From Chiloscyllium plagiosum (lineage: Eukaryota): a stretch of 64,000 nucleotides of DNA. The notes under the pieces were generated by a model. The model was not told the origin of the DNA. It did no database searches and saw only the letters and a list, made by a program, of their open reading frames with translations. Position 1 is the first letter of the stretch, and the number at the start of each line of letters is the position of its first letter. The DNA lies in NCBI RefSeq assembly GCF_004010195.1, contig NC_057719.1, forward strand, positions 17,176,893 through 17,240,892. The letters run 5' to 3'. Position numbers and translations under genes: made by a program. Of the stretch, positions 1 to 64,000 are shown one piece after another.

Positions 1-1547
1 CTGAAGGTTGATAAGTCTCCGGGGCCTGATGGTCTGCATCCCAGGGTACTGAAGGAGGTGGTTCGAGAAATCATGGATGCGTTGGTGATTATTTTCCAGA
101 GTTCGATAGATTTGGGATCAGTTCCTGCGGATTGGAGGGTGGCTAATGTTGTACCATTTTTTAAGAAAGGTGGGAGAGAGAAAGCAGGAAATTATAGACC
201 AGTTAGTCTGACCTCAGTGGTGGGAAAGATGCTGGAGTCTATTATAAAGGATGAAATTACGACACATCTGGATAGTAGTAACAGGATAGGTCAGAGTCAG
301 CGTGGATTTATGAAGGGGAAATCATGCTTGACTAAGCTTCTGGAATTTTTTGAGGATGTAACTCTGAAGATGGATGAGGGAGATCCAGCAGATGTAGTGT
401 ACCTAGACGTTCAGAAAGCTTTTGATAAAGTCCCACAAAGGAGGTTAGTGAGCAAAATTAGGGCGCATGGTATTGGGGGCAAAGTACTAAATTGGATTGA
501 AAGTTGATTGGCTGATAGGAAACAAAGAGCAGTGATAAACAGCTCCATTTCGAAATGGCAGGCAGTGACCAGTGGGGTACCGCAGGGATCCGTGCTGGGA
601 CCGCAGCTTTTTACAATATATGTTAATGATATAGAAGACGGTATTAGTAATAACATTAGCAAATTTGCTGATGATACTAAGCTGGATGGCAGGGTGAAAT
701 GTGATGAGGATGTTAGGAGATTACAGGGTGACCTGGACAACTTAGGTGAGTGGTCAGATGCATGGCAGATGTAATTTAATGTGGATAAATGTATGATTAT
801 CCACTTTGGTGGCAAGAACAGTAAGGCAGATTACTACCTAAATGGAATCAACTTAGGTAAAGGGGCAGTACAGAGAGATCTGGGTGTTCAGTCAATGAAG
901 GTAAGCATGCAGGTACAGCAGGTAGTGAAGAAGAGGGATTGAGTATAGAAGCAAAGAGGTTCTTCTGCAGCTGTACAGGGCCCTGGTGAGACCACACCTG
1001 GAGTATTGTGTACAGTTCCGGTCTCCAAATTTGAGGAAAGACATTGAGGGAGTGCAGCGTAGGTTCACGAGGTCAATTCCTGGAATGGCGGGATTACCTT
1101 ACACTGAAAGACTGGAGCAACTGGGCTTGTATACCCTTGAGTTTCGAAGACTGAGAGCGGATCTGATTGAGACATATAAGATTATTAAAGGATTGGACAC
1201 TCTGGAGGCAGGAAACATGTTTCCGCTGATGGGTGAGTGCTGAACCACAGGACACAGTTTAAAAATACGGGGTAGACCATTTAGGACAGAGATGAGGAGA
1301 AACTTCTTCACCCAGAGAGTGGTGGCTGTGTGGAATGCTCTGCCCCAGAGGCCAGTGGAGGCCCAGTCTCTGGATTCATTTAAGAAAGAGTTGGATAGAG
1401 CTCTCAAAGATTGTGGAATCAAGAGTTATGGAGATAAGGCAGGAACAGGATACTGATTAAGGATGATCAGCCATGACCATATTGAATGGTGGTGCAGGCT
1501 CAAAGGGCAGAATGGCCTACTCCTGCATCTATTGTCTATTGTCTATT
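1..1547 (+). mobile_element. CR1-clade LINE, 3' part (RT domain and 3' UTR), runs off the window start, with stops and frameshifts
   Basis: ORFs 58-507, 508-774 and 986-1243 encode CR1 RT motifs (NYRPVSLTS, YLDxQKAFD, GVPQGSVLGP, FADD, RPHLEYC). Ends in the short tandem tail ctattgtctattgtctatt. Confidence 0.95.
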
Positions 1548-2189
1548 CACTCTTCAAACGTAACAGGGCCTCAGGATTTTTCAATGGTTCCTTTACTAAA
1601 ATTGTTATTTTCAGTTTGAAAATGAACATTGCTGTGTCACTGTTATGTCCTAAGCTCATAGTTAGAAAGAACAATGAATGCTGACAGTGCAACAGAAAGG
1701 GGAAAGACAGGGTTAGGTTTCAATGCAAATCTTTCAGCTGTTCTTCTCTTACTTCCATGATCTAAGCCTTCCTGACATTAGGGTTGGCTACTCGGATGCC
1801 ATGGGTATCACTTCACTTCAGAAGTAAGAAATCACTGGATTGGGATTCTTTTCAGATCCTGAACTTGCTCTGGGTTTGAGCTTTTGACCGGAACACCCAA
1901 TTAGTTGTCATGGAGACAGATTCCAAATTACCATCCTATAACTGCCCTTAATGTGACTTATAATGATTAGCTGGCCTGATGGACCTTGAACTGAACTCCC
2001 CTAACTTGGCCAGCAATGGAAATGGCTTATGAATCCAGTACCTGCCTTCCTGACCCAAACTGGGCCCAAAAACACTAGCAGGTATATGGCAGCAATTTTA
2101 ATCTAATCCACCCACCAGGAAACTAACAGATCTGATGCAATGTGAGTCAAAACAACAGAGATTAACAATGGGCAGGGTGTAAAATGCAA

Positions 2190-2926
2190 CGTGTGATATG
2201 AACTGTGTGACTTATATACATATTTTAAATTATTTATTTTAATTTTGGGTTAGTGGCATAAAGTTTTCTGTGTGTTTAAAGTTCTTGTAAGTATTCTGTG
2301 GCCATGGTGATTTCATTTAAAACAGTTTGTGGGAGCCACTTTGGCAGCACCAGTGATTTTGTTTATCTTAGGATGTTTTACAATTTATCAATATAAACCG
2401 TTATGCTTTAGGATCTATTAGAGATTTCTTGACTTCAGGTTCTTTTTAAATTTAACTTTGATTTGGGTAGTTTGGTAAATTCCTTGGCTGGTGATAGTTA
2501 TAAAGACCAGTGTTCCGTTAAAGAAAGGCATATAGTAAAAGGAGTAAGAATAAAGTGGTAGTGATAGTCCCAAACCAGAAATATTGGGATAAAATCCTCT
2601 CGCGGTTACTTGAAGTTGAGTATATTTAAGCACATGTGTATGATAACTTCAGGAAGAAGGAACCTTTTTGGCATTTGTAAAGGAGTGTTTTGGGGATTAA
2701 CAGGATTACACTTTTGTTGCGTGTTTAAAGATCTGAATTTGCATTATGAATAAATGTTATAGTTTATTCTATTATATTTTCATTTCTTTTAGTAAATAAA
2801 CTTTTAATTTATCGTTAATTCCAAATCATTCATGCCTATGTTTCAATGAGAGACCAAAACAGAATATGCCAGGTTTCTGGCTGAAATCTTACTTATCCAG
2901 TAGTAGCATCAACTGGGATCATAACA
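2190..2926 (+). mobile_element. Probable solo LTR (decayed)
   Basis: Ends ...gggatcataaca after AATAAA-like signals. The last ~110 bp resemble 38930-39055, which ends the same way. 5' boundary uncertain. Confidence 0.45.
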
Positions 2927-3819
2927 CCTAATCCAATGATTTTTCTGCAGTTTCTGATAGGTTAAAATAATTGATGGCGTGCCAATCACCTTCGATGTAG
3001 TATGGCATGGATTCCAGACCAGAGAGTTAGTGTACACTTAAGACGGTTACTCTCACATCATAAAATTTGACATTATTATAATGGTATCTGTCACAGTGCA
3101 ATGTGCAATAATATCCAAAAGCACAACATCTGTAAGCCTATGATATTGCAGCCTTGTAAATCATAAGTTGTAAATAAACTTCAAGACACCAGTCTCAACA
3201 GGAACATAATTCTCCTTGTGATATATATTATGTGGACTAACATATAGCAAACCACAAACCATTTCAATTTTTTTGCCCCAACTTCATTTCTTTTCTGCCT
3301 TTCTTTTCATCTTAAATTTTATAATTGCTTATTTTCTTCCTTCCCTGTTATCTTATTTTTACTCACTATTCTTTCTCTCACCTCGTGTCTTGGCTGTGAT
3401 TTGACTGAAGATGGCAGTCTGCATTGACTGCTATTGTTTTTCATTGAATTTTGAAGTTTAACAATGCTAAAGCCAGCGATGTTTCAAATGATAATGATAA
3501 GAAGGAGGGACATGCAGTTCTCGCAGTCACTATATTTCCGTTGAGCCACTGAACAGATTACCAATAAATATATCTTTCTTATAAAACACCGTGTCTATCA
3601 TTAAAAATAAATCCTGTCACAAGTGGGTAGGAGACTAACAGGAAAAATATCTTCCCAAATTTTGAGCATTGATTACTGAAAGATTTATAAAGATTACTTA
3701 TTATTTACAATGGTACTGTAAGTATGTTGCCCTGGAACAGCCTGTTACCTCCTTGGAAACTGCCTACAGGTAATAGAAAGTACCATACCTACCTGTAGGC
3801 ATGTAATATGGAAGGTTAA

Positions 3820-4050
3820 GGAGTGAATGAGGACTTTAAGATTGTGAATGAAATCCATAAAATAGACTAAGATTTTTTCTGCTGATTGGGGAAATCTAAT
3901 ACAAGGGGACTCAACCTTAAGGTGGGCTAGTCAGGAGAAAAATGAGGAAACACTGCTTCTTGCGAGGGATATCAGAAGCATGGAAATTTCACCCACAAGA
4001 AGCAGCTCAGCTGATAATTTGTAATTTTTTTTTGGACGTTATGTCAATAT
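3820..4050 (+). mobile_element. Old CR1 LINE 3' fragment
   Basis: Degenerate match to the ORF2 C-terminus/3' region seen at 1170-1400 (ggggaaatctaatacaagggg...atgaggaaacac...tggaaatt). Confidence 0.5.
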
Positions 4051-4116
4051 GGAAAAACTGACTGGCAGGACAGGCAAAACCTTTTCCGCCCACCCTTACC
4101 CACTCCCCACTCCACT

Positions 4117-4143
4117 CCCCCCCCCCCCCCCCCCCCCCCCCCC
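4117..4143. repeat. Poly-C homopolymer (27 nt)
   Basis: Seen directly. Confidence 0.95.
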
Positions 4144-4879
4144 ACAACCTTTTAGAATCCTCCCTCTGTCACAATTATGTGCTTTACTGAAGAGATGACA
4201 AATCTTAACGGAAGTAAAACTATTTGGCTTCTGCAGCCTGTTCTGCCAATTAATGAAGTCATGACTAATCTGGAACTCAGCTTCATTGACTCACTTTTGG
4301 CACATATTCCTTGATAAACCTTAACTGAAAGGAAATCTATTGATCTCAGGTATGATCCTTCTTTGAATGAGGGTATGTAAATAACAATTTAAAAGTGAAC
4401 GTTGGGCCAGAGAGCAGCAGGAGCAATTGTACACAGACTTGCAACGTAGTGTAATGGAGTTAACATTAGAAGCATTCATGGTGTGAGAATAACATCAGAG
4501 TCATATGACTGGGTAGAAGGAGGCAGAAGCTGTAATCGTGCGTACAGATCCAATACATTATCAGCTGTAAGTAAAGAGTTGTTGCTTAAAAGATCATGAA
4601 CTCATGCAGGATATTTTTTCAGAGAAGGAACTGTGTAAACAATAAAATATGGTGGCAGTGGAAAAAACAAAACATGGTGGCAGAGGAAAAGAAAAAGACA
4701 AGGGAAAGAAAAGAATAAAGTTACAAAACTAGCAATGAATGAGAACCTCGAGGTTAAGGCAAGATCGAGGGAGAGAGCAATCTCTGATCCATTCTGTACC
4801 ATTCAAAATCAAAAATGTTCTCTGCTAAGTAGAAAGGCATGCCTAAAGCTGGGACTGATCTTTAGCATTGGTGAGGTTG

Positions 4880-6910
4880 CTGATCCCAAATGCACAAGTG
4901 AAAACTGAAGTGAATTCCCTCAATTGTTCTCCGAATTCAGAAAATTAAAGACTAAGAATCTGCATAGCTTTAACTCAGTTTAACAAAGCAGAGGAACATG
5001 AAAGTCAGTCTGTGGCCTCAGTGGCTGAAAGCTTACTAAACTAGCTTAAGAGCACGCTTTCTATCATGCATTTTGGCCCCAGCCAAAAAAAGTCTGGAGA
5101 GCTAACTACATTCATCACATCTTTCAGGCACTATTGTTTTATCAGATTATTTCCAATAATTGCATTTGCTCCAGAATTCTTTCAGACAACACAATGCACC
5201 ACACTAAAAGGAGTCAATGGTTTGTATACCATGTAGATGACATATTGATATATGGATCCAGAAAATAGGAAAAGAATCAAAACAGTCCTAGGAATCCTAT
5301 AGGACGTAGGCCAAATACTTAATAAAATTGTGAGTTTGCCAAACCCAAGATTAAAATTCTTGGACAAATCATTAAAGTCACAAGAGTCAAAGTCGATCCA
5401 CTAGAGACAAAAGCCAAAAAGGAATTTCCATCACTTAGGAATGTCACAGCTCCTTGAAGAATCCTGCTATGATAAATCAAGTGGGCAGGTTTCTACTGAA
5501 CTTGGTAGGGGTCAATGACCCTTCAGATAATTTTTAAGGTAGAGTTAACAATGGTGCTGGAACCTGGACCAGCAGAGCACTTTCAAGAAGTTTGATCAAC
5601 ACCTAAACTCTTCAGAAATCCTAGAATACCACCTCTATAATCACCAACCATAGTAGTAGCAGATGCATCGACCATAGAGGAGAGGATTTGAATTTCAAAT
5701 TCAGAAAGATGGTAGATCAGTTTACTATGTCTTTATATCACTGTAAAGACAGAACAATGCTCTGTCATGGTGGAGAAAAAGTCGGCAGTAAAATGATCAG
5801 ATTAGTTCATAGAGATAGATTTCAAAATTGAAATGGATCATAAACCACGGCTCACTCTTCGGAACATGAAATACGTAGCTAAGATGCTTCCCAGAATCTC
5901 ACAGTTCAGTTTAGGATTTGTGAGGTATCATTCAATTACTAAATATGTAGAGGAAAATACGAAATAATAGCAAATACTTTCTCACAAATATCATAAAATG
6001 CAATTGAAAAGCTGGTAAAACATTTAGCAGCTACTTAACTGAATTTGCAAGAGATTATACAAGCCCAAGAACTGGATAAAGCATCTTTCAGATCTGGAAA
6101 TATTGTCTGGAAGAATGGCCAGACTTCATATACAACAGTCTGCTCTTATGCAGCTATTTTGAACAACTTGCTGTGAACTTATAAGTCTTCAATGAGAAAT
6201 TAGTCACACCGAAAGGCCTTGAATTGGGATTCTTCCAAAAATTTTACCAAGGATATTTAAGGATTTCAAACTGTCACACAAGGGCACACCAATCAGTCAG
6301 AAGGTGAGGTTTCACTCCCTGCATTTCTAACTGCATTATTTGTGCCATATAGAGTCAAGACAGAAAGGAATCGCTCCCACTTTCTTATTTCCATCAAGAC
6401 CATGTAACTACCCGGGAATGGATTTATTAGAATATTAAGGGAAAGATCTTCATTATAGTTCATGAGTGCTATTTAAAATGGATCGAAGTCAACTACTTGC
6501 ACAGCCTCACAGCAGAATGAGTCACCTAATCCTTCGAGAGAATTTATTCAGATCCTAGACATTGTAATGTCTGACAAAGGGCTGTAATTTGATGATGAGC
6601 AATCCCAATATTTTACTTGTGAATATGACTTCATGCAACTCACCAGTTTACCTCATTATTCTCAAGGAAATGGACAGGATGAGAGAGGTGTATGAACAAT
6701 GAAAGCTTTTCAGAAGAATAATGAAAAACGCAAGCTTGCTCTTTTGAGGTATTGATCCCTTATAAAGAAGTGGTTATCACTGTCAAAGTTGCACCAATGT
6801 CAAAGGTTGAAGATATGGATGTTTTTTCTGACACCCAAAACATCTTAACTTTGCAGAATATGACCACATGAGAGTAAAGCAGCTGGAGGAAGAATAGAGA
6901 GACAACTAGA
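4880..6910 (+). mobile_element. Decayed Gypsy/Ty3 LTR retrotransposon pol (RT-RNaseH-integrase)
   Basis: Frameshifted motifs in Gypsy order: LTTFIT..RYCF, APEFFQ (~5165), YHVDDILIYG (~5225), CEFAKPKIKILGQII, VVADAS (~5655), FKIEMDHKP (~5820), PSRP...GMDL (~6390), DIVMSD.G (~6560), PHYSQGNGQDERGV (~6650). Confidence 0.85.
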
Positions 6911-6983
6911 CTTGAAATTTCAACTTCTGGATTAGTGGTGCTGGAAGAGCACAGCAATTCAGGCAGCATCCAAGGAGCTTCAA

Positions 6984-7020
6984 AATCGACGTTTCGGGCA
7001 AAAGCCCTTCATCAGGAATA
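6984..7020 (-). ncRNA. Minimal type-I hammerhead ribozyme motif of the PLE terminus
   Basis: Minus strand reads ATTC-CTGATGA-A-GGGC-TTTT-GCCC-GAAAC-GTC-GATT: intact core, 4-bp stem II, self-complementary ACGT at helix III and a GUC triplet. Confidence 0.75.
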
Positions 7021-7086
7021 AAGGCAGTGAGCCTGGAGCATGGAGAGATAAGCTAGAGGAGGGTGGGGGTGGGGAGAAAGTAGCAT

Positions 7087-7993
7087 NNNNNNNNNNNNNN
7101 NNNNNNNNNNNNNNNNNNNNNNNNNNNNNNNNNNNNNNNNNNNNNNNNNNNNNNNNNNNNNNNNNNNNNNNNNNNNNNNNNNNNNNNNNNNNNNNNNNNN
7201 NNNNNNNNNNNNNNNNNNNNNNNNNNNNNNNNNNNNNNNNNNNNNNNNNNNNNNNNNNNNNNNNNNNNNNNNNNNNNNNNNNNNNNNNNNNNNNNNNNNN
7301 NNNNNNNNNNNNNNNNNNNNNNNNNNNNNNNNNNNNNNNNNNNNNNNNNNNNNNNNNNNNNNNNNNNNNNNNNNNNNNNNNNNNNNNNNNNNNNNNNNNN
7401 NNNNNNNNNNNNNNNNNNNNNNNNNNNNNNNNNNNNNNNNNNNNNNNNNNNNNNNNNNNNNNNNNNNNNNNNNNNNNNNNNNNNNNNNNNNNNNNNNNNN
7501 NNNNNNNNNNNNNNNNNNNNNNNNNNNNNNNNNNNNNNNNNNNNNNNNNNNNNNNNNNNNNNNNNNNNNNNNNNNNNNNNNNNNNNNNNNNNNNNNNNNN
7601 NNNNNNNNNNNNNNNNNNNNNNNNNNNNNNNNNNNNNNNNNNNNNNNNNNNNNNNNNNNNNNNNNNNNNNNNNNNNNNNNNNNNNNNNNNNNNNNNNNNN
7701 NNNNNNNNNNNNNNNNNNNNNNNNNNNNNNNNNNNNNNNNNNNNNNNNNNNNNNNNNNNNNNNNNNNNNNNNNNNNNNNNNNNNNNNNNNNNNNNNNNNN
7801 NNNNNNNNNNNNNNNNNNNNNNNNNNNNNNNNNNNNNNNNNNNNNNNNNNNNNNNNNNNNNNNNNNNNNNNNNNNNNNNNNNNNNNNNNNNNNNNNNNNN
7901 NNNNNNNNNNNNNNNNNNNNNNNNNNNNNNNNNNNNNNNNNNNNNNNNNNNNNNNNNNNNNNNNNNNNNNNNNNNNNNNNNNNNNNNNNNNNN
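7087..7993. other. Assembly gap (907 N)
   Basis: Run of N. Confidence 1.
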
Positions 7994-8405
7994 GGTGAAT
8001 TTAAGGTCAGGGTGGAATGTGTTTGTGAAATTGATGAATTGCTTATCCTCCTCGCGGGAGCACGAGGTGGCGCCAATGCAGTCATCAATGTAGCGAAGGA
8101 AGGGGTGGGGAGTGGTGCCGGTGTAATTATGGAAGATCAACTGCTCTACGTAGCCAACAAAGAGACAGGCATAGCTGGGGCCCATACGTGTGCCCATGGC
8201 TACCCCTTTGGTCTGGAGGAAGTGGGAGGATTCAAAAGAGAAATTGTTAAGGTTGAGGACCAGTTCGGCCAAACGAATGAGAGTGTCGGTGGAAGGGTAC
8301 TGTTGGGGATGCCTGGAGAGGAAAAAACGGAGGGCTTGGAGGCCCTGGTCATGGCGGATGGAGGTGTAGAGGGATTGGATATTTTTACCTCCTTGAAATT
8401 TCAAC

Positions 8406-8929
8406 AACAGGCACACAGCAAGAGGTCAGAGACCAACAGAAGGAAAATATAATCACTGAAGGAACACCAAAAACAAGATAATGTATGTTTGAGAAAGGCC
8501 ATACTATCACAGATAATGTCTTAATGCCCTAATACTGAGAACAAATAGAAGTGTGGACTTATTACTCAGAAGATGAAGGAGTTGAAGGTTGTACAAGTTC
8601 TCCAGCCATCCAGGAGAATAACATTTACACTGACAGATGGGAGAGCACAAACTATCCTTGACCTCAAAAGGAGAACCAGAACTGGATCAGGAAGCTTGGT
8701 CAATGCACTGTTGGGCCCAACCCTGTGCTGTCTGAGACTTTGGGGGGAGATTCATAGAATGTAGATATAAGGAGGTCAAAGACTTTGGGAGAGCTGTAGA
8801 GTAATGGGGTTACCATCATAAGTGTATATATATTCCTATGTCAGTGTTACATGAGTAGGTAGGGAGATTTGTAAGGAAGCAGAAGTTCCAATGCTGTGTG
8901 AAGACCCACGTATATCTTCAGCTGTTACA
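8406..8929 (+). mobile_element. Gypsy 3' end: post-integrase region, purine tract and possible short 3' LTR (~8795-8929)
   Basis: RTGSGSLV resembles the RTRSGR.V tail of Gypsy pol. Purine tracts ggggggaga and gggagag precede a TGTAGA...TTACA segment. Confidence 0.5.
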
Positions 8930-9300
8930 GAACAACCATAGACTTGAGTAACATGCAGTTAGTAAAACAAATGGTCCCAAAACCTGTCAACACAATTAAA
9001 TACTTGAGAGACAGTGGAATGGGCTACAAACATGATTGAAGCAGAATCAATGATAACCTTTGAGAATAACTGGAAAAGGTCATCAAAAAAAAAGTACAGA
9101 AACCAACAAGGAGAGACTTGTTCCTGTGCAGTAATTTCTGAGTAATCCTTGTGTCCAAGCTCCTTCGATGCTGCCTTATTTGCTGCTCCTTCACCTCACA
9201 ACCCTACTGCATTCACATGAAGATTCATCACATACATAGCAGCATCGGAACAGGAAGAGACCATTCAGCCCAATTGATTCCTAGACTGCCATTCAGTTAT

Positions 9301-9464
9301 GGGGTAAAAACAATGACTACAGATGGTGGAAACCAGATTCTGGATTAGTGGTGCTGGAAGAGCACAGCAGTTCAGGCAGCATCCAAGGGGCAGCGAAATC
9401 GATGTTTCAGGCAAAAGCCCTTCATCAGGAATACAGGCAGTGAGCCTGAAACGTGGAGAGATAA
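9301..9464 (-). mobile_element. Short PLE terminal fragment (family 1) with hammerhead core
   Basis: Near-identical to 6925-7050 plus an extra tail. Minus strand CTGATGAAGGGCTTTTGCCTGAAACATC. 13-bp TSD gccattcagttat at 9288-9300 and 9465-9477. Confidence 0.9.
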
Positions 9465-10610
9465 GCCATTCAGTTATACCATGGCTGATCTGTTTCATAA
9501 CTCCATCGACTTTATGGCCCATGCCCAGTAAAAATCACCATCTCTTATTTTAAGATATCCTTCCTCAGCATCTTCAAACTGTGGAACTCCTCAAGTTCTG
9601 CACCCAGCATTCTTGTCCTCCTACTGATTTCAGGCCATTAAATTGCTACTTGTTCTTAATTTACCCTGGATGATGGAGGTGTTGTGGGTGGTTGGAGGTG
9701 CTGCAAAGCATGCTGTAATGGATCAGGCACCTGTTGTACACCTGATATCCTTTCCCTTTACAGTCAGTGCTAACCTGGATGGGGCATGTGAGCCATGGCC
9801 TGTCCTTACCAGCACCCCTATTCATTTCAGCAAACTCACACCACTGTCTTAACAGACTGTGTGACAGCCTACACTGCTCCCATCGCCTTACTTTCTGGGG
9901 GAAGGCAAATCAACATGTACATCACAATATGCAATACTCTCTTGTAGTAAAATGTACAGTCCACCTCATCAATGCAACATGTTGTAGTCATGCATTACCC
10001 TAAAAGCATAGAAATGCTGCCTCAACTGCTGCGATTTTCCATTTTCCATTTTGAGTGAGGAGTTCTGCTTTTTGCTCAGTGGGAATGGAATATGGGGAGA
10101 TAAGTGAATGCAGAATCTAATCTGACGTTGCTCGTTTTAAACTATCGCTCAAAGTCAAAGCGATCCCCAGATCTAATTATCCCCACCCCTGCTTTTACTC
10201 GCAACTGTTCCCAGAGAGAATTTCTGGGTTGTGTCTTTTTAAAAAATTCTTTCCTGAGGCGTGGGGATTGCTGGTCAGGTCCGTATTCATTGCCCACCTC
10301 TAATTACCCAGAGTCAACCAAATGAGCAAGAGCCTAGATTCACAGATTAGAGCCAGATCAGTTCAGTTCGGCAGATTTCCTCAATACCTCAGGGTTCAGG
10401 AAGAAAAGTGCAAGCAAAACCTTTCCCTATTCATTAGTCTCATTCACTCACATTGGAAGAGATAGATGGCACGAACACTGGGTGAGAATAGGACTCAGCT
10501 GTGATGCCACACTGGTTGAATAGCCTCTGCTGACAGTCCCCACCTAAGGTGGGTGCTCAGGGAGGTTTTTTGGAACATGTGAAACTGCATCCTGTTGAGC
10601 AGTCAGCATC

Positions 10611-10927
10611 TGCACAGTGGGTCAGTGGTTAGCAGTGCTGCCTCACAACTCCAGGGAGCCAGGTTCGATTCCATGCTGGGCCAACTGTCTATGTGCAGTT
10701 TGCACATTCTCCCCAGTCTGCGTGGGTTTCCTCCAAAAGTGTGCAGGTTAGGTAAATTGTCCATGCTAAATTGCCCCATAGTGTCCTGGGATGTGCAGGC
10801 TAGGTGAATTAGCCATGGGAACTGCAGAGTTACAGGGATAGTTTAGGTCTGGATGGGGATGTTGTTCAGAAGGTCGGTGTGGACTCGATGGGCTGATTGG
10901 CCTGCTTTCATACTTGAGATTCTATGA
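10611..10927 (+). mobile_element. HE1-type tRNA-derived SINE
   Basis: A/B boxes (gggtcagtggttagc...ggttcgattcc), shared SINE body and LINE-like tail ending gattctatga. Confidence 0.85.
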
Positions 10928-11229
10928 AGATAAGACAAGAAGAGTACAGAAAGAGCAGCTTTTCAAACTCGCTTCAATAATAGGTTTCTGACTGACATGA
11001 AGTCTTGTCAAAGGCTCAGTGCTTTGTTGAACTGAGCAACTTTTATCTGTTTTTCATTAACAGGATTGCAGACAGAGAAAATTCAGGGCAAAGAATAGGA
11101 ATCTAGCATTATAAACTGACAGGTACTGGAATGTATGTAAGTGCTTTCGATGTACTACTAGAGGCTTGTATTCGTAAATGGATGAACATACTTTTTTTAT
11201 TATTAATTGGGTAGAGGATACTATAATAA

Positions 11230-11930
11230 ACTTGAGCTGCACTCAATAAACAGTCAATTAATGGGCTAATCTCAGCATCTCTTCCAATTATAATTGCTCC
11301 GATAGACAGAAGGGCCTTTTTTTCATAATGTCAAAATGTGCCCCAGTAGCATCTGGATTCTTGTATATACAATAAAGGTGTCCACTTCTCCTCACATGTC
11401 CTGCCTGCCCATTCCCATTCAGGGCTCTGCCTCTCTGTCTCGCATAACGCTGGGGGCATGAAAGGCCCTTTTTAAGGTAAATAATTGAAATAATTAGTGA
11501 GATCTTCCAAGATACACACGCTCCCCTTCAAGCCGAAGCTAAGGCCCTCTCCTTCTGTCAGAGTACAAATTATCCCCATATGTTGATGTCCATAGTTTTC
11601 AGCTATGATTTATTCATTATGCGTGGGATTGTGTGCCAAATGGCGGAGGCTGATTTTCTCGACAATAGAGCAGCCCCCATGAAGCAAATGCAGGAGCAAA
11701 GATTATCTCGATACTTAACCCTTTAAAGGTCAAGGTACAGGATTACACTGTTCAAATCCACACAGCTGTACCTCACGGAGAATGCTTTAACTCTGTCCTC
11801 CCGGACATGCCTTCAAGCAGATGCTGAACAAATTCTCAAAGTGGTTGTTCTTTTTAATATTTAAAGAAGTGCAGCTGACACGGTAATAATGAATTTGAAA
11901 GCAATTTTCCTTTGTTATCAGTTTTCTCCC
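11230..11930. promoter_or_regulatory. Candidate conserved non-coding element/enhancer
   Basis: Repeat-free unique block rich in TAAT/ATTA, ACAAT and AAGGTCA-like motifs, with retained CpGs. Inference only. Confidence 0.3.
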
Positions 11931-12094
11931 TCTTGTTTTCTGGATGAGGTTGGGTTGGGGGCAGGTGGGGGTTTGGGGAAGGGGAGGTGACTGCCAGCTC
12001 AAAAAGTCCCAGCAATCCTCCATCATCACATGCTGCTGGCTGTCGCTCACAAGGCCTGCTGGAAATTCAACTGTGCGCAGCACCGCAGGCAAGT

Positions 12095-12437
12095 GGGCAG
12101 CACAGTAGCTCAGTGGTTAGCGCTGCTGCCTCACAATGCCAGGGACCTGGGTTCGATTCCAGCCTCAGGTGACCGCCTAGGTGGAGTTTGCATATTACCC
12201 CTATGTCTGCATGGGTTTCCTCCAGGTGCTCCAGTTTCCTCCCATAGTCCAAAGATGTGCAGGTTAGGTAGATTGCCCAGACTAAATGTTCCATGGCGTC
12301 CAGGGATGTGCAGGTTAGATGGGTTAGCCATAGGAAATGTGGGGTAATGAGGATGGGCTGGGAAGCCCTTCGCACAGTCAGTACAGATTTGATGGGCTGA
12401 ATGGCCTCTAACCACACCATAAAGATTCTATGATTCT
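12095..12437 (+). mobile_element. HE1-type SINE, full length
   Basis: gggcagcacagtagctcagtggttagc, ggttcgattcc, tail gattctatgattct. Confidence 0.9.
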
Positions 12438-12579
12438 CAGTCAGATCTTGTCCTCAAGGATAGGAATTCCATATAACTAATCACTGGATGAAATTCTCCA
12501 ATTTATCTCGGTTCTAGATGGAAGGGCCAGTGTTGTCAAGTTTCCAGGTGAGGAGGATTGATCTGGTTTCTCTTCTTAT

Positions 12580-12805
12580 AGAAGCAAAGTCACCATCATT
12601 CTACTAGGCCATGAGTTGCTCTCCAATTTATGAGAGAGGGAGAGGCAGCTTGTCATAGATTAACCTAAGGGTCACTGTGCCTTAGGCGAGGGAGAGGTTG
12701 AGAAGGACAGTCCTTCATGGTAACCTCAGCCAGTGCTGGGAATTTATACCACACTGATACTGTTGCTCCACTTTACGAGCCAGCCATCTAGCCAACTAAG
12801 TTAAC
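12580..12805 (-). mobile_element. Older tRNA-derived SINE
   Basis: Minus strand starts gttaacttagttggctagatggctgg (tRNA A-box-like), followed by aattcccagcactggctgaggttacc. Confidence 0.55.
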
Positions 12806-13364
12806 AGACTTCATTGTGTCCTCAGCCCTTGGTTTGATCCCAACATGGTTAATTTAAAATGAATCTTTCCCTTTGTGAATGCCCTTCTCCCAGGCCTACT
12901 GAATTCATTGTCTAAAAGGAGCCAATTTAACCAGGCTTTCTCCAGATAACTAAAGAGTAAGCTTTACCAGTTAGGAATCATGAGAAGCAAATAGCACATA
13001 CATACAGATTAGAAGTCAGAATTCAGTTCAACAAATAAAATAGTTGATAGAGACATGGATCAATCTCTGAGTTCTGTGAACAGTGGATGATGCAACATTG
13101 CAACCATTATATTGGGTGATACTGGGAGTACAGAAGTTATAGGGCAGTGCTTGATTTGAGATGCTTCATTTTTCAGGTAAATTGAGTTTCTATCGTGCTG
13201 TTTCCTTTCAGTCATGGCAGGCTTGTAACACCCAGAGCATTATCTTGTATTTTCCTTTTTACTTGCAATGTGGAGGTGTTTAGTAGCTGTGTTCAAGCTG
13301 TGCCCTTCACAGTACACTAATGTTCCTTACAGCCACAGTTATCTTTCAGAGGTATATCCTCTTG

Positions 13365-13780
13365 AAATACAAGGCTATTGCACCAAAATAGGAGTTCATG
13401 GTGTTGGGGTGGGGGAGGGGGGAGGGGGGAAGTATTAGCAGATACTTAGGATTGGTTAACATTCGGGATATATAAGAGAGTAGGATTAATGTGTCTTTTT
13501 TAGGTTGGAAGGGCATAAATACTGGAATGTCGCAAGAATCAGTCATGAAAAGTCAATTATTCATGACCTATGTCAGTTAGTGTAGTTCGGTTTGCTAATC
13601 ATATCAAAACAGGTGGTAGGGTATGCTTCGGTAAAGGCATAAGGAACCTACAAAGGGATATTGATAAACTGAGTGTGTAGGCAACAGCTTGGCAGATGGA
13701 TTAAACTGTAGAAAAGTGCACCTTGATTGGAAGGATCAGAAGTTAGGCTATTATCTAAATCGAGAGAAACTCCAAAATGG
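13365..13780 (+). mobile_element. Decayed CR1 RT fragment
   Basis: Degenerate RLL..KIGVHGVG, DWLT, G(M)SQESV, WQM and YYLN motifs. Confidence 0.65.
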
Positions 13781-13784
13781 TCTC

Positions 13785-16460
13785 CTCAAAATATTTTAAC
13801 AGATTTGTCAGGCATGATATCCCCTTGATGAAGCCATACTGACTCAGCCCTCCATTACTATTTCCAAGTATTCCAGAATCTCATCCTTAATGTTGGACAC
13901 TAAAATTTTACCAATGACCAAAGTCAGGCTAACCAGCCTAAAGTTTTCTGGCTTCTGTTTCCTCCCTTTTTGAACAGGGAAGTTACATTAGTCATTTTCT
14001 AGTCTTCTGGGATCCTCCTACATTCCAGTGATTCCTGAAAGTCACCACCAATGCCTCCATGACCTCCTCAGCTCTTTTAGAACCATGGGGTATAGTCAGT
14101 CTAGTCCAGGTAATTTATCTACTTTCAGACCTTCCAACTTCCCATCCCTTCTCCTCAGTGATGACCATTACACTCACCTCAGCCTCATGATTCTATTGAA
14201 GTTCTGACATGCTACTGGTATCTTCCACCATGAAGACTGATGCATGTACCTGCTCAGTTCTTCCCCCATTTTTTTGTTCCCCATTTCTACTTCTCCACCT
14301 TCATTCCCCAGCAATCCAATATCCACTCTTACCTATTATATATCTTTAAAAACACATACAATCTTCTTTTATAATTACTAGCTAGATTATCCTCATATTT
14401 TATCTTTCCTCCCTTTATTGTTTTTTTCAGTTGTCCTCTGCTAGTTTTTAAAGATGTCCCAATCCCCTAGCTTCCCACATGTCTTCACCACATTCTATAC
14501 CATCTCTTTTGTTTTTATGGTGTCCCTAATTACTTGTTCTGACTCTCCTTGTCAGCAATGGTTGTCTCATCCTCTGCTTATTATGCTTCTTCTACTTTGG
14601 GACAAATTTCTGCTATGCCTCCCAAGTTACTCCCAGAAACCCCTGCCATTGCTGCTTTACCATCTTTCTTGCTTGGCTCCCCTTCCAATGAACTCTGGCC
14701 AGCTCCTCCCTTGTGTCTTTGTTATTACCTCTCCTCAGTTGTAATACTGATACATCTGATTCCAGCTTCTTCCTCTTAAACTGCAGGGTGAGTTTTCCTA
14801 TATTATGATCATGGCCCACCAGGTATTCCTTCATCTTATGCTCCCTGATTAAGTGTGTCCCATTAAACATCACCAAATCTTGAATTATCTGTTCCCTCGG
14901 TGGGCTGTATGACAAGCTACTCCGAAAAACCCATCTCATCGACATTCCAGAAGCTGCTTTTCTTTGGATCTGATACCAACCTGATTCTCCCAGTGCACAT
15001 ACATTTGAGGTCTCCCATGATTATAAAAATAGTGTCCTCCCTATATGTCGTTTCTATCTCCTGATTTATTTTCTTCCCCACAACCCAGTACTGTGAGGGA
15101 GTCCTGTACATAACTTCCAAAGAGGTCCTTTATGGCTCCTCAACTTTACCTACTCCGATCCTACGCCCCCTGACTCTAAATAGTTTGCTATCAATTTGAT
15201 TTTATTTCTTACTGACAAGATAACCCTGTTCCCTGCTGCCCATCTGCCTGTCTTCCAATAGGACGTATATTCTTCAATGTTTAGGTCCCAGCCCTGATTC
15301 CCTTGCTGCCATGTCCCCGTGATGCTCACAACATCGCCCCTGCCAATTTCAATCTGCGCTACAAGCTCATTTTACTTTGTTTCGTGCACTGCATGCATTT
15401 AAGTACAACATCCTCATTGACTGTCCCATTCCTCAAAATTGTCCCCTTGCCTGCTGTGCCTGAAGTTAGATTCCTGACCCTTTCCATACTCTCTATTCAT
15501 CACTTGTTCTGGGAACATTAATAACCTTTCCTGAGATCTTTCCCTACTTAACTGGTTTGAAGTCCTTGTGACCATCCTATTGAGCCTTTCTGCTAGGATC
15601 CTGGTCTCAGATCGGTTCACGTGGAGCCCATCCCGAAGGCAAAATTCCTTCATGTCCCAATACTAATGTCAGTGCCCAGCAAGATGAAAGCCTTCTTTCC
15701 TGCACTACTCCTGTAGCCATGCATTTACCTCCTTAATCTTCTTATCTCTTTGCTAATTTGTACATGGCTTGAGTAATGATCCAAACATAACCCTTGAGAC
15801 ACTATTCCTTAATCTTGTTCCTAATTCGTGATATTTGCCAAACAGGACCTCTTCCCTATACTTGCCTATGTTGTTAATCTCAACATGGACCACAACAACT
15901 AGATCTTTCCCCTCCTCACTCCAATATCCTTTCAAGCTGGTTCAGGATGTCTCTTACCTTAGCATCAGGCAGGAAATGCACCATGGGGGACTCTGGATCC
16001 TGCTTACAAAAGCTACTATCTGTACCTATAATTCTACACTCACCTATCATTGCCACTTTTGTTTTTGATCCCACTCAATGACCTCCTTAACCATTGTGCA
16101 GCGATTAATTTGCCCATCCTCCCTACAGTCCTTTTCCTCATCCCCACAGGAAGTGACTGCCTCTTGGAACTCAGCAAGCAGGTAACTCTCCGCCTCCTTG
16201 ATTTGCCAAAGTGTTCAAACCTCACACTCCAGTTCATCAACTCTGAGCCTCAAGCAACCAACACTAAACTACAAATGTGGTCATGATGAACCACAATGGG
16301 GTCCACAAGCTCCCACATCATGCAGCCACAGGACATCACCTGGTCCCGTATTTCCAAGTTATTTAATTAGTTTTCAATTTGTAGTTCTAAATTTCCTCCT
16401 GATTTTTAGCTTTTAATCTGTAAAATGCTTCTCTCATTTAACTTTAACCTATAGTATTCA
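13785..16460 (-). mobile_element. Decayed CR1 LINE: ORF1 (esterase-like), APE endonuclease and start of RT
   Basis: Minus ORFs give VVVVHVEINNIGK and DGLHVN (CR1 ORF1 SGNH-like), MYRTP, IIMGDL, DLVM, GHDHN (APE), and SQYGFIKGISCLTNLL at ~13800-13850. Confidence 0.85.
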
Positions 16461-17914
16461 AATTAGCAGTTACTTACCAGCCAATGAACATGTGTTTCTT
16501 CTGTGATGTCACAGTAGTTTTCACTGTTTCTGATCCCTGAGTCTCTTCACGTGCCTCAGGTTTTTTTTCTCTCTCTCTAGGCTCCCAGATAAGTTTGGAG
16601 CCTCAAACTGAATTTTTAATTCCTGCTCAGTCTCAGTGTCCTCTCCCACTAGCTACTCTTTCCCCTAGTGCCCTAAATTCCCGAAGACCTGACTTGGCAA
16701 TGAAAGAGAGAATATGAAAGAGCAGAAGAACTCATCAATGGGAGAAAAGGAGGATTTGATCACCTCCTTCCTCTTTTAGCTATCTGTCTGTTTCACCATA
16801 CACCAGTTCCAGTCTAATGCAACAAAGCAGCATCCCAGCCCAACCATCTGACCATCCCAGACCCATCCTATTCCTTGGTTGACAGTCCACCCGATTCCAA
16901 TGCAAACAAGACAGGCAGAGTATGAACCAATCTGCCCATTCTCCATATTTGGCTGATTTGTGATACCGCCAATTTAGACTTTGCCTCCTGCACCCAGTTT
17001 TCACAGCTAAAAGGAAATGGGATGATCAAGTCAAATAATTCCCAAAGGCAAAAAAAACAAAAGCGGATGAGAAAATAAATGTAAAGACATATGTAGACTT
17101 TACCAACCGGCATTTGACTTTCATCCAATCTTATGTCACAGTGCACAGAAGGAGTTGCTATATAAAACTTTGGTGCGAAACATGCCTCAAGTTACTACAG
17201 ATCAGGCGCTTCCAATAAGCTTGAAGGGGGATTGAGTTTAAATTAAATATCCACCAAACAATAATAATATTTTCAAATGAAGTGATGATCAACAGCAATA
17301 TTATAATTATGAAAGATTGGGCAGGCCATAACTACTTTTAATCACATAATGAAATATACAGATTGTGTCTAATACTAAAAAGCAATAGTCTCAGGGTGTT
17401 TCCTCTCCCAGAAAGCAAGTAGTGCAGAGCTAGGATCTAGCACTCTAAATACGGAGAGAGTGTCAGATTCAGCGTTACGAACATATTGCCATTATTTCTA
17501 GAACATGTCCCGACACTGTTGTGATGGAGTCTTCAATTGGCAAGCCTTGTTGATGTTTCTGGAGCTTGAATTGCCTAATCTTTAGGTCAATGCCTGCTCT
17601 CTCACTGACATCAATTCGCAGTGATCAAAGCTCAAATCGACTCAAATTTGATCCGTTGAATCCCATTCCACCTATTCGCTCAATTTCCAATCTCTGACCC
17701 TCGAGTAATAAAATGTGCACTTTTGATGCTATTCATCAACATCAGTGATTCCCTCTTATGCCGAACATACAGCAATAAAGATATATAAGACAAATCATAG
17801 AAGCATGGAGTGAGGCCAGTCAGCCTTTGTGCTGATGCCAGCTCTTTGTGAGAGATATAAGTTAGCCCCATGCTTACGTCCTGCTCTGCCAACATCTTTT
17901 TTCAAATGTAGTGA

Positions 17915-18200
17915 CATAGAAGTCGACAGCACAGAAAAAAAGCCTTTCAGCCCATCGAGTCTGTGCCTCTCAAAATCAAACAGCTAGCTATTCTAACTCC
18001 ATGTTCCAACACTTGGCCCATAGCCTTGTCAGCCTTGGCATTGTAAGTGCATATCTAAATGCTTCTTAAATGTTAAATGCTTCTGCTTTTGCCATACTTA
18101 TAGGCAGAGATTTCTAGCTTCCCACCACCCAAGTATTTTTAAACACACCCCCTCTCAGCCTCCTGCCCCTTACTTTGAGTCTAAATCTATGTCCATTCCC
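17915..18200 (-). mobile_element. CR1/HER1-like LINE 3' end fragment
   Basis: catagaagtcgacagcacagaaaaaaagcctttcagcccatcgagtctg is the reverse complement of the shared LINE tail. Confidence 0.65.
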
Positions 18201-19545
18201 TTTCTTAAAAATTAATTGCTTTTGAATTTACCGTCATCTTCCAAGCAATAAAAGCTTCTGAAATCATTGCACACTTTCCTTTTTGGTATTCATTTACCCT
18301 CTTTTTATGATGCCATGTCAAATTCCAGGTTCATTCCAAGAAATGGGGAATGAAATGCTGCATTTGCTGCAGTCCAGCCAGTATCAAACACTTCTAATTC
18401 AGGCTCGAGGTAAAGGAAATGTCCCATCTCTTGAACCCCCAAAATAGGGGAAGATTTCCTCTGTTTTCTGTTCAAACACTTTTGTAGTCCTTAACTAATT
18501 CCAAGCTGGATGACAACTCCTCCCATCCACATCTTAACAAGCAATTGGGAAATTGTACATGCAGCAAATATTGTCACAGGTCCATTCCTCAGATAGACCT
18601 CCCATACCATTAGAGGATTTATTCTAAACTGCACATAGTTTTAGCTGCATGACACTTCCGATTGTGATATATATATTGGCATTTCCTTTGTATCTTAATC
18701 CCAACCAAAAGAAAAAAGGAAAGGCAGAACCTTATCTCATTAATCTGGGATAGACACAATCCCCAGCAGTGAAAGAAATGGATTGAAACCCCAACAGTGA
18801 AAGAGCAGTAAAATATCCCAGTCTGCTACCCCAAACCTCATCTTTTTCAAGCAAACTTTAATACAGATTGATTTTATTTGTTTTGCCTTGCACTTCTCAA
18901 AACCACAATTTTTCATTGATTCCTGAACACCATAGACCATAAAAATATCACTCACAGCCCTCATTACATGCAGCATTCTCTCCTCACGCTGCTTACGCCA
19001 TTAACCACACCACGTGATCGGCCCATTACTTGTTATAACATAGTGGTGAATGTATCAGAATAAAGTATCATAGCATTAACATTTTCAATCAGAACAGGAA
19101 ATGCGGCTGGTCAAAATCAGTCACTCAACAAAACAACTTGAGCTGGGCTTTTCATCATAATTCAAAAAGCCAAAAACATTAAGCAGCCTCTTTCCTGTCA
19201 AACTGCAGGGGATTCATTTTCATTTCAGAATTCCATCTTGCACATTTTACTCTTTCTGAGGGGAAGGAATTTCAATGGTGATAGTCTGCTAGCCCATGAA
19301 ATATTTGAGACGTATCTTAGCTCTGTTTTTTTTTTAATCATGCTACAGTTCGTGGCATTTCATGATTAAAAGTGCTCACCAAGCTTTCAATCTTTGTGTA
19401 TTTAAATATTTTCGTTTATATATCTGTAGATCGTGGTATGTATGCACATGCATAGGTGTGCATATATATGATATTACAAATTGACTTAAGGTCCATAAAC
19501 TCAAACCAATTCTTCAATCCTACTTGGGTGGAGGGGGTGGTTGAG

Positions 19546-19570
19546 GTGTGTGTGTTTGTGTGTGTGTGTG
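19546..19570. repeat. Imperfect (GT)n microsatellite
   Basis: gtgtgtgtgtttgtgtgtgtgtgtg. Confidence 0.9.
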
Positions 19571-19704
19571 AATATATACACACAGGTGTCTCTATACCGG
19601 ATACATAAAATTCTTCTCAAGTGAGGATCCAGAAATTGATAAGTCTTCGGAAAACAACATGACATTATAAAGGTCATTTTTTGCTCTTAGACTGGTGGCC
19701 TTAC

Positions 19705-19848
19705 CCTCTGAGGAAGAATACTTTGGAAGTTTGGAAGCATCCTGCCCTGTGGATTTCTTATAGATCCAGATCAGAAGACATCGAATGAAGATATTCGGTC
19801 ACAGTAAGGATAGCTCCCTGCTGAGAGCAGACTCTCAAAGAATTGCAA
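19705..19848 (-). CDS. Host-gene exon (144 nt); probable 5' UTR plus start codon at 19740 encoding MLPNFQSILPQR; gene not recognised
   Basis: Strong acceptor cttttcttcttatatttcag| and donor AGG|gtaagg. ATG in gcAggATG context with 12 codons to a phase-0 donor. Unique, non-repeat sequence. Confidence 0.55.
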
Positions 19849-20604
19849 CTGAAATATAAGAAGAAAAGTTCCAAGGTTGGTTACCATCAGAAAAGCAAAT
19901 TAACACAATTTTAAAGCTCATGCTGTTTTGTAGAAATAATAGATTGTCCTATTTAGTGTGGGATAATATTTGTTTATATCAAGATTAATTTAAATTGAAT
20001 TTGTCCTTTTCTCAGAGTTCCTCATTCTACTGTTATTTTTACCTTGGGAGTTTGCTGCAATCTCTGGCAAAACAATTTCATTTTTCAGCTGTTGTTTTTA
20101 ACAGTCAGCATCAAAAATAATAGATCCTAATGTGTGAAAATGAACTAAGTAAGCAATGAGGTTTACTTCGGAGACTAGAGTCGTCCATGGAGAGTGCTGC
20201 TGGGTTGTGAGATGGAATTATTTTGGTATTAAATAGCGACACTTTGAGAGCAAACCTCCCCTGCACCCCCCCCCCAAAGGCACAAGGCAATGTTGAGCTG
20301 GCATCCTGACCGAGTTGCTGCTGGTGCCAATCTTGCCCTTCCATCATCCCCTTTCAACTCTGCCCGATTCAGCCAAGTGAACTGCAGCTGGTCTCAGGCT
20401 GAATGGATTGATGCATGAAAGCAATGATGCTTTTGGACGGGAACCCAGGCTCCATTCATCCCCTCTGAATTGGACTGAAGGGCAACGAGCAACAAAAGAA
20501 AACAAGACCTTTCATTACAATTTCCCACCATCCTCTTTTCTTTCAAAAGAAAAGAAAATCGACCATCCTTTTCTCAGTCTCCTTCAGGTGACGCAGGTAC
20601 TTGC

Positions 20605-20760
20605 CATGCCTCTGACCAACACAATGAGTAGGCTCCCCACTCTCCCATCTCTGTTCCACTCAAGCACAGCTTGGCAGAAGGTGCATTGCAGGAAGCTGGA
20701 ACGGATTGCAAGGAGAAGTGATTGAAGTGAGGACACGAGGCTCATTTAAGGAACAGTTGG
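20605..20760 (-). promoter_or_regulatory. Possible core promoter and first exon (TATA-like, Inr, GC-type donor)
   Basis: Minus strand CTTAAAT at 20750-20744, Inr-like TCACTTC 30 nt downstream (A at 20719), and ATG|gcaagt non-canonical donor at 20605/20604. Confidence 0.3.
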
Positions 20761-21184
20761 GCGCTTTAGCAGCGAGGGGTAGAGTTCTGGTTGCACGAAA
20801 TCAAATGGGCCACCTGCCCTGTTTGTCCACACCTGTCTTGTGACCTTGTAAACTTGGCCTGACTCTCCCATTCCTTCCTATCCAAACTGATATTCCCCCG
20901 TTATCTCTGCTCCCCTATCAGCTCGTTTAGAAGGGATGCCTTGAGAGAAAATAGGCAAAAAATAGACTGTGAATATGGGATTTTAAAGGGGCAGGATGGA
21001 GGAAAATTCTAGTAACCAAGCACAGAATTAATTAATTTCTGATTGTGCCTTTATTGTGCAGCCTCTTATCATGTCAACCCCATGAATGATGCACCCCCAT
21101 TAAAGGGAAAGTGAACTTGATTTCTATTTGAAGATTGGAACTGATCTCAACTCCAGATGTACACTTTCAACTGATTTCCCAAAA

Positions 21185-21560
21185 CTTATTCACGGGTTGT
21201 GGGCATCACTGATTGAACCTTCATTTATTGTTTGTTCCTGATTGGTCTTGAGACAGTATCAGTGATCTCCTTCAACCACTGCAGACCTTCTGGTGTTAGA
21301 ACACCCATAATGCTGCTATGAAGCATTTTAGACAATATTGGTTCAGCACTAGTGAAAGAACAACAATATGGCTCCAAGTCAGGATAGTGTGTAACTTGGA
21401 GGAGAACTTGCAGCTGATAGTGTCTCCATACTCACTCGGTTGTGGAGGGTGTAGGTTTGGAAGGTACTGTCTATGGAACCTTGGTGAGTGTCTTTTACCA
21501 AGTACACATTGCTGTTACTGCGCATGGTGGTGGGAGCTCAAGTGTTGAAGGTCTTAGATA
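21185..21560 (-). mobile_element. Old CR1/L2-type LINE 3' fragment
   Basis: Homologous to 25660-26050. Confidence 0.7.
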
Positions 21561-23194
21561 CAAATGTCCCACATTTCCAATTTATTTGAAAATGTAGTCC
21601 TTCAGTTACTGACTGATGGGCCAACACTATTGAGTCATACCGATACCAATATCATACCACCTCAGTGTAAACCATGATCCTAAACTAGAACAAACTATGC
21701 AACAAGCCTATTAGTGATTCTTTGAAATGACCACAAAACAGTTCATTTTCATTATTTTTCATGTTAAATATCTGGATCCCTGTTAGCATATGAGTAACAC
21801 AAACCATTATTGGCATCTGAACAATGCCATCTCCACTCAGTGCAAGGTGTCTATTGCTTTGCGTGGTATAATTGAACTTGATGTTCAAAAATGGTGTCCA
21901 TGATATGTGTATCCAGATAATATCCACAGAACTAAATGAAGTAGCTAGTGCAACTGTGGTTTGACCATAGTATTGCCCTTTAGAGCTTCATCTTCCAGCC
22001 TACACTTTCTCTTAACCATACACAACTGAATTTGCATTCATCAGCATGAAAGGCCACTCCCACTCCCACACCAGCTGTATTTAAATGTACCCCATGTTTA
22101 TAGGTTAATTGCTGGTTCTTCAGGCTTTTGCAACAGAATGCTTTTGAAGCTTTTTGTAGTCATTTGAGTATTCAAAATTCTACAGGGAAGGTTGTGGCAG
22201 GTGCTGAAGGGTGTTTCACTGAATTCAAACTTCTGGGCAAATTATTTGGCCCTCAGACATGGGTTCCATAGTAAGCTTTTCTATTGAAAGTAAACATGTC
22301 CAGTAGAATGAGCAGAGGCTAAGAGGAATCAGACAAGATGCTAGAAGAGGGAGGCGGGGGAGAAGAGGAGGCCTGGAGGTAGCTGCCAGAAAGCTACTGA
22401 AGATAAAGTATTCAGAGAGCAACTTTCTACATCAATATCAGCATTAACCAATATTTCCAATGTCTGCATTTTACTGAGGAGTTTATCAATGCTGAAAACC
22501 ATCAACTGTCGCAGCCACATGTCATAGCTTAGAGTAGAACAGCGATTGTATTGCCACTAGTGGTGAATTAACCATGACAATGAATATTTATCCAACTGGC
22601 TCCTTCCAGGCTCGTGCTGGAGGTCTTTTCAACACCTTGCAATTGCCTTTCTGTATAAGGAAGATCACTAACGTTCGCTTTACAAACAGCAAACTTCATT
22701 TCACTCTCTTGTTCTGGAGCGAGGCAGGCGGAGTTGCAAAGTTTACAGATTTTCCCATGGTACTGAGTTCCATTCACTGCATGCACATGTTTTGCTTGCA
22801 CCACTGCCTGAAAGCCTCTCTATCATTACGAAAATGGCTACAAAAGTTCAAATGTTTTGAGAGATATATGACTGATTGAACATTTCAATGCATTTTACCC
22901 ATCCCATTCTCATAGCCCTGTACACCATTGGGAATCAGAAATCTATCAATCTCCATCTTAAACATTCTGAAGAATAAAATTCCACACCTCTATCCTGGAT
23001 TTCGCAGTGTTACATAAACTTGTCACTTAAGTTTAGAGATAGCATAGATGTAAAAGCTCCAAAGAAAAACCAGGAACACTCTATTAAAGACAGCAGAAGG
23101 GCTAAATTAAATCGCCCTGATGTTGGGTTAGGGGTTGTGACGTGCGATTATGCTTAGCCCGTTCAAAGTAGTTCAGGAAGCATGCAATCTTCTC

Positions 23195-23218
23195 GTGTGT
23201 GTGTGTGTGTGTGTGTGT
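23195..23218. repeat. (GT)12 microsatellite
   Basis: Seen directly. Confidence 0.95.
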
Positions 23219-23519
23219 CCAAGGTGAGCGACTGCACTCAAATAAATGTCCAATACGACTGACTGCAGCACTAGCCTCAGCTGCTGCTCGAGGTGCACAA
23301 GACTCTGGACATTTCAACACCAGCTCTTGAACCTCCCGTTCTTGTGTTGTACATCACCCTCACACACTGCTGCATACATATCCCAGACTGCATACAATGA
23401 CAGCTATTCACCTGTGTCGGCCATATCACCCAAACGTATTACACAATACTCACTGAGACAGGACCTGTCTCTTTTCCAGGAGTTGCATCACAAATGGCAA
23501 CAACCAGAATCTGAAAGGT

Positions 23520-23850
23520 GAAAGTATTTTGGTTCTACCCAGGTGACCTGGGTTCAAATCTCATCTGCTCCCACTACATAATAACATTCTGAACTGGTTG
23601 ATTAGCAAATATTGATACAGTAGTTTCGGTAATGGTGACCATGACAAATATCATCAGGTTATCTGATCCACTAGTGGCTCCTATGGAAGGAAATCTGCTA
23701 TCTTCACATGGGTCTGGCCCACATGTGACTCCACAGTCTCTCAACTGCCCTCTACTCTGAGCAAGCCACTCAATTCAAGAGTAATTAAGGACGGGTAATA
23801 AACATTGGCTTACTAGGCATTCCCAGATCTCACGAAAGAAATTTGTAAAA
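23520..23850 (+). mobile_element. Old SINE-like repeat sharing its 3' tail with the CR1/L2-type LINE
   Basis: gggttcaaatc B-box, gtaatggtgaccatg, gaaggaaatctgc, and tail aataaacattggc...cccag. Related to 32820-33160, 36710-37100 and 46325-46635. Confidence 0.6.
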
Positions 23851-24744
23851 GTATAATTATATGATTCTGATTCATAAATTATATAATGAAGCATGAGCCA
23901 GAGGTGATTAGCAAATGAAACTTGGTGTAAGTTAGGAAATGAATTGGCTTAGGTGAGATGATTATGTTTTATTGTTAGACTGGTACCACAATTCCTGCCT
24001 GTCATATAAGTGGATCCTATATTGTTCCTCATGTTATCTGGCTAAGGTTAAGGCAAAGTTGATTGCTTTTTCCCTTTCTTCCAGCACACAGTTCAATATG
24101 TGTATGCTGAAGCAACTGGGTTCACAGGGTGGCAGGAGAAGTCTTTCCTTTTTTTTATCTGATTTGACATTACATGAACTGAATGCTGCTCTTTTAATCT
24201 CTCTTTCAGAATTTTATTCCCATCAGCCTCTGAGGTCCTCAGTTTGTTCATGTTCAGGCATGACAGGTGGTGTGGCAACACCAAGGGAACGTCAAACATA
24301 CCCCGGACAATCAAAGCAATATTTCACACCATTCAATAGTCAGCCATGTACTCTTGGGAAAAATTAGTGTTGATTTAACTCCTAATTCAGCGCACAGTTG
24401 ATTGTCCAACCACAAGGTTAACTTGGATACAATGGCAACAGCAGATTGTAAACTGTGCCACATTGTAATTGAATACTTAGAATTGCTATGTAGACAGCGA
24501 TTTAAAAAGAGAAAAGACAGGACTTCAACATAGCATTATAATTTATGTACTTTACTTAGAATGGTTGCATTGTTGTGCACGTCTACACACCTGAAATTGG
24601 AAGAGCTGTTACACTTACAATTTCCATTTCCACCCCCCTTCCCGAGCATAAAGGTGAAGCAAGTAACATTTACGTTTACATGCCTGAGCTAAATATGGTG
24701 CTGTATCTATATCTGTATCCGCCTAGGAACCTTCCAACCACAAG

Positions 24745-24825
24745 AGATGAACTCAGATTTCTCCAGTTTCCTCATTCCCTCCCCCCACCTTGTCTCAGTC
24801 CCAACCTTCAAACTGAGCACCACCT
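24745..24825 (+). mobile_element. PLE internal fragment (end of ORF/3' UTR)
   Basis: gatttctccagtttcctcattccctccccccaccttgtctcagtcc resembles, from recall, the pyrimidine-rich region after the PLE ORF. Confidence 0.35.
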
Positions 24826-25361
24826 TTGCGTTTTTCCAGCAACACATTTTCAGCTCTTATCTGTATATTGAGCATGGATATTGGGTCTGTACCTGCACAA
24901 TACTTGAAAGCGTTTGGAGTCTATCCCTGAAGAATATGCAAGGATACACAGTCAATACCTGCAATGAAATACAACAAGTTAGTATGGAGGTGCAGCAGGT
25001 AATTAAGAAGGCAAATGGAATGTTGACCTGTAATGAGAGGTGATGGAATATAAAAATAGGGAGGCTTTGCTACAATTGTACAGGACTTTGATGAGAGGAA
25101 GTTTTCTCAGAAGATCATTTGAAATTCTCTACCACAGCAAGCTGTGAAGGTTCAGTCATTGAATGTATTCTGATGTTATGTTCAATGTGCACAGCCTTAT
25201 CCATTGCTGACGACCAAAGTCAGATTCATTTCACATCTCATCCCCAGGTAGATCCATGGTGCAGCGAAGCCATCATCCCTGATTCAACTTATGTCAGATA
25301 TAAAGCTCATTGCCTCTGACGATGTCAATCAAGTCACAGACACACTTGCTGTTTAAATTCA

Positions 25362-25455
25362 AAGTTAAAAATCACACAAGTTAAAAATCACACACCTGGT
25401 TTTGTCTGATTTTTAACTTTGTACACCCCAGTCCAACACTGGCATCTCCAAATCA
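25362..25455 (+). mobile_element. Collapsed PLE palindrome (family 2), hammerhead core deleted
   Basis: Tail ctttgtacaccccagtccaacactggcatctcca matches 34625-34657. Residual inverted repeat aaagttaaaaatca/tgatttttaacttt. TSD tgtttaa(a/g)ttca at 25350-25361 and 25456-25467. Confidence 0.7.
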
Positions 25456-25654
25456 TGTTTAAGTTCATCTCTTCTTGCTTCCAAACTCTCTCTGTGCAAT
25501 GGGCACTATGGAGAGATCTGTACCTTTACCATGGACTAAAGTAAAATGCCAGATTTGCCTCAGTTGACCAACTACATGACAACATTGACACATTACTACT
25601 GCTCATCAGGAAATGGGTAGAAAATTCCTCAGCCTCTTTTATTCAAGAATTTTC

Positions 25655-26720
25655 TTTTTATTCATTTGTTGGGATTGGGTGTTGCTGGCTGGTCAGCATT
25701 GATAGCCCATCCCTATTTGCCCCCGAGAAAGTGGTGGTGAGCTGCCTTCTTGAATCGCCGCAGTCCACTTGCTGTGGGTCGACCCACAATGCCAGTTTGG
25801 AGGGAATTCCAGGATTTTGACCCAACAGCTGTGAAGGAATGGTGGTATATTTCCAATTCAGGGTGATGAGTGACTTGGAAGGGAACTTGTAGGTGGTGGT
25901 GTTCCCAAATACCTGCTGCCCTTGTCCATCTAGATGGAAGTGGTCATGGATTTAGAAGGTGCTGTCTAAGGATCTTTGGTGAATTTCTGCAGTGTATTTT
26001 GTAGATAGTACACACTGCTGCTACTGAGCGCCGGTGGTGGAGGGATTGAATGTTTGTAGCTGTGATGCCAATCAAGCGATTTGCTTTGTCCTGGATGGTG
26101 TCAAGCTTCTTGAGTGTTGTTGGAGCTACACCCATCCAGGCAAGTGGGGAGTATTCCATCACACTCTTGACATGTGCCTTGTCGATGATGGATAGACTTT
26201 GGGATGTCAGGAGGTGGGTTACTCACTGCAGTACCCCTAGTCTCTGACCTGCTCTTGTAGCCACTGTGTTTATGTGGTGAGTCCAGTTGAGTTTCTGGTC
26301 AATGGTAACCCCAAGGATGTTGACATTAGGGGAATCAGTAATGGTAATACCGTTGAATGTTAAGGGGCAGTGGTTAGAGTGCCTCTTATTGGTGATGGTC
26401 ATTGTCTGGCATTTGTGTGGCATGAATGTTACTTACCATTTGTTGGTCCAAGTCTGGATATTGTCCAAACCTTGTTGCATTTGAGCACGGTCTGCTTCAG
26501 TATCTGAGGAGTCGCAAATGGTGCTGAACAGTATACAATCATTGGCGAGCATCCCCATTTCTGACCTTATGACAGAGGGAAGGTCATTGATGAAGCAGCT
26601 GAGGATACTACCCTGAGGAACTCCTGCAGAGATGTCCTGAAGTTGAGATGACTGACCCTCCACAACCATAAAAATATTCCCTTGTGCCAGGTATGACTCT
26701 AACCAGCGGAATATTTTACG
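25655..26720 (-). mobile_element. CR1/L2-type LINE 3' part (RT C-terminus and 3' UTR)
   Basis: Minus ORFs WLESYL, AGVPQGSIL, ANDCIL, ILGVTIDQKLNWTHHI, MEYSPLAW. A-rich 3' end near 25655. Confidence 0.9.
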
Positions 26721-26949
26721 GTCAATGCTGCTGCAGATCTCATTGGAATGGATGGAATCCCAGATCAAAAAGGTCAAGAGGACAATGCTCCATCTAGATC
26801 AGTGTGCGGACCTTACATGATGTGAAGTAAGGGAAGAAGGTAATATGACAAGTACTGGTAAATTGTTTTTTTTTGCTGAGAGAATAAACTCAGTGCATGC
26901 TGTCCTACTCCTAATATAACATATCTTTGAACTGTGGGACAGCTGCACA

Positions 26950-27600
26950 GAGCTGTTATATGACATGGAAAACGTTGTGAAATATTCAAGAGGCAATGTC
27001 TCTCAATCCCGCAGGAATTGTGAGGAGTGTCTTTTCTTCTCCCAGTCTCTCGTCATGTTCAAATAACAAGTGTAGAGACGTGTGCTGCCTCGTGTCCCTG
27101 TGTCTCTATGTCTCCTCTGAAGCATTCCTTACATCGCTTCATTATACACACTCACAAACAGCAGGTGTTCCTGAGGCCCAGATCATTAATATCGCAAACA
27201 TTATCTAAATATGCGAATGTGTTGGCATTCTCTTTAAAGACACAGTATCCCCCTTTTGATGGTTTATATGCTGGCTGGGCTGCTGTGGAATTATTCCACC
27301 CTTGGACTCAAATCTGAACATTAGTCTCGAAAATGTAATCACATTGTAATACCTCATTTACATCCCAGCCTAGGGATAAGAAAGAAAAGATTGCAGTGCA
27401 ACCTCGTTATTACAAATCTCTCGTTATAACAAGCCTTTGCCCTGGTTCTAGTGGAAGCTCCATTATAATCAGCCGAAGAGCTGCAACCATAGTAACAGGA
27501 GCCCCCGATACCAATGAGTGTTGAGCCACTCAATGATAAATCACGCATTGTGACCCTCAGCTAAAGGAGTTAAATAAACTGCCCGTCCACCTGTTTTTCT
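26950..27600. promoter_or_regulatory. Candidate regulatory/CNE block
   Basis: Unique, CpG-retaining sequence with clustered TAAT, GATA (gataag, gataaa) and TGACC motifs. Inference only. Confidence 0.3.
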
Positions 27601-28319
27601 AAGCTCCTCTTATCTTTTACAGGAAGCACATGTTGATGTATTTGTCTTACTTTTGGTATTCTGGAGGACACAGAACCTCAGGAAGGAAAAGATTTCTGGC
27701 TCAGCCAACTCTGCCTCATCAACCTCTTTGTAAGAATGATGCTGCTGATCGTGGTGTAAATCAAATGGTGAATGAATCTCTTTCTGCAATGAAAGGAAAG
27801 CAAAAACAGTGCGATTGGTGAATTTCAATGTGCATGAGGCCCAAGTACATGTAGCATGAAATCAAGTTTATCTCCAATCCCTCATCGTCGCCAATGATTG
27901 ACTATTGCTGTCCTGTTTGACAAATTCACAGAAGAAACTCCATCTCTTCATTCTTAGGGTAGTGCTAGGTAAGCCGACAGACTTGATCTAAATACAATAT
28001 GGCAACAAGATCTGTGGTAAGTTGGCTAACTATGACTATGACTGAAGTGGCTTTGACCAGAACATGGATTTCAATTAGCAAATCCTCAACATTCTGGATC
28101 ACCTCAACAAGTCCACGCTAAATAATTGCAGCTCAACTTCGAGCACTGTAAAATCTGTTCCCAGTCCTTTAACTCTTTCAATCCAAAAGTTAAACCAAGT
28201 AAGGATCCATCGTTTGAACATGCCTTGAGACTCGGACAGTGAGAGGACAGTCAGCCTGCTGTGCCTGAGCTGTGCAAGATCTATCCAAGCAGTCCCATTC
28301 TTTTGTCTGTAATAGAGAT

Positions 28320-28650
28320 CTTGGAATATAGGTTCACCGAGGCTCCTTAGGAAGCACCTTCCAAACCCACAACCACCTCCATCTAGAGAGACAAGGACAG
28401 TGGATACATGTGAGCATCACCACTTGCAATTTCCTCTCCAAGCCACTCACCATCCTGACTTGGAAATATATACAAGTGTTCCTTCAGAGTCACTGGGCCA
28501 AAATCTTGGAACTCCCTCTGTAGCAGCACTATGGATATACCTACATCAAAAAGACTGCAGCACTTCAAGAAAGCAGCTCCCCATCACCTTCTCAAAGGCA
28601 ATTAGGGATGAGCAATAAATGCTGGCCCAGCCATTAAAACCTACATTCTC
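28320..28650 (+). mobile_element. CR1/L2-type LINE 3' end
   Basis: Homologous to the reverse complement of 25660-25990. Ends gggatgagcaataaatgctggcc. Confidence 0.8.
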
Positions 28651-28859
28651 AAGATTTTTGTTTTGAAAAATCAGCATTTCAGATCAGCAAAGCAAATAAG
28701 CAGCTAACAAAGCTTCTGGGTTTTACTTCTGGGGTCTAGAATTCAAAAGTAATGGAGCAACAATAAACTTATGCAGGGCTTTGGTCAGCCACATTTCAGG
28801 GCTCTGGCCACAATATTATACAAAGGTCATAAAAGCAAAGAAATTATGAGGGAACATGG

Positions 28860-30560
28860 GTTTTAGAAAGTTTGGGGACACAGTCTGATGAGCACCTCAC
28901 TGCAACAGCTTTGCAGCTGGCTCTGAAAGGAACACTCCAGGCCCTTATCACACAAAGGACCATTTGAGTTCAGGACCTTGCTCAGCCTCAGGCAGGAGAG
29001 AACCCTGTGGCATTGGCATTCAGAAACCTCATCCCCATTAACACGGAGGAACAGGAGCAGCAGACAGGTCCGTGAGACACAATGACACCCATTACCCAGA
29101 AGCTGCAGAGTAATAGAACAGTTGGTCTTCCTATATGGACAGTTTGGTCATTGCCATGGAGAGCCAGGTCCCGCACCTTTACACATACCTGCACTCCATC
29201 GGCTTAGCCATTGGTCCTTAAGACCAAAGGCATTGTGAGAGGGAATGGGAAACTGGCACACACTTCAGATACTCCTTCCTCACAAGGAGAGAATACAGTG
29301 CCGGAAGGAATCCCGCTCTCGGGCTCTGAACCAAACTTCCAAGGCCAACGGGTTCCATACCAAACAAGCTTCCGGTGCCCAAGGTGCAGAATCAGGGAGA
29401 CGTAATGGGAGGGTGAGAAAGAAGAAAACTTATTATGGGCACTTTGGTGGCATAGGTGACAATTCCCTACACACTGTTTCACACAGTTTTTATTTTAGAA
29501 ATGTCACTGCTTATTTCCAGCAATTTATCTCTCTTCACATAGCCACAATGTCAGTGTTCCAGCATGAGGCTGATCTTCATGGGCACACATGCAGTGTGTT
29601 TGCCACATGAGATGTTGGCACATGGGGTGCGGGTGTGAAATTGACGGAGCATAGTACCGTACAGCAAGATATTCATATTCCTAAGGACCACTGACCTGTA
29701 AGGCAAGCTTAGAGTGGCACTGGAAAAGCACAGCAAGCCAGGCAGCATCCAAGGAGCAGGAAAATCAATGTCCCAGACAAAAGGTCTTCATCATTTTCCT
29801 GCTCCTTGGATGCTGCCTGGACTGCTGTGCTTTTCCAGCGCCACTCTAATCTCCAGCATCTGTAGTACCAACCCCTGCCCAGCAAGGCAAGCTGCCTGTT
29901 TATGTGCCTGTGCTAATTGGGAAAGTCAGATCAGGGATGCTCTGAGCATGCAGCTAGGCGCGAAGTGAGTGAGTGCTGAAAGGGCATGAGTGCAAGCCTG
30001 GGATGTAGCCTGCTCCAATCTTTGAGGTTGCTCCCTGTCCGTAAACTCAATGTAATCTTACAGCAACCTTTCAATGCTTGTTGCCTGTTTACTTTGCAAT
30101 GCCAGTCTGTTTCCAGAGCTCCCTGTCAGTGTATCAGAGAGAGACCATGATGGTCACAAGGAGTTGGCAAGAGCCAGATGCCAGTGTTCGCAAACAAGGG
30201 ATGGCTGCAGCTGGTGCCCTTGGATCGAGCCTAACAATACAGTTTGGCCGTACACAAACAGTGATGTCCTTTGCAGCAAGGAGTGAGTTGAATTTGCCAG
30301 GTACCTACTCTGATGCACATGTCATGTTTTAATCCACACCTGGCTTGTTCAGTAAAATAGAAACGTGAATATTAATAAGATGAGTTGAGCCTTTAGCAAG
30401 GCATTTAACAAGCAATAATCCCCCTTGACAACTCACTACCACCTAATGCCAAATGAAAGCAATGTCAAAAGCATAAAAGGTGGAACGAGATGATTTCAAT
30501 GTCAAGATTGGCCTCACCAGACTTCACTGCCACAAATCTCGTAATACCCCACATCGTTCA
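28860..30560. mobile_element. Old GC-richer repeat relic, possibly a PIF/Harbinger-type DNA transposon, interrupted by a PLE palindrome
   Basis: Compositionally distinct. Degenerate coding-like segment (MESQV...LHSI) and aatattaataagatgag...gcatttaacaagcaataatcccc motif. Family assignment is from recall only. Confidence 0.25.
29710..29883. mobile_element. PLE family-1 palindromic mini-element
   Basis: Arms ~29709-29765 and 29793-29849 are reverse complements. Unpaired tail on the right. TSD aaggcaagct at 29700-29709 and 29884-29893. Confidence 0.85.
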
Positions 30561-31338
30561 GACCATTATAAGTTTGAGCAGTTCTGTTATGGAGCTCATT
30601 CACAAGTCTAATTGTACGCAAGTCAGAGCGCAATGCAAGACAATGGACAGCAACTGTTTGTAGTAGGGGAGGTGTTCACATGCCGGGTTTTTAAAATTAC
30701 ACTACTGTATGGGATCATATTTGTAAACCTGAGTTTTTGTAGGTCATAAATTGGGGCCCTCCTGATAAATAAATTTGGAATTATGGTTTGCTTTCTGAGA
30801 AAATACAATCCAAGTAGTCTTTAATCCTAATGGCAAAATGCCCCACCATTTGTAGGAGCATTTCTGTTTTTTTTGGCTGATTTTGGCTCATTTTATCACT
30901 TCTCAATACTTTTCCCAATTGTCTCTAAAACCCATTTACATGATTCACTTTGATCAGCTTCCCAATAATTTGCTTCATACATTTAGGAAAAGAAGTGTGA
31001 AATGGGAAAAAAAAGCCAGAAAAGACAGGAGGATTTATTTATATAGCACTTTTCGCTGACACAAGATAATGTAAAATTCTTTCCAATCAGTGAAATTCAC
31101 TCCTCTTTGGCATTAAATTGTTCCATTCAAATTCATCTTTAAATTGTGCCCATCAGATTTTAAATTGTTCATCAATGTAAACAACCTGCTTGGAGTTTTT
31201 AAATTTAACATATTTCTAAATAAGAATATTAGTTTGCCATGAAGAATAACCCTAACTTAGAATATAAGAATATCACAGTGCAGGAACAGGCCCTTTGGCC
31301 TACCATGTCTGTGCTGACCATGAACTCATTTTAAACTC

Positions 31339-31551
31339 AGGTCAAAGAAAAATTGAAAGAATTGTGGATGCTGTAAAACAGAAGTTCCTGGAAAAGCTCA
31401 GCAGGTCTGATAGCACCTGGGAAGAGAAATCAGATTTAACGTTTCAGGTCCGTTTCTGAGGAAGGGTCACCGGACGCAAAATGTTAACTCTGATTTCTCT
31501 TCGTAGCTGCTGCCAGACCTGCTGAGCTTTTTCAGCAATTTCTGTCATTGT
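31339..31551. mobile_element. PLE-like family-3 palindromic mini-element inside a LINE 3' fragment (31260-31620)
   Basis: Inverted arms (cagaagttcctggaaaagctcagcaggtctg / cagacctgctgagctttttcagcaatttctg). Central CTGAGGA-A-GGGTC-ACCG-GACGC-AAAA-TGTT. TSD tt(t/c)taaactc. Confidence 0.8.
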
Positions 31552-32039
31552 TTCTAAACTCGTCCCATCTGCACACAGTCTGTATCCCTCTATTCCTTGC
31601 CTGTTCGTGTTTCTAAATTTCTTTTAAAACTGTCATCATAATTTCAGTGTGTGAACTCAACAACTGAATATTAATATGTTTAAACCCCCAGTTGTCCATC
31701 AATAAGGCACTGGTATTTCTTCCAGGTTATGGAGATCAACACGGCACGCAACAATCTGGAATGAATCTAACCTGAGCCTTATACAGTAACACACAGAGAT
31801 GGTGGCAGATTAATTGTTACTGATTCTCACCTTTGTAAATGCTGATAGATTTGCTAATGCCTCATTTAAATGAGCCAGTTTAACACCTTCTTATTAACTT
31901 CTTCTCGAGGCTAACCCACATAAATAGAGGATGTCACAGGAAGACTGCAAATGTAACAAGCATTGCAGCAAGTCAAAGCTGTACAGACAATGTTACTTGG
32001 ACCAATCAGAATGGTGCCTCACTGCTACCAATCACAATT

Positions 32040-32228
32040 AACCCCCACCTGCAACCACCTATTGCCTTCCCATGTGTCTTCACCTCCAGCCCCACCCTCC
32101 TATTTATCTCTCAGCTCCTTTCCCCCTCCATATTCCTGATGAAGGACTTATGCCTGAGACGTGACTCTCCTGCTCCTCGGATGCTGCCTGACCTGCTGTG
32201 CTTTCCAGCGCCACTCTTTTCGATTCTG
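32040..32228 (+). mobile_element. PLE family-1 3' end with degenerate hammerhead
   Basis: tattcCTGATGAaggacttatgcctGAGAcgtgactctcctgctcctcggatgctgcctgacc. Confidence 0.8.
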
Positions 32229-32819
32229 AATGTGGCATGTTCAGTCTGTAACTTTTACAAGAACATGGTGTTCTCCTAATCATGGAAAATAAGAAATGCA
32301 GTTGAAAGATTTTTTTTTAAATCAGGGAACTTGGATTTACTACCCATCAGCATGACCCCAAGCTTGCAGTGGCCTGCCAGTTTAATTGCCCACCTTGCCC
32401 TCACACTGACACATCTCTGTCCTCAGTTTACTGCAATGTTCCAGAGCAGCAAGGGTCAAAATTGCAAATTACGTAGCATATATGCGATTTTCTCAGTGGT
32501 CGGGATGTGCTGCTGATCACTGATTTCCCTGATTTTCACTTGGCCAATATTCAAAAGATTACATTTACATATCACCTTGCACTACCTTGGAAACTGGCAG
32601 CCAAATTGCACACAGCAAGCACCTGCAAACAGTGCAACTTGCTTCAGTGGTGCTGATTGTGGGAAAAACATTTGGTGAAGGCAATGGTAATTGTTCACTT
32701 GCTCTCATGTGTAATGTTTCCGTGGGATCTATTGCAGCCATCTCAAATAGCAGGCAGTGGCAGTGGATTTAGAAGCCAGCATTACCACGAACAAGTATTA
32801 TTGTAATATTGCACTAGAG

Positions 32820-33160
32820 CTTTTTTTTTCATACTTGGATGTGAGCGTCACTAGACATGCCAGCATGTAATGTATTGCCCATCCCTAATTGCCCAGAGAG
32901 CATGTAAGAGTCAATCACATTAGGGGTAAGGTTGACAATTTCCTTTCCTGAACGACAATAGTGAAGAAGAAGTTTTTTTTAATAACATTCTACATGGTCA
33001 CCATTAGGTCATCTTTTTTCTAATTCCAGATTTTAATTGAATTCAAACTTCACTGTCTGCCATGGTGAGATTTGAACCCAAGTTTCCAGAAGATTATCTT
33101 GGATTATCTTTGTGTCTGAATTACTAGCCCAGTGGAAATACACCTAGGTCACCATCTCGC
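32820..33160 (-). mobile_element. Old SINE-like repeat
   Basis: Same family as 23520-23850, reverse orientation (gatttgaaccc, tttcctttcctga). Confidence 0.6.
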
Positions 33161-33189
33161 CAGCCAGTGTCAGACTTGCATGTATAAGC

Positions 33190-33290
33190 CATAAACAGAA
33201 ATTACTGAAGAAACTCAGCAGGTCTGGTAGCACCTGTAGGAAAAAAGCAGAGTCAATGTTTCAGGTTCAGTGACCTATCATCAGAACTGG
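33190..33290 (-). mobile_element. PLE-like family-3 terminal fragment with hammerhead core
   Basis: Minus strand TT-CTGATGA-T-AGGTC-ACTG-AACCT-GAAA-CATT-GAC. Homologous to 31375-31450. Confidence 0.7.
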
Positions 33291-33839
33291 TCTTATTTCA
33301 GTGTATATAAGACTCTGGACTGGGATTCAAGTCTACAAATTTCACAGTCAGAGTGGTGAGAGTGCTACAAACTTGGCCATAAGACATAGGAGCAGAAGAC
33401 CCTTCAATCCCTCAAGTCTGATCTACAATTCTATGAACTCATACCTGATCTGATAATCCTAAACTCCACATTCTTATCTTTTCCTCTAAACTTTCATTCC
33501 CTTTACTGATTAAAAATCTGTCTGTGTTAGAAGGCAACCATCACATGGCAGACATGCCTTCAGCTGTCTTATTTAAAAATTAATTCATGGGATTTGGGTG
33601 TTGCTGGTTGGCCAGCAATTATTGCCCACCACCAATTGCATAGCGAAGGTGCTGGTGAGCTGCCTCCTTGAGTTACTGCAAACCCCTTCGTGTAGTGATG
33701 CACACAATCCCGTTAGGAACGGAGATCCAGCATCTTGATTGGATTGGTGTTCGGCACAGGCAGTCAGTGGTTTGCAAGGCCAGTCAGACCACATGTAGAA
33801 GCCCCCCCATGCTGATTTGTAACATTTATCTGTAATCTG

Positions 33840-34078
33840 TTTATCTGACTGTAATATTTATCCTTTAACTATGTCTTATTTCTAACTTATACTATGAATC
33901 ACTTTCAGGTAATGCAAGTTTTATTTCTTCTTTAGTCCTCTTTTGTATCTCATATTTGTACCGAGGTGCTTTGTATCTAAGGCGGTGCCATGTGGGATGA
34001 TATTGTAAACTTTTCATTGTACTCTTCCACTTGAGTACATGTGACAATAAAACCTAATCTTATTGTATTCTATTCTAT
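33840..34078 (+). mobile_element. 3' end of a non-LTR element (clade uncertain)
   Basis: acttttcattgtact...gtacatgtgacaataaa followed by a (tattc)n tail. Similar terminus at 48420-48455. Confidence 0.45.
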
Positions 34079-34447
34079 GTTAAAGACACACTGCACATAG
34101 TTTCACTTGTGGGAGAGCTAAAGATCTTCGATGTAATACATGCCCAGACGACTGGGGTTGATTATTTCCAACAAAACACAACTGTTTCAGGAAAAGAAGT
34201 TTGAAAAACGAATCTCATTTTGGGACCATGACAGTTCAATTAATATCAGAATTGGTCCTTCCTTATATGGTAATGAACTGAAAAATCATGGGATGGTCCT
34301 TGCGTTCCATAACACAGGCTAATTAATGTAAAATGGGTGCAGCATCAGTTAGCCATTCATCCACCCATGGTCAGCTAGAAAGTATTGGGTTCCCAGTTTA
34401 AAACTTGGCATCATGGTTCAAGGTTTGGACTATCATGAATATCATAA

Positions 34448-34657
34448 TCAGAAGCCACAAAACACCAGGTTATAGTCCAACAGGTTTATTTGAAATGACA
34501 AGCTTTCGAGCGCTGCTCCTTCATCCAATGAAATGACTTCGCCTGACGAAGGAACAGCGCTCCAAAAGCTTGTGATTTCAAATAAACCTGTTGGATTATG
34601 ACCTGGTGCTGTGTGGCTTCTGACTTTGTCCACCCCTGATCAACACTGGCACCTCCA
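34448..34657. mobile_element. PLE-like family-2 palindromic mini-element with two hammerhead-like cores
   Basis: Arms ~34448-34525 and 34544-34623 are reverse complements. Plus strand CTGACGA-A-GGAAC-AGC-GCTCC-AAAA-GCTT; minus strand GATGA-A-GGAGC-AGC-GCTC-GAAA-GCTT. Tail 34624-34657 and a degenerate 17-bp TSD. Confidence 0.85.
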
Positions 34658-35622
34658 TATCGTGGGTATCACAAAACAACAGATTCCAACTGCCCCTGTT
34701 CAGTAATTCTTGTCTTATAAATAAATAAAACCTCCTCCTACATGGTTGATAAAAGTTGCAAAATTTTCCAAAGGGGAAATTGCCTTCACAAAAAAAATTG
34801 TCTTACCTAAAACATTTTATTTATTTATTTTGCATTTTAAAAAGAAAAAGCAGCTACCAATTCCCAGATCGGCAGTAGACTTATTAAATGTAATATTTTA
34901 TATCTTCGCAGTCAGAGTTGACATTATCATTCCTTTCCTATTTCAATAATAATAATCTCTGATATTCCATTCCTTGACAGGAGCTAATGGTTTCTTTTAT
35001 TATAAGAGAAGCTCATGGAATTCACACAGTATGGAACAAAATGAGCTGTTTTTTTTAATGTTAATTCCATTCACGATATAGACTTCCCTAAAGTCACTAA
35101 CAAGCTGAGGGATGATGCAATTGCTACCAGTGCGAGCAGGGAAAGAATAAAAGGATTGTAATTATCCTTTTAACATTTGCTTTATGTTTATTTTAAAGGA
35201 ATTGATAGCCTTTATTCTGCTGCTCCTGAAATCAATGTCTAAGAAAAAAAGCAACTTGGATGTTGTCAAGGTGCGTTTGGTCCTCATTAACTCATATTCC
35301 ATCTAGGTTGAGCTGTTCTGATTTCAACAGATAAGCTCAACTTAAAGTCTGTCTTAGTCATCTCTTACTGATTCAACAACCAGGGATGAAAAGACAAGAG
35401 AGAAACAACAATGAAAAGTGTGGAGTTAAGAAAAGAGAAGAACATGAGAGCGAAAATGAAAAAGATTCAAGAAAGTTTCATAGATAATAATCCTTCTGAT
35501 TCTGCTTTAGCTGGGGCAGTGTGACAAACAAAAATCCCATGTTCCACCAACACCTTTATGGACAGAGCTAAATAACCAGGTATGATTTGCTCAGATCCTT
35601 TACACTTGAGATTCATGTCTTG

Positions 35623-36247
35623 TGTTATGGACCAGACCAGAACCCTCTAAAATATATTAGGGAGATAGTCTTAACTTGTTCTTATTTTAAAGGTAAATGT
35701 AAGGCACTGTGTTCCAGATGCAATTCAATTGGTCAAACTACTAGATTAGAAGCAAAACACACTTTATTTATATAGTCTAGTTAAAACACAACAAAAGAAT
35801 GAATAAAGAAAAGAATTGGTTTAGCCGTAATTCTCTTGGAAATCTTAACAGCGGAATAGATTAGTTAGCTACTAAAACATAACGGTTCCAATATAGCAAC
35901 ATCCCATAAACACACCTTTGGCAAAAGACAAATTCAGAAAACAGATTGTCTCACATGCAACTCCCTCAGCCCAGAAGGAAAAGCATCAAGAGAATTCTGA
36001 CAGGGTGTAGTAGGGAGAAATGGACTGCAGCAACAAACCCAGCAACAACTGCTCCTGAAAAACCAAAGAAACTAAAAATCCTGGTTCTGTGAGTGTCTCC
36101 ACTATTCATACTTATATTGTTCCAACTTTTCACAAAAACATCCTAGGTTTCACAAGTTATTTATCTTCTCATAGACTGCTCACCACCTGTCTTTCTTTAA
36201 AAGAAATCAGGACCAAACTCGTATCTTAAAATCACAATATCATCACA
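35623..36247. mobile_element. Probable solo LTR
   Basis: TGTTATGG...CATCACA termini with flanks cttg/cgtg (4-bp TSD, one mismatch). tttatt poly-A signal on the minus strand at ~35763. Confidence 0.55.
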
Positions 36248-36709
36248 CGTGGCTAAGCTGAGGTGAAGACATTACAATCAAGATTTCAAAATATATGCTG
36301 GTAAAGGAATGTCATCTTAATTCCTTCATCCAAGAACAGAACTTGTAATCTTTTATCAAATTACTTAAATGGATATACCCAAGGTGCCTGCTTAGGCCAC
36401 TGACCATTTTTCGCATAAAATTCTTCTTCACTGGTTGTTTGTACCTTTTGGCTCTTACGTCTTTGTTGCTCTGAAGTGCCTGGAAATAATGCTTCAGATT
36501 TATTTACCATACTGTTTGACATGTATCTTTGACATGTATCTCAATCACTTCCTTTCAAGTTTAAAAGAAATCTCCAGCATAAACAATCTGCATTCCCAGG
36601 AAGGAGGGAGAGTTGAGACAAGGTTGTGAACAATTATCTCTAATGCCAGCAGGAGGAGATAAGGGTGACCCGAGGATGATATTTATAAGGTCTCAAGATA
36701 CAGTTTATT

Positions 36710-37100
36710 ACATCATGGAATGTGGGCATTACTGACAAGATCGGCTTTTATCATTGATCCCTAACTGCCCTTGAACTGAGTGGCTTGCTCAGACATAACA
36801 CAGCACACATAGGAGTCAGTCATGTTGCTGGGGGTCTGGAGTCAGGTCTATGCCAGCAGATAAGGACAGTAAATTTCCTTCTCTAAGGCACATTAGTGAA
36901 AAAAGGTGGACTTTTACAATAATCGCTGCAGGTTTCATGGTCACACTTATTGAGACTTCAATTTCAATTCCAGATTTAATAAATTGAATTTAAGCTCCAC
37001 TAACTGCAGTGGTGGAACTTGAATGGTTGACCCCAGATTATTGGCCTGTACGTCTGGATTACTTACTTAGTGACTTTATTAGCACATCACCATCTCTGCC
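36710..37100 (-). mobile_element. Old SINE-like repeat
   Basis: Same family as 32820-33160 (ggggtctggagtca, tttccttctctaagg, ttccagatt). Confidence 0.6.
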
Positions 37101-37109
37101 AAGTGGGGG

Positions 37110-37148
37110 GAGAGAGAGAGAAAGAAAGAGAGAGAGAGAGAGAGAGAG
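37110..37148. repeat. Imperfect (GA)n microsatellite
   Basis: Seen directly. Confidence 0.9.
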
Positions 37149-38099
37149 ATTGTTGATCCCCTCTAGCTTGTTCTGCTACTCAATAAGGTTGTGATTGATC
37201 TGACTGTGGTCTTTCCTGCTAGCCCCTATAATCTTTGACACCCTTGACAAGCAATCTCAAATATGTCGAACTCGGTCTTGAATATATTCAGTGATTCAAG
37301 CTTTATGACATCAGAGAAGAAGTTCATCCACATCTGTACCTATTCTTGTTAAACTGATCTCAAGTTCAAAAGTGGTGAGATTGGATGTGGGAAATCTTTG
37401 GCTCTCTAGGATGTGAAAAGACCATCGGATCTCCCACCAATCAGGAAGTTGATTGGTTGTCGGTGGGCTTTTGACAGCTGTTAGGAACCAGGCCAAGGCA
37501 GATCCAGCGCCAAGTGCTGTCAGCTAATCAGAGGCTAGAAGCTCCAGGGCTCAACAGCACCACAAAGGTAACCATGGCTACTGCTGGTACCACACCTCCT
37601 GACTCTTGGGATAGAGGATTGCCTGCATTAAAGGCATTAGGGGAGGCGGGGGAGTGTTGGTAAGAAATTTGGGGTGTCAGGAGCCATGGTGGTTAGAAAC
37701 TTAGATAGAAACTCACTTCACCATCAACAAGCTGATTAAAGATACAGTGAGTCACTCCCAACTTCAGCACTTGCCTGGGTGGACCAATCATCCAGTTCAA
37801 CCGTAAATCACACCATGTTGCTCAGAGCTCAATTCTGCCAATTGAGTATTGTGTTGGCTCTGGATCATTTTGAAATATTCATCATCAAAAATATAGAAGA
37901 AACTGTTATTTACAGAGATAACAATTCTTTGATTTGTTTTTGTTGAAAAACTTTTGGGTAAGAATTTATGATTGTTTAAATGGAGTTTAATTTCCTAGTT
38001 GTACAATTTAAAACTCAATCATGGACCTAGAAAAGACAATGTTATAGCATACACTTTGTTAATAGCTCATATGAAGCAAACTGTATAATGCAAATGAAC

Positions 38100-39055
38100 T
38101 TATGTAAAGTACAATTGCCATGCTCCGTGTATGTTTGAATGTTTTATTTGGAAATAAAATTCCTCTTAAAGGTACATTTTCATTTTCCACAGGGGAGATC
38201 TGATGAAAGTTGTATGAATTAATGTTAATCAATGATTTTTAGAATTTGAATGTTAACCAATGATATATGTGTATTGATTTATGTTTGTGAAGGGCTTTAA
38301 AAATTAGGGCAGTATTTTTGGAAACATGGTTTTAAACCAATATGTGCCTCCTGGAGTGTTAATGAAAATTTGCTTGTATCTTGAGGTTATGTCCAAAGGG
38401 AGAAAACATTAATCCATTAGATTAACAAGGGCTAGGATGAGCGATATCTTTTTTAAAAATGTAATTAAAAAGCTTTTGGTCAGTTTGAAAGAGAACTGTT
38501 GGAGTCAAAGCAAGTTTAGTCCCTCCTAGAAAAATGAGTTTGTTCCAAGCAATTAAGGAAATTGCTTACCTCAGAGGAATAATGTAGTTTCGGAAACATT
38601 CCAGACCAGGAGTGTTTGGTTAAAACTCGGCAAATTACTAAAAGGCTGAGAAAGTGTAAGCTCAGTGGTGAGTAATCACGGGAAAGGCCTCATATTTCAT
38701 AGAAATGGGTCTGAGATAAATCAGTCGAATCAAATCTACAGATTTGATAGGGAAATAATCTCTCTGGATTTGATAAATTATAAAGTGATGGTGTTGAGGA
38801 TAAATGGGATTTTGTTTCTGAGTGTTTGAAAATGTTTCAAAATGTCTTGTACATTGATAGCTTGGTTTGTTGTATTTTTGTTTCATTCATTCAATCAATT
38901 TCTGTTTTCTTGTTAAAATAAATCTGCAGCCTCGTGTTCTTATATTTCAGTAAAGAACCATAATATTCAAAAAAAAGACAAAATATGCTCTATCAAGCCA
39001 GATTTCATTCTGGGATCTGATTTATCCAATAATAACATTAGTTGGGATCATAACA
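38100..39055 (+). mobile_element. Probable solo LTR (decayed)
   Basis: Ends aataaa...gggatcataaca like 2190-2926. 5' boundary uncertain. Confidence 0.45.
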
Positions 39056-39212
39056 GAACACAAAAGTAGATCAACAGATCCAGTCAAAAGGCTGAATCCA
39101 ATAGCATAAGGTGATATACTGCAGTTGCTTGTAAAGAAAATCAACCAAGTAAAATTCATGTTACTAATTCCTCCACAAAACAGGGAAAGATACATTTCTG
39201 AATTTTTTAAAT

Positions 39213-39547
39213 AGAATTCTTATAGCGTGGAAACAGGCCCTTTAGCCCAACAAGTCCACACTGACCCTTCAAAGAGTAATCCAAACAGACCCATTCCCCT
39301 ACATTTACCCCAGACTAATGCACCTAACCTACACCTCTCCAAACACTACAGGCAATTTAGCATTGCCAATCCACCTAACCTGCACATCTTTGAATTGTGG
39401 GAGGAAACCAGACCATCCAGAGGAAACCCATGCAGACACGGAGAGAATATGCAAACTCCACACAGACGGTCACCGAGGTGGGAATCAAACCCAGGTCCCT
39501 GGCGCCGTGTGGCAACAGTGCTAACCACTGAACCACCATGCTGCCCC
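39213..39547 (-). mobile_element. HE1-type SINE, full length
   Basis: Reverse complement of the 12095-12437 family; minus strand starts ggggcagcatggtggttcagtggttagc. Confidence 0.9.
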
Positions 39548-39649
39548 AATGCCATTTATACACTGATTTTCCTGATCTCAGAATGTCTCAAACCACTTTA
39601 TACTCAATTAAGTACTTGTTAAAGTTAAACCAATTTTAATAACATAAGA

Positions 39650-39940
39650 AATATGGCAACCAATGTGCTCACAGCAAGTTCCCACCCCCAACAATGTGAC
39701 AATTACAATATTACCAGTTTTTTAACATTTTGATCACGTGAAAGATTTTGTCTGGGACTCCAGTCTTTAACATTCATCAAAGGTCTAGGTTTAATATCTC
39801 AATGAAAAGACAACACCTCTGACAATGCTGCACTCCCTCAGTAATACATTTGAGTGTCAAACTGGATATTTGCCTCAATGTATCAGAAGTGGCATTTGAA
39901 TCTACAACCTTCTAAAAGGGGCAAATAGATACCACAAGCT
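39650..39940 (-). mobile_element. Ancient tRNA-derived SINE (Deu-domain-like)
   Basis: ggtttaatatctcaatgaaaagacaacacctctgacaatgctgcactccctcagta...tttgaatctacaaccttct. Related pieces at ~31030, ~32590-32820 and ~50700. Confidence 0.55.
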
Positions 39941-40369
39941 TGACAAACATGTCAGAACAGCAAAATCAATTAAATATTCCCACATTGCAATGCATGTTCT
40001 GACTTGCACAAAACTGCATTAAAACAAGGTTGCACTATCAGAAGAACTTAAGGAATTTTGACTGTTTGAAATGGATTCCAATCTGATGATCTCAGTCAGG
40101 CTCACAGTCAGTAATTAATGGCTCTGTTTTGAATTTACAGAATAGCAAGTAATGACAGAGTTTCAGTTCTTAGTGGACCCCATTCGAAATAATCACCCTT
40201 TTCGATTCAAATTGCAGAAGCTTCATCAAGTGTATTTCTTACAGGTGTCCATGTGGGGCGTTACTTAACATCTGACTGTGGTGAAGCAGTAAAAGATCCT
40301 ACCTCAATGTACATCTCTGTGACAATTAGTTCCTATCTCCTTACGAGTAGTGTAAAAATCTAACAATAT

Positions 40370-40590
40370 TTGCTGCAAGCTGAACATCATCCTGGCCTCA
40401 TACTATATCATCATTCCGTCAGTCTCAAGGTGAAAATCTGCAACTCCCTTCCTAACAGCATCGAGGGGGGGAATCCCTATAACCCAAGGACTGCAGTGGT
40501 TCAAGAAAGCAGCTCACCACCACCTTTCAGGGGTGAGTAATAAATTCTGGCCAAGCCAGGATGCTGACATCCCCCTGACAAATACAAAAA
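40370..40590 (+). mobile_element. CR1/L2-type LINE 3' end
   Basis: ggactgcagtggttcaagaaagcagctcaccaccacctt...aataaattctggcc, as at 28550-28630. Confidence 0.7.
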
Positions 40591-42300
40591 AGTCGAAGGT
40601 GCTGTTAGCAAATGAAATGTATGGCCCAGATGACCATTATCTAATTAAGGCAATTAACTCACAGGTAGGCAGTTATCCAAGAATTTGCCAGACAGTAGGC
40701 CACCTCAGGATTAGACTTGACCTCACAACGTGAAAATCCTTGATGAATGTACCCCTTATCCATGTCAACATAAAATCTGTTTTGGCTCAGTCTTGGGACT
40801 TTTTCTTTTCTCCCAAAGTGTCTCCAGGGCAGTAAAACATGAAACTAGTATTAAGTCAGGAAAATTACCAAGTGCAACAGAGAAAAATGCAAAAACTGAA
40901 AACCCATAATTTGATGATGGCAATAATAAACATTACAGTGCGTGTTTATTATGGGGTTCTATGCACCGTTATCCATTTTAGCACTTGGCTTCGCCTTATG
41001 CCAGAACACACACTGGTGTACAAAAACCCACAACAAATGCATACCTCCTCATTCATTATTGTTTAATTATACACCAGCAGTTTAAGCCTGAGATCAGGCA
41101 GACAGTGAATATGTGAGTCCCTTTGCCCTTGCAAGCCACTGCCTTCAGTATTCAGCCCATCTGCTCCAGAAAACACAAATGTATTTATATTTTGCCAGAT
41201 CAGATGGAGGTAATTTTGGAAGAAGAGACACTTGAAACAGTTAAACATTAGCAAACTATTCAGACTTGGCAAACCCCCTTTAAGGGAAAACTTCATTTTA
41301 ATTGAATGTAATGCTTTGAGGGGCTTTAATACACAAACACACATACATTTACTGACGCAGATCAGTAGCAATAAATATTCAGACATGTTTGGTCTTCAGA
41401 TTTGGGAGGTCCAGGTGGTGATGCTCCTAATCTCTATCCAAATTTCATAATTTAAAAGATGATTGAACCAGTGCCTCCATTTGATCATCTTGCTTCAGAC
41501 CCACCAGTAAAACATTAGAGATTATACACAAGCACCACATTAGAATACCAGAGATGCATTCACATATTACCTTGGATTTTGATGTAGCCTTGTTATTTTA
41601 ACAAGTTTACTTGTGTGTGATGGTCCTAGTCTTTCACCCCTCCACCCTCACTATTTCCTCCCACCAGACTGCCACAAGGCCATGTCACTGTATCATCTTG
41701 CCATGGATACAATAGCATCAACAGACCACCAGTAGTCTATGGGCACACCCACCTAGACCACCAAGGGAAAAGATGAATAGCCACTCCACAGACCACCAGA
41801 ACAAATGGATGGAAATTTGAAAACCACCATGAGAAACAGACACCGAGCATCAAACCAGTAATGAGACATGTGAAATATTAATCCATCTACCGCTAGAAAT
41901 TTCTCCCAGATACATGCAACCACTAACACAGTGAATGAAACAGGGTCACACTTTCACAGAGAGAAATGTAGAGGTTTTAATATGAGGCGAGACTTTCTGA
42001 AACACATGGGATTCTGAGCTGATCTAAAAACAACCAGATTTATGTTCCACCTAAAGATGTTGAGAAGAGTCACAGTGCAATGCAGACCTTCGGTCATGTC
42101 ACATCGTTGCATGGTCCAGTGTGTTTGCTTTCCTACAAATTGTCCCTTCAAAGACTTTTCAAAGAGTTACTGCTTTACAATTTATGTATCTCTGTGCACA
42201 CAACAGATCTGCTCCAACAAGTGTGACATGTAGAACATTTACTTCACGTAGAAACAGCAGAATCAATTATCATCTAAAGCTGCTAATTCAGTTGCCATGA

Positions 42301-42627
42301 GGTGGCATGGTGGCTCAGTGGTTAGCACTGCTGCCCCACAGTGCCAGGGACCTGGGTTCGATTTCAGCCTTGGGTAACTGTCTGTGTGGATTTCCTCCCA
42401 GTGCTCTGGTTTCCTCCCGTAGTCCAAGGATGTGCAGGTTAGGTGGCTTGGCCATGCTAAATTGCCTATAGTGTCCAGGGATGTATAGGATAGGTAGAAT
42501 GACCATGGGAAATGTGGTGTTACAGGGAGAGGGAACGAATTAGTTCTGGGTGGGATGCACTTTGGAGAATCGATGTGGACTCAATAGGCCAAATGGCCTT
42601 TTTACACACTGTAGGGATTGTATGATT
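42301..42627 (+). mobile_element. HE1-type SINE with internal deletion
   Basis: ggtggcatggtggctcagtggttagc, ggttcgattt, tail gtagggattgtatgatt. Confidence 0.9.
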
Positions 42628-43329
42628 GCAGTACACTTCAATTTGATGCTGAAAATGGAAGGTAAATCCACTAACAAGAATAATATACAAATGTTATGTG
42701 AAGAACAAATAGGTTGTGTGTTCTCTTCACTAGATTGCATGTGACTGTATGAATCCACCTGCTTTAATTCTGCCCATTGTTTGTGTCCTCACTACTTGAG
42801 TGTGATCAATTAGTCCCACTCCTTTTCCACAAAGCCCTGGCAAATGATTCTCATCACATAAGTATTGTATTTTGTTCTGAAAGTTTCCATCAAACACATT
42901 TCCTTTACCCTTTCAGTCAGTGCTTGTTCATGCAATGAACTGATCCAAATACAATTACAGAAAAGAGCGACATGTTGCTGAAGCTTTCCACTCTCATTAC
43001 ACTCACTAGAACAAACACTAGAATGGCAAATTTCAAAGATTCACAAGAATTTATGCTACAGCAGAAAATAATAAAAGTACCAACTATATTAAACCAGCCC
43101 GTGCTTGCAAACTCCAAAAGAAAATGCTTGTTGTTCGATGCTCTTCAGCATTTGGGAAGCATTTGCTAAAGAATCTTGAGTGCGGTAATTGATACACTAA
43201 TGTTCAATTGAGGATGAACACTCGAGCTCAAAGCATGGATCATTTTTGCTTGCTAGATGCAGTGACCCATTGACTGCAAGCAAAAGGAATATATCCAAGC
43301 TTTGGCCTTTTATTAATGATGTGGAAACA

Positions 43330-46270
43330 TAGATATATGGAATTAGGAGAAAGAGTGGACCACTCAGCTCTTTGGGCCTGCTCCCAATACAATATTCAAT
43401 ACTATTTTCTGATTCTCTTTCTGAATGCCATATTCCCAGTTCCTTTCCATATCTCTGGATGCCTATAGTATCTGAACATCTATCCTCAGTGACTTGAACT
43501 GTGGTATCAAATTCCACAGGTTGACCCCCTGCTGAATGAAGAATTGTTTCCGCATTTCAAATATGGCCTACCCCATATTCTGAGATTGTCATCCCTGGTT
43601 CTAGACTCCCCAACTAAGGGAAACATCTAGTCTGTCTAGCCCTGTTAGAATTTTATATTCTTCAACTGAATCCTATCTTGTTCTACTAAACACTGGTGAA
43701 TACATGCCTGGTCGAACAAATATCTTCTCAAATAGCAGTACTGCCATCCCTGATATCAGCCTAGTGAACATTCACTGTACTCCCTCTATGGCAAGTATAT
43801 TCTCTCTTTGGTAGGAAAATCAAAACAACACACAATACCCCAAATGTGTTCTTGCCCAGGTCCTGTCTAACTGCAGTAAGACAGCCCTACTTCTGAACTC
43901 AAATCCTCTTGCAATGAAGGACAACATAACTTTTGCCTTCCTAATTGCTTGCTGCAACTGCTTGTTTACTTTCATTTATTGGTGTACAAGGACAGCCAGA
44001 TTCCTTTGAATGTCACATTTTCCAATGTATCCCCACTTAAATAATATTCTGTCCATCTGTTTTATGACCACAGTGTTTAACAGTTATCCACATTATACTG
44101 CATCTGCCATGACACTCAACTGATCACCCTGAAACCTCCTTGTGTCCCAACTCACAATCCTATCTGGTTCAGTGTCATCAGCATACATGGAAATGTTGCA
44201 TTTGATTCCCTCATCCAAGTCATTTATGTATATTATGAATAGCTTGGGTCTAAGCTCTAGGTGGCACGGTGGCTCAGTGATTAGCACTGCTGCCCACAGT
44301 GCCAGGGACCCGCATTCAATTCCAGCCTCGGGCGAATGTCTGTGTGGAGTTTGGACATTCTCCCCATGTCTGTGTGGGTTACCTCCGGGTGTTCCGGATT
44401 CCTCCCACAGTCCAGGTTAGATGAATTGGCCATACTAAATTGCCCATAGAGTCCAGGGATGTGTAGATTAGCTGCATTAGTTTGGGGGGTGGGGGGGGGA
44501 ATGTATAAGTAATCGGGTAGTGGAATGGATCTAGGTGGGTTACTGTTTGGAGGGTTGGTGTGGACCTGGTGGGTCAAACAGCCTGTTTCCACATTGTAGG
44601 GATTCTATGATCCTTGCAATACAGTGTGAGTCACCATATGCTACCCTTCAATAGAATCACTAATTCCCTACCTCTGGTGCTGGTCAGTCAAACAATTCTA
44701 AATGCATGCCAATATATTACCCAATCCCATGCGCTTCAATTTTGCAGAATAGCCTCTTATGTCATTAGCAAAAGGCTCTTCAAATCCAAATACTCTACAC
44801 CCAACAGTTCCCCTTTATCTATTCTTCTATTTGCCTCCTCAAGAAACTCCAGAAGATTAGTTGAGCATGATTTTCCTTTCACAAACCTATGCTAACTTTG
44901 TCTAATCATGTTAATGCATTCCTAGTGTTCTGCTGTTGTGTCTTTTATAACAGATTCTAGCTTTCTTTCCCCACTACTGATTTTGGCTTAACTATTTTGT
45001 AATACTTTGTTTTGTCCACCTTCTCTTTCGCTTTCAAACAGTTTGTTTACATTTGCCACCCTCCAATTCATGGAAACTGCTCCAATTTTGGAAGATGATC
45101 ACCAATGAATGAAATATTTTGGGGCAACTTGCTTTAGAACTTTGGGATGTGGATTATCAGGCACTGGTGATTTGTCAACTTTAAACCCCATGAATTTCTC
45201 TAGCACCATTTCTACCAATATTAATACTGATTTCCTTCAATTCTGCCTTCTGATGAGCGTTTTGATTCCCTGACATTTCTTGGAAATTGTTTGTGTCCTC
45301 TTTTGTGAAGACAGAACTAAAATATGCATTCAATTCTCCTGTTATTTCTTCATTTCCCTCATCATCATTTCCCTCATTTCTGACTGTAATGGACCCACAT
45401 TTGTCTTTATTAGTTGTGTTCTATTCACATTTTTATAAAAGCTTTTACAGTCAGTTTATATGTTACTTGCAAGTTGACTCTTACATTGTATTTTCTCCTT
45501 TTTATCAGTTGTTTTGTCCTCTTTTGATGAATTCTAAATTGCTCCCAGTCCTCAGGCCTTAATGCTTTTCCTGCTAATATTAATGTGTCTCCTCCTTGGA
45601 TTTAATATTATCATTAATTTCCTCTGTAAACCGTGGTTGAGCCATATTTCCTGATTGGTTTTGAACCAGTTGGTATGATTAATTACTGTAATTCTTGTTT
45701 ATGCAACTTAAATATTAGCCAATGCCCATCCGCTGTTAAACCATTTAGTAAGGTTCCCCAATCTGTCATTACCAACTTGCACCTTAGACCCTTATAACTC
45801 CCTTTATTTAGATTCACAACTCAAGTTTCACATTCAACTTATTAACTTTCCATCTTAATAAATAATTCTATCATTTTATGGTCACTCTTCTCCAATGGAC
45901 CACACATAACATAATTGTTAATTAATCCTTTCTTCTTGCACAATATCCTATCTGGGACAGCCTGAACTCCAGTGGGTTCCTCAATGTATTGGTCTAATAA
46001 ACCATCAAACATACACTCCAGGAAATCCTTCTCCACAGTAGTATTGCTAGTTTGGTTTGTCCAATTTATATGTAGATTTAAGTCACCCATGATTACAATC
46101 AGACCCTTAGTGCGTGAATATCTAATCACCTGTTTAATACCTTCCCTTACATTGCCGCTACATTTTGAGGCCTTTAGACCACAACATTTTACACTCCTTG
46201 GAACCCCCTATCTTGATCCGTAAGGATTCCATTTCATGACTTTTAAAGCTAATATCCTTCCTAACTATTG
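43330..46270 (-). mobile_element. Decayed CR1 LINE ORF2 (APE to 3' end), split by a SINE
   Basis: Minus ORFs IVIMGDLN, DQYIEEPT, KSDHKMI (APE) and LFIIYINDLDEGIKCNISMYADD (RT). LINE tail near 43330-43400. Confidence 0.85.
44260..44611 (+). mobile_element. HE1-type SINE nested in the CR1 LINE
   Basis: ggtggcacggtggctcagtgattagc ... gtagggattctatga. Interrupts the GVPQGSVLGP region of the host LINE. Confidence 0.9.
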
Positions 46271-46324
46271 CATTGAATGCCCTTTACTAAAAATGTTACC
46301 CTACCTTCGCCAAAAAAAGGTTTT

Positions 46325-46635
46325 TTTTGTTAAATCATCGGATGTGGACATCTCTGGCTAAGCCAAGATTTCTTCCCCATCCCTCAATGCTCAGAATGGA
46401 GTTAAGAGCCAAGCACATTGCTGTAGGTCTGTAGTCACATGTAGGCCAGACTAGGTAAGGATGACAGATTTCCTTACCTAAAGAACATTAGTGATCCAGA
46501 TGTTTTTTTTCCAACAATCAGCAATAGTTTAATGGCCATCATTAAACTCTTAATTCAAGATTTTCTTTGATTACAACTACCACCATCTGCCATGTTGGAT
46601 TTGAACCCATCTCCCCAGAACATTAGCTGAGTTTG
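46325..46635 (-). mobile_element. Old SINE-like repeat
   Basis: Same family as 32820-33160 and 36710-37100. Confidence 0.6.
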
Positions 46636-47156
46636 GGGAGCCTATACTGCTCTGCTGCTTTATTCATGGCAAGGACTCTGATGATCAAAGTTTACTTATC
46701 AAGCAATCAGCACCCTTCTCTCGTTGTATAAACTGCTATGATCATGTAAAAGTTGGCATTCGTGTGAGTGTATGATGAAAAGCTTAAGCCACACAGCTCT
46801 TCTCTTCAACAATATTAAAGGTCTGTAAGTACCAAGCAACTTACCAAACTTAACTTTTGTAAATTTATATTTTAAAGTTAGTTTTTAATTCACAGTTAGT
46901 AAAGATTTCTCTGAAAATGAAAAAAAACTCAATCTTCATTCTTTCCACAATTCACATACCATGCCTTCAAACCCTTCAGTATCTGATGACCCACAATGAC
47001 ACTTGTATGTAGTTGTTGTCATGTTGTACTGTCAGAAACCCATTATCCTATCAAAGCCACTTGAATATTCCACCTGAAGTTATTATAATGGCATAAGGAG
47101 CATCTGACACAGGTGCAGAGGTGGACAACAAACTGGTCATGTTTGCACAAGTTTCA

Positions 47157-48210
47157 AGAGGGTGGTGGTGGTGGAGGGTTGTTTTTCAGACTGGAGGCCT
47201 GTGACCAGTGGAGTGCTGGGCCCTTTACTTTTTGTCATTTACATAAATGATTTGGATGCGAGCATAAGAGGTACAGTTAGTAGGTTTGCAGACGACACCA
47301 AAATTGGAGGTGTAGTGGACAGAGAAGAGGGTTACCTCAGATTACAACAGGATCTGGACCAGATGGGCCAATGGGCTGAGAAGTGACAGATGAATTTAAT
47401 TCAGATAAATGTGAGGTGCTGTATTTTGGGAAAGCAAATCTTAGCAGGACTTATACACTTAATGGTAAGGTCCTAGGGAGTGTTGCTAAACAAAGAGACC
47501 TTGGAGTGCAATTTCATAGCTCCTTGAAAGTGGAGTCGCAGGTAGATAGGATAGTGAAGAAGGCGTTTGGTATGCTTTCCTTTATTGGTCAGAGTATTGA
47601 GTACAGGAGTTGGGAGGTCATGTTGCGGCTGTACAGGATATTGGTTAGGACGCTGTTGGAATATTGCGTGCAATTCTGGTCTCCTTCCTATCGGAAAGAT
47701 GTTGAGAAACTTGAAAGGGTTCAGAAAAGATTTACAAGGATGTTGCCAGGGTTGGAGGATCTGAGCTACAGGGAGAGGCTGAACAGGCTGGGGCTGTTTT
47801 CCCTGGAACGTCAGAGGCTGAGGGGTGACCTTATAGAGGTTTACAAAATTATGAGGGGCATAGATAGGATAAATATACAAAGTCTTTTCCCTGGGGTCAG
47901 GGAGTCCAGAACTAGAGGGCATAGGTTTAGGGTGAGAGGGGAAAGATATAAAAGAGACCTAAGGGGCAACGTTTTCATGGAGAGGGTGGTACGTGTATGG
48001 AATGAGCTGCCAGAGGATGTGGTGGAGGCTGGTACAATTGCAACATTTAAGAGGCATTTGGATGAGTATATGAATAGGGAGGGTTTGGAGGGATATGGGC
48101 CGGTTACTGGCAGGTGGGACTAGATTGGGTTGGGATATCTGGTCAGCATGGACGGGTTGGACTGAAGGGTCTGTTTCCATGCTGTACATCTCTATGACTT
48201 TATGACTCTA
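47157..48210 (+). mobile_element. HER1/CR1 LINE, 5'-truncated, relatively young
   Basis: ORFs 47162-47386 (FADD) and 47383-48123 (RT C-terminus, LEYCVQFWSP). Tail tctctatgactttatgactcta. Confidence 0.95.
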
Positions 48211-48454
48211 TACTCCGGTCTGAAAGAATACCACTACATAGAAACAGGGGATCCTGACACCAACACGTCTCCCCCTCTAACTTCAAATCATTCGGTTCTT
48301 GCTAATGTTGATCTTGCCTAGTGCACGCCCTATGCAACATAACCTGCATGCCTCTGTCTAAGTATTGTTTCACTCTATGATCTCAATGTCCTTGCTTACT
48401 ATGATCTATCTATACTGCTCATAAACAGAAGTTTTCACTGTCCTTAGGTACACA

Positions 48455-48780
48455 TTAGATTAGATTAGTTAGATTCCCTACAGTATAGAAACAAGCCCTT
48501 CGATCCTACCAGTCCACATCAACATTCCGAAGAGTAACCCACCCAAACCCATTTCCCTCTAATTAATTGACCTAACACTATGGGCAATTTAGCCTGACAA
48601 ATTCACCTGTTCTGCACATCTTTGGACTGTGGGAGGAAACTGGAGTACCCGGAGGAAACCCACGCAGACACAGGGAAAATGTGCAAACTCCACACAGACA
48701 GTAACCCGAGGCTGGAATCGAACTTGGGACCCTGGTTCTGTGAGGCAGCAGTGGTAACCACTGAGCCACTGTGCCGCCGC
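48455..48780 (-). mobile_element. HE1-type SINE with (TAATC)n-type tail
   Basis: Minus strand starts gcggcggcacagtggctcagtgg. Tail ttagattagattagttagatt. Confidence 0.9.
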
Positions 48781-48884
48781 TAAATGACAATACATAAATC
48801 AGATCTGGTGCAAGAAGTGATAGTGCTCTGTGACCACCTTTCTGATGAGTTACAAATGATGCACACAACACTTGTGGGTAAGTA

Positions 48885-49495
48885 AAGGCTTTATTGGACA
48901 GACAATTGAGGATAGGAGTTGGGAGGTCATGTTGCAGCTGTACCAAACATTGGTTAGGCCACTTTTGGAATATTGCACGAAATTCTGGTCTCCTTCCTAT
49001 TGGAACGATGTTGTGAAACTTGAATGGGTTCAGAAAAGATTTACAAGGATGTTGCCAGGGTTGGAGGATTTGAGCTATAGGGAGAGGCTTAATAGGCTGG
49101 GGCTGTTTTCCGTGGAGCGTCAGAGGCTGAGGGGTGACCTTAAAGAGGTTTATAAAATCATGAGGGGCATGGATAGGATAAATAGACAAAGTCTTTTCCC
49201 TGGTGTGGGGAGTCCAGAATTAGAAGGTATAGGTTCAGGGTGAGAGGGGAAAGATATAAAACAGACCTAAGGGGCTACACATATGGAATGAGCTGCCAGA
49301 AGAAGTGGTGGAGACTCGTACAATTGCACCATTTAAAAGACATCTGGATGGGTATATGAATAGGAAGGGTTTGGAGGGATATGGGCCAGGTGGTGGCAGG
49401 TGGGACGAGGTTGGTTTGGGATATCTGGTCGGCTGGACGGGTTGGACCGAAGGGTCGATTTCCATGCTATACATCTCTGTGCCTATCTCACTCTA
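48885..49495 (+). mobile_element. HER1/CR1 LINE 3' fragment
   Basis: Homologous to 47578-48200; ORF 48872-49243. Confidence 0.95.
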
Positions 49496-50694
49496 AGCCC
49501 CCTCATGGAACCCTTGCTGGATAAGACGACCTGCTGATACCCTTCTCTTGCCTCCCCGCCTCACTCTCTGTAAGTAGCTTGTTTCCTTATTTGCGGTCTC
49601 TTTCCCATCTCCCTCTCATGCTGCAGTTCGAGGGGAGAACAGATCATCACTGTGCTAGCCATGATTTGGAGTGAACATGTGTCCAAAGCCCTTGTAGCTC
49701 AAAGCTAGCAACCTCCCCTTTACAACATCACTTCCTACAAACTTTGCCAATTGTAGCTAATTCCTCCAAAATCATCAAGCGCTTCCATCTAGACCTGAAG
49801 ACACATGATTGAAAGTGATCATCAATGAATCTGTGAAGTGCTGATTGTGGTGTTCTCGTGGTGCAATGTCACTACGTCTGGGCCAGAGGCCCTGGGTTCA
49901 AGTCCCACGTGCTCCAGAGTTGTGTAAGAACACTTCTGAACAGCTTGATTCAAAACAGCTAAAATGTCCATGATCAAGTGCAGCGACAGAGAGATCCCTT
50001 CAGCTTCTGAAGGCATGATTGGCTGTGTTTTGTTTTAAGAGATGGTGTTAATTTGAGCAGCAAGGTCCCGAATGGCAGCTTTAGACCATGACAGACTTCA
50101 CCTTTTGTCTAATGGACCTACATCCAGCCCATTCAGACTCACACCCTTAGCACAGACTGTGTCAGATAATACTCCCTATTATAATGTAGAGTGGGAACAT
50201 ATGGAGATTATTTTAGTACAAAGATATGGAGTTGAATTTTGCAACCTTAGATTCTCCTTCCAAAGGACACAGTCAGCTACCCAAAGGAATGCTGCACTTC
50301 CACTAAAGATAAAACGTACTTTTATTGGTATTCCACAACATAAATTACATTCTAGTGGATTGACAAAGACAGAATTCTCAAGACGCTTAGCCCTGGCAGA
50401 GAGATAATCTGATGACCTCACAAATCCCAGTTTGAACACTTATGAACTAAACATTGCAAAGCAATATTGTATGTAATCTCTCCGACTGAAAAGGCAATAT
50501 CTAACCTCCACAGTGAGGAAATAACCTCCCAGGAATCTACCATGTTATCCAATAAGAAATGTCACACTTAACTGATACATTATGCCGGGGCCATTGTTTG
50601 GGTGCCACTACCTTGCTCATGGGATTGGTTTCTGTCTTGGTCTCTGATATGCACAATTCCTCAAAATGTTGTAACCCTATAAATGAGACAAAAA

Positions 50695-50960
50695 TAATTT
50701 GCATCTATATAGCATCTTTAACAATCTCAGATTATCCCAAAGTGCTTTGTGACCGATGAAGTATTTGTGAAGAATACTCCCTATTATAATGTAGAGAATG
50801 TGCAAACAGTAAGTCTGAAATAGCAGCAAAGCAAATGGTCAGCTATTGTCTCGAGGGAAATTAGCTAAGGGATCAATATAAGCCAGAGAACCCCTTGCCC
50901 AAAATTAAAAATATCATGGGATCCATCCACAAGGTGGCACATCCTACAAATATCATTGTT
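50695..50960 (-). mobile_element. Ancient SINE 3' part (Deu-like)
   Basis: ttgcatctatatagcatctttaac...cccaaagtgcttt...gatgaagtattt, like ~31030-31100. Confidence 0.5.
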
Positions 50961-51727
50961 CGACATTTGTACCCAATCCAACACTAAACTGGGGTCGGGG
51001 TTGAGGAGGGAGAGAGGGAGGGGTGTGGTGCTGGTAATATCTAAACTATCATTCCCCTATTCAGTTGTGCTTGTTACCTAAACAAAAGTGAACGCTGCAT
51101 TCCCATTGGAATTTGAAGTTAAAACGATGAAGTGGAAAATTAGTATTGTGTGATTTCGCATAATGTGGGGACTTCTGACCGGGTACCAGGCTGCTTAAGG
51201 CTTGGAAGCATGACAGATTCAGACAGGTCTGGGCCTGCCATGCCAGGCTCTCACCTGGGGCCCTGAGCAGATTATTCATCTCAACAGGTTTCACAGGATC
51301 AGTGGGGAATGCCAAGTTAACTGTTTACTACCACCAAGGGCTATACCCATTCCCTGACGTCTGGAACACAAATGTCTTCCAGACAAAACTAGGAAGCAGT
51401 TAGGAGGAGGAGCCAAAATGTGGTCTTTCACAAATGTTTGTGAGACTTTTAAACATCCCATCACGTCCCTCTCCCCCAGCCCCCCACCACTCCATGTGCC
51501 ATTCCAACAATAAGCAATGGCCATGCAGTAAGACAACACAAACCATTGCCAGATTAATTGAGAGCCTCCTTTTCGACAAATTCTGCCTTTTTCCAGCAAA
51601 GATATCTTAAAGTCTCACAAGGGTCTATCATATCACCTTCATTTACTGTTCTAACTTTTGATACTCACTGCTATGTCCTAGCAATACTCACAGCAATGAC
51701 TCCAATCCAGAGTCAGTGCTAAGCAGG

Positions 51728-51917
51728 AGAAAGTGAGGATTGCAGGTGCTGGAGATTAGAGTCGAGAGTGTGGTGTTGGAAAAGCACAGCAGGTCAGATA
51801 GCATCCGAGGAGCAGGAGAATCAATGTTTTGGACATAAGCCCTGATGAAGAATTCATGCTCGAAACATCGACTCTCCTGCTCCTTGGATGCTGCCTGACC
51901 AGCGCCACACTCTCGAT
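51728..51917. mobile_element. PLE family-1 palindromic mini-element with hammerhead core
   Basis: Tail on the left and inverted arms. CTGATGA (51842) ...CTC-GAAA-CATC. TSD tcagtgc(t/a)aag(c/t)agg at 51713-51727 and 51918-51932. Confidence 0.85.
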
Positions 51918-52107
51918 TCAGTGCAAAGTAGGGCAATTTCACAGGGTGACAATCAGCCAAAAGGTCCTTCTCCCCATGTGACCATTCACTGGTCCCTGCT
52001 GGTACCTCCAGGTCACAATTTGGCAAAGGGAACTCCACCCACAGGGATGCGGTGCAAAAGAAAAATCATATTAATTACTTTTACCTTATTATATAATTCA
52101 TTCATAC

Positions 52108-52865
52108 AGTCATAGAGTCATAGAGTCATATGGCACAGAAACAAACCCTTCAGTCCATCTCGTTCATTCCCAAACTAAACTAGTCTAACTTGTCTGTGTT
52201 TGGTCCATATCCCTCTAAACCTTTCCTATTCATGTACCTTACTAAATGCTGCAACTGCACCAGCATCCATCACTTCCTCTAGCAGTTCATCCCACATATT
52301 GTGGGTTACTTTTTTTTTGTTGCCTGATACACTGACAAGGAGAGTGAGAATCCTCACTGTACACCGTGTGCCTGAACTCAAGCCTGAAATAGCAGGAGAT
52401 GCTGAGCAATGGGCAAAGAGGGAAAGAAACATCTTACATTCCACACATGAACATTCTCTGTGTAAAAAGGTTGACCCTCATATCCCTTTTAAATCTTTCT
52501 CTTCTCACCTTAAAAATATGCCCCCTAGTTTTGAACTCACCCATTCAAGGAAAAAGACTTTTGCTATTCACCTTCTGTATACCCCTCATGATGTTATAAA
52601 CCTCTATAAGGTTACTCCTCAACCACCTACTCTCCAGTGAAAGCCCCAGACTATCCAGCCTCTCCTTATGACTCAAACCCTCTAGTCCCAGCAACATCCT
52701 GACAAATCTTTTCTGAACCCTCTCCAATTCAATAATATCCTTTCTATAACTGGGTGACCAGAACCATACACAGTACTCTAAAATGGCCTCACCAGCATGC
52801 TGCACAACCTCAACATGATGTCCCAACTCCTATACTCAATGCTCTGAGCAATGAAGGCAAGTGTG
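52108..52865 (-). mobile_element. HER1/CR1 LINE 3' fragment carrying a foreign 139-bp insert
   Basis: Tail (agtcatag)n at 52108. Minus ORF LEYCVWFWSPSYRKD. Interrupted at 52295-52433. Confidence 0.9.
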
Positions 52866-54599
52866 GAATTATCCAAGGGAATAATGCCAAGAAACGTAAC
52901 ATTGTGCAAGGGGCAGAGTGAAGGGAAATTGCATTGCACAAAGGCAGTACGAAGGGTTTGCTACACTAAGGGGCCTACCTTCAAAACTAATGTTCAGCAA
53001 AGTTCCAATTCTCCTTCAGTAGAAGGTCTCACAGCATCATTTCAAAAGCAGATAGCTCTCCACGAGATCCTAAACAACATGTCTCCCTCAAAGTACACCA
53101 TAAAATAATCTACTTAGCTCACTGATGCTTCTGGGATCTTCCTGTGTGCAATTGGGTGTCCAACAATCATGAGAGAATAGCAAACAGACTTTAAAATAAT
53201 TACTTGTATTATATTAAAATCTTTGACCTACCTTAATATGAAGGTCACTGGACAAATGTATGTTCCTGTTACTGCTTTAATTCACTCTTTGGCTCTGGAC
53301 CTACAGCCCAAATCCAGTCGTTCACTCATCACTATCACACATCAAGATTTCATAACATCTGCATATAAAAATGCAGGCAGACAACTCATTCTCTGATTGA
53401 TATTGCTTAGGCCCCAGTCACTAGGAGAGCTGTAACAAGAGTCTGGATCAAATCCCGATGATTTTTCTTTCCCTCTTTGCCCATTGCTCAAGCATCTCCT
53501 GCTATTACAGGCTTGAGTTCAGGCACACGGTGTACAGTGAGGATTCTCACTCCCCTTGTCAGTATATCAGGCAACAAAAAAAAACCCAAAGTAACCCACA
53601 ATATGTTACAGCACAGTGGGGCTTTTCGGCCTAAACAAAAGCAAGATATATCATCAGTGCAAGGTGAGCTACTTCCCCCTCTGCAAGTTTGGAACAATTC
53701 CGAACTGCCTGAGGTTACACACTTCTCACACCCCACAAAGTATCCTTATGCTGTGATGTTACGAGGTGCACTAATTTACATATTCATTGATAAAATAAAT
53801 CAGGTCTAGATCAAAATTAAGTTACCATTTATTCCTTTTTACCAATTCCCTTCTCCTGAAGCCATTTCTTGAGAAAGCCATGGCACCAGTTATCCGTTGA
53901 CGCCATACCCAGCCTACCATTAATGCCTGAATCTTATCTGAACAATCTGCAGTCCACTAAAATCTGAAGGGGGTCATCATCAAGACTGTAAATATACACA
54001 TTTTCCTGATCTAAAGGTGATAAAGCCAATTGTCCCATTCCCACCATATTCTAACTCAGTAAATCGGTTCTGGAGCCTTGGACTGCCTCAGTTCAAATTG
54101 CTCAGTTACTTACTGGAGAAATTTGTTAAGGGAACTGGAGCATAGTGTCAGATAAATTCTGCTTGAAGCATTTCAAAGTCTACATTTTAGTGCTTGGTTT
54201 ACTGAGCCATGTCACTCATATTTGATCCACTACCATAATCTATTAAAGATAATTTATATTTTTCAAAATGAGTATCGAGACATTAATTTGCCAACGTAGT
54301 ACAACACAGTGGTCAATCAATGTATCAAACTATCTTCAAACTAATTGAGTCCAACAAACAACTCTTCCTTCAATCTGCTGGTTATGTAATAATCTGGTTC
54401 CAATTCCTAGTTTTTGAGAATTATTCCAAATCTTAGGGTTTCAGAGCTAAATCCTGAATACAAGACCATGCTGCTTTTTCTAAAGCAACACAGGCAGCAG
54501 TATGATTGTGTCATAGTGATTTTCTTATGGGAGTGCACTGTTGTCTCTGGTGATTTTGCATTTGCATGCATTGATGTTTCTGATGCCCAATCTTAGTGT

Positions 54600-55010
54600 A
54601 ACATAAGAACATGATTAGAAATTGGAGTAGGAGTAGGTAATTCAGACCTTCAAGTCTGCTCTGCCATTTGAGAAGGTTCTGGCTGACATTCTACCTCAAA
54701 TCCATCCCCTAACTCCTTTGGAGTATCCAAAAATCTGTTGACCTCTGCCTAATATCCATCCAATAACTGAGCATCCACTGGCTTCTGGGGAGAGATTTCC
54801 AAACCTTTTGAGTGAAGAATTTTCTCCTAATTTTAGCCCTCAATAGTTTTCTTATTCGTATCATGTAACCCGTTTTTGAGACTCCAGGAGAGAAGCAACA
54901 TGTTCTCAGTGTCTTCCCTGCCAAAGCCTTTATATGCTTGTATATGCTTCAAATATCCTTTTATTCTAATAAATTCAACAAGATGTTGTCCAAGTCTACT
55001 CAATCTTTCC
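54600..55010 (-). mobile_element. Old CR1 3' fragment
   Basis: acataagaac tail; minus ORF RRKFFTQKVWKSLP. Confidence 0.7.
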
Positions 55011-55779
55011 AATACTGATGATCTTAGTTGGAGACATTAGTATGGTTTAAGTGCATTTGAGAGGGTAGCACCATTAGTTGTCTTCTGAGTAATGGCAGGA
55101 TAACCCAGTTTCCACAATTACAGGAAGTTTTCCTGTCAGTCGGTGTATTCATAAGCACGATTACTGAACCATTTTGTAAGCTTAAATCGAGCAGGAGAAA
55201 ATTAATCGGTTTGGAATAAATCATTGATTTTCTTTTTAAACTGAAACCTCTTCTGGGAATTCTTGGCTGAACCATGTTGTGCAGAAACCTTTACGGGTTC
55301 CTGTCTCAGTATGACCACAAGCTCTTTTCCTTGCCATCCAGCGTAATGTTTCTTGTTGTTAACAGAATCTTCTACACTGTGAGCAAATATAACTGTCAAG
55401 GTGCAGTTATCCAGTATGGTTGCAAAACAAATTATCCCTCATTTCAAGAGAGAATTTCAGCCTTAATATCTGTCAGAGCGGAAACAAGGGATTTCTGATC
55501 CAACCCATGCTGGGATTATTTGAGGAATGTTGTTGCAGCCTGTCTTGTATTTCCCATTGGCCATTCCCGAAGCTATCTCAATCCTTTGCACCCTGACAAA
55601 CACTTATCCAAAACATGGAGGCTGGGAAAAAGATGGCATTGTAGGTCAGAAAGGGATCATATCAAAGGATGGGACTGACTTGTACCTATATTTTGTTCTC
55701 ATGTGTAAACACAGAATAAATACTGTTGCTTCCATCCTAGCAACATCCCAGCATTTATAACTTGGAAGCAGAGAATTTA

Positions 55780-57350
55780 CTTACAGTGAAATGGACTCCT
55801 GCTAACATTGCAAAAAGAATCCATTACGGGTTCATTTTGCTGTAATAATTAAGCCGAAAGTCTCCCAGAAGGGGTCTCAGCTTTCCAATGAATCAATGGT
55901 TGATTCCAAACCAATTTATTTCCTTCCTTCCAGAACCACCCCTCTCAAGCTGCACTGATTTACAAAATGGCCGTCTCTGGTCCAGTTCCTAGCTCTGTCG
56001 TAGTTTATCATTGTAATGGCCAGGCCTAATTGCAAGGGAACATAAAGTAGAAATTTTCAGCAGATGCATTCTATCTTATATTGTCTCTGGCTCCTGTCGC
56101 TCAGGGTGAAATTCTGTATATAAAGAGTTTTAGCCATGTTTTGGCTGAGAATTACTAAAAAAAAGCCCTTCATTATTTCCCCTGCTTTCCCACAATTCCC
56201 TAAAGCTACCATAGTCTTTTTTATTATTGCCTAATTGACTTATTAACAAGTCGCTAGCAATTTCAACTTAGACCGTAGTGAAATGTAGTTTTGTTAGTGA
56301 TTAATAAAATGACACATTTTCAGAGTTTTTTATTGACTTGATATTGGCAGTGATACACAGTTCATACTGAGCTGTGTATTCTACGCACTGGGGAAGCCAT
56401 ACTTCTTTACAGTGAGTGAAGATTAACTCCTTAAATTTCATAGTGAAGATTGCCGAAATACTTTGGCTGTCGGTGAGGGTCTGGCCCTGTGAAATGATTG
56501 TATTCAAAACATGCACCGCAGATATACATAAGATAAACTGCGGTTACAGGAGCATGTTGATTTTGCAATATTGTGCTTTGAAAGCTCACTACCCATCTTT
56601 GCATTTTAAGCCTGTTTTCTTACCCCTAAAAGAATGTGCATTTTAAAAGTTGCAAAGGTCATTTCCGTGGGTTAAATTTTGATCCCTGTGCCAAAATTGC
56701 TGCATCCAGGACACTCCAGAGTCTTGACACCTTACACCTCACAAACCACCGTCCAAAGCTTAATTATAAATGCTTCGGACAGAAAATGATGATGTGCGAC
56801 CAATTTATCACAGCAGAAGGAGAAGCATCCAAAACACCACAGGAAAGTCACTGAAGGTAAATAAATCTATATTTTGGTTTTTGTTGCCCACTCTAATGCA
56901 GTAGTCCATTATCAGCCGTACAACAAAAAAGCAATCCTAACTTAACCTACATCAGACACTCGCAGTCAACTGTAAATCACGTAGCTCTATTAAACTGACG
57001 TACATTTTTTTATTTTTTTCGAGATACAACTCATTAAAAATGAAAGACAGAGCTGTGCTGTGCATATTGTCTTCTGCTTATTAGACTGCTTGCCGTTTCA
57101 TCATTTGCGAAATTCATATTTGTTGAACAAGAAGGGCAGAAACAATGAGAAATCAATCTTTTTTGCTTGGCCAGATAAACACAAGACACAGAGAGACAGA
57201 AAATAGAAAGAAGCCTCCCGACGGTGATTGATGACTGAAGTAAACGTGTCAGAATGGTATTATGTAAATTACTGAAGCAACCAACCGTTCTGCAGATGAT
57301 TACAGTGGATGCAAACATTGTTTCGGTCCCCAGACGCCCATTCCTTGTTA
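55780..57350. promoter_or_regulatory. Candidate CNE/enhancer cluster
   Basis: About 1.5 kb repeat-free, CpG-retaining sequence with TAATTA, CATTGT, AAAATGGC (YY1-like) and AAGGTCA motifs. Inference only. Confidence 0.3.
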
Positions 57351-58949
57351 TTTTCCTTCCCTTGAACTACCCCAGGGTGGATTTCTCCTGACCTGGAGCC
57401 CATGAAAAAAAAACTCCAGGGACGAGCTGAAAGTTAGGAGACATCTGTTACATTTCCCCAGCAACTACCTGCCTGATTTCCACCTTCCAGACCCTCGCCA
57501 TAACATCAACTGAAGTTACATATTTTTTTCCAAGATAAGAGACGCATGATTCCAGATTTCCTTGCCACCCCCCAACCTCGCACCTCTCCACATCCCCACC
57601 CGTCCCAGCTATCAGTCTATTTCCTATCTACTGGCGCGCAGACACAAATAAAACCTAAGCTGATAATATGCATTTGTAGTCAATTTATCATGTAAAAACA
57701 ATTGATTATTGAATGATTAGGTAGATTTATTTTTTAATCTTTTCTGATGCAAGTCTAAAATTGCTGTAGATAACATCTTTCTCCTCCCCAGACGCCACAC
57801 TGGTAACATAATCCATTGAAAGCTAAATCTATCACAGGGCCTGCCTACCCTGTACTGCAGTCTTAAATCTTCAGTCTGTCTGCACAGTGCTTGTTAGACT
57901 TTGTGTCTTTTCCTCTTTCCATCGTCCTTAATCCTTCTCTAGTTCCTTTCTGCCTTTTTTTTTCCTTTAATTCACATTGCCATGTTTGTCTTTTTAGTCC
58001 TTTCAATGTCTTGGATTCTCTGCTCCTCTCTTTCTGCTACTCCCTTTTGCAGTCACCCATATCCCTTTACTCTTACCTCTATCAATTACTTACAAATTTC
58101 TATGACTCTGCTTTTAGACTCTCTTATGCCATACTCATTCCTGCTCAATGCCCAGTTCCTTTTTATAAGTTGCTCGGTGGCATAAGTCGACAGGTAAATT
58201 AATGTTCGCCTCTCACATCCCGTGATACGCTCTTTGTCCTCTTTTGCCCTTCCCTTTCTCATGCCTGTTCCATCTTGGTGCTACTTGTATTCCTTATTAT
58301 TTCTCCCCTATCCCTGTTGTGTTTCCTATATCAGATTGCGCACTGACAGTCAGAAGGGATTTCCTCCCAAACTCCCACTCCAGATCCCTGCAAACACTGG
58401 AAAAAATGACACAATAGCTGCTCACACCATTTTGTGAGGTTTATATATTGATCTTCAGCTGGGTAATCGGGAGTACTTCACAGAAAGTTTCTCCTAACAA
58501 TATTTATTTTAACCCTTGACTTGGTGCAAACAGAATGGTTCTGAAATCACTGAAATTAAAAAGAATGCTGCAGTTTGATCCAGCATGCCTGAGGTAGCTC
58601 AATGTGTATTTAATATGTTCTATAAACAGCATTCAATGTCATATAAAAGATTTCACTGCCCAAACTATGTCTGACTCAATACTGAATAAGGAGTTTGCTA
58701 TCTAGAATATATTTGGTTTGGCACCATTGGTATGGTTATACTATCCAGACTATGTTTGACATAGTCTAAAAAATAGGAAGTTGAACAGGAGCCAGCCATT
58801 TGGACTACACTGCCATTGAACAGATCACCAACGATCTTCTATCTTGACTCCTTTTTATCCATTCCCCTCATATCCCTTGATATCGTCAACATCCAGAAAT
58901 TTGCAGATTTCTGCCTTGAAACTTATTTTGGAGTCAAGGTTCAGCTTCA

Positions 58950-59750
58950 GGCAGTTCTAAGGCAGAGCATGGAAAAAAGTATTGAGGGACTGGAGTTGTG
59001 GAAGGGACCAAATTGCATCTTTCCAATATTTGATTGGAGGGAGTTTCTGCTTATTCAGTGCTGATGTGAGACAAGAGGCTGGTAATAGAGACTGTAAAGA
59101 CATCAAGAGAGCTATTAATTGGCTAAAGATTGACCTTACCAACATGCCTGTGCAGACTGTTTTTTTTTGGATGACGTCACCAATGGGCAATGTTTGGATA
59201 AGAAATAGAAGGGAACCAATGATGGATCCTTGAGGGAAACCAGGGATAATAATGTGGAAGTGGGACGGGAGGTCTTTGGTGGCATTTTTTGGCTCTGATA
59301 AGAGACACAAGAATGAATGCAGGTAGTTGTGATCCCACTCAGCTGGACTACACAGGAGAGAATGGAGTGGATGAGTCTGTCAAGGGCTGCAGACAGGTCG
59401 AGATGGCCGTGAGGAATAGTTTATCTCCCTCATGGCCACATAGAATGTCATTTGTGACTTTGCAAAGAACCAACTTGGTATTCTGACAGGGGTGGAGACC
59501 TGAGGATTTCAAGCACGGAGTTCCAGAGAAGGGAGGACTGAATTTGCAAGTTGACTTTGGAAAAAGAGGTTTAGAGGGAAGTATATTCACGCATGGAGAT
59601 GTCAAGGGTTGATTGCTTTGAAGAGAGAGGTAGGGTTGGCAGATATGAAGAGAGGAGCTCACCTGAGGAGAGAAACTTGCTAACAAGTCATTGAGAGCCA
59701 GGAAGGGAATTTAGATTATCAGTAGTTTAGTCGGAATAGGGTGGAGGGAG
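58950..59750 (-). mobile_element. Decayed L2-clade LINE RT fragment
   Basis: Minus ORFs GFPQGSIIGSLLFLI and QNTKLVLCKVTNDIL, resembling L2 RT motifs. Confidence 0.6.
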
Positions 59751-59754
59751 CAAG

Positions 59755-60258
59755 TCATAGAGCTGGACAGCGTAGAAACAGACTCTTCAGACCAATTTGT
59801 CCATGCCGACCAGATATCCTAAATTAATTTAGTCCCATTGGCCACCAAATCTCTCTAAACCCTTCCTATTCATATACCCATCCAGAAACCTTTTAAATGT
59901 TATAATTGTACCAGTCTCCACCACTTCCTGTGGCCATTCATTCTGTACATGCACCATCTTCTGCATGAAAACATTGTCCCTTAGGTCCCTTTTAAATCTT
60001 TCCCCTCTCACCTTAAACCTATGCCCTTTGGTTTTGGATTCCCCCACCCTGGGGAAAATACTTTGCCTATTTATCCAATCTATGCCCTCATAATTTTGTA
60101 AACCTCTATAAGGTGATCCCTCAGCCTGCAATGTTACAGGATAAATACCTCCAGCCTATTCAGCCTCTCCCTATAGCTCAAATGCTCCAACCATGACCAT
60201 ATTCTGCTAAATCTTTTTAGAATCCTTTCAAGCTTCACAACATCCTTCCTATAGCAGG
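59755..60258 (-). mobile_element. HER1/CR1 LINE 3' fragment
   Basis: Minus ORF GESKTKGHRFKVRGERFKRDLR. Tail gtcatagag at 59755. Confidence 0.9.
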
Positions 60259-62689
60259 TGGGTTTTTAATTGAGGAATGGTATTAGTAGTGAAAGGAGAG
60301 AAATTAGACAACGATAAATATTTTTGTGCAGGGCTACATGACTATATTTAAAGATATTGTATCCATAATTAATTTAATAAAGCTTATAGAACACTAAAGA
60401 TTGTTGATATTAGCACATGATCATCCAGTACTTTCATGTAACAGCGCTTTGCATGCTATTTCAATGTAACATTCAACAAAAAAAAACTTGTATTCAGGTG
60501 AATGATAGAGGAACATCATTTCAATATATTAAACATTGATTCTACAATATAGTCAAAAGGAACTTCCAGTTTTTTATGTTGCTAATCTATTCGGGATCAG
60601 AGAATGTAAAACATAAATCTAGTTACAAAGAATGAATTCTATCTTTTCCATATTATGCTTTAATTTTCATCTTTATCCTGCTCACAGCACCTTTATAAAT
60701 GCAGACACCTGTGATGATACTTCTCATAACATTAATAGATGTCAGTGGTAAATTGCAAGTGAGCACCAAGTTGAAATGTAAAAACCCAGGTTCAAAAACT
60801 CAAAAACAAGCAGCTGCAAGGTCCACTGTCAGTCATGCTGTTCCCAGTGATGCCTGTGGGATGCTGGTTTGTGACAGACTGTAGCTGGCTGCTCCTAAAG
60901 CCCCAACACCATGTTAATGGTGCTTTCTCCTGTTCACACGCTAACCACCACACAGCTGGAGTACTTCAGAGGTAAAACATTGCACTGGAGGATACGCGCC
61001 AGCTCTTTCAGTGACCACATTTTATTAGCTCTTGGCAAGGCAGCTAGATGGAGCTACAGTGGCAGAGGCCTGAGAATCTGAAGTGAAAGACTTGCAAGCA
61101 AACCTTCCCCCTGCACAGGTACATCTTGGGTTGACTGATCAGTAAAGCAGCATTGACATTAGCACTTGAACAGGCTCAAGGCCCATCCCACTCCATCCGA
61201 CTGACTTGAGCAGATCTATAATGCAAGATGACATCAATGGAAAACTAATTCAGATTAGGAGAGGAAGGAATCTATTTGTAATGAAAAGTTACTGAAGAGT
61301 AAGATCGTTGTTTTATTTATCAGATTTGGATGTTTTCAATTTTCAGAATCTGCTTTTGACATAAGTTCACCATCAGATACCCTTCGTGAGAAAAAATATG
61401 CAGTACATAAAGTTTTGAGAATTGAATACATTCCTCCAAACTTTACATTTACACAATAAGATAAGGGCAGCATGATTCTATTTTTGCCCCATGTAATGAT
61501 AATAATGACAACATCAGTAAATACACTCAATGCCCTATCATTGTATTCTTGCCTAATTTTAACCTCTTCTGACTCACTGTTCTCTTATGAAAAACACTAC
61601 AAACTGATAGGAAAAAGACTCATTTCTCCCACTGATCCAACACAAGTACAATGCCTTGTATGTTACGACATGTACTTGGAGTAACCACCCAGCTAAGAAG
61701 CCATCTGAAGGGAAAAATAAAGATTAAAATCAAGGAAAATTAGGGAACAGTTCTGGAAAAGTTTTTTTTCAACACCCGTAATCTATTCAACTACTGTAGG
61801 AGAATACTCTGGGCACGATTTATGTTCTGTAGCGACTACTTTATATATGAGGAACAACATCTGGCCCAGTACTCCAAAACCATTGTCAGCCTAAAAGGTG
61901 AATTCTGTAATGCTCTTTTGTCAAGCATCATAAGCAATAAGTGAAAAATCTGCCCCTCTGTCAAGATCCAAAACTGTGCTCTGTCGTTTTCTGAGCTGTT
62001 CCATTTTTTTTTTAACAAGACTGTAAAATTTGCTAACATCTAATTCTGTCACACAATTCCCATCTCCAACAACTTAGTGGAAACTTGTGGTGAGTGGAGT
62101 CTTATCTTATCGTAATACTCCTTCAGCACGCTAGAATGAGTGACACCAGTCCCTTGTGACTTCAGAAGTTATCTTTTGAACTATTTTACTTAAAATCTTA
62201 ACTTTTTAAAAATGAAAGTCACAGTTTGAGGCACTTTTCTGTATTTCCCAGGTACCATTGTAGTCAAAACATTCACCATCCTCTGTGTAAACTGAGGTAA
62301 AATGTTTATCAACAATCCCTCATTGAGGCAGCTGCCTACTCTCTACACCCACAAATGCAGTTCTTTTTATCTTTAAGTGAGATTATTGAGATCTACTATT
62401 TAGATATTCTGACCCGTGTGGCTATAAAACTCTCTTCTATAGTTATTACATGCATTTGCTTCATGTTTCATTTGGGTCCCCTCCTTTCATTCAATCATAG
62501 GAGAAGATGGTATTGTGGTAACATTACTGTAATAACGCATTCAAATCCCATCATGGCATAAACTGAACAAATTAATAAATCTGATATAAAAAGCTGGTCT
62601 CATTAATAGTGATCACAGTAGTGTCATATTGTCATAACAACTCATCTGCTTCATGGATGTTCTTCAGGTGAGGAAATCTGTCACCTTTA

Positions 62690-62922
62690 AACTGAGGGGC
62701 AACATTTCCGCACAGAGGGTGGAATGAAATGCCAGAGGAAGTGGTGGAGGTGGGTTCAATTACAACATTTAAAAGACATTTGGACAGGGAGATGGATAGG
62801 AAATGTTTAGAGGGATATGAATAAAGTGCAAGTAAATCAGTCTAGTTCAGTTTAGGAAACCTAGTCATCATGGATGAGTTGGGCCTAAAGGCCTGTTTCT
62901 AAGCAGTATGACTCTATGACTC
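62690..62922 (+). mobile_element. HER1 LINE extreme 3' fragment
   Basis: ctgaggggcaacattt...tatgactctatgact tail. Confidence 0.85.
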
Positions 62923-63207
62923 GAGCCTACATGTGACTCCAGATGCACAGTCGCAAGGTTGACACTTGATTACCCTCTGTTATGGCCTTGAGTGTCATTC
63001 TGTTGTAGCAAACTGTTACATTAAAAATGTACAGAAATAAACCAGGCACACCGCCTGGCATCAACCTAGGTCCAGTTGACTTTACAAGCTGCTCCTTATC
63101 AACATCTGAGGAAGTCAACCAAAACTGCAAGAGTTACCCAACTGACTAGAAAATCAACAGCTGGATACAGTCAAGTTCATTGAATCACAACCAATTGCCA
63201 TCAGTCA

Positions 63208-63418
63208 GTATTTCACAGAACCCCTACAGTGTGGAAGTAAGATATTCAGCTCATCAAGTCTACGCTGACCGTCCAAGCAGTATCCCACCCAGACCAACCC
63301 CACCCCTGTAACACTGCAATTCCCGAGGCTAATCCACCTAGCCTGCATATCCCTGGACACTATGGAAAATTCAGCATGGTCAATCCACCGAACCTGCACA
63401 ACTTTGGACTGTGGGAGG
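63208..63418 (-). mobile_element. 5'-truncated HE1-type SINE
   Basis: Reverse complement of the SINE 3' half (cctcccacagtccaaag...ctgtaggggttctgtga). Confidence 0.85.
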
Positions 63419-63728
63419 ATATAGTCAAATTCACTGAATCATAGCCAATGTTTCAGACATCTCGATTGCCATCAATGATTCTTTCCTATACCACTAGCAG
63501 GATATACCCACCTGAGATGGTGCCACATCGTATAGATTTCAACCCTGGCAGTCTTCAACATTGATTCTGGGACCCAGGAACTCTCATGGCATCAGGCCAC
63601 ATATAGTCAAGGAATAACCTCGCTGATTATCACCTACTACTCTCTCTCAGTTGATGATTCACCACTCAAATGTTGGACACCACTTGGAAGAAGCACTGAG
63701 GGTAGCAATGGCCTGGAATATATTCCAG

Positions 63729-63968
63729 GTGGAGGTGGGTACTGCAGATGCTGGAGATTAGAGTCAAGATTAGAGTGGTGCTGGAAAGGCACAGCAGGTC
63801 AGGCAGCATCTGAGGAGCAGGAAAATTGATGTTTCGGGCAAAAGCCCTTCATCAGGAATCTGAATCACCAGTCCTGATGAAGGGCTTTTGCTGAAACATC
63901 GATTTTCCTGCTCCTCAGATGCTGCCTGACCTGCTGTGCTTTTCCAGCACCACTCTAATCTTGATCCA
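63729..63968. mobile_element. PLE family-1 palindromic mini-element with a hammerhead core on each strand
   Basis: Arms 63764-63857 and 63872-63964 (about 4 differences), 14-nt loop, 35-nt unpaired tail. 13-bp TSD gaatatattccag at 63716-63728 and 63969-63981. Confidence 0.92.
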
Positions 63969-64000
63969 GAATATATTCCAGTTAAAGGTTATCAATAACA

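Follow-up and report, generated by a model that had tools for sequence, protein, structure and literature searches.

The closest described relatives of the insertions considered here are Penelope/Poseidon EN+ Penelope-like elements (PLEs). Units of these elements include an inverted truncated copy and a tail of 30 to 40 bp that is often present at one end only, and how the tandem and inverted structures of PLEs arise is described in the same source as undefined (PMC8557442). For the Anolis Poseidon element PAc, two RT start sites bound the tail, both strands of the target are cut and extended, and a dimer is predicted (PMC11167929). In Schistosoma, dual hammerhead motifs lie on opposite strands at a distance of 100 to 700 bp (PMC4209133). 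Insertions composed of a tail plus an inverted copy, as well as opposite-strand hammerhead pairs, are already described.

The window analyzed here is a 64,000-nucleotide stretch of shark DNA, and its focal feature is a palindrome that lies close to the end of this stretch. An earlier note on the same DNA had proposed that this palindrome and four others might represent a non-autonomous, hammerhead-bearing mobile class. We find that the focal element is real but is an ordinary PLE by-product, and that its reading as a new mobile class is not supported.

The window insertions resemble EN+ PLE units (PMC8557442), including Pen2a_Av (PMC3846280), in that an inverted 5′-truncated copy is arranged head-to-head, a tail of 30 to 40 bp is present at one end, the TSD is similar in length, and the terminal repeat carries a hammerhead. 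They differ from these units in having neither an ORF nor a direct second repeat between the arms, in being only 94 to 240 bp long, and in their density of six in 64 kb. The motifs share with metazoan PLE minimal hammerheads the CUGANGA sequence, an extra base before stem II, GAAA, a weak stem I, and a minimal stem III, whereas the two focal cores have only about 20 nt between them, are both without the 15.2-16.2 pair and its palindrome, and would be sequestered according to the predicted fold (PMC4209133). Non-LTR retrozymes are likewise non-coding, hammerhead-bearing, derived from PLE terminal repeats, and present in a chondrichthyan, but they form head-to-tail tandem arrays in which every unit bears a type I hammerhead (10.64898/2026.07.22.740005), whereas the stubs described here are head-to-head. 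No head-to-tail tandem hammerhead units were found in the window. Our literature search, which was thin for subscription journals and was made without Repbase or Dfam, turned up neither a description of palindromic non-autonomous PLE stubs nor one of twin priming by PLEs.

Anatomy and PLE identity of the focal insertion

The focal insertion comprises 240 bp between its two TSD copies. An inverted repeat of about 93 bp had been claimed at this locus, and we observe 94-bp arms at 63764–63857 and 63872–63964 in which 90 of 94 positions are paired. The predicted RNA fold has a free energy of −201.7 kcal/mol (z −23.5), and none of 200 shuffled sequences was equally stable. The long left arm (63764..63857, minus strand) is PLE terminal-repeat sequence in its minus-strand reading, and its 3′ end is the 35-nt unpaired tail of the earlier note, which maps to 63729..63763 (minus strand) with its terminus at +127 from the first base of the hammerhead core. 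The short right arm (63872..63964, plus strand) has its outer end at +92. Between the arms lies the head-to-head junction (63858..63871, no strand assigned), which includes about 12 nt of filler that is absent from sibling copies in the window.

The perfect 13-bp TSD also proved genuine, with 63716..63728 identical to 63969..63981 (both plus strand) at 13 of 13 positions, a match equalled by none of 147 random placements. The left copy is located within a 16-bp palindromic, AT-centered target (63713-63728), and four extra nucleotides (63965-63968) immediately precede the right copy, beyond which the window holds 19 nt. The left junction is seen independently in a contig from run X5 of a second study, which covers 63400-63754 with 0 differences. 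The center is spanned by none of the contigs listed from the sequencing runs.

The proposed PLE origin is supported by a single TSD-flanked insertion that carries both a sibling terminal repeat and an RT fragment. This 5′-truncated insertion (6925..8391, minus strand; TSD 14/14) consists of the RT fragment (7994-8383), identified by direct translation, a 907-N gap, and a terminal repeat (6925-7086) that has an intact hammerhead core and ends at the short site (6925). The terminal repeat is identical to the two focal arms at 79 of 92 and 77 of 90 positions (86%). The RT fragment shares 95% identity with a protein of Chiloscyllium punctatum and 88% identity with P0005, a protein that has an RT plus a GIY-YIG match at its C-terminus. 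A GIY-YIG match was found in five of eight scanned relatives, two of them above the Pfam cutoff, and the position expected for this domain in the window copy falls inside the 907-N gap. A PLE-type RT is linked to the terminal repeat in this manner via a sibling subfamily and across the N gap. As in EN+ PLEs, an inverted 5′-truncated copy is accompanied by a TSD, and tails of 30 to 39 nt occur once per two-ended insertion. Because of the RT, the shared TSD-flanked insertion, the repeat identity, and the GIY-YIG relatives, the stubs appear to be the ends of an endonuclease-type PLE in a shark-type genome, with the link passing through the sibling subfamily and across the gap.

Other searches for PLE protein sequence were negative. 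No PLE domains were detected in the 17 of 23 long ORFs that were scanned, six ORFs overlapping the N gap having been excluded, and a search of solved structures with the RT fragment gave no match. A short open frame in the arms was considered as the start of an ORF and was dropped after no homologue was found. A 22-nt family motif produced five matches in metagenomes, each limited to the motif with no similarity beyond it, and no viral matches. This PLE RT sequence is also contained in three proteins from rays or skates that carry the names of host-gene isoforms (P0014, P0022, and P0024), which probably reflects gene-model read-in and possibly exonization. The repeat itself is very abundant, with 95,357, 97,267, and 99,748 contig pieces aligned in three DNA runs from two organisms. 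The focal object itself matters little, because it is one among very many PLE stubs.

Hammerhead cores and RNA reads

A CUGAUGA...GAAAC core had been reported on each strand of the focal palindrome, and both are present. The left-arm core (63828-63855) has an intact stem II, whereas the right-arm core (63874-63900) carries a 1-nt deletion in this stem, and each has an A at position 16.2. The parts of a minimal type I hammerhead (CUGANGA, the extra base, stem II, and GAAA) exist on both arms. Stem II forms in the isolated left motif (P 0.999), whereas on the right arm it does not close in its canonical register. Positions 15.2-16.2 are C/A on both focal arms, with C/G observed in 1 of 14 arms examined (6925), and the complementary palindromic arrangement at these positions that would favor dimer formation is absent from the focal arms. 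The 15.2-16.2 pair and a palindrome are features of dimer-type minimal hammerheads, and a single minimal motif gave no cleavage (PMC4209133). Among the 10 arms of five palindromes, CUGANGA is kept in five, and CUGANGA together with GAAA in three.

The related claim that transcription in either direction yields a hammerhead stands for the letters of the sequence only, because in the folded whole RNA pairing of the core is predicted (mean probability unpaired 0.001). With transcription from either side, the antisense arm is made first. The predicted fold buries both focal cores within the hairpin, they are predicted to be inactive, and the motifs are best read as passengers, a view of their activity that is drawn from sequence and folding. 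In the study of PAc, hammerhead cleavage was found only with protein and was dispensable for insertion in vitro (PMC11167929). A scan with Rfam at gathering score gave no matches over the window. With E values up to 10, the focal region yielded 18 sub-threshold matches, mostly to generic miRNA hairpins and none to a hammerhead model. The intact sibling at 6925 gave no hammerhead match either, so Rfam appears blind to this minimal motif.

RNA run X21, of which about 2% was read, provided 2,542 aligned reads, 99% of which run on into other sequence. No reads fell on the focal flank (63400-63651), and no sharp read starts or ends were observed. Because these reads stem from many copies, they permit no inference on expression of the focal locus. 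Hairpins of this kind, if transcribed, may be ADAR or Dicer substrates. The A-to-I editing that had been suggested for the arms was not in excess: A>G plus T>C accounted for 71 of 234 places in RNA versus 39 of 150, 35 of 148, and 35 of 157 in DNA runs, and changes at A/T did not differ between the RNA run and run X1 (p = 0.75). At position 63929, A>G reaches 9% and 26% in the RNA run versus 2 to 5% in the DNA runs, which represents editing or an expressed subfamily variant and is not separable from subfamily variation.

Sibling insertions and their junctions

An unfiltered inverted-repeat search of the window returned the same five palindromes as the earlier note, which had described one design at all of them. 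The palindromes at 29710, 31339, 34448, and 51728 all exist, each with one tailed and one short arm, and their derivation from three families (A, B, and C) is confirmed by sequence. The rest of the shared design fared less well, since hammerhead cores on both arms are confined to the focal copy and, among the other four, the TSDs are good at 29710 and 51728 only, that at 31339 being weak and that at 34448 unsupported.

Two of these palindromes belong to family A. The first (29710..29878, no strand assigned) has its short arm on the left and its tailed arm on the right, carries a complete core on neither, and is flanked by a 15-bp TSD with two mismatches. The second (51728..51917, no strand assigned), from another subfamily, has its tailed arm on the left and a hammerhead core only on the right arm, which has a 14-nt internal deletion; its 15-bp TSD also has two mismatches. 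The family B palindrome (31339..31551, no strand assigned) has its tailed arm on the left, a decayed right-arm core, and a weak 10-bp TSD, and the family C palindrome (34448..34662, no strand assigned) has its tailed arm on the right and a candidate TSD of 9/12 that is not significant. In a random-placement test, the TSD score was reached by 1 of 147 placements for 29710 and 2 of 149 for 51728, versus 13 of 147 for 31339 and 85 of 142 for 34448. The TSDs of the latter two are statistically unestablished because random placements often score as well. A sixth palindrome overlooked in the earlier note is a 94-bp family C miniature (25362..25455, no strand assigned; TSD 11/12), with its tailed arm on the right and a 16-nt, tandemly doubled inverted arm from the short site, and without a hammerhead.

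The window holds additional PLE sequences. A one-ended, 5′-truncated copy (9301..9464, minus strand; TSD 13/13) has the tail but not the inverted arm, and for the copies at 32129, 33193, and 10014 a TSD was sought and none was convincing. A short remnant at 24720-24825 resembles the C-terminus of a PLE protein (tblastn E 0.001) and the beginning of the corresponding terminal repeat, and it has no hammerhead after it. Other repeats include inverted repeats of about 140 bp, about 97% identical, that surround a 1-kb interior with a LINE-like frame remnant (52294-53606) and may represent either the inverted tail of a retroelement or a DNA transposon. They also include a degenerate 64-bp inverted pair (55196-55258 and 55863-55924; 80%), separated by about 600 bp, and a weak Exo_endo_phos match (45842-46207, minus strand) that is likely a LINE endonuclease remnant.

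Palindromic AT-centered targets were found at 63713-63728 (16 bp) and 6912-6923 (12 bp), corresponding to two of three perfect TSDs and two of six sites overall. Palindromes of these kinds occur in 0.05% and 0.8% of random 23-mers, respectively. They could reflect a dimeric endonuclease or chance, and two of six is too few for a rule.

Two origins had been offered for the palindromes, namely repeated template switching at the ribozyme or a hairpin family mobilized as a unit. None of the six centers in the window is shared, a diversity that supports formation anew at each insertion. The propagated-unit alternative finds no support in this evidence, nor in the read joints on the focal stretch (three DNA runs and one RNA run), where none of the 15 listed of 829 was dominant. 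The placement of the switch "at the ribozyme" is correct only in part. Counted from the first base of the core, the arms reach 5′ limits of −9/−2 in the focal palindrome and +1/+29, +9/−1, +15/−3, +1/−14, and +66/+57 in the others. Nine of these 12 limits fall within −14 to +15, whereas a single arm begins at the cut site, which is predicted at about +28. Because most arms stop near the core and only one at the cut site, the template 5′ end or a structural stall is a better explanation than ribozyme cleavage.

The summed depth over the focal loop amounts to 0.04 to 0.08% of arm depth, and many different indels cross the center. A few joints are deep in single contigs (X9 63846-63918, 764.5; X9 63786-63880, 372; X1 63817-63919, 342), or 25 to 50 times the unique-flank depth of 13 to 15, and some recur in 7 to 11 contigs per run. 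Depth is not equivalent to copy number, and many joint positions track mismatches peculiar to the focal copy and are possibly artefacts of the alignment. The deep single-contig joints are candidates for a multi-copy center, and duplicated loci or small propagated subfamilies may be behind a few of them. The different centers leave room for masters elsewhere, because the sample is small (seven two-ended insertions from three families and several subfamilies). We consider the focal element very probably a de novo PLE by-product, and its hairpin is likely to be a dead end and not a master.

End geometry and origin of the inverted arms

The outer ends of the insertions fall into two classes. In families A and B these lie at +126 to +129 and at +85 to +96, the short-arm end of 51728 being corrected for its 14-nt deletion, and in family C they lie at +119 and at +80 to +83. 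All seven two-ended insertions have one tailed end and one end about 35 nt short of the tailed site (p = 0.008 if ends are independent at 1:1). This count leaves out 32129, 33193, and 10014, whose TSDs were not convincing, and the one-ended copy at 9301. The insertion at 6925-8391 has a 1.46-kb main arm without a tail and, at its far end (8382-8391), about 10 nt of the tail terminus in inverted orientation, which matches at 9 of 10 positions, a score equalled at 25 of 126,132 window positions.

In three palindromes (29710, 51728, and 31339), the short arm extends further 5′ than the tailed arm. Together with 6925-8391, four of the seven insertions are non-nested, wherein each arm has sequence absent from the other. 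Because each holds sequence that the other lacks, neither arm is a simple copy of the other, and two priming events on RNA are favored. We therefore consider it somewhat more probable than even (roughly 0.55) that the focal unit, a head-to-head pair of 5′-truncated terminal-repeat copies, arose in a single insertion event with priming from both nicked strands of the target.

In LINE-1 twin priming, both target strands prime and give rise to an inversion inside one TSD, and LINE-1 inversions are non-overlapping. The shark arms differ from these products in that they overlap and end at fixed sites. By the two-primer route, the PLE endonuclease would nick both strands 12 to 15 nt apart at an AT-rich site, generating the TSD. 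The distal RT start site would be used by one 3′ end, giving the tailed arm (+119 to +129), and the proximal start site (+80 to +96) by the other. Synthesis of either cDNA would usually end close to the hammerhead's 5′ edge, and the two cDNAs would be joined via a few bases of microhomology or filler.

A more specific version, in which a dimeric RT-endonuclease starts one cDNA per target strand and one per RT start site, is tentative, and we would not claim even odds for it. The scheme resembles PAc in its two RT start sites bounding the tail, in the cutting and extension of both strands, and in its AT-rich target, although the accessible text of that study does not tie the two start sites to the two ends of inverted insertions (PMC11167929). 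In that in vitro system the top and bottom strands did not differ in their start site, so it does not show a rule of one site per strand (PMC11167929).

Alternatively, a single cDNA or antisense RNA might snap back near the hammerhead, copy itself, and stop about 35 nt short, much as head-to-head repeats in rotifer PLEs have been ascribed to self-priming on an antisense template (PMC3846280). Such folding back requires nested arms, and the three nested palindromes among the six (focal, 34448, and 25362) fit it equally well. The location of nine of the 12 arm stops close to the structured hammerhead is in accord with this route, as are the mirrored CpG-type variants common to both focal arms (63811/63917 and 63830/63898), although such variants are frequent in the family generally. 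The insertions at 29710, 51728, 31339, and 6925-8391 are not nested, however, and could be accommodated if later deletions at hairpin tips produced their non-nested arms. Furthermore, the short end looks like a start rather than a stop, because the same fixed site is used by the non-palindromic main arm at 6925. On balance, self-copying is an unlikely origin for the focal unit.

Two further routes would begin with a longer or pre-existing palindrome. An inverted repeat joined to a repeat-ORF-repeat unit might lose its ORF by direct-repeat recombination with the TSD unchanged, and the parent form is known from Pen2a, which has two direct pLTRs plus an inverted pLTR, a 9-bp TSD, and a 31-bp tail (PMC3846280). 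However, no such long parent exists in the window, where the sole RT-bearing copy has only the 10-nt inverted piece. Direct repeats of about 100 bp would be short recombination substrates, and an inverted junction would still have to be made de novo, which renders this collapse improbable. Read-through RNA of the palindrome, with the tail at its 3′ end, might also be mobilized whole in trans by PLE protein and spread fixed centers. This is structurally possible on a minus-strand transcript, integration in trans was supported in rotifers by the pLTR sequence on its own (PMC3846280), and a few deep or recurrent joints occur among the 15 of 829 listed. Against it are the six different centers of the six palindromes, the loop depth below 0.1% of arm depth with its varied indels, and the prediction that the whole RNA forms a 94-bp duplex in which the motif is hidden, and we regard this route as very improbable.

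The value of the stubs lies in the evidence they provide on the undefined origin of PLE inverted structures, for which their end geometry offers a concrete rule that is testable both in assemblies and in the existing in vitro system. Moreover, if the stubs are transcribed, they would supply sharks with a large amount of double-stranded RNA that is paired near-perfectly. If paired priming is true, then one rule would cover the one-sided tail, the head-to-head repeats, and the inverted mini-tails of the long copies. A very large natural record for testing this rule would then be available in shark genomes.
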